A stretch of 63,629 bases of DNA. Source: Catajapyx aquilonaris (lineage: Eukaryota). The stretch covers positions 1 to 63,629 of the forward strand of contig JYFJ02002068.1 in NCBI GenBank assembly GCA_000934665.2, written 5' to 3'. A program made the position numbers and the translations under genes. The notes below the pieces were generated by a model that was given only the letters and a program-made list of their open reading frames with translations, had not been told where the DNA came from and searched no databases. Shown here piece after piece: positions 1 to 63,629 of this stretch; position 1 is the first letter of the stretch; every line of letters starts with the position of its first letter.

Positions 1-3000
1 ATTTTAGCCACGCATGCGTCTTCATTTACGCCCGGTGTATCCTGCTTTGAAACAACGCTGCGGTCTCTGCAATAAATATTACTTCCTGACGTCCTATCAG
101 CTGAACACAAATCATGTTTTAAGTCTCGGCACATACGTACCTCCAAGGCTAGAATTAGCCAAGTGAAACACATGCAGTTAATCACTCATTAATTAGCTAC
201 CGCTTGTGTATAGCGTACGTTCAGAGCAATCGTGTGTATTTGCGCGCAAATCGATTCATCGCCATATTTCTTTCCTTTGGGAGAAAAAAAGTGTGATTTT
301 TATCCCTCCCCTCCCATGAAAAAAAAAAAATCGTACTGGACAAGTATTTTGGCTGCCACTGGCACGTGACGAGAATTTATTGCTGGAGAGATAAACTCCG
401 AGAATGCTTCGAGACGGTTTGTTATCAATTGTCAAAAGGGGGACTGAAAGCACACACAAAAAAGGAGTGTTATCGTCAAACAATCCCAAGTGTTGTGTCA
501 ATCTTACCACAAGAAAAGAACACCCGGTTGATCGAAGGGTGTATATACCAAACCTCAATTAATTTTGACACTGACATATCTGTGTGATCTGTACACATCG
601 TACCTTTTACGATAGTTTCCATCGAATTTACTGCATTTCTGGCCTTGTACTGTAGTTGTATAAAAAATAGGGGTCGATTTTTCGTCCCACTGCTAGTAGC
701 CTAGATAATTATAAAACGCGTTGTTGTTAGCATACCTAGGAAGCAACGAAAAATATACCCCCCAACATTTTAAGAGCGACCTTTTGCTCCAGACCTCGTC
801 TAATGTAATAGCCATCGAGCACCCAAAAAAAGGCCCTTTCCCCCCAACCACATTCAAGAATAAAGCTGACCGCAACTACAGTCGCACGCGTTGCCGCAAA
901 AGCAGGCAGAAATTCAACGTAATAATCAGAGTTAGGTCCGCAAAAGCGGCGGTCAAAACTCGGGGTCCTTTTCCGGCACAGCAAAATGCACCATTAGCGC
1001 CTCGTTTTTTTCGTGTCGTCTGTATAGTTAGAGAGGAAAGTTTGTGTGCGGTTGTGTAGTAAAGTCCCACGTGGGAGAGACCACTATCGTAAGAGAAGTT
1101 GTGGAATCCCAGCGACTGTCAGGAAGAAAAAAGAAAAGGACTTGGGGTGGGAGATGGGGGGGGGGGGGGNGGGCAAAAGCTGCGAATTTATCTCTCTGAT
1201 CCACTTTTCTCTTCATCAATCTGAGGGGGGGCCAAACGGAAAAGTCTGGAGCAGTAGAGAAGAGTTGGGGGCTCTCTCTCTACTTGAATTCGGGAAGGAA
1301 CTCGTTTTCAGTCTTCGATCGCACTCTCTCCAATCACAGGGAAGCAAATGTGGCTGACGCCCTGGCTGCTGCTACTGCAATCAGAAAGGAAGGCTTCTTC
1401 TTCTTCTTCTTCTTCTGGAGTGAAAAAAAAGAGAAAGAAAAGAAGGTGGTGGAGCACAAATTCTTCCCCTGAGCCTAAAATGAGGCTCCATCTCGTGTCA
1501 CTTTGCGAATTGTGTAGTGACGAGTTGGGGGCACGGGATTCGCAATCATGCCAGGATGGACTCGGGGCACAGATCACTCTCCCTTTCATCTTGGATGGGA
1601 GAGGCAGGCTGATGGGAGAGATAAAAAAATATATCCAGAGAGCACACAGGTGCTGACTTTAACTTTGATCCGGCAGCATATCTACTCTGCTGATGGGGGG
1701 ATGTGAATAAGGTGCACAGCCTCTAGAGGCTCTAGAGGCACAGTGTAGCTTCGGCAGGGTGCTCGAATTGCATGAGAATGTCAGAAGAACATGTGTTCAT
1801 GTAAAGTTGGTCAATGAGATAGATTTTGCAGCATATAGCCCGGAAAAGTGCACACTTGGGTGAATCTAGTGGGGGGAAATAAAAGGCTTCGTTATGTATA
1901 GATCCTCTCTGTAATTTTTAGTCGACATGAAGACAATGGGAGACCAGATGAAAAAGGCCATTGTGTGGGCACGAAAAAATTAGAAAAATTCGCCCCGGAA
2001 TGTACACTTGGCGCACTGTACTGATACAAACTGAATAGAAAACGAGCCGCAATTGTTTAAAAATTTCTGCAGCTACTGAAAAATATTAAACCCTGCATGA
2101 ATAGTATATAGAAATAGTGCAGAGTTAAACAATAGTCATTCCATGTGCATAGTTAGCATAAGTCCAACGCAGCTCTCTCTCTTTTTTTTATATATAGCTT
2201 GGTTGTAAGGGGATTCAGTTACACAGCAGCACACGTGATGCTCAAGTGCGTGCTGGACTCAATTTACAAGTAGGCTTGTGTGCCAGATATGAAACACGCC
2301 ATGCCATGCCACTGCCACTGGAAACTGTTTGCCTTCTCATGCACCTCTTTTTTTTAAAAAAAGTGCATCCAGCAGTAGGTGCGTATGGTGGGCTTCCAAA
2401 TAATGAACTGCCTTAATGAAAGTAAAACAAGGCCTTTGCAACTGCGAGAGAGCAGTTGCATGGTGTGGGGGGTCTAGTCTTTTGTTGCTAATTGCGCAGT
2501 AAATCCGGTCGAGTTAAAAGTTAACCCGATGTGCGGTCATCATTATTTGAGCGACGCCGGATTAAATGCTAAGTGACTGCTCCATTCGAGGGACGACTCG
2601 CTTTTAATGGACAAAAGTGTTTGGGAAGCGGCCATTGCCTCTCGTTTTATTGGCCATTAATGGACCCTTTTCAGAGCCAACAGGAAAGAGCAAGTTAGAT
2701 ACACACAGTTGCATGCGGATGCCCCGTATATTTTGATTTTTTTTAAAAAAATTAATAAGTTTGAAAACCCCCCAGAAAATGTGACCCTCGGGTAAGGCTG
2801 TGACGAGACCCCTTACTTTTTTTCCCAATCTGGTTCCTTCTCTACGAGGCAAGGGGAGAGAATTATGGTTTCATCTGCATGGGATCAAAATTCACCCCCT
2901 ACTCTTGGGATATTTGGAATAGAGTTGGAAATAAGAGGGCAGGAGTCGTCATTAGAGTGGATGGGGGGGTGGAAAAAAAAAGCTGAAGAAAATCTCTGGG

Positions 3001-4249
3001 AAATGAGCAGTGGGATTTCTTTCCATCCAGCAAACCATACACCCAGGGATTTTTTCTATCTCTATAACCTGATATGCCGGAGAGTTTTTCTTCCGTCTCA
3101 TTAGCAGCAGTATTAGTCCCGGGCATGAAGTGGCTAATTGGAGGCCCGCAGTTTTGACTGGCTAGTGGCCCCCCTGAGGCCAGGTGACTTATCGTGTTCT
3201 GACCCTGACTCTGGATCGCATTACCCCCCGAAACCCGAAACATGCTCGTGCTTCCGGCACTGCGCAATTTATGCCAAAGAATATTCTGGACCAGGTTGAT
3301 GGAATCGCCACGAGCCAGACGCCGGCAAAAGAGCGAATCGAAAGTTGCCTCCTTAAAACTTAGATATGACCAACACTGTACGACACTGTATACAGTTGAA
3401 CTGGAAGCTACAGACAGAAGTTTTCGGGGGGTGATTTGAAGGTGTCCGGTAGTGACAAAGTGCGATGCATAACTGATACTTGATAATGGGGTTTCCTGTA
3501 GGAAGTGCGTCTCCAAGTTGAGTGCAAACATCATGCAATCCGTTGAGATGATTAAAACGTGTACAGTGCAGCAGCAGCAGAGTCGGCGTCGTCGTCGTCG
3601 TCGGAAGCAGGATTTATTGCCCCAGCGTTTAACGCAAGCCATTAGAACTTTATATGAAAAGTACCCCTCGCCGACTTAACATTGCAGATTTTCGCTGGAG
3701 GCTCCGGTTCAGCGCCTGGAAAAACCAGGATTTGCCATCCACACACCAAAGCACACTCCTTTTTTTCCCCCCTACAGTCCACATTCGAAGCACTGTGGAG
3801 ACGCACTCTGCAAACAATCCAACATGATGTATAGTATAATACAAAAGAGGACGGGTAAAAAAAAGTCATTGTCCGCCCATTTGACCGAAAGTACTTGCTT
3901 TTTTTTAAAAAAAAAATGTGATTGGTGAGGCCGTCTGGAGTATATTCCTAACCTGGAATATATAGTCTTTTGCTGGAGAGAATCCGGCTTCTCTCTCTCT
4001 GTTAAAGCCCTGCCCGGGGAATCCGGCAAATCCGAGCTACAAATTTGAACCGAATGTCGTCAAATCTCCTCCCCTTGCCCCCCTCCCTTCCCCTCCTGCC
4101 GACCGCAAAAGCAAGAGACATTTCATTTTGGCGTCTTTATACGGAAAGGGCGGGTCTCCATTGGACGTCATCCAAGAAGTCCACATGGTGCTCTCCAGAG
4201 AGAGAGACGGGAAGGGTCTACATTTATACTAGTAGTAGTAGCCCTGGCT

Positions 4250-4575
4250 CTATATATTTCGGGAGGGGGTTATAGACCCTGGGATGAGTGACGGGTGAGA
4301 GGTAGAGGTAAAGGGCTGGCGGCTGGCTGCGGGTACCAAGTCATTTGTACAGGTCACTTGTACTAATTGCAAGGAGAGGGAAGCGCCGTTGGGCGATTAT
4401 GAAGGCACAATTAGCGCCTTGGAATTACTAAATTACGGGACGATTAGTTTACCAAATTAACTGAGGCCTAAAGGGAGCTTTTGGAGTCCTTGCTGCTGCT
4501 TCTGCTGGGGGTCCTCTTTCCTCGCTGAAGAAGCGTCAACAGGTTTTGGCCCAGGGAAGCAGCATCAGACGAGAG
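4250..4575 (+). other. Possible non-coding 5' exon with promoter-like upstream sequence
   Basis: Consensus-like donor GAG|gtaagg (GT at 4576), a TATA-like TATATAT near 4251 and GAGA tracts upstream. The start coordinate is a guess. Confidence 0.3.
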
Positions 4576-6047
4576 GTAAGGACACTATTTGTCCCGAGGC
4601 CAATAATAATTACGCAGCTAGACTTGCCTGTCAAGCGGTTGCCGCCGAGGGCCACGCCACAAAGACTTTGACTCGTTTCCGAACCGCGCCAAACTCATTA
4701 CCCTGCAGAAACTGCACTTAGTTTACCCAATTACCTCGATCGTTTTTTTGAGCCATCCTGTACTATAACACGTAAAAAGATTGTCGCACTGTGTCCGCGA
4801 CTTTTAGTTTACCCCTCCTGCCGCAAGGGTCGGATACGACGGTGTTTGGAGGAGGCCAATCCAAACAGCGTCGTCCGGCAACGCCCCTTGCGGCAGGAGT
4901 GTAAACAAAAAGTCGCGGACTCAGTGAGACAATCTTTTTGTGTGTTATAGTACCTACCTTTTTTTTTTGGACCTGACAGTACTTTGGAGGCATAATTTGG
5001 TGCGAGCAGACCGTGAATGGGTGGAAGGGGAGAGAGAGAGAGAGAAAAAAAGAGAGAGAATGGGAGGGTGAGTGAGCAGCTGTCGAGCTGGGGTAAAATT
5101 CCGAGTAGGTTGCGTCGACAGGCGACGATGAAGACCTGAGTGAATAGCCGCAAGCTATTCCATGCGGGCTCCAATCGTTCTCTAGGGTACAGGCACCATC
5201 ACTATACCCAGGTACTGCACCCCCCTCGAAATCATATAGCACCAGCGTATATAGGATAACCGCTGCAACTTTTGTGCTCGCGGGACTCCAATCCGCGAAA
5301 TAGGTCACTTCTCTCCGAGGTAGAAATGGAGAGAAGTTCCCCATCTCTCCGTGGGTTTTTGGAGCCAGACTTTCCCTGGATATTTTATGAAACTCAACTC
5401 CGCCTGGATTTTACTCCAAGCGCTTGGGCTGTTTCCCAACTTCTATCGCACTGTTTTTCTGTGTATATAAAGCGGGTTTTTTTTTTGGTTGTTGTTGATC
5501 GAAACGATGGTCAACCCATGGTTGTGTATAGTGTGGCGACCGTTTTTTTAGCTCCTCCTAACCCAAAAGCATCCTCTTAACAGGCTTATTCTATTAAGGG
5601 GAGTGCTGGCAGCGTCACTGAGACCAGGCCTAGTTATGTGTGTAGTTCCTTCCCATTTGCACAGTTTGCTCTAACTTGCTTAGAGTTGACGCCGGCCTGG
5701 TTGGCCTCTCTCGTCAAGGATTGCGGGACCCCGAAAGCGAAACAACCAACTTGCATCAAAGGTTGCCTCGTCACGGCAGGCAGGAACTATAGAACAAGCG
5801 GCGGGCTAAGGGTTAAAAGGAGAATCATGCACCCGTTTTGCCTCCGTCTCTCCCCCCACTTTGCATCGCAATCGCTTTATCTACATCCTTAATAAGCTTA
5901 CGTGCACCTGGTTTTTAGCCCCAGGCTGTAGCCATTTTGGCCCAGCTGCGGCCTGGACCCAACAGATGGCAGGGACGCATCTGGAACAGGCCTGCCATCT
6001 ACCGCTTATTTTTTTAAAAAAAACAACACGGTGACGACAATCCCTTA

Positions 6048-6301
6048 CTAGTGGCAGACTTGTTACAAAATTTTAGCAACATTTGGACGTATAGTTGGCG
6101 CATACTCTGCACACTACTGCCACTCTCAGGGAGAAAGTAGTACTACATGCACGTTGGTGATGAGTCACCGCGCGGACAAATCCCACCAGCATCACCCGCC
6201 TCCATTAAAGTGGGTCCCATACTCTCTGAACGGAAACTATGACTACATATGAGTCAACACGGACATATAAGCAGACGGAGAGAACAAGGGGATTAGTACG
6301 A
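6048..6301 (-). mobile_element. Non-autonomous Helitron-like element, copy A (both termini present)
   Basis: On the - strand it begins A|TCGTACTAATCCCC and ends CTAG|T (AT target, no TSD). An imperfect hairpin TGTTGCTAAAATTTTGTAACA lies 8 nt before the CTAG. The core AGTAGTACTACATGCACGTTGGTGATGAGTCAC recurs in other copies in the window. Confidence 0.7.
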
Positions 6302-9300
6302 TTCGTCTATAGCGTCTGCAGCCGCAAATTCAGGGAAATGCCTGTCAAAACTCTGACGCAGATTGCATTTGGAGTGTGTTGACACAAAACGGCTCTCCCA
6401 GGAGCATAAACGTTGTTAAGGTTTCACAATTAAGGGCAGGGGGGCTTTTTGTTGTGCAGAAATTAATTGGGGGGGCTAGAACAATTAGCATGGCATTATT
6501 TTCATTAAATGTTACAAGTTGGGCAAACAGGAGTGGGGGGGAGAGGTTTGCAGGATAGTGATTGACACACGGCTGTGAAATGGCCAATCCCACTATTTAA
6601 TTTTTGAATTAGTGTAATACCTTGTGTAAAGTGACATGTTTGGTGTGACCGCATATTTGGCTGGAAATTGGTGTGCGCGCCAGTCGGAATGGACTGTGAG
6701 TGATATGTGTTTTAGGTCATGTCTGGCACTCAACCCCCGCTGCCTGTCACTGACCTGGAAAATCATTTCCAATGCCGCTCACCCCAACGTAAATGTTAAA
6801 CATTTTGTTGAGAAAAATATACACGCATGTTTACAACATAAAATGCAAATTTTCAGTCATGTACGTACGTAGTGTTTAAAAATAATTGGCTTTTCGCAAT
6901 ATGAGACTATGATGGAGCGAAAATTCACAATTTTTGGAGGGGCGGTTCGGATATTTTTTTGTGTGTGGGTCCGAAATGGAGTCAGCAGGTGGGTTGTGTT
7001 TTTTGGCTGCCAGTCACGACGCTTGCCGGATTCCAAATTGACAATGTGACGTCGCATAATGTGCCCAATTCTGCCTCCCCGAGTTATTTTCTGCTTAGCC
7101 AGATTTTCATTTAGATGAACACAATCATCCGCTACTCGGCCTCTGCATGCTGCGCTATATTCGCAATTTTTTTTTGATGGATGCTGCTGTTTCCAAAAAA
7201 AAACGATTTTTGCGACCTCGTTAATTGCACTTTTATTTCACGGGATAAACTCTGCTGGGTTGGGATAATTTTAATCATTGCGCCAGCGGATAGTTATCTT
7301 CGGGATCTGATGTGAGCTGACATTTATATCGGGTGGCCATCATTGTTTCAGCCCCGGTCATTTAAAAAAAATGTATACAATCGAATTATTTGAAAATATG
7401 TACACCGCCGCTTCGATCAAAGGGAACAGCAAACAGGGATGGACAATGGTAACTAGGTTACGCTGCGGGATTTATGTGCTTGCGCATTAACTTTAGATTA
7501 CACACATTTACAAAAATAATTATGCCCCGATGAATAATCGGCACCCGAATGCAAATCGTCCCAAACCAATGAATAACTCCATCAACAATGTGTCAGCAAC
7601 ACGCGCGCTCTAAAAAAAATTGCATTTATTTTTTTTCTCTCTCTAATCAACCATGCGCATATAGATCATCCCTTTCGAAGCACCCTGTATGTATATTTGG
7701 TTTTTCTTTTTGTCAATCTTCCAGGCTCCAGAGAGACAGAGCGAATCAGTGATTAGAACCGCAATTGATTAGACTTTATCAGCACAAATAACTGGGCTAG
7801 ATGTTGATCTCTCGGCACAGGGTTCGCTCTACATCCCCATTTCAATATCGATTCGGTTAGCTTCTGTCGTGGTTGCCAAATGGGAGGAGGTTAGGGGGAG
7901 GGGGGTGCTAGAATGGTTCCTAAGGGGGGGGGGGGGNTGGTCCAGCACCAACCTGGGGAGGGAAAATAATTTTTTTAGGAAGAGGAAAAAAAAAGAAAAG
8001 GATGTGGTCGGAAGTGTTAGATTAGGAAGAGAGATCCGTGAACGCACACGTGAACACGGAATATTCGCGAGATTAGAAAAGACGATTCGGCGAGCAATGG
8101 TTGGCAGTGGCATCCTGGCCCAATTGATTTTCCAACCCCCATTATTCACGTACCCAGAGAGAGGCAGGGAGGCCTTCTCTCTCATGCCGACAAAGTAGAG
8201 CTATCTCCAACTCAGCTTTTTTATGCACCCAAGTCTGCATTACATCTCAATTTCGGCGTCTCTCCAAACAATATTGGCAACACTGGTTAGGATTTTTTTT
8301 TAAAAAAGGACACAATCGTCTCAGAAAATGAGGAAGAATTTTGCTGCGATTTGTCCGGCCAAATGGAGCTGTCATCATCATTTGATGCGTGCCTTTATGC
8401 GGCTGTCATGTTTTCTGCGATGCTGGGGACTTTTCCCCGAGTTGCTTTGCGTCGACTGGACGTCCCGAGAGCGTCGTCGCTAATCCAGGAACCCGCACCG
8501 TCCATGCTTTATGGACGAATAAATCTGTCCAGGTTCCTCCACCACCCAGCAGCATACTTTTTTTTTCTTTCCCCAAAAAAACCCAACCCGCAACCACCCG
8601 CGGGGATCACTTTTACGCCCAGTACTAAATGCAGGAATGAGGGTCGCCGTCGCTGGCGTCGGATTTAAGGTCCGGAGCGTCTCGTAAATTTGCTTATTGT
8701 CCTCGTAATTAAAAGAGCGGCCGTCCACAGACGCAATGAGCATATTATTCCAAGCATGTTTTTTAGGAGCAAAGGTTTTAATGCCGTTATGTTTTATATG
8801 CTGATCCCATTTTGGACCGCGTAAACAACGTTGTTGTTGTAATCGAATATGCACTGCTGGTATCGATCATATGCAATTTGGAATGCGTGCACCATTGGCT
8901 GGCTGCAGTAAACGACTACAAATTGCGTAGATTTCGGCGTCCCTTCGGTGGGTCCTCTGGCTTTTGAGGTGCCGGCTGGCGGACTTGATGATTGTAGGAA
9001 CATCTGCCTTCCAAAGGCACTGTGTAAGCTCATTTCCTGGATGTGTAATTAAGGGGGTCCGGGGCTTCAGGTAAGGCCAGGTCCGTGCAAATACCGCCTC
9101 TCATCTCCTAGATTGCCCCCCCTCTTTCGGATAGAGAGGAAAAAAGGGGTGGGTCGGAAGGAACCAGGACTCATTAATGTTATGACCTTTTGCCCCGGGC
9201 CATTGCTTTTTTTCCCCCCTCGAAGGCACGCGCTTGGAGCCCCAAACTTTGCACGCATATAATTGCCCAGCCAGCCGATCATCGACTAAACATGCATTCA

Positions 9301-9575
9301 AATCGCCTGCTTAGTTAAGACGCCCGCTTGCCTGCTCCGAAATGGCGCCTTTTTAAAAAAAAATAATTCGCAAACTTTCGGAGCGGAGCTGGTCATTTAA
9401 TTACGTGGTTGACTATGCCAAGATGTAGCGATGGAGGCTAATGAGCAGGATGGAGAAAAAAAGTGTTCCCATGAAAGCTGTTGGAGGAAATACACGTGTC
9501 CTCTTCAATTTCACGGACAATTTGATAGTTAATTAATGTGCGTGTTGTCTAACTGCTTTTTCTATTTCTTTACAG

Positions 9576-9606
9576 GTGTAATCCAAGGCGGATATGGCGC
9601 GTGAAG
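9576..9606 (+). other. 31-nt internal exon (5' UTR exon, or short coding start MARE, phase 1)
   Basis: Branch point CTAAC at 9549-9553, polypyrimidine tract, TTTACAG| acceptor, and AAG|gtaaga donor. ATG at 9594 gives ATG GCG CGT GAA G. Confidence 0.65.
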
Positions 9607-12378
9607 GTAAGACATACACTATATGCAAAATAAGACGAGTGAAGCCTCATTGGGCCAACTGCACTGTAGAGCGTTTATAGGATTTAAGAAGCGTCTAGCA
9701 GGCTTCAAATTCCATTACCGGAACGCTGATGCATACTGTAGACGCGGCACTCGATTAATTGCCTGGGGGGCGCTCTTTTTGTCCTCCAGAGGAAGGATTA
9801 CCATCATGCGCAGTCAATGATCCGCAATCAACTTCTGATGGGTATATGATGCTTAAGACTTGTTGCCATGTTACATGTGAAGACGAACATTTCGGTTGAA
9901 TATAGAGGAATGCGAGCGTTCCTTCGAGTCGTGACCTGTCAACTGGGACTCAACCCTGCCACGCTGCAGTGACATGACCTCGAGGACAAAAAAAAGGGCG
10001 CTGCAGAAAATGCGCTTACATTCTTCCAGCTGTCAAGCCCTAGGCCGCGCCGGATGAATCTGTAAAAATGTAATCTGCTTCGCGAATTTATATTTGGCGT
10101 GAAATCCTACAACAATGTCCCCCGTATTCTGTTGGTGGATCCAGAGGCCTTACACGAGAAGGGGGGGGGGATATAGAGTGGCGGCATTCATTATGGCCCG
10201 GCGGAGTGTACAGTGCGGTGGCGGGATTGGCCTGTACACACCCAATTATACACGGCGCTTGCTTTGTATGAACATCATGCTCGTCCCACATGCCATAGTT
10301 GACTCGCCAAATTCCTCATCCGTGAACAGCTCTCATCATCTTTCGCTCGCAGCAGCCTCAAACCAAGAGGACCGGAGAGGAGCCCGGTTTTCCACCACGG
10401 GGAGGGTTTTTTTTAATATAAAAAAAGAATCTCCTAAAGGCAAAAAGGCTGCAAGTTGTGCATCATCGCTGCAGGGATGCAAATTTGGAGGATGAAAAAA
10501 AAGAGCGAGTGCTAAAGAGGTTGGGCCATTAATTCTCATGTGCTTTGTCCGTGCTCAGAAACTCTTCTTCCGGATTTGCCATATCTCGCTCCCGAGAGTT
10601 TACGCAGGGTTGGCCGCAAACGATCATCTCCAAGCCTGCAAAAATTATACTGCCTCGTCTGTAATAAAAAAAAGAGTATACACACACAAAGGGTATTGCG
10701 CTCTCGGGGGAGGGCGATGACGTTTTGCGTTGTACTCTTGAAAGAGGATTAGGTTGGTAGGGAAGGCCGTGCGAGTGCGAGGCCACAAATACGTGTAAGT
10801 GGGTGCAAGTGCTGGAAGGGGTGCTAGGGCACCCCCCAGGGTCAAACCCTCGCCAAAGTGCAGGATTAGCCCCGACAAAATGTTCGGCAGCAGCAGAAGA
10901 GTGCCGGGCAAATCTCTTCCACCTGATGTGCTGCTGCTCTGCCCCCCTCACCACCCATCCACACATTGGCCCCCCGCTCTGTGTCCATCAAAGCTTTCAC
11001 TCAGATTACAAAGTTAAACCTATGATTACAACAAGTCCAAAGAGTATAATGTGTCCCAGCATGTGAGCTCCCCGAGCGTCATTGGAATAAACGAGCGAAA
11101 AGCTTCCATTCGTGTAGCTGTTATCCCAAGTAGCTGCTAAGCCATCGTGTTGGGGGCCACACCCGAAATATCCTGCGCGAATAAAGGGCACGTGCATTCC
11201 CTGGCAGGCATCGCAATAATAATTTACAGGCTCATTACTGCAAGACAAAGGAATGTTTGAGTAGGTCTGCTTGAACTAGGGGAGCTTTTGTTCCCACCCC
11301 TAGAGAAGAGAGCGAGGTATATGGACCTGTGCACAGAAAGTCAAGAGCCAGCTCGGGATACTCGATATTCCAACAGAACCAAGGCATACATAATAAGGCT
11401 GCAAGATGAGTACTTTTTAGTCAGGCCCAATCGGAAGCGTGCTTGGTGCAGGGCGTGGTCAGCATTTATAACCCGACTCTATAAAAACCTTGGCCCCAAT
11501 GCCCGAGGTTGAACCTTGTGTACCTGGCCAGCACTCAGACAGCCTCTCCAGACCTCTTCACCGGTCACGAGTTCGAGGGTTAAAGCTCTCTCCCCCCTGG
11601 TACCCTTCTATTCATCCACTTATTGGCGAAATCGCAAAATCCCCGCCACCTTCTCCTGGTAACTATACTTACAGCCCGCGGCCCTAAGAGAGATAATAAC
11701 TGGAGCAGGGAGGGTTGCAGACCCGCACCGAAAAGCGAGAAAAGGGGGAGGCAAAAAGTGAAGAGATTTGGTGTTGAATGGCTGCCTTGGCTGGGGGAGA
11801 AAGGCATTTCATTAGTGCCCCTACCCCCATGCTGCTCTTATCATTCCAACGACATTTTTCCTCTCATGTCGCTGGCAACCGTAGACAACCCACTACACAG
11901 ACTGCAAGTACTTCAGAAAGGCACACGTGTCTCTAGCAACCGAAGAGCAACAACAGTCACACAAAACAACTCACGATGACCCCTGGAAGATTAAACCGAG
12001 TTCCCGCAGCTTGTTTGGGGTATACATTACGCAGAATTCTGTTTGCGAAAATTAATCCGGAAACAAAACAAAAGGCTGGGCTCCCGAAATTGTTGGGAGA
12101 CGGAAGAATAAGCTCGGGTTGAATCAAGCGTGGTGTTTATTTGATTCGGGGCCGACCTGTAAACAGCCGGCTTTTATTGACATGCCCCGCGACGGTTCAC
12201 TCACCCGAGAGAGAGAGAGGCCCGGGCACAAATTAGGAGTTTAATGGGGCTTTGTCATGCACCTGCAGACTTTGCCTTCCGTGAATGCATTCATATCACA
12301 AAGTATGGGGGGGACTTCATCCTGTGGCACAGAAAATGTCGCCTATTCTTCCATTTGGTCCACCTGGCTCAGTGGAAG

Positions 12379-12743
12379 TTAGGTTAGGATAGGTTACCCA
12401 ACCTAACCTCACCTATTCTGATCTAACCTGACATATTCTAACCTATTCTAACCTAACCTAACCGCACCTATTCTGATCTAACCTGACCTATTCTAACCGA
12501 TTCTAACCTATTCTAACCTAACCTAACCTAGGTTAGGATAGGTTATGATAGGTTACCTAACCTAACCGCACCTATTCTGATCTAACCTGACCTATTCTAA
12601 CCTATTCTAACCTAACCTAACCTAGGTTAGGATAGGTTAGGATAGGTTACCTAACCTAACCGCACCTATTCTGATCTAACCTGACCTATTCTAACCTATT
12701 CTAACCTAACCTAACATAGCATAGCATAGGTTAGGGTAACCTA
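12379..12743. repeat. TTAGG/CCTAA-derived complex minisatellite with strand switches
   Basis: 5-bp periodic CCTAA variants. ACCTATTCTGATCTAACCTGA recurs at about 12411, 12466, 12570 and 12664, interspersed with inverted GGTTAGGATAGGTTA blocks. Confidence 0.9.
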
Positions 12744-13538
12744 CATGATGTTAGGGCGACTTTGTTGCTTACTGGCATTAATGCACTAATGCAATACTCC
12801 AGCTCGCATTAAAAAGAGGAGGCCAGAGGCTGGTGCTGCATCGGATTTGTACAGATCAGATTATCCTAGGACACTGGGAATAGTAATTTGCTGCTTCCGC
12901 GCCCGTAATTCCCCCACTGGCGTTATTGGGAGAGCAGGCAGGGCCACTCACTGCATGAGCAGATTGATTCTGGTGTGCTCGCATGTACAACCAGTGCATT
13001 TTGCAAACGTTGTACAGAGACCCCGGATTTCATTCCTATACCTGATGGGCCTATAGCGGCAGCAAAGCAAAAAAGAGAAGCCAGAAAAAGAGAGATAGAA
13101 AAATGTTGGGATTATTTTTCAGGGGAGAATACTCGGCGAACACATTTTCAGTGTTAAGGCCCTTAAATCTTGGCGCGAAGCTGCGATAAGGAAACAGGCG
13201 ACGGGGAGGGGGGAAGGGGGGGGGGGAGGGGGAAAGGTTTGCCTGGCTGCCAAGACAGCCAAACCAGGAGACTTATACCAGCATTTTCTAATTCGGTTTC
13301 TCTCCTTTTTCCCCAGCAGCAAGCACAGCTTTTCTTTTTCTTTTTCCCCTCTTCTTCTTCTTCCCCTCCTGGGTCTTTCCTAGAGGGGAATAAATCATAT
13401 TAGGCTATACAGAGAGACATTAATTTTTAAAGAGTGAGTTGGGATGCTTGGCATCTGTGGGGGAAGGCGAGAATGCATCAAATATGCACTCGACTCGTGT
13501 GGAGTTGACCAATCGAAAAGCAACCAACGCCGGATAAA

Positions 13539-13640
13539 TCTTTCTCCTAATAGGCTTATTCTCTCCGTCTGATGTTTGTCCGACCTGACAGTATCGCTAT
13601 CTCTCACACGGTGGCAGGAGTGGGCAGAGTGCGCCATCTA
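13539..13640 (+). mobile_element. Degenerate, internally deleted Helitron-like family fragment (copy E)
   Basis: A|TC...CTAATAGGCTTATTCTCTCCGTCTG matches the 5' end of copies A and D. GTGGCAGGAGTGGGCAGAGTGCGCCATCTA matches their interior, in the opposite orientation. Confidence 0.5.
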
Positions 13641-16600
13641 TTAGTTAAGAATAGTACTACGTGGTAAATCGGCGATAAATGTCATACGCATTTTGACAAA
13701 TTTGGGCAACGGGTTCACTAAAGGTACATCTGATGGACATATACCTCACGTGACACACTAATTGACCCTTTTTTTGTTTGATCCGACTTGTACGTGTCGC
13801 CTGCTTGCAATGGAAGTGTGTTCGTGCGGAATTTGAGCGTTTCCGTTGAAATCTCGACACGGATGATGATGCGGACATTGAGAATCCGGGAGCCTGCCGA
13901 GCTGCGGCTGCGAAAACGGTCGCGACGTGCAGGCAAAGTAACGGTGCAAAATCATGGGAGCGGAAAATTGATGGGGTTCCTCCGCGACAATAAACCCACC
14001 AAATTGTATCCAGCAGAGCCGCACCTGGCTGCACCACCAGGTGATAGATATTATACACTTCTTGATTCTTTATTTTTTCTTTTGAGGGTGGAAAGCATTC
14101 TCCTGAAATCACAGAGTGTGGAGCTGTGTGTGTTTCCCCTTTCCCAGCTAGCAAGCCCTGTTTTGCATACATCTGCAATAGTGAAGGCTCCGGTCGTTAG
14201 GAGCCTTAATGACGTGGCCATTCCATGCGTGTAAGAGCCAGTTGAAGTTAAAGTGCGTGCTGTCGGGGGTCGTAAATCCGGGCGAATCCGGGAAACCCCC
14301 GGATACAAAGAAGCTCCCCGCCTCACATTTTTTGGAGGGGGTATATATAGAGGAGGCCTCTGCAGTAGTAGCTCCCAGCTCCTGCAGGTCTTTTGCGCCG
14401 TAAAAGCCGCGCGCTGTAGTACTTCATATGCTGGCCAGGAAAGTAAAGGAGTTAACCCAAAAGGGGTTGGAAATAAAAGGTAGGGTGGGACTCGGGAAGA
14501 GTGTTATATCCGAGAGAGATAAAGGTTGTCTGAGGAGATTTCCCTTGGCTCTGTGAGGAACAAATGCCGGGGAGCTGAGATGGGAGCCGAGTCGTCTGAG
14601 GCCCACTTAGCTCTACTGGGCGGCCATTAGGTGTTATCTTGCTGCTCTCCTACCCTTCCTTGGGATCTTCTTCCTTCGCAGACTGGAATGGACCAAAAAG
14701 TCTCTCGGTGCAGTTAGCCCCCGCCGCTAAACTTGCCGCGCACTTCGTCCCGGATAATTATTATGACTGCTGCGAGAGCCATGCTGTGCTCTCTATATAC
14801 AAACAACAAACTATGGGGGAAGGCATAGAACATTGTGGGGGCGGTGAAAAATCAATTCCGGCTGTCCGTTTTGTGATGATAGTCAAATGATATAGGGGGG
14901 GGGGCGGGGTCATTTGCATTGTGGCCTGCAGACGCAGGTACATGGGGCGCAGGACATGTCAACCTTTCTGTGAGGGGGGTAGGAATTCATATTTACCTTT
15001 GGACCGCGGCCTTCCATTTTGCATAATTATGCGTCCCGTTTTAATATTTTAGTGATTGTACTGTCCGCAGTATTGCGGGCATACCCTCGGTGCTGGGAAT
15101 AAAAAAAAAATTTAGTGCGGTTTTGATCAAATTCCGAAACCAGTACAAACGCTGGAAAAGTAAATGGCGACAAGGTCTTTATATCGACTGCATAATTGCA
15201 AACCCGCAAGTTATGCAGATGTACAAAGCGGCCAAATATTATTGCGAACAAGTTAGTGTCGTGGCAATTTTTCAGCATAATTGAAAAACTATGTACACTG
15301 TACGTCGAGAAAAGTTTTCGGATTTGAGTAAACATCGTGTCCGAAACTTTTATTGGCACATGTTGTACATGCCCTCCCACAATAACATTACCAGAGCATT
15401 ACAGGACACGATTATGTTAAGTAATGAATTCGGGATGTCCTCCATAACATCGTGCCTGCAATTTTCAGTATATAAAGGACGAGTCTGCTGCCACACCCTT
15501 CATGATTTGCGAGCAAAGAGTCGACCCAAGTTACATTCCGGTTTATCGAAACAAAGCCCCCTGGTTGTGCCCATCACAATATTTATTAATATCTTGCTGT
15601 AACATGCAATAATGAGGTGTAAATTGCGCAACAAACGAGGTCTTCAAACCTGATACAGTGCTCCAAGTTACACATTGCACATACCCAATTTTTCGCAGGC
15701 TGTACTGTGCAGAACCGTCAGCAATTTTTTTTCCAGTTCGGCTCAATAATTCATTGTTTACCTCCATTTCCTGATCCTCAAATTATGACATGGGCAGTCT
15801 CTTGTGACATCATAATTTGCGGATGTAGCGCATTGTTCGGTGCCATTGTCCGCTGCAGCCTATCTGCATTGTTTCATTTAGTGCTCGACGCCAGCCGCGA
15901 TCGTAATCCAGTTATATAGACCTCCCCACCCCCTCTCACTTTATAGACTACAGAGTAAGTGCATATAGTGTTGGGATGCCAAAGTTCATAGCTGTCAATA
16001 TACCGGGCTCTTCTGGGACCTCCAAAGTTTGGCAGTAGTTAATGTTCTCCAGTCGCGAACAGATGCCTCTCTGGCAACAACTCTTGCCTTTTTTCCACAT
16101 TTTGCGGGCGTAATTTCGGAAACTGCACGCAGCGTAATGTCTCCAATTCGCCCTCGCCGTAGAGAGCGCTTCTGGAGAATATAAAACACCCACAAAAAAA
16201 TATAAGAGTTGGTTGGGTAGCCTTCCTGACCGCTGCCGGAAGGGACTGGACAATTTCCCTCCAGTTGGTCATCAGTTAGGTTTTATGGGACTGGACGTCT
16301 CGTGCCTGCAGGGGCCTGCTTTCTTCCTCTCAACCCAACTGCAGAGAGAGAGAGAGAAAAATGTATATATACATTGTACCAAAAACTTTTTTTTTGAACA
16401 TTGTACTTTTTTTTGGTTCCTTTAATCATGAGCGGGTTGCTCCGAATTGAAACGCGGACAACTTTTTTTTTCTCTCTCTCTCTCCCCTCCCAGCTTTTCA
16501 TTTTTGCCTCTTAGCTATTGTATGGCCTCCCGAGTTTTCTGCATGGTGATGGCCTGATGGAAGAAAAGAAAAAAAAGTACATCCCCCTTTCCATGCCTTT

Positions 16601-19600
16601 CCACCTTCATTTTGCTTCCATATCTGACCTCCCGAGTGCTCTTTTGGGACGAAACTGGGAAGGAGATAGCACTGATGAATAGCTCTCGGAGGTGACGACA
16701 CCTGCAAATTAATGCTCTGGCGATGACTTCCCCCCCCCCTCCCAACCGTCTCTTGTCGCAAAAGTGCTTATTTTAATTGCCTTCTCTATAATACAGAACA
16801 TAAAACACTTTCAGGATGCGTGTGTATATGCTTTTCAGACATATTAGAACAGCAAAGGATGGGTAATTAGCATGTAATCCCCTTTTTTTCTAGCGCGCTT
16901 CTGAAATAAATGCGACGGGGAGGCTATATCCTTTCATTAGTACAGAAGTAAGAAGGGCTTTGGTGCGCAAATAACTCGCTAAAACTTGTCTACATGTACT
17001 ACCGAGGTGCGTGATAAGTTTTTCTTTAAATGGGCTCGTTATTAAAGCCCCTCTAGGCACATTTTGAAGGGAATGAAGGCCTGCCCGAATATTGTAGTCT
17101 CGGAAGCAAGGCAGTAAAAGCTGGCCCCCGGATTACCTTTTCTCACCACTTTACACCTGGAGCTCAATTGCCTTGCACTAATTGCAGGCGTTGAGACGCA
17201 GTGGTTGGAGCCATGGGGTGGGGGTTATAGGACGTGCCTGGCGCCACGTATAGTATACTACACCCTTCACTCCATATTGCATGTGTTATCATGAATATTA
17301 AACCGGCACGTTCATGCAGTCATCAGCTTCCTGAACCCTCGAATAGTATCATAACTGTTGGATGAATCGCATCAATCTCAGCCACTTCTCAGACTAGGCT
17401 GGCCAGTAATTATTTACATGTGCGGTTATTACCAAAAAGCAAATGAGGGGTTTTAAAAAAAATCTAGTACTAATTGAGAGAGCAGAGTATGCACCGCAAG
17501 TATAAACAGCAGTACAGCACCGGCTGTGTCGAGAGTGCGAAAATCTGCTACAGTATAAACCGACACAGAAACCAGAAATAGGCAGTAATGCAACTTAATT
17601 TAACGTCATTAACAAGTCAAAAAATTTGTGTCGGGTGCTCCGGGTTTAGCTTGCGCTGTTATGATAACGAGGTTAATTTGGGGGAGGGAAATCGATGCAT
17701 CCGCAAAACGGCCCGAGAGCTAAACATCACTGATGCTTTGATGGGAGGAAGGTGCACCCACCCACTTGTACCCCCCCCCCCCCAAGATTTACACTACTAA
17801 TTACAAGCACTGGGATTTGTAATTGAAGAAAAACATTCCAAGACACTCTGAACATAAATCAGGGTGCAGCAGGAGCAAAGAAGTGAAAAATATTCGGCTG
17901 TATGATGCTGTTGGGTGCTGAGCAAGCCCCTTCCCAACTATTAATTCTCGCTTCGTCAGTTGCAAAGTAATTAAAATGCGAGGAAAGCGAAATTACTTGG
18001 GGTCGGTGGGGAACGGTGACGACGTTTGTCATACTGTTGGGGAGAGAGGCACGTACGGAAAAGTTTGGCTGATAACTAAATGAACCCATCCCTCGTTATA
18101 TGCCTTGCCTGACGCTGAGAAGAGCCTGTGACCCACACCCCAATATTTTGTGCCGCATTGTTGCCGTCGAGTGTCAGTTTGTATCCGACTAGTGTTGGTT
18201 TGTGAAAAGGAAGATGGTGTATATGTACCAGATAGTGACTGGCTCACTCGCAGCATGTGGATGATGTCCATTCAGCCGTGTTAGGACCAGCAGCAGATAA
18301 GCGTGCTTTTGGTGAACGGCAGCAGACAGGGTCTGACTCTTTGGGAGATACGAGTTTGTGCGCTGCTGGGGGAGGCTTTTGTTGGTGGGTGGGCACATCC
18401 TCCCCCAGGGTCCATTGTGCTGGTCAAGGCCCTTTGCCGAAAAGGAAGGAACTCTGCAGAGGCTGTGGGTGGGGGGTGGACAAAAGGACACATTTAGTTT
18501 GGAGATGATGCAGGCTGGACCTTCAGAGATTTCAGCCTCTTCCTGGAAAGGGATATCCGGCATAAATGGACCCCACTGGAATTATCGCGCAGATTTACGC
18601 AATTAGCAGCTGACCATCTCAAAATAATGTATATGGAGGCATACTGTGCACAATTGAATCATGCACATGCGTGTATGTCGCACACTCGAACAGTACTGGC
18701 ATCACGTAGATAATGCTTGGCAGGCGGCAGATTACAATGAAAGTGATAGCTTTATTTGAAGCCAGCAGAGAGTCTCGTGGACTAGTTCAATGAGGCATGA
18801 TAGCCACCTGAGCGCACGTGATCGTTGGGGGAGGTTGTTAGTTTCGAATGGGAACAGATGCTTTTGAGGATGACAAGGCAAGCATGGTTGGTAGGTGGGT
18901 GGGTTTGTAGGGGGGGAGGGAATTAGATTTGCATGAGAAAGAAATATTACGTGGCACTGTGTACACTCGACACGGAATTTACGACCCTTTCATTTTCATG
19001 GGCTCCCCACCACTCATACGAAACTCATCTATCACTTTAACAGTATTATCGAACTTATATGGCGCTCACCCCCGATTTCTGTGAAATATGCACTCCCGAT
19101 TTTTTTTTCGACAATGTGAACACATCATGTCTAATAAAGAGTGTGAGCTGTAAGCTACTAAGGGAACTCTATGAGTTCTAATTACCAGTGATGCGGAGAT
19201 GAAAGAGACACACATCAACTTGCCTTAGGACTGTTATTCTTCTTTTCGTCGGCTCTGCAAACTGCGCTTGTGTGTTCATAAGCATTAATTACGACCCTTT
19301 CTGTACTGAGATGAACTTTTCAGAGTTTATCCTAACCCAATATGCAACCCAAGAGACTCGCCTGACTAACCGGGTTGCGTGCTTTACAGGCTGAGAGGTG
19401 TCCAGTAAACCAAATGGTGTCGCCAGTAACCAGCACAGAGTGGTGTCCGGAAACCCAATCCCCGGGTTTTGTCCCCCTGGTCAGGTGAAGTGCCGACCGG
19501 TGTACAGTTGACAAAAGAAATGAATTTGAAAAAAAAAAGGCTGTGCTCGTGTAGCCTTTTTGGTGTGTGTTGGGGGAACATGTCCTCTCGAGCTGGGCGT

Positions 19601-20680
19601 GAAACAAGTTTGGAAATGCGATATATGCGAAAAGTGCCCAAAAAAAGTGCACAAAAAGACATCGAACAGGTTTCCACGCTTGGACAGACACTAACCCTCG
19701 AAACATCCCTTAATTTTTGCTGCCGTTTTTCGCCAAAAGAGTGCTGCGGTGTTGCTGCGCTTTTGTGGGGGAAATTCGAGAGGGTTTGGGACGTATTATG
19801 CTCTGGAATAATATATATTGAGAGAGAAAAAAAAAAAAGTTGGTGAAAAACGCGCGCGATGGCAATTGTGGGACTGGGGGCTTGAATGAAGTTTGAATCG
19901 ACTGGTGGGGCTAGCTTTGAAACCCCCGCTGTGGTGAATGGCGCAGGCACCGAATTTTTTTTTAGGTGTGCTTGTATTTCCACCATTCTCTCTCCCCCCC
20001 AAAAAAGGGGGAAAAATTGCGACTCGGTCCTAGTTTTTTTTTCGCGAAAAGCGGGGTCCTGCACATCACCCGCACTCACGCACACATTCAAGCACACCGA
20101 GGCCTAAAAATGTACGGTTTCGAAATCATAAAACATATCCCCCCTTTTTTTTCTCGGGGAAGCAAGGTTTTCTTTCTCGCCTACTCTTGCATGAGCCGAA
20201 CTTACTTCACAACCCAGTTTTAAAAAAAACGCAGTACCTATAATTACATGTGGTTTGAGCAGCACTGGAAATATTCCGCCGCCTTACAAAAAAAAATCCC
20301 AAGCTCAAAACACCATGTGCAGGGACCTATACGTTAAATGGATGAATAAATTATGGAGGACATTTTTATATTCCGTTTTTGTGTGTCAAAGTAGCAAAAA
20401 TTTAAAGGTCGCCACATTTTCTGCCTATTCCGATTCGTTTAAAAACTAGTACTTCCGTCAGATGTGAGAGGACCGTAACTCAATATTCACTTCCCTTGCG
20501 GCGAGAAAAGAAAGCAAGTGTTACCGAAAGCATCCAAAAGGTGGCGTTGGGGGAAGGGGGGAAAAGAAACGGCAGCCCAACTCCACCTGTTGGGTGCTTT
20601 TGGTACCACTGCTTTTCTTTCGCCGCAAGGGGAAGTTGACATTGAGTTACGGTCTTCTCATATCTGACGGCATTGTTTTG

Positions 20681-20935
20681 CTTGGACGTCGTGCGATAGG
20701 CCCCTACCAGTTGGCGCATAGGCTCTGCCCCTCTCTGCACACTACTGCCGTGCTTAGGAGGGAAATAGTAGTACATGCACGTTGGTGATGAGTCACCGCG
20801 CGGACAAAGCCCACCAGGGTGCTATAATCCCGCCTACATTGAAGTGGGCGATATATATTGTTGAACGGGGAAAGTGAACACTATGGTAACTACCACCTAC
20901 CTGTTTATGACCGGACAAACTTGTGGACATAGATA
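20681..20935 (-). mobile_element. Helitron-like family, copy B (termini not recognisable; empty MITE target site)
   Basis: Shares CCAGTTGGCGCATAGGC, ACATGCACGTTGGTGATGAGTCACCGCGCGGACAAA and CTATGGTAACTAC with the other copies. Boundaries are approximate. Confidence 0.75.
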
Positions 20936-21569
20936 TTAAATTGGTGTATATATTAGGTGTTACCAGTGAGCAGTGTACAAAGTAATGTTTTCTGGGCGAT
21001 TGCATAATTATGTCGATGTTAAATACCGATTTGTTTTCTGGCGCGTGCTGTGTGTAAATATATGTCCTGTGCATTGTGTGTGATGTGGCATGGTCTATAT
21101 AGTGAGGGTATGGGTAGGGAGGTAGGGGGGGGGGCTAAAGTGAAAATTTGCGATGCAGCTTTACAGGTGATCCAGATTTAGTGCTCTGGCGTTAACGTAG
21201 TTAGTGGGATTTGGTCTGGGCCGAAGAGAGAATATGACTGGGGCCCCCCTGAATTCTGCAATTTTCGGAGCGCGTTTTGTGGCCCTGCGGTGGTGAATAA
21301 TCGTCATTCTCGGCCAGCGGGTTGTTATTTTCGCCCCCCCCCTCCCCATCCCTCTCCAACCCTCCCCCACTCTGGTAATGCCAGCAATTAGAATGCGAGC
21401 CGCGTACTCTACCCTCGCTCGTGTTCGGCATCAACCCTCCGCATTCTTCCAGCACCCCCCAACAATGGCCTCCGAGAGGGGGGGAAAAAATAATTCCTCA
21501 GTCACATTTTACTCACAAAAGTATTCGTCTCAGGCCATTCGGACAGCACTCTAGCAAGGTGAATATGTA

Positions 21570-21713
21570 CTATCGGGTTCAAATACTTTTGGCCACTTTA
21601 TCCTGGTCTTGAAGCAACCCTTCGCACAGACCCCACGTTAAGGAGGTGTGTGTGTGTGTGAAGGGTTGCTTCAAGACCAGGATAAAGTGGCCAAAAGTAT
21701 TTGAACCCGATAG
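21570..21713. mobile_element. 144-bp fold-back MITE with 54-bp perfect TIRs, flanked by TA (Tc1/mariner-like)
   Basis: 21567-21623 is the exact reverse complement of 21660-21716. TA sits at 21568-21569 and 21714-21715. The spacer contains a (TG)n run. Confidence 0.75.
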
Positions 21714-24700
21714 TACGTACATGCAACAGTTTTTTGGAATTTCAAAAAAAAAAGTTGTGATATACGCCATCAGGTGCAATTAATCTTAATGAAGGGGCCA
21801 TTCCTGCGAGGTTTAGACGCTTGGGAAGGTGGAGGGTATAAGGCGGACTGTAAAATTATCATCCCCCTCCCCCTCTACTTTTTAATTCATTTGGCGAGTT
21901 CCATTACCCAGAAGCAAGCAAAAAGGGGGGGCGGGAAAGGGAAGGAAAAATGGAAGAAGAGTTTTTTGAGACTAATGAGCAATTCTCCCAAATTAGCCCA
22001 AACCCGAAACCCTAATTCTAATGGTTAACTTTTGGGAATTGAGGCGTCCGAGATGACCAAGTATAGTTGGAGGATCGTCGCAGGTTAATGGATTTTTGCG
22101 GTTTACCTGGCGATACGGCACTCCAGGGATGATAAAATGAGATTTTGGGAGGGATGCTGGGCCTAGATTAAATAGGCTGCGTAGTTTTGATGGCAGCCGC
22201 ATTTTTTTCGCCCGCATTATAAACCATTTTTTCTCCAAGGGTGGTCCAACGTGTCCACGCCAGAAAATTTCCAATTATTGCCCAGCCGATGCTGCTGGAC
22301 CATTTCGAATAACGAAACAGACCGCGCAGATAAATAATTCAAGCGGCTGACTTATCGAGGAGAGTCTGTATTTAGAATGCAGTTTCAGTAGGGTTTCTCC
22401 AAGCAAGCAGGAAATTGTCAGCGCCTAACGAATTTAAACTCCTTTTCTCTCTGTAACTCCTTCCAGACCCTTCTACGCTGCAAGGAGCCATTTGATAGGC
22501 CATTAAGATAACGGGACTTGTTCTCCACCCTGAGGGGTTATTTATTTTTTTGTACTGTACCCCCACCCTTTGGTATACGAATCAAATTGGAGGGAGGTCT
22601 AATCTGCGGCTCTCTCATGGTTTATTGGGGAAGAGATAAATTCGGAGGGGACTGACCGAGTCCATCTATTGCTTCAGATAACGTCCATTTCCTTTCTTAT
22701 ATATCAACGGGGATGATTAATCCACTTTTAGGCGCATATGAGGAGCCAACTGCGCGGATTGTTGTTTTCAAACTGGTTGCTGTCAGAGTAAACATCAATT
22801 CCATATATAGAGCTGTGTGGACGGTCTCCCCCCCTTTGATCCCAATAGGGAATGATGAGCTTGGACATTTGGGTTTGGTGAAACGGTTTCGAGGGAGCAG
22901 TTCACCTGGAAATGGCGTTGAAGACGGGCAGCCCTTTGAGAAATTGGAGGAAACGAGCCTGTTTGTTAGTGTTGACCCCTCTCCCCCTCCCTTCTATCAT
23001 GGTCATTGGCACTGCTGGAAAGGGGATGAAGCAGAAATGCGATCCTTTTCCTCAGCAGGGAAGTGTAGCTTTCTGGGTGTTCCTGTGGGAATGGTGGGCA
23101 GCCGTATATATTCCCCCCCCCCCTCCCCGATGAAGTCAGCGTCCTGCAGGCCAGCTGTCCAGAGTCGATATGTAAGGGACGGCTCATCTCACGGGGTTCC
23201 CCCAGACCTATACTCCTTTTCCGGGCCATTTGATCCGGATCGATCTCTTCCCCCTCTCCTATACCCTCTCCCCTTTTACCTGAGTGAGCCCTGAATTTTT
23301 CATCAGGAATCGCCTGACTTGCTCCCTTGGCTTTTTGCCTTTCCTGCTTGCCCCCTAGTCTGTCTGTCTGTCCCGCAGCTTCCGTTTCATATTCGCATAT
23401 ATATGTATACACACACAGCCTATTCAGACCAGGCGCGGATATTAATCCAGCGAGGCTTGGCCTTTATTGAACCTGCTACTAGAAAGCCAGCAAGTTGGCA
23501 GCATCCAGATATCCGGCGCATTGTCGACGAATCGCCGACTGGATCCCATCTACACGCGCAACTGGCTTTCAATATCCTGCAGATGATATTATACACCCGG
23601 TGCGGACTGAGGGGGAATCGGGGATATATAATATTGTATCTCTCTCTCTCTGGCACCTTTTGTGTAAGCTGCCCTGGCGGTGCTGGCAATGAACGGAATT
23701 TCAGTGTGTGTTGCCTTCGCTCGAGCGACTTGAGCGATATAATTGGTCGGGGGTCCCAGTCATTCACAGTTGGCGGGATTTTATCCGGCACAAAAATCAG
23801 TCGGATGAACAGCAGCCAGAGAGGAACCGAGGAGCATTCATCTGGCAGTGGAAAATGCTGCCTGCAATGAATCGGAAAATGGTGTAATATTCTCACCCAT
23901 CGGCCCGTGAGCTCGGGCTCGGCGACAATTATTCCGCCATAGGCACAACTACTCTGTACACTACTCTATTTTTCTGACAGAGCATTACAGTGCATCTGAC
24001 CAAAACCACATCTAAATGCATTTGTTTGTTATAGTTGGCCCTATGTGCTCCGGGAAAATGTTTTAGTTATTCCACATTTTCTCCAGGTCGGCTGGAAGTT
24101 TAAATGAGAAAAAGAGGGGGGAACAACCCAGCAGAACGTGAGAGTTTATCGGCTCGGAACTCATCAGGAAAAGCTCCGGACTTTTCGTCTTTTGGCCCCC
24201 CCTCTCTCGGAAAAAGCGAGAGTCCCCGAAAAAAGAGGGAAGATTAAAAATAATTTGGAAGTCTAGTTAAGCTGGGGGGTTGGAGGAAGTGTCGGAAGCC
24301 TTTTCATATCAGCAGAGTCTGTGAGTCGCAGTCTCCCGACCTCTCTCTCTCTCTGATGACTGTTTACCCCCCACTTTTCTTCCGCGTCGTCAACATCGAC
24401 GAATAAGAATGTCGGGCACATTTCCTCCAATCAAAAGCTCCCCGAATCCCCCGACGACTATTCCAAATCAACTTTCCAGGAATCCCTCCACGTTTAACTC
24501 CTGAAACTTGATATTGTTTCCGTAATGGATTCGGCGCAATTTCTGCCAAATCATAGCCGTCCTGCTGTATATAATGAGAGAGGACAGGCACGTGTATGTG
24601 CTAGGCTTCCCGATTTGCGCGGTGCGTATGAAGAATATAAGCTCCCCCCCTTGATTTAGCACTAATGTCGCAGCAGCATGAGCTTAAGGCCCCAAGTGAC

Positions 24701-25427
24701 GCTTAAACTAATACAGTTGAGGGGGCTTATAACCGGATAAGCGTCCGGGTTGAGGAATGACGCAGGCCTCATTTGTCCCCCGGAAAAGCGGTGATGTAAT
24801 CAGCTGCTCTCTCTCTCTTCTATAACTTTGCCTCTCATTGACGCTCCGCTATACATAATTCGCCTGCTCTTATTTGCGCAAAGAGAGAGCCCCCCCTATA
24901 CCGCCCACCCCCCCTCCGGTGTTGACCCCCTATCGTTCAATGTCAGTGGCTCCACTGAATGGAAAGATTGCTTCCCGAAACACCCTCTTAGCAACAGTGT
25001 GCGTTAGGCCAAACAACGCCGCACAAGACTCATTGTTACAAACGCACATTATTGCCATCCCCACATTGTGACATGTAATAGGTCTACGCTATTTCGAAAG
25101 TAGCAGCTACTTTCGACACGTAAACGCTATTTTCAAATAGCTGCTAGTTTCACAGTTCATAACAGCTATTTTCAGCTTGTAAGTTATGTTGAACGTAGCA
25201 GCTACCTTTTGCAAGTAAAATGTTAAAATAACGGCTATTTTCAGGATATGTCATTTGAAAGTAATCCCTACGTTTGGCACACGAACGCTATTTTCACCGT
25301 TAACAGCTGCTAGTTTCACAGTTAATAGCGGCTATTCTCAGCTTGTAAGTGATGTTGAACGTAGCAGATACTTTTTGCAAGTAAATTTTAAAATAACGGC
25401 TATTTTCAGGACATGCCATTTGAAAGT

Positions 25428-25516
<89 letters not shown>
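25428..25516 (+). repeat. (AAC)n(AAT)n compound microsatellite forming the SINE tail
   Basis: Directly visible uninterrupted AAC run followed by an AAT run. Confidence 0.95.
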
Positions 25517-25517
<1 letters not shown>

Positions 25518-25796
25518 TCATACCCCGTTATCAGCCTACCGGCTCTTTAGTGGGGAAGTTTTGTTTTGCCTGGAACGCTTTGCTTTCATTTTACTGCGCT
25601 TTTTGGGATAGGATAGGGACGGAAGGAAGCGGCTATGGCCTATTAATTACGGAAGCAACTCCGGAATTTTCCTGGAAGGACGACCGTGGGAAACCACAGA
25701 AAACCACGGTCAGAGTTGCCGGCCCCGGGATTTGATCCCAGGACCTCCCGATTAGCAGTCGGACACCATATCCCCTACTCCAAACTGGCCTAGGTA
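25430..25796 (-). mobile_element. Full-length tRNA-derived SINE
   Basis: The - strand head has A-box-like TGGAGTAGGGG and B-box-like GGATCAAATCC. The body GTGGTTTTCTGTGGTTTCCC...GGCCATAGCCGCTTCCTTCC resembles arthropod SINE bodies as I recall them. The tail is (TTA)n(TTG)n. A 14-bp TSD CCATTTGAAAGTAA lies at 25416-25429 and 25797-25810. Confidence 0.9.
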
Positions 25797-26899
25797 CCAT
25801 TTGAAAGTAATCCCTACGTTTGGCACATGAGCGCTATTTTCACCGTTAACAGATGCTATTCCCAGCATTAATGGATTCGAAAGTAGCAGCTATTTTGGCA
25901 TGTAAAGCTATTTTTGAAATCGCTGCTAGTTTCAACACCAATAACTGCTGTTTTAATGTCGATGTGATTTCGAAAGTAGCCGCTAGTTTAAAATAACCGC
26001 TAGTTCCAGCAATAATAGCTGCTAGTTTCAGTATTTAAGCGCTATTTTGAAAAAAGCTGCTATTTTCATCACCAATAACTGCTATTTTAATATCTGTGTG
26101 ATTTCGAAAGAAGCCGCTTGTTTAAAATAACCGCTAGTTCCAGCAGTAATATCTGCTATTGTCAGTATTTAAGCGCGATTTTGAAAAAAGCTGCTATTTT
26201 CAAACGCTTTTCGCTGCTGCGATTGGCTGATTAAGGTCCTTACGACCAATGAGTGTGGGCATGACGTGACGGAAGTGACGTCCGCAGGTGATAAACGCCG
26301 TGGGAAATCAGGTGGGGGGTTAGCGTGCGGAAATCGGAAGGAAGCGCCCTTTTAGCCCCCCTCCTCCTCCTCCTCCTCCCCGGTAGTACGTGGTATGGCA
26401 AGTTGCTTGAACCCGAGCTTGGGTCGAGCCAAGAGAGAGAGAGAGAAGGTTTTTGGGGGGTTCCCGGATCGATTCCTCACTACTAGTCCCTACTCTCGCC
26501 CCACAGGATAGAGGCGCGCGCAATAGGGGGGCGACATCAAGCGTCGATTAGAGGGACTAGGTGGTGGGGTTTAGGCCCCGCGTTTTGCCGCCAAAAGCAA
26601 GGTTCCCAACGAGTCGATATGCCGGGCCCACAATTTGGGATGGGTTGGACCAGAGGGTGCTGGCTGCCACTTCCCCCAAAAACTCTTTCGCTTAGTATAC
26701 CGTATCATGCACCGTACACAGCACATCGGGACAAAAAGACGATGTCTCCATCTTTTTGTCCGGTATAGTACATGTGTGTACGGTGCATGGTATTGAACAA
26801 AAATGACGACGATGTCAACCATCTTTTTGTCGGATATAGTACATGTAGTTTTGATTGTTATAATAGTCAAACATTGAGCTTATTTTGAGACCGCCTTGC

Positions 26900-27150
26900 A
26901 CTTGCTGATACGAATTGAAAGTTCTTGGTGCAAAAAATGGTGTAGGGCACTTTTACGTGCAATGAAATGTGGAAATCTTCCCGAGGTCAAATTGGAGGAA
27001 CGTAAGTGCTTCAGGAGTGATGGGCCTAAGTGCAGGTGCGGCCTGAGTGGCTGCATTGCCAGGGAAAATGACTATACTGCGCCTATGTATTTCCGCCAAA
27101 TGCATCGAATTGATAGTTGGAGAAGAAAAGGGCTAGATAGAAAGAGCGGC
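26900..27150 (+). pseudogene. Possible degenerate 3' end of a non-LTR retrotransposon ORF2
   Basis: The translation RALLRAMKCGNLP...EERKC...KCRCG loosely resembles the R-x-G-N...E-E-R-x-C-xx-C C-terminal zinc-knuckle region of LINE ORF2 proteins. Pattern recall only. Confidence 0.3.
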
Positions 27151-30100
27151 TTTTTTCGGTATGATGGCTTCGGGTCTTTTACCATTGCTGAGCGCCCCTG
27201 ATGTTGCTGGATGGGGATGCATTAGTAAGAATGGAAAAAAAGGGGGGTGGGAAGGTAATAAATGATATAAAAGTAGAAATGATCCGGAGCTTCATGGCTG
27301 CACGGGGAAATTATTCCATTTCTTCCAATCGGGGTGTTACGGATGTTGGATGGAGGAAAAAGACCTCATATGCCCCGAACAGAAAAAAAGCCTGTCATCA
27401 CCCCCGCCTTCTTATGGCCCACCTTTTCTCTCCCTCTAACGGAATGAGAACAGGAGAAAAACCCGGGGAATAAACGAAATTAGACTGGCGCGGAACTCAT
27501 GCATTAACAATGTGCAAAAATGGTCCTGCTGGTCAAATTTTTGGACCGTGGGGAAAGAAAAATCCATCGTGTGAACGGCCAGAAATTGTGATTGGATCCC
27601 ATAGACACGCTCTCGTTCAGTCGGCGTAACATTTTAGAAAAACAGAGCATGTAGATGACTTTTACAGCCATTTCTCATGTTGAAATATGACTCGGCAATG
27701 TACGACTTGCTGAACTGTGATTTTGCGGCTATTAGACATTTGACCAGGGTTTGTTGCTATAGCGAGAAAATTGGGCGCATTATTTTTGTGGGCTTGATTG
27801 GAGCGACTGTGTGTGTGGCTTTTCTGTTCCGGACGCAACGTAATCACTTCATTATACGGTGTAGGTGCTGCATGTATTTTAGAGCGCTGTAAGTGCGAGC
27901 TATCTGCCCTGGCCAACGGCACCTTTTCCGGAGATAAGTGCCTATGAAAACGGTCCTTGTCTGCTTTACCCCCCTCCCCAACCCATCCCCCATTTGGCTG
28001 CATGTAATGACCAGGTAGCGTTAATGGCCGCTCGCATTAAAACCCATCGTAATGATACGTGTAAGAGAAATGAAACGAAGCTGCAACAACCCCCAAATCA
28101 ATATTCAGAGATTCGAGTCGTATATTTTGTTTAAAAAATATTCGCACATTTGTACCACCGTGCAACTTTGTAGCTCGTTCGGATGTTCCGGATGAAAGTA
28201 TATGTCTGTCGAAGAAAAAAAGTCTGTGGTGTCGCCCGAGGGTGACAATTGAACCTGGTCCACTGATGGAAAATCCTCCTTTGCTTGAGGGGAAGGTCCC
28301 CCCTCAATCACATGTTGATCCCTTCATCACAAGCCTATTTTTGGGGCTTAGTCCAACACCCCCTGGGCAACGGGGTGGGCCAGTGATTTCCTTGCAAACA
28401 GATCGAGTTACCTGCACGGTGCATTGCACTCCCTGTTGTTATTATTCCATTATTAGGTACGGATGAATAGGTGTAATTGATACATACACATTGTAGACAT
28501 GCTTATTCGATGATGATGTGTACCGTCATCCCTGAGGGGGTCAATAACTCCTGCTTCCATCCCCCCCACACTTTGATGTTGATAGCAACGCTCACTGTTA
28601 AATGGCCAACTCACCCGTTTGAGCGCCAACTTAATCGACTGAAACGCTGCGGCAAATTTGCAATTATGTGCACTTTATATTCGCGTAATTCGCCGTTTGT
28701 TGACTTGTTCTTGAATGCGTTAAATCGTAAAACAATTTATGGATATTGTCGCGCTTCGGCCCACGGGGGGGAGTTTCTCTTTCGAATTAACCCGCCCGCC
28801 AGATTTTGTCATAATTGCTTGTCAGGTCATGCGCAACAAAGGTGGGGACGCAACAATTAATTATTGTGCCCGACAATCTGAGCGAAAAGTGGCACACGTG
28901 CTCTAAATATTTCTGTCGACGTACATGATGTGATTAGTTTCATCATCGGTATTGCAGGCACGGCATCTCCCTCGTCGTCATGCAACGCTGTCTGCCCTCC
29001 CCCCCAGCAGCAGAACTGACCACATATTAATTTAAGAATGGGATGGAGGGAGCAGCATTCAGGGGAACAATTCTGGACCTTTTGGAGTTTGGGAGGGGAT
29101 AGCCAGGGTTATTCGATTGGGGGGTTGTGTCCGGGTGGTTATTCGGTCTGGGCACGGTCATCCGTGACCGGAGACCCAAGCGGGTCCACTAGCTCTCACT
29201 CTCCCTGGGGATCAGCCCCGGAAGAGAGCAGGAATTTATCCGACCTACCTCCCCGGAACTGGCCTTAAATTATGTCCCGGATCCGTGCCCCCCCAACAGA
29301 CACACAGGACCAGTCCACTGCGGCCACATGCTTCTAACACACTGAGCCTCCAACTATCTGTACCGGCACGTACTGTCGATTCAGGACCAACACAACTTCC
29401 TGAAGGAAAAAAAAGAGTAAACGATGAAACAAATCGGCCCCGCTCCCCAATATTTGCGATCAAACATCATCTGCAAAGAGAAGCATCGGCCACAGCATTT
29501 TCTCCGATTGGAAATGAAATATACCTGCTGCTGGACATTGGTGCCCCAGAGCGTAAAGAGCAGCCTTTCATTAGCCCAAGTACAGTGGGAGCCATTGTAA
29601 TATTGAGCAGCTTCAGGGCGGAAACGATGCTATCATGATGCTAGGTGCAAACAAGGCGCCTAACTATTCCTGCCAAACATTCGATACCTGAGTAATATTT
29701 ATTAGGATTATTGCCCTCGGGGTGTGTCAGAAGCACAAAGGCCGCTTTTCCCCTGATTATATACTGTATATCAATGCAAAACCCCACCACCCCCCAGGGC
29801 CCAAAAATTGTATACAATGCAACGCGTTTTACATCACATGCGATGGGATCCCTGATGATAACAATAAATTACATCTAATCGGGGAAACCGGTTTTGAAAG
29901 CCAAACCGTGTCGAAGCGGACCAGTTATTGCCAACTATTTGCGATAGAATCGCTCCTGTTCTATCGATATCTCTCCCCCCAATCGAGTTCCGATGCGCCG
30001 CCGACACAGTTTCCGGCCACGGAAACCGGAATTGGGCGCTACACAACCCCCCTTAAAACCCAGCAAACCAGGGAGGGGGGTCTATATATGTGCCTATAAT

Positions 30101-30350
30101 CGCCTATTCGTGTTGAGGCCTTTTCTGGGCCGATACTTATCGGAAATGCTTAATCGCCTGCTCAGGGGGGGAGGGGGGGGGGTNGGGGGGGGTAAAACTA
30201 GTGTAAACAGAGACATAAATCGACGGTGGGCCTTTTGTCTCCCCGGAATCCTCCACCGGGCACAGGATATCGACACCTCGTTCGTTTTCTGTTGGCTGGC
30301 TCTCTCCCATGCCTCAAAATGGGCTGTGGACGTATTACCACATCTCACAC

Positions 30351-30403
30351 ATAGATGGCGCACACTCTGGTGATGACTAACCGCGGATAGAGCCCCCACC
30401 AGG
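30351..30403 (-). mobile_element. Short degenerate Helitron-like family fragment (copy F)
   Basis: ATAGATGGCGCACACTCTGGTGATGACTAACCGCGGATAGAGCCCCCACCAGG aligns, with one deletion, to the family motifs ATAGTTGGCGCATACTCTG and GGTGATGAGTCACCGCGCGGACAAAGCCCACCAGG. Confidence 0.5.
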
Positions 30404-31614
30404 CTGGTTTTTTTTTTGATTGGTCGTTTGGTTTTCCGAGAGAGATGGCGCGGAGTAAACGTGTCCCGTAATCGACTGTGCTGGTGCCACGCTGGAAAAT
30501 TGAATCTGGGACAGTCCGACTAACAATCTCTCTTCCTCTCTCTCGGTCTTCTCTCTCTTCATTTTCGGGGCGGGAAACTCCTCCCCGCTTTTCCCCTTGA
30601 TGAGATTCCCAGTTCTTTCGTGTATGAGCAAATGGCATTACCTGATTTGTGCTCTCTACCACCCACTCCCCCTCCTCATAGCTCTGCATCCCTAATGTAG
30701 GGTAATTTTGAGGCTATTGATTTTTTTTTACCCTTCCCCCTCAACCCCTCTCTTATTCTCCTTTTTTTTCTCACACACCTCCCCCCAAAAAAGAGAGGGG
30801 GGAAGGAGGAGACACTTTTTTCCCCCCTTTCCTGATTCCAAGAGAGGTCGGAAACCAAGTAACGCCGACTGGGTGAAAATTAGCGGCCTAGTTGATGGCT
30901 AATTGGATCAGAATCTCTAATTCAGGGAGAAAAATCCGGGGACCTCGACACTTTCTCTCCGGATACTCCAACTCATTATTTTCTCTCCTTTTTTTCTCAT
31001 TTATTTACTAGTCCAGGCCACGGAAACTTATACTGTTGTGCATCCAGATGGAAATTGTGTCACATATTGTCCTAAAATTCGGTTTTTTGGTTCTTTTCGA
31101 ACATACCGCGCCATTTCATCAACTCCATCTATGATGCATATCCGGAAGCGCCAGCCTCTGATTAGGCCATGCCAGCTACCGCCATCCGTGGCGTATACCG
31201 GAACTACCTGAACAACCCCACGATTCCCTGCTTCCTCACAAAAGTGCAGTTTTCGCACTTTTCTCTCAGATACGGGCAGGTTTGCCATCAGTGTGACAAG
31301 TGTCAGTGCTCTCAGAAGTGTGGAAGTGTGTTAGGTAGCCCGGACAAACATATGTATACAAACTGTGCCGTTTATTATTCTGGTTTCTGGTTTGAAGCAA
31401 ACTCAGCTATGAAACAACTGATTGGTACGTGATCGTTGAGAAAGTGGTAGCAACAATAATCATAATCATAATCGCAATAGTTTTTCTCTGAACCCGTTTT
31501 CCAAGTGGAATGATTGGTGGAGGTGCTGATACGGGATGAAATGAAAGGTAATTTTTCACACGGGCAAGATATCAGGAGAAATAATTAGTCGGTCGGCTGA
31601 TAGGTTGATCGATC

Positions 31615-31640
31615 AAGCAAGCAAGCAAGCAAGCAAGCAA
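31615..31640 (+). repeat. (AAGC)n microsatellite
   Basis: About six consecutive AAGC units. Confidence 0.9.
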
Positions 31641-34600
31641 GGTCTAACACCACTTGATTAATTCGTACATCGGTCTGGTTGATGGCGAGCAAGGAATTAC
31701 ACCGCTCGTTTTCTCTTAAGCCGGCTTCTATGTCCGACAGCTTCCCATCAAAAGTTTTATTATTAAAACTCATTCTGGGAGAACATGTAGATATAAGGGC
31801 CAGATATGCAGGCACGGAATAGGAAAGGCGATGATGTCAGGGGGGAGAGTGGAGAGACTTGTTCTGGCTGATGGGGAAACTACCCAACTTTTTCACGTTT
31901 TATACACTTTGCTCTCTGTTTATCCCCACCGCGGATGTTGTCAGTATTTTACACACACAAAAAAAATTTCTACATGGTCTGGAAGTCGGTTTACATGTGT
32001 GTAATTAGCTGGCTCTTAACACATTATGATTAAAGCTGCAGCTCGTGAGAATGAATGGGCGTTGTGTAGTACTGTGGTGTAATCAGTAATGAGCAGGAAT
32101 TCCAACCCAGTGTTCAGCACTCGCATGAGTTATTGCGTGCTGAGACATCAAGATTCCAATGAGTTAGAAAAAAAAAACAAAGTGTCTCCCATGCATGCTT
32201 GTCAACCGTACACACACATTGCGAGCAAATTGGCCCACACTTTGCAATAAAATACTGGGCCATTTTTTGAGCTGGACCCGATGTGGAACTGGCTTAGCAC
32301 GCAAAGAGGCCGGTTTTTCATGCTGGCCGGTTTGCAGGCATTAAAATAAAACCTGTTATTGAAAGGAAGGAGGGGGTGGAGTTGGGGGAGCCATTGGGCC
32401 GTCGCGACGCTTATTATTCCTGGCAGTTTGAAACGGGAGTGTTTCCCAGGAAGGGATCATTAGGCCCATGAAGAGTATACGCCAGATCGTGCAGACTGCT
32501 CGTAACGTTTGACACAATGGGACTCGTGTGCTAAACGACGATTCATGCCATGTGCACCTCTAGTAGGTTAGGTTAGGTTAGAAGCTAACCTCATCTATTC
32601 CTGTATAGGCTGTAGAAAAGGGCAAAATCTAGCCAGTGGTTTTTCTCCCCAATTTCTTTGTGGATTTGGGTAGCCTTTTGCCTCCTCTTCCTCCTAGAGA
32701 GTTGGGGGTCTGCCTTTCCCCGAGAGTGATCGATGCTTCCCAATGAGAAAAGCGAGGCTATTGACTGCCGCCTGGCGTCGTGGCCTGAATTGGGATTAGA
32801 TCAAGAGTGCACAATCCCTGGGCTGGCGGTGGAGGCGATGGGCTCACCCAAAAAACCCCTGCCCCAAACTTTTCGACTCATCCTTTTCTTCACCCTCCAA
32901 AAAAACGGCTTAAATCCCAAACACAAACTGGATGACCTCACCATTGCATTTTTAATATCAGAGACGCATGACCTATCCTCTCTGGCTCTGTATATTCTAG
33001 GGATCCTTCTAGACACGGTGTCGAATGACCCCCGCGGGGCAGGATATCCCCTCCATTGGACCTCCCTCGTGACAAATGGCCTCTGCGGAGATGGTGCGTG
33101 GTACGGCGCCTGTTTGTTATATGGAGGGGGAAGAAGGAAACGGTCTTGTGCTTCGGAATCCCTTCTTCCTGTCGGAGGATCAACCTGGGGGTTGCAGGAC
33201 ATAATGCAGCCCGCGATATTGGGAACTAGGAGGCCATATGCGGCTCCCCTTCCAACTTGAGGAGGACACACTTGGGGGGACAAATTCTGGTACAAACCGA
33301 CAACACAACAACGTCGCGCATTTTCCGAGCGTATCAGCACCTGAGATCAGCCGCTCCAATTTTTTGTTTGCGCGATAACAATTGGCAATAAACAAGGGCC
33401 GGCAACATTGTCAAAGGCTGGGGTGGTTGACCAATCCCTAAATCGCCCCTGCAGAATAATCCTCGGCCGCCATAAAAGGTAAAATTTTGCACAGGAAAAA
33501 AAGAGAGACTTTATGGCCCCCCCCTAGGTTGGCACCATAAACGCAGGCCAGGATTTGACTGGAAATCACTAGGTGTGTCCACAATATTACACACTCCCAT
33601 CGCATATTTTAGTCAGGGAGGTTATCATATTTTTATTGCCATGTTGTTTCGGCGCACGCTTTTTTTTGGCGGGGTTTGTGCCGCAGTGAGTTGTCACACG
33701 ACCCCTTGACACCGCGAGGCCCTGCCTGGATGATGACTCCGCGTCCATTCGTGGTGACGTTGGGATTTTTGCGTATGTTTATCTCACCCACGAGGACGCC
33801 CCGGGTGTGACGTCGCTGTTTCGGCGTCAATCCTCCGCCCTGTTATCTCTCGTTGCCTGGCTTGCCACCGATGACAACTCTATTCACAACGGGATTTCTT
33901 GCCCACCAGCAGACATCACCCCTCTAGTGGAATCACTGTCGATAAATTACGGCCGGATTTTTTTAGTAGCTGACAATGCGACAATGTAGGTTTACTTATT
34001 TAAAAAAAAAAAGGTGTGCAGTGTGTCCGACCCAACATTACCTGGGGGGGAAAAAGAAGGCGATTTTAGAGCATAATTCCAGGGGTGTAAACTTGCGCCA
34101 GTGTGTGTTTGCCAACCATCAAAAATGTAGGTCTTTGGCAGCTACAGCAGCGTCCGGGGCTATATTATTATACCGTACTGTTATGTGCATGAAAAAAAGA
34201 GCTGGGTATATACTAGGTAAAGAGTCGTAATAAAGCAAGGGCCGAAAGGGCGTGGTGAGAGGGCCATTTGGCAGGTGTGAAGCAGGTGATTCCGGGCGCC
34301 CAAAAGGTGTACATCGGACTTGATGGCCTGCCCTGTATCCCTTATCACCACAGCACGTATCCTCCCAAATGTCCTCTTGTCTTCTTGGAGACAAAAAAGG
34401 GGACCGGTCCTAAAAGGACACCTTTGGGACCCACTCGCATGCACATACAAGAACAGCTCAGGTCACACTATATAGATGCATTGTTGGTGTCCACTGGTCA
34501 GAGATTGGATTGTTGTTGTTGTCCCGAGCAGCGAAAACAAGTGTTGTTGAGCAGCGGATGTGGAGCCCAGCAAGAGCCAGTGGTCGAATCCTAACGGAGC

Positions 34601-37600
34601 CCCAATGTAATTTCGTTTCTCCTGGAGGCCATAAAACGTATTTTAAAGTTGGGCGTACCTGCTGCCCCGGATGGTGAGGAGGAGGAGGAGGGGTAAAACC
34701 CTCGTGAGACCAGGTGCTGGATACCTTCATCCAATTTGGGCATTTATCCCATCCACTCTGCCCCCGCTCTCTTTCTGCTCACGTCCACCGCACCAGCCCT
34801 GCATGACCAGCCAAAGAGAAACTTGTGAGCCAGAGAAAAAAAAGGGCGGAAGAAGAGACGGGAAAAAGAGAGTCTCTCTCTCTGTGATGCTGTGCTGAGA
34901 TGATTCAAGCGATGGAGAATTAGAAGATGGAAAAAAAAAATCTTGCCGTACTGTTGGAGTGTTTGTCCACGTGCTTTCCTCTTTTTTCCCTATTCCGTCC
35001 TGTCCAATCGGAAGGAGAAAAACTGATTTGTCTCGGAACAGTCGCGCCCTCCTCCGTATTGATTTGGTAATTCGTCTCTTCAACTTCTTTTTCTGTAGCA
35101 AAACTCTCTCGTTCTCTGCTGCTGCTCTCCCCCCCTTCAGCTTGGCAGACGAGAAGAAAAATGAGTCCTGGCACCTCCAACTGAGCAGAAATGTGTCTTC
35201 CGGAGCAGTAAACATGGGCGACAGATTTAGTGACGGAGCCATTTGGGGTGCTAATGTATGAGTTTACAATAGTCTTTCATTATAGAGAGTACTGTACTCT
35301 CCCCAGCAAAGTGGTATTGGAATTGCTGGTGCATTGCAGGGGAAGGGGGCAAATTAATCGCCCGAGGACCAAAAACAGGAGAGTTAATTCCTATATATGC
35401 CCCAATGTTGCCTCGCAACATACCTGGAGATGGCTGCAGTGCCTGCTTCGACACACATTCGCATATCAGTATCCGCAACAATCTGGCATTGCAGTAATGA
35501 TAGTAGCAGCACTGATTGCCTTTCTTCGGCTGCTGCCCCTCTCTTTTTTTTCATTTCCTTTCCTTCCATCTCTATCCGCTTTATTGATTTCTCTTGGCTG
35601 CTACCCCGAGGATTGCTTCTGGCTCTTTCATTTTCGGGGAGGGACCAAAAATGCCTGCGAGAATGCTTGGCTTTGTCCCTGGCCATGACTTGGCACTTCA
35701 TATGAGTGTAAGCCCCCCACTTTGTAGTAAGAAAATTCCAAGCCTGGATCCTTGGAGATGCAGCTGCTGCCTTAATTATTTCGTCGATTACCGTTGGCAC
35801 CATTTTTTTTTCTTCTCGCCCATTCTTTTGCTGTTGTTGAACCTCCTGCAGCAAGCCTTGAAGCGGGCCCGTAATTAAGTAAATCTGTGTTGGGGAGCCC
35901 CAGCAGCATCCCCCGCCAATGAAAATGCGGCTGCGAATGAGTAAGCCTTGTCAAGAGACGTGTAAGATGAGCCCAGAAAAAAAATTAATTAGTGGTTGGT
36001 GATGGTGTTTTGCACCTCCGAGGAATGTGGCGTCTGCAGATTACAAGGGAGGGGAAAGAAAAAGTGTTGATGAAAAAGCCAATCTTGGCTGTTCACTTTT
36101 GGTCCAGAAGAAATCACGGAATATGAGATGCATCAGTGTCCATTTTCTCCTCTCTTTTTTGGGGGGGAGAATAGCTCTTTTTTTTCTCTATCGCTTCTCT
36201 ATTTTATTGAGTTGTCCCCATCCTCCCAGTTGTAGCCGTTAGCATTCCGGGCCTGTGCATCCTCTCCTTTTATTTTCGGTCCAGCTGATATGGCGGCCCG
36301 GTCGTTTGGAGGAGTGATCTGATTAGGCCAAATTGAAGCCAAGGGAAAGAGCCGATCGTCTCACAAAAAAAAGAAAAAGAAAAGAACGGTCCTTCCATTT
36401 GACCCACGTCCATTTTGGACCGCTGCTGGTTACAGTATACCCAGAAAATGTCGGGGAAGCTGAATGGACATCATTTACGAGGACATTTCTTGCCAACGCC
36501 ATTACGGTCGGACGGACTCTTCCGACGTTGACAATCCTTACAAGAGAGTTATTGAATGGACGGTACAAGATTATTTCGATCCCATGTAGCCCCCGGCGAG
36601 AATAGTCTTTTTGCACGGAATCGGAAGCCATCTTGAAGGAGCGCCTATTAATAGACGCGCAATTATGAAGGCAGGCAAGTTAGCGTAGTGCTTGACAGGT
36701 CATTAGGAAAAGGGCCGCTTGGGAGGACCCTAGGGTCCCAGTGGCGTGACGGAAAGTTAGAGCCAGAAACCACCACAACTTGCCTGATTTGATTTGGCCA
36801 AAGGCATCCTGACACTATATGTTTTATATATCGAAAAAAGCGATGCTAAAATCAGGTGCAGGGTTTGATTACACGAGCAATTGTCCACAATAGTTTCCTT
36901 AGGCCCTCCTCTGCTGCGTCGCCCTTTCTTCACCTCCCTTCGATAGTAATGAGACACCATTCTGAATGAGTAATTGGGAGCCAATGCCAGGGTAATTAGC
37001 TGTGCTGGGTCCGAATATAGACACATTTTGGAATGGGAAGCGAGAGAAGCATTTTGGCAAATTGATGCAAGAGCCGCGCGCTTCTTCTTATATTCTGCAA
37101 ATGAAGCAAAGCATGGCGCTAATTTATATCGTGCTGCTGGGAGTGGGTTGGGATGGGAGAGAAAAAGAGCTTTCTGGAATCTCTGCTAGCGATTGTGATT
37201 TCCCACGATGCCTGCCACTTCTCCTTTTTTTCCGATTGTCAGAGGCCAATCCAACTCTGATTATTTATTGAGACTGACTCCTGCTGCAACATTTGTCTGC
37301 CGCCTAGGGAAGTCAACCTCATTTTGTGCACAGGGAGTTTCGGGACATCATGATGTGTGCACAATTTTGCCGAAATAGCACAGGGAACGTAGCTTAGGGT
37401 TGCAGATTCAAGTACCTACCGCCTTTGGGCTCCTCGTTAGCGATCCTAACTAATCAAGCAACCGTCCTCCGACCATCGTTGAAGTCAACATGCTGATGGC
37501 CTCAAATAGCTGCAGGAACTTTGCTTTATAAAATTCGCCAATGCCCCCTCCGATTTTTTTATAGAACAACCAAAAAATGGTGGTCCTTTGCTCCTTCCGG

Positions 37601-37797
37601 ACCCCAGCATCTCCCTGCAGCACTGTCGCTTCAAAGTTAGCTCCTGCTGATTAGTGCCCTTTGCAAAGATATTCCGCAAAGTCAAAGTGTTTTTGTTTGC
37701 TCCCGATTGGTTTGGTAATCGCTTTGAATTGTGGTCTTTCAGAGAGTGCGCTGGTGAGTGCTTTGTGAGGTAGTGACATCACCCAGCCTGCATCACC

Positions 37798-37915
37798 ATG
37801 GTGCGATTGGGGATGGGTCACGCCACCTGGAGGATGAACCCTCACCTGATGGCCACCTCATCTCTCCTGGCCTTCCTCCTGATGGTCGTCACTGCCGTCA
37901 AGCAACTCAAAACAG
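37798..37915 (+). CDS. Probable first coding exon, signal-peptide-like N-terminus of a secreted or membrane protein (partial CDS)
   Basis: Strong start context CATCACCATGG. Translates to MVRLGMGHATWRMNPHLMATSSLLAFLLMVVTAVKQLKT+G with hydrophobic core LLAFLLMVVTAV, and ends at a near-consensus phase-1 donor CAG|gtaagg. A candidate acceptor TCTTTCAG| gives an exon start at 37743. Confidence 0.65.
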
Positions 37916-40900
37916 GTAAGGACATTTGTGCCAAAAAATAAAATTCGCGATAATGTGTACAGCGTGTGTGTACAAGGGTTATAAATTGATGGACGGGAGG
38001 TAGGGGCTTGTTGTCGGTTCGTGTCGATTGGCGGTGATTGCAGTCGACACGTTGGCTTTGCCGCTGTGCACACCCCGTTGCGTACCACCAACTGTGAAAT
38101 TGCGCTATTCCATCACCGCACTCTATTAGTTGCCCGATGCTGCTGCCAACACCCGGGGACAATGCGGAAAACACCTTTGCATTATTATTCACACCACAAA
38201 AAAAAATCCAGCGGATATATTAATTACCTTAATATAACTGGTGGCGCCACGAGTCGAAAGCGGCAAAAGAGCGAACCATCACTTTCATTCTGTTGCCGCC
38301 GTCGGATCGTGGCGCCACAAGTACGACATCATTAATGTCCGGCGCACGCCATATGTGAAGCATTTCTGTTGCAAAATCATTGCGTTCAGAATCACCGAGC
38401 CAAGTAAGACCCTCTTGCGTGGTAAACCCGCTGTAATTATTATTTGCACGCGTTTTTATTTAGTCCCCCCGATTAATCACCCTGTTGTAATTACGCTCGC
38501 AATTTCACGACTCTATTTTTAGGCAGCATTAGTTCATATCTGATTATTATTAATGATTGTAGTCATCACCAGCAGCTGCCGACATTAACTGTTAATTAGA
38601 TAATGTCATCGACTGGTAATACATACATTATGGAAATTGTATTAAATTATCTGGCAGTATATATGCACTCTACGTGCGACACTTTATATTGTTGGGCCCC
38701 AATTTTTTTCCCCTGGCTTCTCCGCCGTACAGTACATGCTATACCCCCCGAAATGACCTGCACAGATAATTACAGCGCATTTCTTGACACTTCATACCGG
38801 GGATTATTCGCACTGCATGGTGCGGCAAAGTCTGCGGAATAATAAGGTGCAAAAGTGCATCCCCAGCACATTTGGCCCTGTATTATTTTTCGTGGTGTTA
38901 TTATTTGGCGAAACAAATGCTGCAAAAAAAGACGGGATTGTTTCCCAGCATAATTGCATGTCCGGAGCTAAAGAGCTGCGTCACTTTGATATATAGGCTC
39001 TGTTGTTCTAGCGTAATTGTCCGAATTTTTTTTTTCGCAATCTTCCGGGAGAAAAATGTATTCTGGAAGCAGGAAATCATGTCAGACTCTCGTCGTATAT
39101 TTTATGCTGTGTTTGTCCTGGCACTCACTTAGCGACTACCTTTTTTTTTGTTAAGGCTGCATTGTACTAAGCTGAGTTTGGTTCTGGGCTACTTTGGAAG
39201 GGCCCAGCCTGTTGAAATTTTGATCAGGCCCCGCGAAGGTATGGTGTTTCTGGCTCATTTTTGTAGCCCTTGCGGGCCTAATAAACTGGGAGCGTGCTTT
39301 CGGTCTATTGGGTTCCATTATCTAGCTGGGGGGGTTGTTCCAGCGGGGATTGGGGGCTGGGTGGGTGGGTAGGGGAATCTTCCCAACCCCAGGTCGAAAT
39401 GAATGATCAGGTGGAATACCGCTTAGTAATTAATCCGGGTGAAGCTTTGCCAGGTGAAATGGAGGTTGGCAGACGTTTAGAAAAATATGAACTTTGCAAG
39501 CCCCCCGGATGGAGTCCATAGGGGATGAGACCGGATCAAAAAAAAAAGTCTGCCTGTTGCTCCAGTTTAATGTGGAAAGATCTCTGGCTTTTCAAATTCA
39601 GAACACGGTCAAGTATACATACGTCGACAGGCCGAATGAAATTAGCGGGGGGGCCTCCAGATTGCTAGAAATATTGGAGCTGGCGGTACAGGGAAAGAAA
39701 AATAATTTGGACTGGGAGTATGTCATTGAATTACAAATTTAAAGGGGGGGGGGGGAAGAGGAGCAGCCTTAATGAAATCTGGGGCTACGTGTTTCAAAAA
39801 AATATTGCACAGGAAACGCACCACGGTTTCAATTATCTTTCCGGATTTTCCGTTGGCGGTTGATTCGCATATGTTGCCAGGTAGTAAACGTGAATATTGA
39901 GAGTACAGTACAGCCCACAAGCCGATGTATACGACGCAATGTTTCTCTGAAATAGTACGTGACCCAAAAACCAGCTTTATTTTGTGTGTAGAGGACTTTT
40001 GAGAGCTCGAGAAACCGCAGCAATAGTGTCATGAAGATGAGTTAGAGACACCCGGTAACTCAGTAGTTGTGAGATGCTGGGAAATCGTTTGGGTGCCCTG
40101 GATAATACTATTGTCGTGGCAAATGGCGGTCTGGAGAAGAAGAAGAAAAAGAAAAGAGGTGGAATGGAGAGGGTGGGATAGGAAAGAGGGGGGAAAAAAA
40201 GGAAAGAAAGAAGACTGGGCAGGGGTCCCGCAGAGCTCCTCAGCTGATTTAAGAAGATTGGACGGATGCGCAGCTAGGACACGAGCATTCTAACAAATTG
40301 AAGCCGCACAAGATCTAATGCCTGGAGAAAAAGAGAGGAAGCCAATCTTCAAAAAAAAAGAAGAAGAGAGAGACCAGCTCGTAAGCAAGAAAAAGCTTGA
40401 CCTTCTCTAAGTGAATGGATGGGTCCAACATAGTGTTTGGCCATTTTCTGGAGATGCATTTTTTGGTGGGGAGGAGCAGGCAGCGAACAATCGGCTGCCG
40501 GATCGCTCAATAATTCCGTGTTGGGTAGGGGGTTAATCCGGTAGAATCCTAGATGTGCGACCTGCTGGAAAAGTCGGGCCTATTGTGGTGGTTGGGGGGA
40601 GGGAATAATTTGCATATTGAGCCGGGAAGCGGTCAGGACCACAACTCAATCCATTCAGCCGCAATGACCTTTTTCCGGCTCTTTGCATGCATACATCAGC
40701 ATCCTGGAATGCCATACTACTACTGCCTTACTACTATCCAGCAGACTAGGGAAGTTAAAAAAAGGGTCATATCCTCACCTCTTGGGGACTCTAATAACAT
40801 GCAAATCGGTCTCTTCAAAGACCCGCAGCGCTTTTAGTAGTCTGCTGGATATATGTAAAGAATTGACCCGGGGGTTTTATTTATCCCTGATGGGTGACCC

Positions 40901-43900
40901 CTCGAAGGGCATTTTTCATCATTCTTTTCCTATGCCAGCCACACTCGAGATGTTAATGAAGTGGAGTTTCGGATTCGTGAGGCAGCCAGACTCTGCTGAT
41001 GATATCGTTGACTGGAAGGGCGGTTGACCTTCCCTATTTAAATCCAGACACCCCCCATTCAAGCCGTTGATGAATATTCGGTCCCCGGTTCAGAGATGTA
41101 ATTTGGGATGGGTGCTTGTCGCGGGAGGGGGGGCCCAATTAGACCATCCGACTACTTTTTGTGCTCGTGAGTAGTTAGTATATATCCTTCTGCGGATGAT
41201 GTCTCCTCGACGCTAACAAGATCCTCTCCCGAACTGAAGAAATTCCCCAACTTTGACAACCAACTCGATATCTTTTTCACCAAAACTTTTCTAATATCAC
41301 ATGGGCGTACATGCTGCTTCCAAATTAATCTGATGACGATACAGTGTTGGACAGATGATGTTCGGGTCCGCCGCAATTGTTCCCCCCTTCCACTAAATCT
41401 GCCCCGTCCCCAGAGTTACACCAGACATTTTTCAAACCCCCCCACCACCATGAAGCTAAGGGGGTTTAATGGTTCGCTCGCAATCGCCCACCTCCTTTTT
41501 CCTATATATATACACTGTCGAATATATCGCCCAAGTTTCGTCCGCCTCTGCTAAGACCTTCCCTCGCTTCTGCCTGCAACTTGCTGACAATGAGGCATTG
41601 ATCGGGAGGTCCCCCCCCCTCGACTTTCTAATCGAACAGAATTTCTCCCTTCTCTTCTTCTCTCCCCCCATTGGGGATTGTTACTTAGCGGGGAATTCCC
41701 CCGGAAATTCCGAGAACAATAATGGCAGTCCCCCTTCCTACCGTGCCATCCTCTCAATTCAAATGGCTTTTAAAGAGCAGCAGCAAGGGGGGGCGAGACG
41801 GTGTGTAAATATTTTTGCCCCCCCCCCTCTACTAATTACTGCCCCCGTGAATTTAATTAGCCGTGAAATATGTAAGCAACTTTTATTGCGAAGGCTAGAT
41901 GTATAGCCCCCGCGGGGGCGACACTATAGGGGAAAAGGTGCAATATAGCCGACCTTGGCATGCAATGTTATAGGTGGGGAGGCATGCATCAAACGTAACG
42001 ACGGGAGTGTGCAAAGAATGGGAAAAGCCAAGTCTCTTGCAAACTCATGGGAAAAGTTGGCCCAAAATATGCGGGCACCGGAATGCGGGCCTCATCCTGC
42101 GAGTTATGCTCCCTGATAGTACATGAGCGCCTGTTGGGTAGCTCTGAAGCGTCAGGATATGTTTTTTTAGTTTATTAAGAGGTGCGGACGTCGTGGCCTA
42201 CATTTTAACCTGGGGAGGTCACGAGGTCAGAATCCTATCTCCCTGGACCGTTCCAGTCCTACCTGAACTGCAAACAAAAGAGGAGGAGGAGGAATCCCAG
42301 GATGGGAAAAAAGGAGAGTGATTTACGTTTGCACGAGCGGCGATAAATCCCTTCAGTCCAGCGAGAGAAGCTGCTGGCTCGGGATCTCTCTCTTTCTCTC
42401 AGCAGAGAGAGGAGCCAAAAAAGAGGGGCCAAACGCCCTGGCAGCAGACTAGCTAGTTCCAAAGTCAAATCCACACTCTGCGGTCACCATTGGGACCCCC
42501 CTCCAGAAGTTATTCGATGGACCCACAATCCGATGCTTCAGGTGTCAATCACCCGTCTTTGTGAGAGGTCAAAAGGTCCCAGAAGGGGACCGGTTGGGGT
42601 CGTTAAGCGTTTGGGCAAGAGAAGCGAGTAAAGTTGGGTTCTGGACAAACACCTAGGAGTGTTGGACTCCCCGGGGGGGCTTGCTTTCGCGTGCTGGGTT
42701 TGTATTGGTAAGGAAGTCTGGAGAAAGAGACGATAAATTAGTCGGCCACCAGGGGCGAACCCCGGCGTTTGAAATTCACCTAACCCAACCGAACCGACCG
42801 TTCGGGGAATTCCTTCCTGATACCATCGCAGACACGACCTCTCTCGAATACACTTTTTTTCCGGCTTTTCTGGGCCGATCAATCCTGTAATGCTGTTAGA
42901 AGACGATTCTACAGTACGTAATGCGATTAAGAAGCCTCGGTTGACCTGTACGGTCAATCGGATGTTGCGAGCATCCATTTGCATTAAATTTTCGTAAAAG
43001 GAAACAATAGGGAGGTGATGAATGGAAGGCTTGAAAAATGGTTCTGTCCTGAACGCATCCTCGGTGTGAATTCATTGGAACGCCATTTTTCTTCTCGAAA
43101 TAATAGGAACAGAAAAGGTTGGACCCCTCGGCCTGTCTGCCGGATACCACAACAAAGCACCAACCCAACTGACCTTTGACCCCAGCTTCATAATTGGCTG
43201 GGGCCACAGTTTCATTTTTTTTGGGGAGGGCGGTCGTAATTAATTGGGGGGTCTCGATGTTTATAAGTGTGGGATCCAGTGCCAAGAAAACCCGGACCTG
43301 GTGCAGCAAAACACACCCCGTATCTTTGATCCGGGTCCAAAAACTGCTGCCTTTGCCTTGCTTGCTTTGCTCGTTTGGGTTTTACACGGCCTTTGAAAAG
43401 TGGCCAAGTTTTGGAGGGACCCGGAAGCTGGAATAGACCCCCATGCATCATGACACTCTTTATCCTATGAGTGTTTAATGGCCCGCGAACTAGGTTTTTC
43501 CACCCCCGTTCTTTTTTTATATAACGTATATTTTCCCTCTATATATTTTATCCCGGCGACGCTCTTTTCTGTCTCTATCTCTGGGCTCTTTATTTCGGCG
43601 CGGGACCATCGAGACATGTACAATTCAACTTGCCGGATTAGTCGCAAGACATATTGCAGCAATTGCACTGCCGGAGGATCCTGTTACAGCTTTGCCGACA
43701 CGCGAAAAAGTCTTTTTCCTTTACTCCTTTTTTTTAAAAAAAAAACCAGTAGTTGGTTGTTGGTTGGTGTCCTCAGAAGAAGGAGAATTAGCAGTTTGGT
43801 GGAAACCACGTAATTAAAGTAACAGTGGGAATATTGGGGGAGGGCTGGAGCTTCCTTATTTCCCTCGGAAATGCAATTTCCTCTTCCAAGAAATTTGGCT

Positions 43901-44619
43901 CCAGTTCAGGTATATCCACGCAGCAAGTACTCGTGACAGCGGAATTTTTTTATTATGAAATGAATAATTGAGGCGAAGGTCTGCTAATCATCAGTTGGCC
44001 CATTTCCACTCACAACACACGTTCCTGTGATGGCCAGAAAGTTCCATTATGCCCAGGTGGTGCACTTGTTTGTCTCCTACTGTCGTTGAATCGGATGAGA
44101 GCATCACAGATCGGCCAGGGAATTCAAGACAGTGTTGCCTTTTTTTTTGAAAGGCGTGAATGAATTGTGTACAGTGAACACACACTTGGTTGAGTGATGG
44201 GCTGCAAATTTGGCCCCGGGGCGCAGATAAAACCCTGGTCCATCGTAATATGTGGCCTAGTCCAAGTAGACCCATCGTTAACTGCCTCGATGACGTGTGA
44301 GTTTACGTGTCCCAATTGACCAGATAGCGCCATAGGCCCAATTTATAGCTCTCCGGATGGCCTATTACCCCTCATTACAAAACGCTGTGTTCGGTGATGG
44401 AGCTGTTGGATTTTTGGCCCCATTTCTTCCCTCAGCAGCACACCTCAACAACAGCAGTCCCCCCCAAAAAATGACGAAAAAAAAAACGTGCGGCCAGCTT
44501 ATAAATCACACTGGTCGTAACCTTCTCATTCATATCAATCCAAGCCCGAATTGCTGCACTTTGCCGTAAAAAATTGCGACCATTGCACTTCCATCTTTCT
44601 AGAAAGGAAACTTTCTATG

Positions 44620-44727
44620 GAATTTTCGTCCCACTTCCGGCTAGATACTGCTAACTTAGTAGTAGCCCTACCAATTCCAACACTGGCACTGCTAAGTTAG
44701 CAGTAGCTAGCAATGGGATGAAAATTC
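44620..44727. mobile_element. Degenerate fold-back element or MITE
   Basis: Outer arms GAATTTTCGTCCCA / TGGGATGAAAATTC. Inner arms 44646-44663 / 44688-44705 are 17/18 complementary. A related end sequence occurs at 674-696. Confidence 0.6.
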
Positions 44728-44973
44728 GATCCATTGAATCCTATCCTGAAGTGTGTCCGGCGCGGCGGCTAATTAATATTAATAATTATAATAAATATTA
44801 TACCTTCTGATTGGTCCGCCGTGTAGTGTTACTGCGACGCTTCCGATTGGCCCCCGTCCTGCGCAGGCGCAAATTTGGTGGAAGCAGCGCCTCTGGTGGG
44901 TGGGAGGAGCTGTCGGCCGGAGGGTCTACATCGCTCCCTTCCCACCTTCCCACCCAGTGAGCTAGTTTATCAC

Positions 44974-45048
44974 CGTCGTTGTCGTCGTCGTTGTCGTTGT
45001 CAATAATAATAATAGGCCTATGATTATGATTATTATTATTATTATTAT
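44974..45048 (+). repeat. Mixed (GTC/GTT)n, (AAT)n and (ATT)n microsatellite block
   Basis: Directly visible trinucleotide runs. Confidence 0.8.
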
Positions 45049-46640
45049 TCCGGCCAACTCTTTCCCCATCCATGTTTTGGGGGTGCCAATGATAGGAGAA
45101 TCGATGCGGAAGGCTCTCGGAATAATTCATCGGCCATCGACTGTTTAATTAACTTTGATGATGAGGTGGAAGGGGGGTCCCTGCAGCAATTGCGTGTGGC
45201 ACGGGTGGGTGGGTGGTGGTGGTGGATTCATCCGACGCAACTCGCCTTGAATTATGGAGAAGCCCGTAGTCATCTAACCGGCTGGGAGTAACAATGTGCA
45301 TTTTTCCAACGATGTACACGATTTTTGCAACAACGATTTTGCTCTAATTAAAGCCTGCGGGGTTAGGCAACCCTGCGTTCAAACCCTCTCGAAAGAAAAT
45401 GATGCTGGAGGCTGAGATGAATCTAGGGCCAATCGATCCAGCCAGGCCAGTCATCGATTCCTGGGGCCAGCCGATCGTTCCTCACTCGGCCTTTCTCTAA
45501 TTTGCTCCAGATGGCGACTTGAGAGCGAGAAAATTCCCGGACCAACCCAAGAAGAAGAAGAAAAAAAGGGAGTTGGAAAAGAGAGAAAAGGGGTGATGGA
45601 GGTCGGGAGAGATTGAGAGGAAAAAGAGGTTGGTCCAGGCCAATACTGTAGGCACGTACAGTCTCTTGCAAAACTATTCAATCACCCTTACACCTGAAAC
45701 AGTAATAAAGGGGACAGCCCAAGGATGGCTTTAATAACAACCCGGATTTTTTCTCCCCCCCCTCCTGCGCGGTATTTACTATGACCTGGCTGATATTGGT
45801 TTCTGGTTTCATACGATGCAAAGATCAAACCCATAAAGGGGAAAAAAAGAGAGGGGGGGGGGTCGGGATATTGGGAGGCTGAGGATAAAGATGAATGCGA
45901 AATTAATTCAGATGAAAATCCACATGTTGCCGCTTGGCCTGCTTATGCTTTCATTATTATGGAAAAGGTCAATTCCCAAAATGTCAGCACTCTAGAGATT
46001 TTTTAAATTTTTTTCCCCACGAGTTATTATTATATGTAGCAAGCCTTGCTGCAATTTCGTGCACATACTAGCAACGAAGCTGTGTAATTACGGGACAACA
46101 ATGTGGGCGACTACAGGGTGTTCACTGTTGTTCGTTTGGTTATAGTATTTACCTATGTCGTGGCCGGTGTCGAATTTATAGCAGGGTCGTTTATTGTGTC
46201 GCAAAGTGGATGATCCACATAGCCTGCCAGGAAGTGATTGGCCGGATAAACAAGGTTCTCTCTCTCTCTTTTTTTTTTGCTCCCGAGGGGGTGGCCATTT
46301 GAGTCCGGACAGATAAGGGGGCAGATACGAGTGTATTTGGCCTGTGCCTAACATGAAAGGGGGTGACACAGCCTATAATTACTGGTCGTTAGCTGGAAAC
46401 GCTTTCCGCACTCTTTTTTTCCCCCCATTTGCCCCCGTTTTTGTGTGTGTGCAGTGTGTGTGTGCCTCCAGAAATTTATTAGACCCTGTTCCGCTAAATA
46501 AGTGGAAGTGACAGCCAATAGTCATGGAAGGAATCTCAACAGGTAATCAAAAAAGTGAATTATGTATCGGCCATTGCATCACTATGGGGGCGATAATTAA
46601 GTGCGATGCGCCCGCATGTTCAACTTTGCCTGTGCCACTA

Positions 46641-46838
46641 TTATGCGATTCACGAGTCCTGGCCTGTTAGGCTCCTCCCCCGTCCTCCGCCCTCTGAAGG
46701 CGAGGTTGCCACGTCCGCCATGGCCTCACACGCCTGCCAGGAGGATGGGGGAGAGCACTTGGCAGCAGTGGATCGCATTGGGGGGGACAACCAGGCCTGG
46801 AAATACGACGAACCACCTATCCCTTGTTGAGACCGAAC
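46641..46838 (-). mobile_element. Truncated copy of the 312-bp MITE (one TIR), inverted relative to the copy at 49662
   Basis: Near-identical reverse complement of about 49778-49973. Preceded by GCCAC-TA, the same left flank as the intact copy. Confidence 0.9.
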
Positions 46839-47030
46839 GCTCTCCCTTTGCACAATCCTGCCACTCTCAGGGAGAAAGTAGTACTACATGCACGTTGGTG
46901 ATGAGTCACTGCGCTGGCAAACCTCACCAGGGCGTCACTTGAACCCCGTTCAACAATTAGAGGACAGAAGTAAAAGCAATGGTAACTACTACCTACAGGC
47001 GATGAGTCAACTTGTTGGACTCACACATAT
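46839..47030 (-). mobile_element. Helitron-like family, copy C (abuts the truncated MITE)
   Basis: CCACTCTCAGGGAGAAAGTAGTACTACATGCACGTTGGTGATGAGTCAC is identical to copy A. ATGGTAACTAC and ATGAGTCAAC follow downstream. Confidence 0.8.
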
Positions 47031-49589
47031 CAATTCTGCACATATATTTTTTAAATGAGCGCAACCGAGTGCGCAACACAGTTCGCGCAAATTGCTTCAG
47101 GGGGTAACAATATGGCCGATTTTTTGCGATGTTGCCAAGTGGAACTAATATTAAGAGGCCCCCATAGAAGTAACTGTGGCAACGTTGTTGTCGGTTTCGC
47201 TCGTTTAAAAAAAAGGGGCATCATCTGAGAGTGTGTTGATAGCCGAGTGTGTCTTATTATTTCGAAATTTCTTTCGACACTTGCCCAATTTTCTTTCGGC
47301 GGTTCTTCTTTTTTCTAAAGGCCTGATCCGAACCCTAGGGGGAATTAATTAAGGAGCGCCGCATTGTTGGGTGGGGAACGCGCTCCAAATTATCTCTCTC
47401 TGGGAGGAGACCGGATCAGGCGATACATAATGATCAACCCTCTCTCCTTTTTTTATAGTATTTATTATTCCGGAGAACGATGATAGGCCCTGCGAGTCTA
47501 ATCCGGCCTTCAAAATTTTTTTGGTGGGGGGGATGATTTGCAGCGACCAACTTGAGCAGCTTACTCGGATGAATTGTTGCGTGGTTTTGCCTTCAGGTGG
47601 AAGGCCCCAGGTGTGGTCTGGGAACCGATGAGGAGGCCATTTTGTGTCCCCTTTTAGCCGCGACTCTTCTCCCTGGTATAAATCAGAGAGCCCCCAAACG
47701 CGGCGGAGTGGTAATTAACCGCGTTGTAAATCTTCTGCTCGATTATGAGCCTGATGAATGGGCAGGTGATAAATATATATATACAAAAAAAGAGGCCAGG
47801 TACAACACGAGCTTTAAGTGAGATGTCTCTCGAACAGCACTGTGTTGATATTTAGTGCGTGTGGTTTTCCCTGGGCTAATTTGTGTGCCGGATGAGCTTG
47901 TCGTTGGGTGGGGGGTCCACCATGCCTCTTTCTCTGCGTCTGGGATGCTGGGGGACCAAACCCCACCCAATCAGGCGATGGAGGTTCCAAAGTAGGTGAT
48001 AAGTACCCCTCTCACGCCGGGGTCCAGTGTTTGCAGCTTTCTCAAGAGTGTTGTTGGTCGTCGTGTTGGATTGGTGGCTACGACACGCTGAAAGATCACC
48101 CTGGAGGGAGAGAGAACGCACTTCGCAGCATGTTGATCAGAATAATAAACATCAGTGGCACACGATAATAAATAATTTTGTCCCAAAAAAATGACATTCG
48201 AAGGTATGTCTGTGGCAACAGCATTTTTGTTAGTTCTGGCTGGTTTGGTTGTAGGCTGCTGCCCCAGTAGATCACGTCCGCAGAAGAGAAGATTAGCTTT
48301 GTGCTGGTCAGCAGAAAACGAGGTGGAGGGGGGGTGGAGAAACTGGAGTTGTCTGAAGGTAGGGGGGAGTTATAGCAATAAATTCCGATTGCATCAGGCC
48401 TTCTGGAAAGGGCAGCCAGTTTTAGCCGGAATCCAGAGAGATGGTTTTTGGGGGGGCTGGATTTCCGGGACATTGGGAGGGGGTGAGAGCAGGAGAAAAA
48501 AAAACTTTTTCCCACAGAATCTCCAGGGAACATACGTGCGACTGGTCTATTATATTCCTCCGAGGGATTAATTTGTGCCACGAAAATTGGTACATTTTTT
48601 GTGCTGTACGTACTGCCTCGAAAGGGAGGCATGCACGTGAAGGCTGCAGTGCCCAGCAATCTTGCTTTTCGGGCGCACTGAGTTGTACATATTCGGTCCG
48701 TTGCGGTTCAAGGGTTAAATCAAATGGACAACCCCTTATCTTGAGATCCGCACGCATGTAACGTAGAATTTTAATTGAAAAGGCAGCACGCATGAAAAGC
48801 GTCCAATTGATATGCGAGAGTCGGAATATACATTTTTTTTCTCCATCAGTTGGTCGGTTTGGAGCAAGCAGCATCCGCGAGCCAGGAAACCATCTTTATG
48901 AGCAAAAATCTCCCCCACTTCCCAAGCCATGTTTTGTTGTGGTCTGCCAGTTTGGGGGGGATTGGCCCTTCTTCAAACACGGGCCAGCCAGCCTCTGCCT
49001 TTTGAAAAGTGCTGTTTCTAAAACGGAGCAACACCAAGGTTTAATAAATTCTCAGGCCTTTTGTGGCCGGAATGACAGTGCAGTCGGGCATGCATTGCCA
49101 GACTCGAAATGTGCTCCGCGGGATGCAAAATTCCACCATTCCCCCCTCCTCTCCACCACCACCACCACTCGACTAGTGCCTGGCCAACTTGCTTGCTCCA
49201 AAGGGAGGCGACAGAAAAAAAAAGAGAATATATGGGGGGAAAAAAAGACGGCCTGCATTTTGGGGGGGGGGAGAAAAAAACACCCAACACCACATGGGAG
49301 TTCCTGCAACTCAGTAGGGACAGGAAGAATTTTTGAAACGTATTTTTTGGCCAATTTACAGCTTGCCACCAAAAAAAAAAAAGAAGTGGTCACACCACAA
49401 CCTGTTTTGCATACAGGTCATGTTTTGCGAATTTGTTTTCGCACCTGGCCATATCCTGTGACATGTTTTTCAATCCGTTTGTCGGCAGAGTATTTTTGTT
49501 GATAACGCGGCATCCGATATTGGCCATTATATTTTTGCGAAATGTGCCACTCAAATTTTATAACCACAATTTAAGTGTTTATGTGTAAA

Positions 49590-50181
49590 CTAGTAGAGGA
49601 CTCGTTGCCAAAACTGGCCCACCCCCTCACTTGGATGTGTATAGTATACGATAGGCCACTATTATGCGATTCACGAGTCCTGGCCTGTTAGGCTCCACCC
49701 ACCTCCCAACGTCAGCGGCGGAAGAAATCAGGCCTGGAATGCTCGTGATTCTCGCGAGTAGGAGCCATTGGTGCGGGGTTCGGTCTCAACAAGGGATATG
49801 TGGTTCGTCGTATTTCCAGGCCTGGTTGTCCCCACCAATGCGATCCACTGCTGCCAAGTGCTCCCCCATCCTCCTGGCAGGCGTGTGAGGCCATGGCGGA
49901 CGTGGCAACCTCGCCTTCAGAGGGCGGAGGACGGGGGAGGAGCCTAACAGGCCAGGACTCGTGAATCGCATAATACCAGTTGGCGCATAGGCACTACTGC
50001 CGCTCTCAGGGAGAAGGTAGTACTACATGCACGTTGATGATGAGTCAATGTGCGGACAAGGTCCATTGAAGTGGGTCCCACCCTCTCTGACCGCTACATG
50101 GCCTCTAATAAGGGAAAGTGAAAACTATGGTAACTACGGACATATAAGCAGACAGACAGAATAAGGGGATTAGTAGTATGA
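49590..50181 (-). mobile_element. Helitron-like family, copy D, carrying a nested MITE
   Basis: The - strand starts TCATACTACTAATCCCCTTATTCTGTCTGTCTG and ends CTAG|T at 49590. The family core lies at about 49976-50175. Confidence 0.75.
49662..49973 (+). mobile_element. 312-bp MITE with 35-bp perfect TIRs and TA target-site duplication
   Basis: TIR TTATGCGATTCACGAGTCCTGGCCTGTTAGGCTCC at 49662-49696 and its reverse complement at 49939-49973. TA at 49660-49661 and 49974-49975. The paralogous empty site at 20695-20723 has a single TA. Strand is arbitrary. Confidence 0.92.
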
Positions 50182-52209
50182 GGTGATAGAAGAGCAAGTC
50201 CTTGTGCGACAACCCCGGTAATGATCCGTCGGAGTAATTACATTACCAATGCGAACACCCTCTGGCATCATGGACCTGTGTGTCCTTTTGGGTCGTTCTT
50301 CCAGATGAACTGCCTTTGGGGTCCGATCCTTGCCAAAGTTTCCCCGGTAGATGGACCGTGAAGCTTTCCATAAGGACACGTGCTGGACTCTTCTTCTCCT
50401 TATTACACTGTACAAGGAGGTTATACTTGCATCACTCTGCAGCAAGCTGTAATAATAATAATCATCATCCTTTGAAGCTGGCTGCTCGGTAACCGCACTC
50501 GGCTGGCGTTAATATTGCAATCGAGGGATTGGCTCGGAAAGTTCTGCCGCCTCATTGCGGTGGACGGTGAGCCTATAGGTTTGCACAATTTAACTTCCTA
50601 TAGTAAATACACCCTGGCGCAGTATAGAGCGAAAAACCGTCCCTGCCAATTTCTTCTTTTTAAAAAAAAGGCCCGTTTAGCCAAAAAATGACCAGCCAGG
50701 ATGCGTACCAAGTATGTATATATAGACGGTTTGCTTATATCCCGAGGCGTGTACTTTACATGCATCGAGGCAATTTTTGTCGGGCGTAATGCACTTTTAG
50801 GATGAAACACGGAGTCTGCGGGGAAAGAAGAATGGTGGGTGGGGGGTTTTTTTTTGGAGGTGGGTGGGAGGGGGTATGGAGAAGCAAGCAGCACTTGCCT
50901 TTCGAGTGGTGCCTGGGCCTAAACTAAACCCCGGCCGCCTCTCTCTGTATCCGGGTAACCGCAGCGCTCTCAGTGTGCTTCTCCATTTAATTACAATTTC
51001 GTGTTCGCGGAGGGGGCATATATACTCTGCCTAGTGGGTGGAGGGGGGATGTGGGGTGGAGGAAAAGCCATTCTTGCGATAAGGCAAATGCGCGGATTCT
51101 GATCGGGGGAGGCTGGAGGGAGATTAAGTATCCATTAGGGGAATGCGACGTCTTACAGGCAAAGCGATCAAGGACATCATTCGCATCGATACTTTGAGAC
51201 TGGGGAAGTTTCCAGGACAAATTCAACGGACTTGTTGCCTCTAGTTGCATCAACATCTCACAGGGCTCGGGCCAAGAGCCGAAGGCGCGCAAAGGGGACC
51301 GAAGGCCCACCGCCGAGCACAGCGAGTCGGTTGATGTAAGCCGCCAAACTTGTCAAAATTGGATTGGTCGCATCGAGGCCTTTTTTCCCCCCCGCACCAT
51401 CGTCTTCTTCTTTTCCGATCCGATGAGTTCCCCTTGAGTTACAGACGACAAGAGGAATTGGTCGGCGTGAAAATTCCAGGGTGTACATCACTTTGCCATT
51501 AGCTCCTTCGGTTTGCTTGCCGATGCGATCAGTTTTTTGGGGAAGGGTCCGAAGAATCTTTTCCCCCAACCCTCTCTTGGGCGTCTTGCTTGGTGCATCT
51601 GCTCCAATAGGATTGGGAAGCAACCGGATTCCGCGGATGTGTGTCCGGCCGCTTTTGCCTAATGTCCCAAGACGCAGCCTGTCCGCTCAAATCTGCCCTG
51701 AGAACCTGGCCCGGATTAATCAGATGGAGGGGGGTAGAAAGCACAGGAGTTGGTTTGTGTATCCGACTTGTCACCGCCCATTCTTGTCACTGCAGATATC
51801 TCGACGGGAAATTGTGATTTTGCTAGTTGTAGGGCCACTGTGTGTGCAGGCAAGCAAGAGTGATTCTGGGCCATTAGACACTGGCAGCAGCGTTGCACCA
51901 GGTAGTAATGTCGGCCGCAAAAATCTGTCGACGAAGAGAGAAGCGAGCGTTGGTGGCGCAAAAAGCTCGTTTTCCTCCCCACTTCTCTCTCTCACTGGGA
52001 GGCCCCCCCCTGGTGCTTGTCCGTGTGTGAATGGGCGATGGCCATTCCGCTCCGAAGATGGCCCTGGCCCCAATCCGCCAGCACCACCACTTCACGCCCG
52101 GATGATGCAGAAAACACACCAATTGTCTTTTTTCCCCTTTCGCCCCCAAAAAGACTAATTAATCCAACGCCCTTTAAGCCTCATCACATTGGGCTATTCG
52201 GCTGATCAC

Positions 52210-52289
52210 GAAGCAGGCCAACGAACGTTATTGTGGCTTTGCGCTCCGTTCAGAGCGCAAAGCCACAATAACGTTCGTTGGCCTGCTTC
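52210..52289. repeat. Perfect inverted repeat, 37-bp arms, 6-nt loop
   Basis: GAAGCAGGCCAACGAACGTTATTGTGGCTTTGCGCTC - CGTTCA - exact reverse complement. Confidence 0.95.
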
Positions 52290-55200
52290 TTCGTCTCGTA
52301 TAGGATCCGTTTGCTCTGTATACTGAAGCAGCCTGGATCAGAAATGAGTTTTCTCACGGGTGTCACTATTTCTGGCCAGGAAAACTGTGCATGGCAACCT
52401 GCAGACAGCGTCACTCTGCTGGTGAGACGCGCCCTTTTTTTTTGCAGCCGGATAATGATGAGTCTTGTTGCTGGAAACAGGGCTTCGTGTGTGTATACTT
52501 GGTTGGTGGCTGGCCTATTGTGTTATAACTTCATCTCGTGGGAAGGGCCTGGCGCCTCGGGGGGGCAGAGAAGCGCCCCCCTTTTCCTCTCAAAGGAATT
52601 CTCAGGTGATCTTCGCAGACGAGGCCACAGAAACAATCGATTATGCAGAATGCTAGAATCCTCTGCCCGGCTTCAATTCGATTACCTAGCCCGCCTCATT
52701 ACCATCGCATCTCTCTTGCGGGTTGGCCCCGGGGCGGGACCTCCCTTTTCCCCCAGTTCGTGACCAGGTCAACCAATTCGCCTCGAGGTCACCAATCTTC
52801 CTAATAGTATATGCGGGCGAATGAAATCTAATCTTTCATCGACCAAACTAGTTTTTCCTCAGACTCCTTTTTGAAACTCGACGCCAAAGGCTCTCTAATA
52901 ATTATTATCGGTTAGGTCGGGTGTTGTTTCCTGTCTACACCCGATCAGCTCTTTTTTAATGGGCAAGTACCGTTTGTTTGATTTTTAAAAAAAACTGCAG
53001 ATTAGTGACTCACCTCACAAGGGTTCACCGATTGAGCACACTCGATGTCGAAACGTTAATTAAATTTTCAGGTACGGCATTTTGCGAGTGGGGTTCACAT
53101 TATGGGCTGGAAGCACTCTGCTGGACAGGACTCTCTTGTTTTTAACCCCCCCAAATTTTTTGAGAGGAGGGGGGGGGGGGGCATAAAATATTCAAGAGTT
53201 TTGGCGGAGGTTCGTGTGACACACTGGTTAACCAAGCCCCTGTGCACTGCGACACCCCCGACAGGGACTGCCGACTCGTATTGCCAAAAGTTGATATATG
53301 CTGCTGGGTCATGTAGACAACCGCTGTCCAGTCAAGGCTCAAAAAAAATGTTTCGGACAAATACAACATTGTGCCGATGGTTTTATAGCCCCCTTTTAAA
53401 GGGTAAATGGGCACCGGAGTAACTGATGGAGGTCCGCAAAAAGGCCCAAAACGATCGTCGGCATAACTTTTTTGGGGAATCGAGACAAAAATGGGTCTGC
53501 GCATAAAAGTAACGGCCGTGATACACTTTAAAAAAACCGCGGTTTATGGCACCAATTGGTCCGATGACGTACAGCGTGTGCGGCCCGTACATTTTCGGCG
53601 CGTTTGAAACTGAATACGATTCCGATAGGATTGTGGCGGTTCGTGGGTAGTGACCTTTTTTTTCCCCCCAAAATCGCCTGACTGCCCTATAATTCAGCAG
53701 GTGCCCTTTTTCGGCCGAGTGTCTATCCTGCACGGGCGCCATTAGGCTAATTGATCCGGGGGGGGGGTTGTTTACTGGCAAAACGCCCCGGCCGACAAAC
53801 AATAATCATTATGAAGCGCCAGCCACAATTTTTTGGGCCAATATTCTCTTTCTGGGTTGGATAGGGGTCGTAGGGATCGCGACGGTCTCCGGGTAACCCC
53901 AACCCGTCGATACATGACACCCCCTCTGTAATTTGATCGGGGTGTGTGCGCGTCGTTGCGTGTGTGTGCCATCATGTGTGAGTGTGTGTGCGTGTCCACA
54001 CAGGGCGTATAATAATAAGCAAATAAGAGGGACCTTCCGATTGATTGGATGCGGCACGGATTCCGAGTCTGTGGGCGGAGATACGCAGCTCTTCCTTTTC
54101 TAACTCCTGATATAGAGGAAACAAAAACCTGTGAGGGATATTATAAAAAAGAAAATCACTTGTCGTGCTAAAGGACCATGAGCCCCAGGGGCCGACCCCG
54201 GGGGTTATCCAGGGCTCCAATCTTCTAGGGGAGCCGATTTTCATAGCCGCGACATGGGTTGGGCAGGGCCCGAGAAAAATAATTTATTATTTCGGCGAAG
54301 GAGGCACAGCCAACTATCATTTGCGACTTCGGGGGTGCGTGCACACAATGGTATTATAACGAGGGAGGGCTCTCTCTCTCTGGGGGGGGGAAAAAAAGAG
54401 GCCTTATGTCGGGTGCCATAGAGATCATGTGGTTGTGTGTAAATCATTGGCACGTATGTTGATGCCATATACCCGCGATTCGACTGCGATTGTGGAAATT
54501 GTTAGCATCGCTTGTAATTGGCAGGGTGAATGTCTGGCATTTGGGTTCCTGTACCTCAGGATCCAGTTGAATAGACTGAGCTGAAAGGGCCGATACGGAA
54601 CCAGCATGTCTGGTTTGTGTCTGGTTCCTTCCTTGCTGCCTCCGCCTGTAGGTTTCTAGTAGTGTCGAGATTGCGGCAGGCACTGCCGAGAACTGTGTGA
54701 ATGCAGCAGTTAATGAAGCGTTTGATGGAGCCGACCGGAGACTGCTGATGTGCCTGCCTCCAGAATAAAAGTGAGGTGGTGCAGCAGCAGCCAAAGGCAC
54801 AAAGGACAATTAGGAAAAGGGGGGGCTACACAGAGAGGCTTCTGGGGGAAAATGTCAGCCTTGCTTCAAGTCTCCAAGCAGCAGCAGGGGGGACTCCTCT
54901 GATCACCCAGATATTGTTTTCGGTCTGCTCTCTCAGGAGGACAAACCCAACCAGTCATATATACACCCTGAGAGAGATAGAGACACATCTTTGTCACCGA
55001 CCGGGGTTGGATGGGCTTTTGTCTTACACGGCTTGGTGAATACCACGAAGAGAAGAAGAGGGCCCAAGCACGGTTTGCGTCATCCTTTTGTGTGACGACC
55101 CAATCCTAATTTGCTTGTCGAACAGGAGCACTCAACCGCGCTAAGGGTTGCCTTTATTCCGGCCGGAAAAGCGATAGGACCACCGAGAGATTGTATATAG

Positions 55201-57916
55201 GATACATACAGGGGGGGAATAGACCGACTAAACTGCTAGGTCACTTTGTGTAGTTGGTGTCCTCATTACTCGAGTAATTGGCATTTATCATTACACACAC
55301 TGTATCCTACTTTAAGATGAGCACCTTCAGCTGCGTAGCCCCGCATGCTGGGGCTAACAGCCATTTTTTGGGGGGAGGCTTTGGTATCAAAAAATATTAC
55401 AGAAAAATGTAAAGAAAATAAATGGAGGTCTTGGAGAGAAACATGCAGAATACAAAGGACGTGATTAGCATGGCTGATGCTTTTCAAAAGGAGAAGAGGA
55501 AATAATTAAATTAACATACCGACATCCTTTCACAGACTTTCGACTAAAATAATGATTATCTTTAATCACGCTGCCAGTGAACATTATAGGAAGGACACTG
55601 AAAATATTTGTTGCGATCGGCAATAATAAATAATATCAACTTTTTAAAAGCCCCGAGCCCATAAATGTTTTCTGGCTGTATAACGCAGCCCAAATCAATA
55701 TTAATTATGGGGAAAAATTAAAAGCCACAATCTATGATATATCCAAAATTTTGCTATACGGAAATGCCACGTGCTCCGATGTCCTCAGAGCTCGATGAGG
55801 ACACCATCCATATCCTTCGAACTGACTCAGAGACAATCCCCAGCCTCTGTTCTCTGTCATTCTCTGTGGCCACGATAAATGTAATGATGACGCGACATCA
55901 TGGACCCTGCAGTCGTCATGGTCTATTTCGACTAATGTCCGGAGCAGCAGACTTCGGGGGCCCATCAGTCCGGAAGTACGTTACGGGCCACCCGTCTTGT
56001 ACGTTATCATTGCCTGTAATAACTATACACAGCACTCCCCATCCAAGCAGCAGACAAGATGAAATACTGCGCGTCCTTGGTTGGATGCCAAAGCCGGAAG
56101 TAGGAAGTGACTCTTTTTTTTTTTGGAAGGGAAAAGGACTGTTCCGAGAGTGGTTGGAGGGAAGATCCGCCAATTAATTTAGTTTGCAGCAAACATGATC
56201 TTGTGAGCAATGTTGAATAAGGAGCAGCCTATGGAAGTGTCTTGAATGCAACATCTCAGTACAGGTGTGGATAGTTGCGTCGAATAAATTTGGATTGGAG
56301 CATTATTCTCACCAGCCGAGTTGAGACAAAGGAATAGGTCGATGAGAGTCTTTGTGTCTTTTTGTCCCTCCCTTCTTTCTCTCCCTGGGTTTCCCCGTGT
56401 TCTCCGGCCCTTCGCCCCATCCATCAAATCAGTCGGACCATTTGCCAACGTCTGTTGAGCTGTCTCTTTCCTCCCCGGGAATTCATAGACACCCCCACCT
56501 AATTCCTGCTGACAAGGCGCCCCAGACATGCTAAACGCTCTTAACATTCCCAACGCACCCTGTACCCACGGGGCCCCCTTTTTTTCAAAGATAATGATGA
56601 TGATGATCGAGAAAAACACCAAATCACCGATTGGCTCAAAAGAGGACGGAACAAAACGCCTAAAAAATAATGAGGGCCTGTCGCAAGGTGGACTGGTAAA
56701 TAATAAGTTAATAACATTGCTCCAGGCAGATTTAGTATGGTGCTGACCCTGGTGAGAAGTATTTCTCGTCCGGTGTACACTCTTTCCATTGTAAGCGATT
56801 CAATAATTGAATGGTACAGACCACAGCGGACGAGGGTGTTCGTAAAGCGTGGCAATTGCAATAATGCGAGAAGTTTGTCGCGTGGAAGCGACACCGAAAT
56901 GTGATCGCCGACTTGTCCTGCTGGGTTGGGTGACGCCAAAATAATGGCGAGTGATTTGTGTTTTTTTGCGATGTGGGGGTTGAGTGTTTTTCGGGTGTGC
57001 ATCAGCCTGTGTGTGTGTGTGTGTGTGTACAGCACTAATGCTGCAGCTGCGATCATCAGTGCGTGCTGAGTTCGGCGGGGAATCAAGGCGGCTCATATGT
57101 GCGAATTGGGGGAGTATAAACAGGTTCGGGATTGGACCGACAGACAATGGATGTGACGCTGTCATCTTTCATGACGGGATTTGTCACGTTTGACTATTCC
57201 ATTCGAGGGGGGGCTACATTTTATTGAAAAGTGAGGCACCGGCTTGAAAAAAAGCGCGATGGGACGGAACCGACTGCCGCTGCAGATATGGGCCCCCAGA
57301 GTTTATTAAACACAACCCCGAGACTGTTGGGTGTCGATGGAAAAGTGCGGAAGAAGAGCATTTCGCAGGGTGGCTCAGATAGAGAGAAAAAAAGAATGAG
57401 AAAAAATGTGAGACGAAACGAGTTGAATCTCTCCATCCTTCCCGCGCTAATAAAAAGAACTGGCTCGATGAAGGCGGAAATTGTCTACAGCGCCAGAAGT
57501 AGCGGAAAACTTTTCTCTCTTTCTCTCTCGCTCTTTTCTTGTGCGATATTTCGGCTGCGGAATGAATCCGAGAAGGAAGACGTGCGATGAGAATCGACTC
57601 TGGATCTGCAACGTTGCGTTCTTCTTTTTTTTCTTCTTTCTCTTATTCCTGCGGCAGGCCTTCTCTTTTTCCAAAACGGCCTGCTCCAGCTTTTATCTAC
57701 CACTTTTCTGAATGGCCTTTTCTCCCCAGCACCGTCTCTTAAATTTTTTTTTTTTTTTTTGGGTGAAACTTCCCTATCGCGACTGCTATGGTCACTCTTG
57801 ACTTTTTTTATTTTATCTCGTGGCCAGCTCTCATTTGGCTACCTTGCATACTATCCACAGCCTAACTTCTCAAAATAATAGGCATGACCTATAAAATATT
57901 GCGATCTCTGTGCGTT

Positions 57917-57995
57917 ACAAAAGAGGATTTCTTATGGACCGCACTGTACCCAACAATGTTGGGTACAGTGCGGTCCATAAGAAATCCTCTTTTGT
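57917..57995. repeat. Perfect palindrome, 39-bp arms, 1-nt spacer
   Basis: ACAAAAGAGGATTTCTTATGGACCGCACTGTACCCAACA - A - exact reverse complement. Confidence 0.95.
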
Positions 57996-58212
57996 CCTTG
58001 TGTGTAGCCTGGCCGGGGGCTAAATTGTCGCTGGGGCCAATATGCCGGGGGCGAAAAGTCCGAGAGCCACCCTAAGCGATCTTATTGGTGGTGCAGATGG
58101 CAGGAGGATTCTGCTCCACCAATCAGATCGCTTTAGGGTGGCTCTCGGACTTTTCGCCCCCGGAATATTGGCCCCAGCGACAATTTCGCCCCCGGCCAGG
58201 CTACACACAAGG
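57996..58212. repeat. Long near-perfect inverted repeat (about 100-bp arms, about 12-nt loop) containing 15-bp GC-rich subrepeats
   Basis: CCTTGTGTGTAGCCTGGCCGGGGGC... pairs with ...GCCCCCGGCCAGGCTACACACAAGG. I count 4 substitutions and 1 indel between the arms. Confidence 0.92.
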
Positions 58213-58272
58213 CCATGTCACTTCTCTATAAATTCCCAGCCGAATGCTTCAAAGTGGAATACTGTATGTCAC

Positions 58273-58353
58273 GGGGGCGAAATTGTCACGGGGCCAATGT
58301 GCCGGGGGCTAAAAGTCCGGGGGCGAAACGGCGGGGCCGAAAAGTCCGGATCC
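58273..58353 (+). repeat. Array of about 15-bp CCGGGGGCGAAAAGT-like units (probable MITE subterminal repeats)
   Basis: About five degenerate 15-mers. The same unit occurs in the arms of 57996-58212 and at 63498-63542. Confidence 0.75.
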
Positions 58354-61300
58354 CGCTTAGGGTGTCTGTATAGGGTGTCGCCCACATTTTTTGAGAAGGT
58401 TATGGTGTGGGTACTGCGGGGCTCTGCGTGTTTACTAGGTTTTCTCGGGATTCAGGTTGAAGAACTTCTGGAGGCTGCAAGCGACGCCCCTATAGGAGGA
58501 AAGGCATCAGGAATTTAATGCATTTCTCGTCAGCGTTGTGCCGGGATGGGTTTCATTAAAGCGTTACAATGTCGTTGGGGGAGCGTTAGTGCCGAAGAAA
58601 GTTGCATCTTCGATAAGGACGAAGGCGGAGCAATGATTGCACGGCCGTAATGAAAATTAGCCTTTTACGGGCTCCAGGTTTTAATGGAGGCAGATGCGGT
58701 GCCAGCCTCTTTCCCCTCTCCAAAACAACAGGGGCCCAGCACGTATATGCTTTATGCTCCGGGCTCTAAATAATACATCATCCGACGAGGATGATGACGA
58801 CGCCGTGGCGCCTTTAGCCTCTCTGGCTGGACCGAACCGCCGGAATGCGAGGAAAGAACCGGTTCTAAACGCGACACCAGCTTGACATCTGGGAAGTGGA
58901 TTGCGACACGGTCTCATACGCAGACCCCATTACCAGAATGAGACTAAGCTCCAGGAAATTGGGCCTGGATGTAGCCTATATGCGCCAAGAAATGTTAGGA
59001 ACACACTCTTATCAGCAGATGGACAGCTCCTCCCACTGGTCTGCGCAGAAGTAGTGCGCAGTTGTCTCTGGCGCATGCGCAAGCAGGACACTGCGCAGAT
59101 GTAGTGCGCCGTTGTCCATGTGAGCGGGGCGCTTCTGGCAGGAACTTGTCCGAAACTTTATTCGTTCTGTAGTGAGAAGTCCTGTGGTCCCATGCAGCAT
59201 TAGGGAGGTCGTGACACAGCAGAGCGGGAGGGGTGTCGTAAAAAAAGAGCCCGAAGGATATGAAGCGTCGCCCTGTGAATATGCAAGAAGGCAAGAGCGC
59301 CCGGTCTGGGGAGTAAATGTGTAATTTTCCGCCCGAGCCAGCACCTCTTTGAAACTTTTACGTCTTTCATAAGGACTGGAAGAATGATAAGCCATTACTC
59401 ATTACTCGCCCGCCGACGATCGTGTTCCAGAATAGTAAACGCCCGCCGCCTGTGCTAAGGCACGTCAGAAAGTAGAGAGAGAGAGAGAAAAAAGGAGAGT
59501 ATGATGGTGGAGCTCTTTTTTCTCTCTCCAGGTGAAGTAAGGCGTTTGGAGTCATAGCGACCATTTTTTGACACCATAATGGGGACCCCCAGCAATTTCT
59601 CCATCTTAAAAATAGGGCAGGTACTGAATGGAATTGGTGCAAATGGTGTGCGAGAGTGACGCGCACCTTTTTTGGTGCGTCGGCGTCTTCTTCGTGCCTG
59701 TCCCTCTGAGGAGAGGAAAGTGCTTAGCATTTGAATGCAAGTAATTCTTAGGCCAGTAAAAGCTTAGATGTTGCCTCATTCCGGTAACTTTATTCCGATC
59801 CTATTAATTTATAAGCCTATTATCGTTTGCGACGTTGACTGAATGGGAGGGAGGGAGACGCCAGGTTATGACTCAGAAGTTGTACTTGTGGGAAGATGGA
59901 AAAGTTTTTAACTTCCCCCGCCTCTGAATAGGAATCCAATTATGAAATCTCCTTTTGCACTTTGGGTATAAATAATTGCAATCGTGTGGCGACTTGTGGG
60001 AGGAGCTTTTCTCCTTTCTAATTACTTAAGTCGCATATTACGCATCCACAGCACGCATTTTTTTTGGCAAAATATTTTTTTTTTTCAAAAAAAAAGAGCA
60101 GGGCGTCGAACATTGTAATTAGAGATGCTGATTGCATCTCTGCAGCTGCAGGTATATAGCTAATGACCTCCATTGCCATAAGTATTTAACTGCCGATATA
60201 ACAAGCGGAATGATGCTCGTGAATTTAAATCGCCCCCTGCTCTTTTCATCGCTCGCATCAGTCGGAAAGATTTTGATTGCGATTCAGGCAGCCAATTAAT
60301 GGCGAATCGTTCGATCCAGCATGATGTACACGGCTACAGAAAAAGGAGAGACAAAATCCCGGATTCAGCTGTCGCACCAGACCAGGTCCGGCGATCTTTT
60401 TCGTCTCCTGTGATGCTGAACCTCTTCTTTCCCTCTCCCGTATAATACATTTGTCTGGCATTTGCCTCTTTATGGCCAATTTCCCAAATGGCAGTCAGGT
60501 TGGGAGACACTAAAAAGCGCACAGTGTTTTCCATCTTTACGACTTAGGGACCCCCCCTTCCCTGGCAGGGAAAAGCGGGTGTTACTGTTGTAATTTCGAG
60601 AGCTGTTGCTATTAAAAGGACGGCAAATAACCCGATGGGAGCCATGTTTGGACCGTTTCGCTTTTCCCCGAGACCCCCTTGCAGCTACTTAGATAACGGA
60701 CGATCCCAAGCAGACTCAAAAGTCACCCAGAAAAAAAAGAGTGGACAGGTACAACCTTGCTATCAGTGTGTACCAGTTGACAAATTCGAGAGCAGGCTGT
60801 TTATGGTCGTAATATTTCTTGGTTGAATAGCACGAGCTCTGTAATGGCAAGAGGCTTTCAAAAAGCGTATTTATCAAAAAAGTGTGTCCCTGGGATTAAA
60901 TCATCGCCTTGCCCCCTTCCCCTCTGGAGCCTGTAATGTTCCGAGTGGCGACATCGCGTTGGAGGGTGTTTGTTAACCTTGATTTATCACGTCGCTTAGC
61001 TTGTGGCCAAAGCATTATCCGGATCGTCGCCAGGATAACGCTTCTATACGACGTCTAGAACGCGGCTGAGCGCACCAAGATGGCCGTCCTTATTTTTTGT
61101 GTCCCTATATATTATGACTCCCTGTGGAGTCACCCCCTCGCGAGACAAATAATAACAACTGCGAGTGGTCTGGGGGTCTGAGTGCTTCTGCCCATCTGCA
61201 GACCATTGTCCCTGGGACTTTGTGCTGAGTCACACACCTTTGATGAAAATTGTGCTGCGTCGCACGTGGCGGAATGCGTCGCCTACCATACAAAAATACA

Positions 61301-63497
61301 CTGATTGAGGAAGCCCTTGTTTCTAGAAGACACTGCAGGAGCATAAATCGCCCAGTTTCAAATAAAACAGGCGGGAAAAAACCAAGATCAATAACAACAA
61401 GCCCTGTCCGAATAAATCCTGTCCTCCTCTCCATCTCCCACAGAAATGGTCCTATTCTGCTGTCAAAAAAAAACCCTTGCGCGACCCACCATTTCCCATA
61501 GGGTTTTTCCCTCTCTCTCACTGACTTTCTCCCTCCTGCTTTCACACAGCCAGGCGGGGACTTCAATCTACGACCTCCTAAGTGAATAATATTCAATCGC
61601 TCCTGAAATATTGCTCCATATTTCTCCCAGAGAGCAATAATTTTTCATAAGCCGAAGAAGGGGGAGGTTGCAGCATCAGAGATCCTTGCTTTCCGTTTTT
61701 TTTTTCTTCGGATGGGGAATACAACCGAGGATTCCCTCCCTCACATCCATACCTTCTATGCTGGCTCATCCTAATCACAACAAGCTGCTTCTCTCCCCCC
61801 CATATCAATATCAATCCCTATATTGGGTGCGTCCCACCCTCCCAGCCTCCGATCTTGTGCTCTGCATAGAAACGCCCCATTTCTTCTCTCAGCCCTTGAA
61901 GTATTGTGTGAGCTGCACCTTTCCTTCTTATAATTGTCAATTACCTCCACGGTCCTCTTTTTTTTCCCTTACATTTGTTTTGTTAGCTGGGATCCATTTG
62001 TGTGCTCGGCTGAAGGATTTTTTATCCCTTTCCCTCCCCTACTCTTCCCATCGGAACCAATGGATGAAAGGAATGCAGACTCCGCAGACTATAAAATCCG
62101 AAGGGGTGGACTTTAATTCTAATTGGCTGCCTAATGTCCTTGCGTAAAAGAGGAGGGGGGGGGGAGCGTTAATCGACATTTAATTTTGCTTCCCGGGTTA
62201 CTACCTTTGATCCAAATTGAACTTTTTCTCTGCCTCATGCTGTCTGGCCGATTCCTACACACATACCCGGACTTAAAGCGTAATGACCTGTCGCAATTAA
62301 TCGCACTGCAGGCAAATTGTGCTGCAGGGTCAGCTTCAAGCAGTTGGCAAACCTGGCCCTATCCCATAGCCATTACTGGGAATGAATGCGTTATAGACCG
62401 AATGGATTGGGGGGTTTGTAATTGATGGGCAAAGTAATGACGTGTATGATTCCCTAAGGGGCAGACTGCCAAGAGGCCAAAAGGCATCTTGCCCCCGATG
62501 AAGTTCTGGGGGTTGCCCGGGTTCAGCCCCTGGAGGCCAGAGGCTGAGGTCAGTTGGCACGGAAACAACAGGCTTCCAGGAAAAGGGGGAGAGAGGATGA
62601 GTTGTGTGGATGAGAGGGGAAAAGGAATGAGCTAGGTGCTTTGCCAGAGGCCCAGATTCAATTAGCCGGAGTGGTATGGGTACGGAGGTGTCGCCAACGA
62701 TCAAAGGATTGCCCTTCCCGGAGTCGAAAGGCCAGGCGACATCCCGGGGCCCTGATGGGCTGGGATGACACACAAGCCATGCTGCGACAGGATGGTCCCA
62801 TTGTCGAAATAGTTATGCAACACCTTGTATATTTTGTGAGGGGACCAGTGCGGTGAACCATAAATATTTACCCGGCTGAAGATGGCACTTACTGCCCCAT
62901 AAGCCATTCCGTGTGTGTATACTTGGACCTACACTGTAATATTTTAACCGCCATCTCTGTATTTTTTTTATATGGAGCCCTGGGATAGCGAGGACCCCTA
63001 TTATGCAATGTCATATTTATGTTTACACTGGCGGGGTAAACTAACAGGGGCTCTCAATCTCCATTAAAAATGCTGCGAGGCTGGACACAAAGTGTGTCCT
63101 GGTGATTATGGGTTGAAACTCACAAAGTAAAGGCTGTGGGTGATGATGACCAATAGGGAAGGAAAAAAAAGCCATTTTTGTGCTCCTGAGCGTCCCATAA
63201 AAAAAGGGGGGCAAGTCGAGGTCACCTTTTATGCCGTGTATGTGTGTGCAGGTCACGCGTCTTGTCTGGGATGCTCCACCGAGCAGGGGGTGGAATAACG
63301 AAAGAAGATGGATACAATTTCGAACCTAGCTTTCCCTCCTTTTCCATCAAATGGAAGTGGACCCTTGGGACTAACCCCCCAAAAAACCACTATTGGACAC
63401 AGGGTGGTCCAACCAGAAAAGAAACGCTGCTTATAATCGGTGTGCACAGTGCTGGGCATAATAGCATCAGTCCTTAGTGGGCGGTGTCAGTGTCGAT

Positions 63498-63542
63498 GGT
63501 AAAAGTCCGGGGGCGAATATGCCGGGGGCGAAAAGTCCGGGA
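63498..63542 (+). repeat. Further copy of the 15-bp-unit repeat family
   Basis: AATATGCCGGGGGCGAAAAGTCCG is identical to 58039-58062. Confidence 0.75.
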
Positions 63543-63629
63543 CGCGGTGCTGTCACCTGGCGGAAGGAAAAGGGCGAATTCAACCATCATCCCGTGATGG
63601 TCGCTTACAGTGTCATTCGCCCAGCATCA

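Follow-up and report, generated by a model that had tools for sequence, protein, structure and literature searches.

A young, non-coding element with perfect inverted ends, complete in one place and truncated in the other, is found at two old copies of an abundant short repeat, 3 kb apart and in opposite orientations, in a window of 63,629 nucleotides from Catajapyx aquilonaris (contig JYFJ02002068.1; all positions below are those of the window). We give a probability of roughly 0.55 to the reading that the element integrated twice, at the same TA word of the two repeats, by a short-range hop.

The complete copy lies in repeat copy D. From left to right, GATAGGCCAC (49650-59) is followed by a TA (49660..49661), the element on the plus strand (49662..49973, 312 bp, without coding capacity), a second TA (49974..49975) read from the sequence, and CCAGTTGGCGCATAGGC (49976-92). 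The paralogous site in repeat copy B is empty: it reads GATAGGCCCC-TA-CCAGTTGGCGCATAGGC at 20695-20723, with a single TA at 20705-20706. Coordinates and strings agree with the first-pass annotation, which had reported a 312-bp MITE between two TAs in D and a single-TA empty site in B. The 17-mer to the right of the TA matches the window only at 20707 and 49976. The ends of the element begin TTATGCG and form terminal inverted repeats of 35 bases with 0 mismatches (49662..49696 on the plus strand, 49939..49973 on the minus strand); with the TA included, the inverted repeat is 47 nt long at 94%. The 35-base end matches the window in three places, at 46641 (+), 49662 (+) and 49939 (-), each time with 0 mismatches, and is found in 0 of 100 shuffled sequences. 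The D element folds into a long hairpin of -88.3 kcal/mol (z -8.69).

The host repeat has four copies, A to D, all on the minus strand. Copy A (6048..6301, nhmmer E 2.1e-63) carries no element, and its site region is changed, with TATAGTTGGCGC in place of B's TACCAGTTGGCGC. Copy B spans 20678..20920, of which nhmmer recovers 20708-20920 (E 5.1e-53). Copy D is split by the element into a left part, 49590..49661, which holds the minus-strand CTAG end and has a 24-base match to A (p 0.038), and a right part, 49976..50181 (nhmmer E 5.2e-62), whose minus-strand TC end falls at 50181. Around the TA of the host site, the words are CCAC-TA or CCCC-TA on the left and TA-CCAGTTGGCGC on the right, and a direct repeat flanks the site, GCGATAGGC ... 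TA ... GCGCATAGGC, with 6-base words that also occur in the tip of the element. The short word CCMCTACCAG, searched with at most 1 mismatch, occurs 7 times against 6.4 expected and is uninformative alone; a host core word of 23 bases has no match in the metagenome contig collection.

The second copy of the element, at 46641..46838 on the minus strand, keeps one end and 198 bp, and is inverted with respect to the D element: 46639-46838 aligns with 49975-49778 at 98.0% over 200 columns. On its left stands GCCAC-TA (46634..46640), the sole left-flank match to D; on its right lies the rest of repeat copy C (46839..47009, nhmmer 46846-47009, E 2.2e-45), which picks up again 15 bases beyond the TA position of B. 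The C copy thus lacks about 116 bp of element sequence, the second TA and 15 bp of repeat sequence, in agreement with the earlier description of C as GCCAC-TA, then the other end of the MITE, then a deletion into the host. That the element at C occupies the same site of the repeat as the element at D is only probable from these alignments, since just 5 bases (GCCAC) left of the TA match the repeat. When the 80 bases to the left of C are compared with the left parts of A, B and D, none of the similarities reaches significance (shuffle p 0.15 to 0.88). A search for an inverted host flank on that side gave one weak match, p 0.05 among 8 tests, which is not significant and was dropped.

Over 198 bp, the two copies of the element are separated by 2 substitutions and one 2-bp indel, which makes 2 substitutions in the 196 bases compared. 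Between the cores of hosts C and D there are 20 mismatches and several indels: only 63 of 83 columns match, or 76% (Fisher p 7e-10 for the difference between element and host). Over the segment aligned by BLAST, the hosts have 7 mismatches in 63, with p 9e-4 against the element. The contrast between near-identical MITE copies and more diverged hosts, noticed at first sight, thus holds when counted, and it supports the view that both copies of the element arose long after host repeats C and D had split. Among the four copies, C and D are not the closest pair: identities are 87% for A-C, 85% for A-B and 76% for C-D. Within the window, the filled hosts are not nearest relatives, and they are less alike than the elements that they carry.

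Two integration events are the simplest and best reading of these data, probably in the form of a local hop. A young non-coding cut-and-paste element, with its TA duplication and its 35-base inverted ends, would have integrated in two separate events, both at the TA-centred word CCAC-TA-CCAGTTGG of old, diverged copies of the repeat. Because the two element copies look like close kin, one would most likely have arisen from the other through a short-range hop, the donor being kept via repair or replication; their opposite directions would reflect the fact that an integration of this type can go in either orientation. The copy at C would then have lost about 133 bp on one side, a pattern expected of a failed excision or of a break at that end. 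The chance of landing twice at the same host site is small: TA sites number 289 up to 3.5 kb from D, 915 up to 10 kb and 3207 over the whole window, and this host site accounts for just 3 or 4 of them. Of the two independent insertions at a preferred site proposed earlier, the two integrations stand, as the simplest account of a young element in old hosts, while the family-wide preference comes down to two events; the local hop, then listed as an alternative, is better seen as the likeliest form of the same reading.

Several other histories have to be weighed. A single ancestral filled copy, later duplicated and with its interior inverted, would explain the same apparent site and the proximity of the copies, but flanks duplicated in this way should be as alike as the elements. 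With elements about 99% alike and hosts at 76%, several of whose indels differ between C and D, a single old insertion copied with its host does not fit under either Fisher comparison, and we consider this history very unlikely. A more elaborate scheme has gene conversion or repair copying the element from D to C, or the reverse, after which template switching or recombination between the 35-base ends would have flipped the interior, perhaps in the deletion event. The copies do lie close together on the same strand; they have in common GCCAC-TA and the minority state of an indel, with GCGGAC present only once at place 49895; rearrangement of the C copy and the strong hairpin fold of the element also speak for it. 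Moreover, since the 35-base ends are identical, integration of the whole element in reverse and inversion of its interior via the ends lead to the same structure. However, this scheme needs two rare steps instead of one integration, the flank of C matches D over 5 bases only, and hosts with several indels are a poor substrate for homologous copying, for which 76% identity between C and D is low. The single GCGGAC could also be ancestral, and not a mark of sisterhood. Gene conversion and inversion between the inverted ends, both raised as alternatives in the first-pass annotation, thus lose ground while keeping some probability, and we regard the scheme as distinctly unlikely.

Two integrations could also have taken place at different sites. 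The C element would then have landed at an unrelated TA beside repeat C, a later deletion having fused its interior to the repeat, and GCCAC would be due to chance or to a half-site preference. The flank to the left of C, with only 5 matching bases and, over 80 bases, without significant similarity to A, B or D, speaks for this; the same-site reading must here assume either a further rearrangement or a host end that varies, since the left flank of C is unlike the left part of the host. But that part varies even among A, B and D, a 5-base match beside a TA has a probability of about 1 in 1000 by chance, and the repeat resumes just 15 bases past the expected TA in the right orientation: we hold the landing at an unrelated TA to be unlikely. 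The last possibility is that the structure of C is an assembly artefact, a contig ending in a repeat having been joined to another repeat. Both partners are indeed repeats, but the junction between element and host has no shared homology that could mislead an assembler. Read contigs from four runs (X1 to X4) of one sample, possibly the source of the assembly, contain 82-87% of the words sampled from 46400-50400, and in 4 of 4 runs the contig over the left flank of D ends at 49684, as a second locus with GCCAC-TA followed by the element end predicts. The base preceding this string is T at C and G at D. If Logan contigs are built from 31-letter words, this stop is the point at which a second locus with another preceding base would force the graph to branch, which lends indirect support to it. 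An artefact is the least probable of these explanations, and a very improbable one.

What kind of element may have integrated twice? It has TA on both sides in D against one TA in B, 35/35 perfect ends and a length of 312 bp without an open reading frame, which agrees with a MITE of the Tc1/mariner-pogo type. It resembles the TA-duplicating Stowaway-like members of this group in being small and non-coding, with long inverted ends and a strict TA duplication. It differs from them by its start, TTATGCG, many elements in the Tc1/mariner superfamily having a CAG-type start, and by target flanks that are not AT-rich. Parsing the duplication as AT, TWA or TNA does not reproduce the empty site of B: the AT duplication of ISL2EU (PHIS) in A-AT-T would predict an empty site two bases longer; for the 3-bp TWA duplication of PIF/Harbinger, a direct repeat of 3 bp is missing beside the ends, whichever register is tried; and the NuwaII parsing is ruled out against the same site. 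No autonomous partner encoding a DD(E/D) transposase was found in the window, where this end occurs only at the three places given above and the 26 longest of 91 open reading frames yield no Pfam match. The 22 bases with which the end begins have no match in the metagenome, prokaryote-genome and viral contig collections.

Nested MITEs with a family-specific insertion preference were reportedly described by Jiang and Wessler in 2001. Dada elements have a target duplication whose length differs from that of a TA element. A review describes nested MITEs as independent insertions into other small repeats, some families being favoured as targets (PMC5172404); our case would be similar in that a MITE has inserted into another small repeat on separate occasions, but the plant examples it describes are mostly MITE-in-MITE, whereas here there are two events and a Helitron-like target in an arthropod. 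The PHIS elements described in PMC4482050 make duplications of TWA, AT (target A-AT-T), ANT, CWG, TNA or none, and their choice of target reaches beyond the duplicated bases; the extended target words are alike, but the site studied here fits only TA when compared with B. Dada elements are presented as DNA transposons strictly specific for multicopy small-RNA genes (PMC3706591). The likeness is that of a DNA transposon aimed at a multicopy sequence; the difference is that Dada shows its specificity across many copies, while ours is a candidate specificity from two events, with another transposon as target. As for the hop, Sleeping Beauty and its relatives combine TA integration with local hopping, which is given as a trait common to cut-and-paste transposons (PMC7827188).

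The arrangement fits a hop over a short distance into a preferred target word, which is an ordinary kind of event. A bolder proposal is that the transposase reads a word of 10-20 bases in the 3' part of the abundant Helitron-like repeat as a safe landing pad, and that this arthropod genome has several such pairs in which one transposon targets another; with two events to draw on, we put it forward as tentative and rather doubtful. Given the 6-base words common to the direct repeat of the host and the tip of the element, the enzyme could be drawn to sequence that looks like an end. If such a preference were true, a TA-type cut-and-paste element would pick out a long and specific word within a different family of transposons, a natural case of sequence-directed integration in a superfamily usually thought to need only TA, and it would help to explain how these elements can multiply while doing genes little damage. 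As seen, the locus is a clean textbook nested insertion: a paralogue shows the empty site, the element is young, its hosts are old, and the deletion affects one side. Such a case serves annotation and is unsurprising.

The label "Helitron-like" given earlier to the host repeat is only partly backed by its sequence. We used as canonical Helitron criteria a 5' TC, a 3' CTRR, insertion between A and T, and a hairpin near the 3' end. On the minus strand, copy A reads TC...CTAG between A and T, and copy D reads TC...CTAG between C and T, so that two of the four copies have such ends; in B and C the ends cannot be recognised. Over the 20-24 contigs per run that have loose ends beyond 50181, the consensus for the next base is T, or A on the minus strand. 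The 55-nt 3' regions fold no better than shuffles (z -1.36 for D, +0.44 for A) and so show no 3' hairpin above that background. Helentron-derived HINE or DINE-1 elements are described as carrying subterminal inverted repeats and a 3' palindrome and as inserting at T-rich sites (PMC4067079); this identity was set aside for the host, since a search close to the ends of A and B gave no consistent inverted pair. Rfam families have no match in the window, and the host copies contain no tRNA, the only one in the window being at 25717-25789.

The read contigs also give a view of the element family beyond the window. They break inside the 35-base ends, and no loose ends at the element boundary appear among the matches listed; the depth data do not place other family members in the same host site. 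Parts of the D interior that lack an exact contig carry no meaning, contigs being known to drop rare variants. Relative to unique flank, depth is 236-499 for the ends, 11-65 for the interior and 765-1197 for the host core, rough ratios that are not copy numbers; the contig over the right junction of D has 1.2-1.4 times the unique depth, and the left flank of D 2.8-6.1 times. At the place where C and D both have a single GCGGAC, the doubled form takes up most of the contig depth, with 617.8/638.7, 433/1031.4, 388.7/388.7 and 564.9/564.9 in X1 to X4, and the minority state shared by C and D also counts in favour of the hop. An interior contig of 111 nt, with this 6-base insertion as its sole difference from D, reaches a depth of 586, where the unique flank has 29, and the element family looks to have been recently active.

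Host copy D, one of the four copies (A to D) of an abundant short repeat in the window, carries a complete small transposon with inverted ends: it reads GATAGGCCAC - TA - 312-bp element (49662-49973) - TA - CCAGTTGGCGCATAGGC, and copy B, at 20695-20723, reads GATAGGCCCC-TA-CCAGTTGGCGCATAGGC without interruption. The 17 bases to the right of the TA occur in the window at positions 20707 and 49976 only. Compared with the empty site of copy B, the target duplication is TA, the sole parsing that fits; AT, TWA and TNA duplications, as defined in passages of PMC4482050, are rejected because they mismatch that site. The 35-base end is found without mismatch at 46641 (+), 49662 (+) and 49939 (-), at no further site in the window, and in none of 100 shuffles. 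With the TA included, the inverted repeat extends over 47 nt at 94%, and the fold of the element is a long hairpin (-88.3 kcal/mol, z -8.69). Inside the element, at about 49742-49751, is a degenerate copy of the end.

The second element, in host copy C, is truncated: 46639-46838 consists of TA and 198 bp of D's element reversed, 98.0% identical over 200 columns, with two substitutions and one 2-bp indel. Past 46838, the host repeat resumes 15 bases beyond the position of copy B's TA, leaving C without the second TA, without 15 bp of host and without about 116 bp of the element. A sensitive BLAST with the element finds no further copies in the window. The arrangement noticed by the first-pass annotation, one element in hosts D and C, reversed, with B's site empty, is thus real.

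It had also placed both elements at the same TA. To the right of C's element, the site agrees with the host site within 15 bases; to the left, GCCAC is the only match to D, and the 80 bases on that side of C are not significantly similar to the left parts of hosts A, B and D. The same TA is thus probable rather than proven. This left part varies among hosts: A lacks about 18 bases present in B, D has about 10 extra ones, and an upstream 24-base stretch is common to A (6047-6070) and D (49589-49612; p 0.038). In all four sequencing runs compared with the window (X1 to X4, one sample, possibly the assembly's source), the contig of D's left flank ends at 49684. If Logan contigs are built from 31-letter words, the graph must branch exactly at 49684, since C has GCCAC-TA and the element end after a different base; the stop would then back the left junction of C indirectly from the reads. 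The contig over D's right junction (49949-50046) has no differences, and its depth, 1.2-1.4 times the unique depth, implies that this exact junction is essentially single-copy.

How did two copies arise? Host divergence was measured on an 84-column core common to all four copies, with 83 columns compared for C and D: these agree in 63 (76%), against 87% for A-C and 85% for A-B. The informative sites of this core yield no C-D grouping, and several indels separate the two hosts. The elements have 2 substitutions in 196 bases (Fisher's test against the host core, p 7e-10; p 9e-4 with a shorter BLAST host segment, 7/63). The contrast drawn at first pass, near-identical elements in much more diverged hosts, is thus borne out, and it makes it very unlikely that a filled host was duplicated afterwards, with the element carried along.

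With 3207 TA sites in the window, 289 of them at most 3.5 kb and 915 at most 10 kb from D, a random hop, even a very local one, would land on the homologous TA in fewer than one of a few hundred attempts. Since a random match is so rare, either target choice of some form or a homology-driven process is needed. The latter would be homologous copying between hosts C and D plus an inversion; the element ends being identical, an inverted interior and a reversed integration look the same in sequence. This route is nevertheless unlikely, since such copying is on general grounds improbable between sequences 76% alike, as these hosts are, and would preserve orientation, so that a separate inversion is required. 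Two integrations, most likely by a short-range jump to a preferred word, are the best reading, at somewhat better than even odds (about 0.55), with a family-wide preference as a candidate. This retains the two insertions proposed earlier, given the young element, the diverged hosts and a minority sequence state shared by C and D.

That state is at 49895, where GCGGAC is single in both C and D and doubled in most contig depth (X1 617.8/638.7, X2 433/1031.4, X3 388.7/388.7, X4 564.9/564.9); it fits the derivation of one copy from the other nearby. Private to D are a 2-bp gap at 49860 and a T at 49799. One interior contig, at depth 586 where the unique flank has 29, is identical to D except for that 6-base insertion, which suggests that the element family was recently active. 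Expressed as summed contig depth over unique left-flank depth, a ratio that is not a copy number, abundance is highest for the host core (765-1197), followed by the ends (236-499), the left subterminal 48 bases (100-182) and the interior (11-65). Since the ends are deeper than the interior, the genome has other elements with these ends and a different interior. Summed depth is far higher at 49662-49739 (ratios 100-499) than at 49764-49931 (11-65). Read contigs also reveal two segments that host D lacks and many other genomic host copies have: about 17 bases before 49992, where 51-56 contigs per run have a loose end, and 38 extra letters at 50059/50062.

The tip TTATGCG is unlike the starts of many Tc1/mariner-pogo elements. 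Among the 91 window ORFs of at least 110 aa, the 26 longest have no Pfam hit with E at or below 0.01. The TA duplication points to a transposase of the Tc1/mariner-pogo kind, for which TA integration is described in parts of PMC7827188. Rfam finds no family at gathering score anywhere in the window, and the only tRNA there is a tRNA-Ser (GCT) at 25717-25789 (-).

Jiang and Wessler (2001) reportedly described nested plant MITEs as independent insertions with family-specific target preferences. The same is found in sections of the review PMC5172404, whose nested MITEs are, as the element studied here probably is, small transposons inside another repeat by separate insertions. Passages of other papers report extended target words in the PHIS superfamily (PMC4482050), strict targeting of multicopy genes by Dada DNA transposons (PMC3706591), and local hopping as general among cut-and-paste elements (PMC7827188).

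A profile search of the window with the host repeat recovers its four copies at E 2e-45 or better. Copy A (6048-6301, minus strand) and copy D without its element (49590-50181, minus strand) both run TC...CTAG, preceded by A and C respectively and followed by T. At 50181 the match stops in 20-24 contigs per run, the next base being mostly T (A on the minus strand). These features fit Helitron ends; between the target TA and the CTAG end lie about 70 bases. The 3' regions of hosts A and D give folds no more stable than those of shuffled sequences, B and C have no recognisable ends, and none of the subterminal inverted repeats that mark HINEs, as characterised in parts of PMC4067079, is present near the ends of A or B. 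The Helitron label of the first pass, favoured by the ends of A and D and disfavoured by the 3' fold and the ends of B and C, appears plausible, not established.

Two weak profile hits near 13.5 kb (13542-13640, minus strand; E 0.031 and 4.3) are possibly a decayed fifth host copy. At 6091-6096, host A has TATAGTTGG where B has TACCAGTTGG, and on the left of the site it is about 18 bases shorter; no excision footprint can be recognised here. The target TA is flanked by a direct repeat, GCGATAGGC / GCGCATAGGC (20690-20723 and 49645-49992), which has the 6-base words TGCGAT and CGCATA in common with the element tip; spotted post hoc, this sharing may be chance. Finally, an imperfect palindrome of 220 bp, 75% self-complementary, lies at 20455-20670, its right edge 35 bases to the left of the empty TA in B, and may represent a further foldback or MITE-like element that inserted into this same end of the host repeat.
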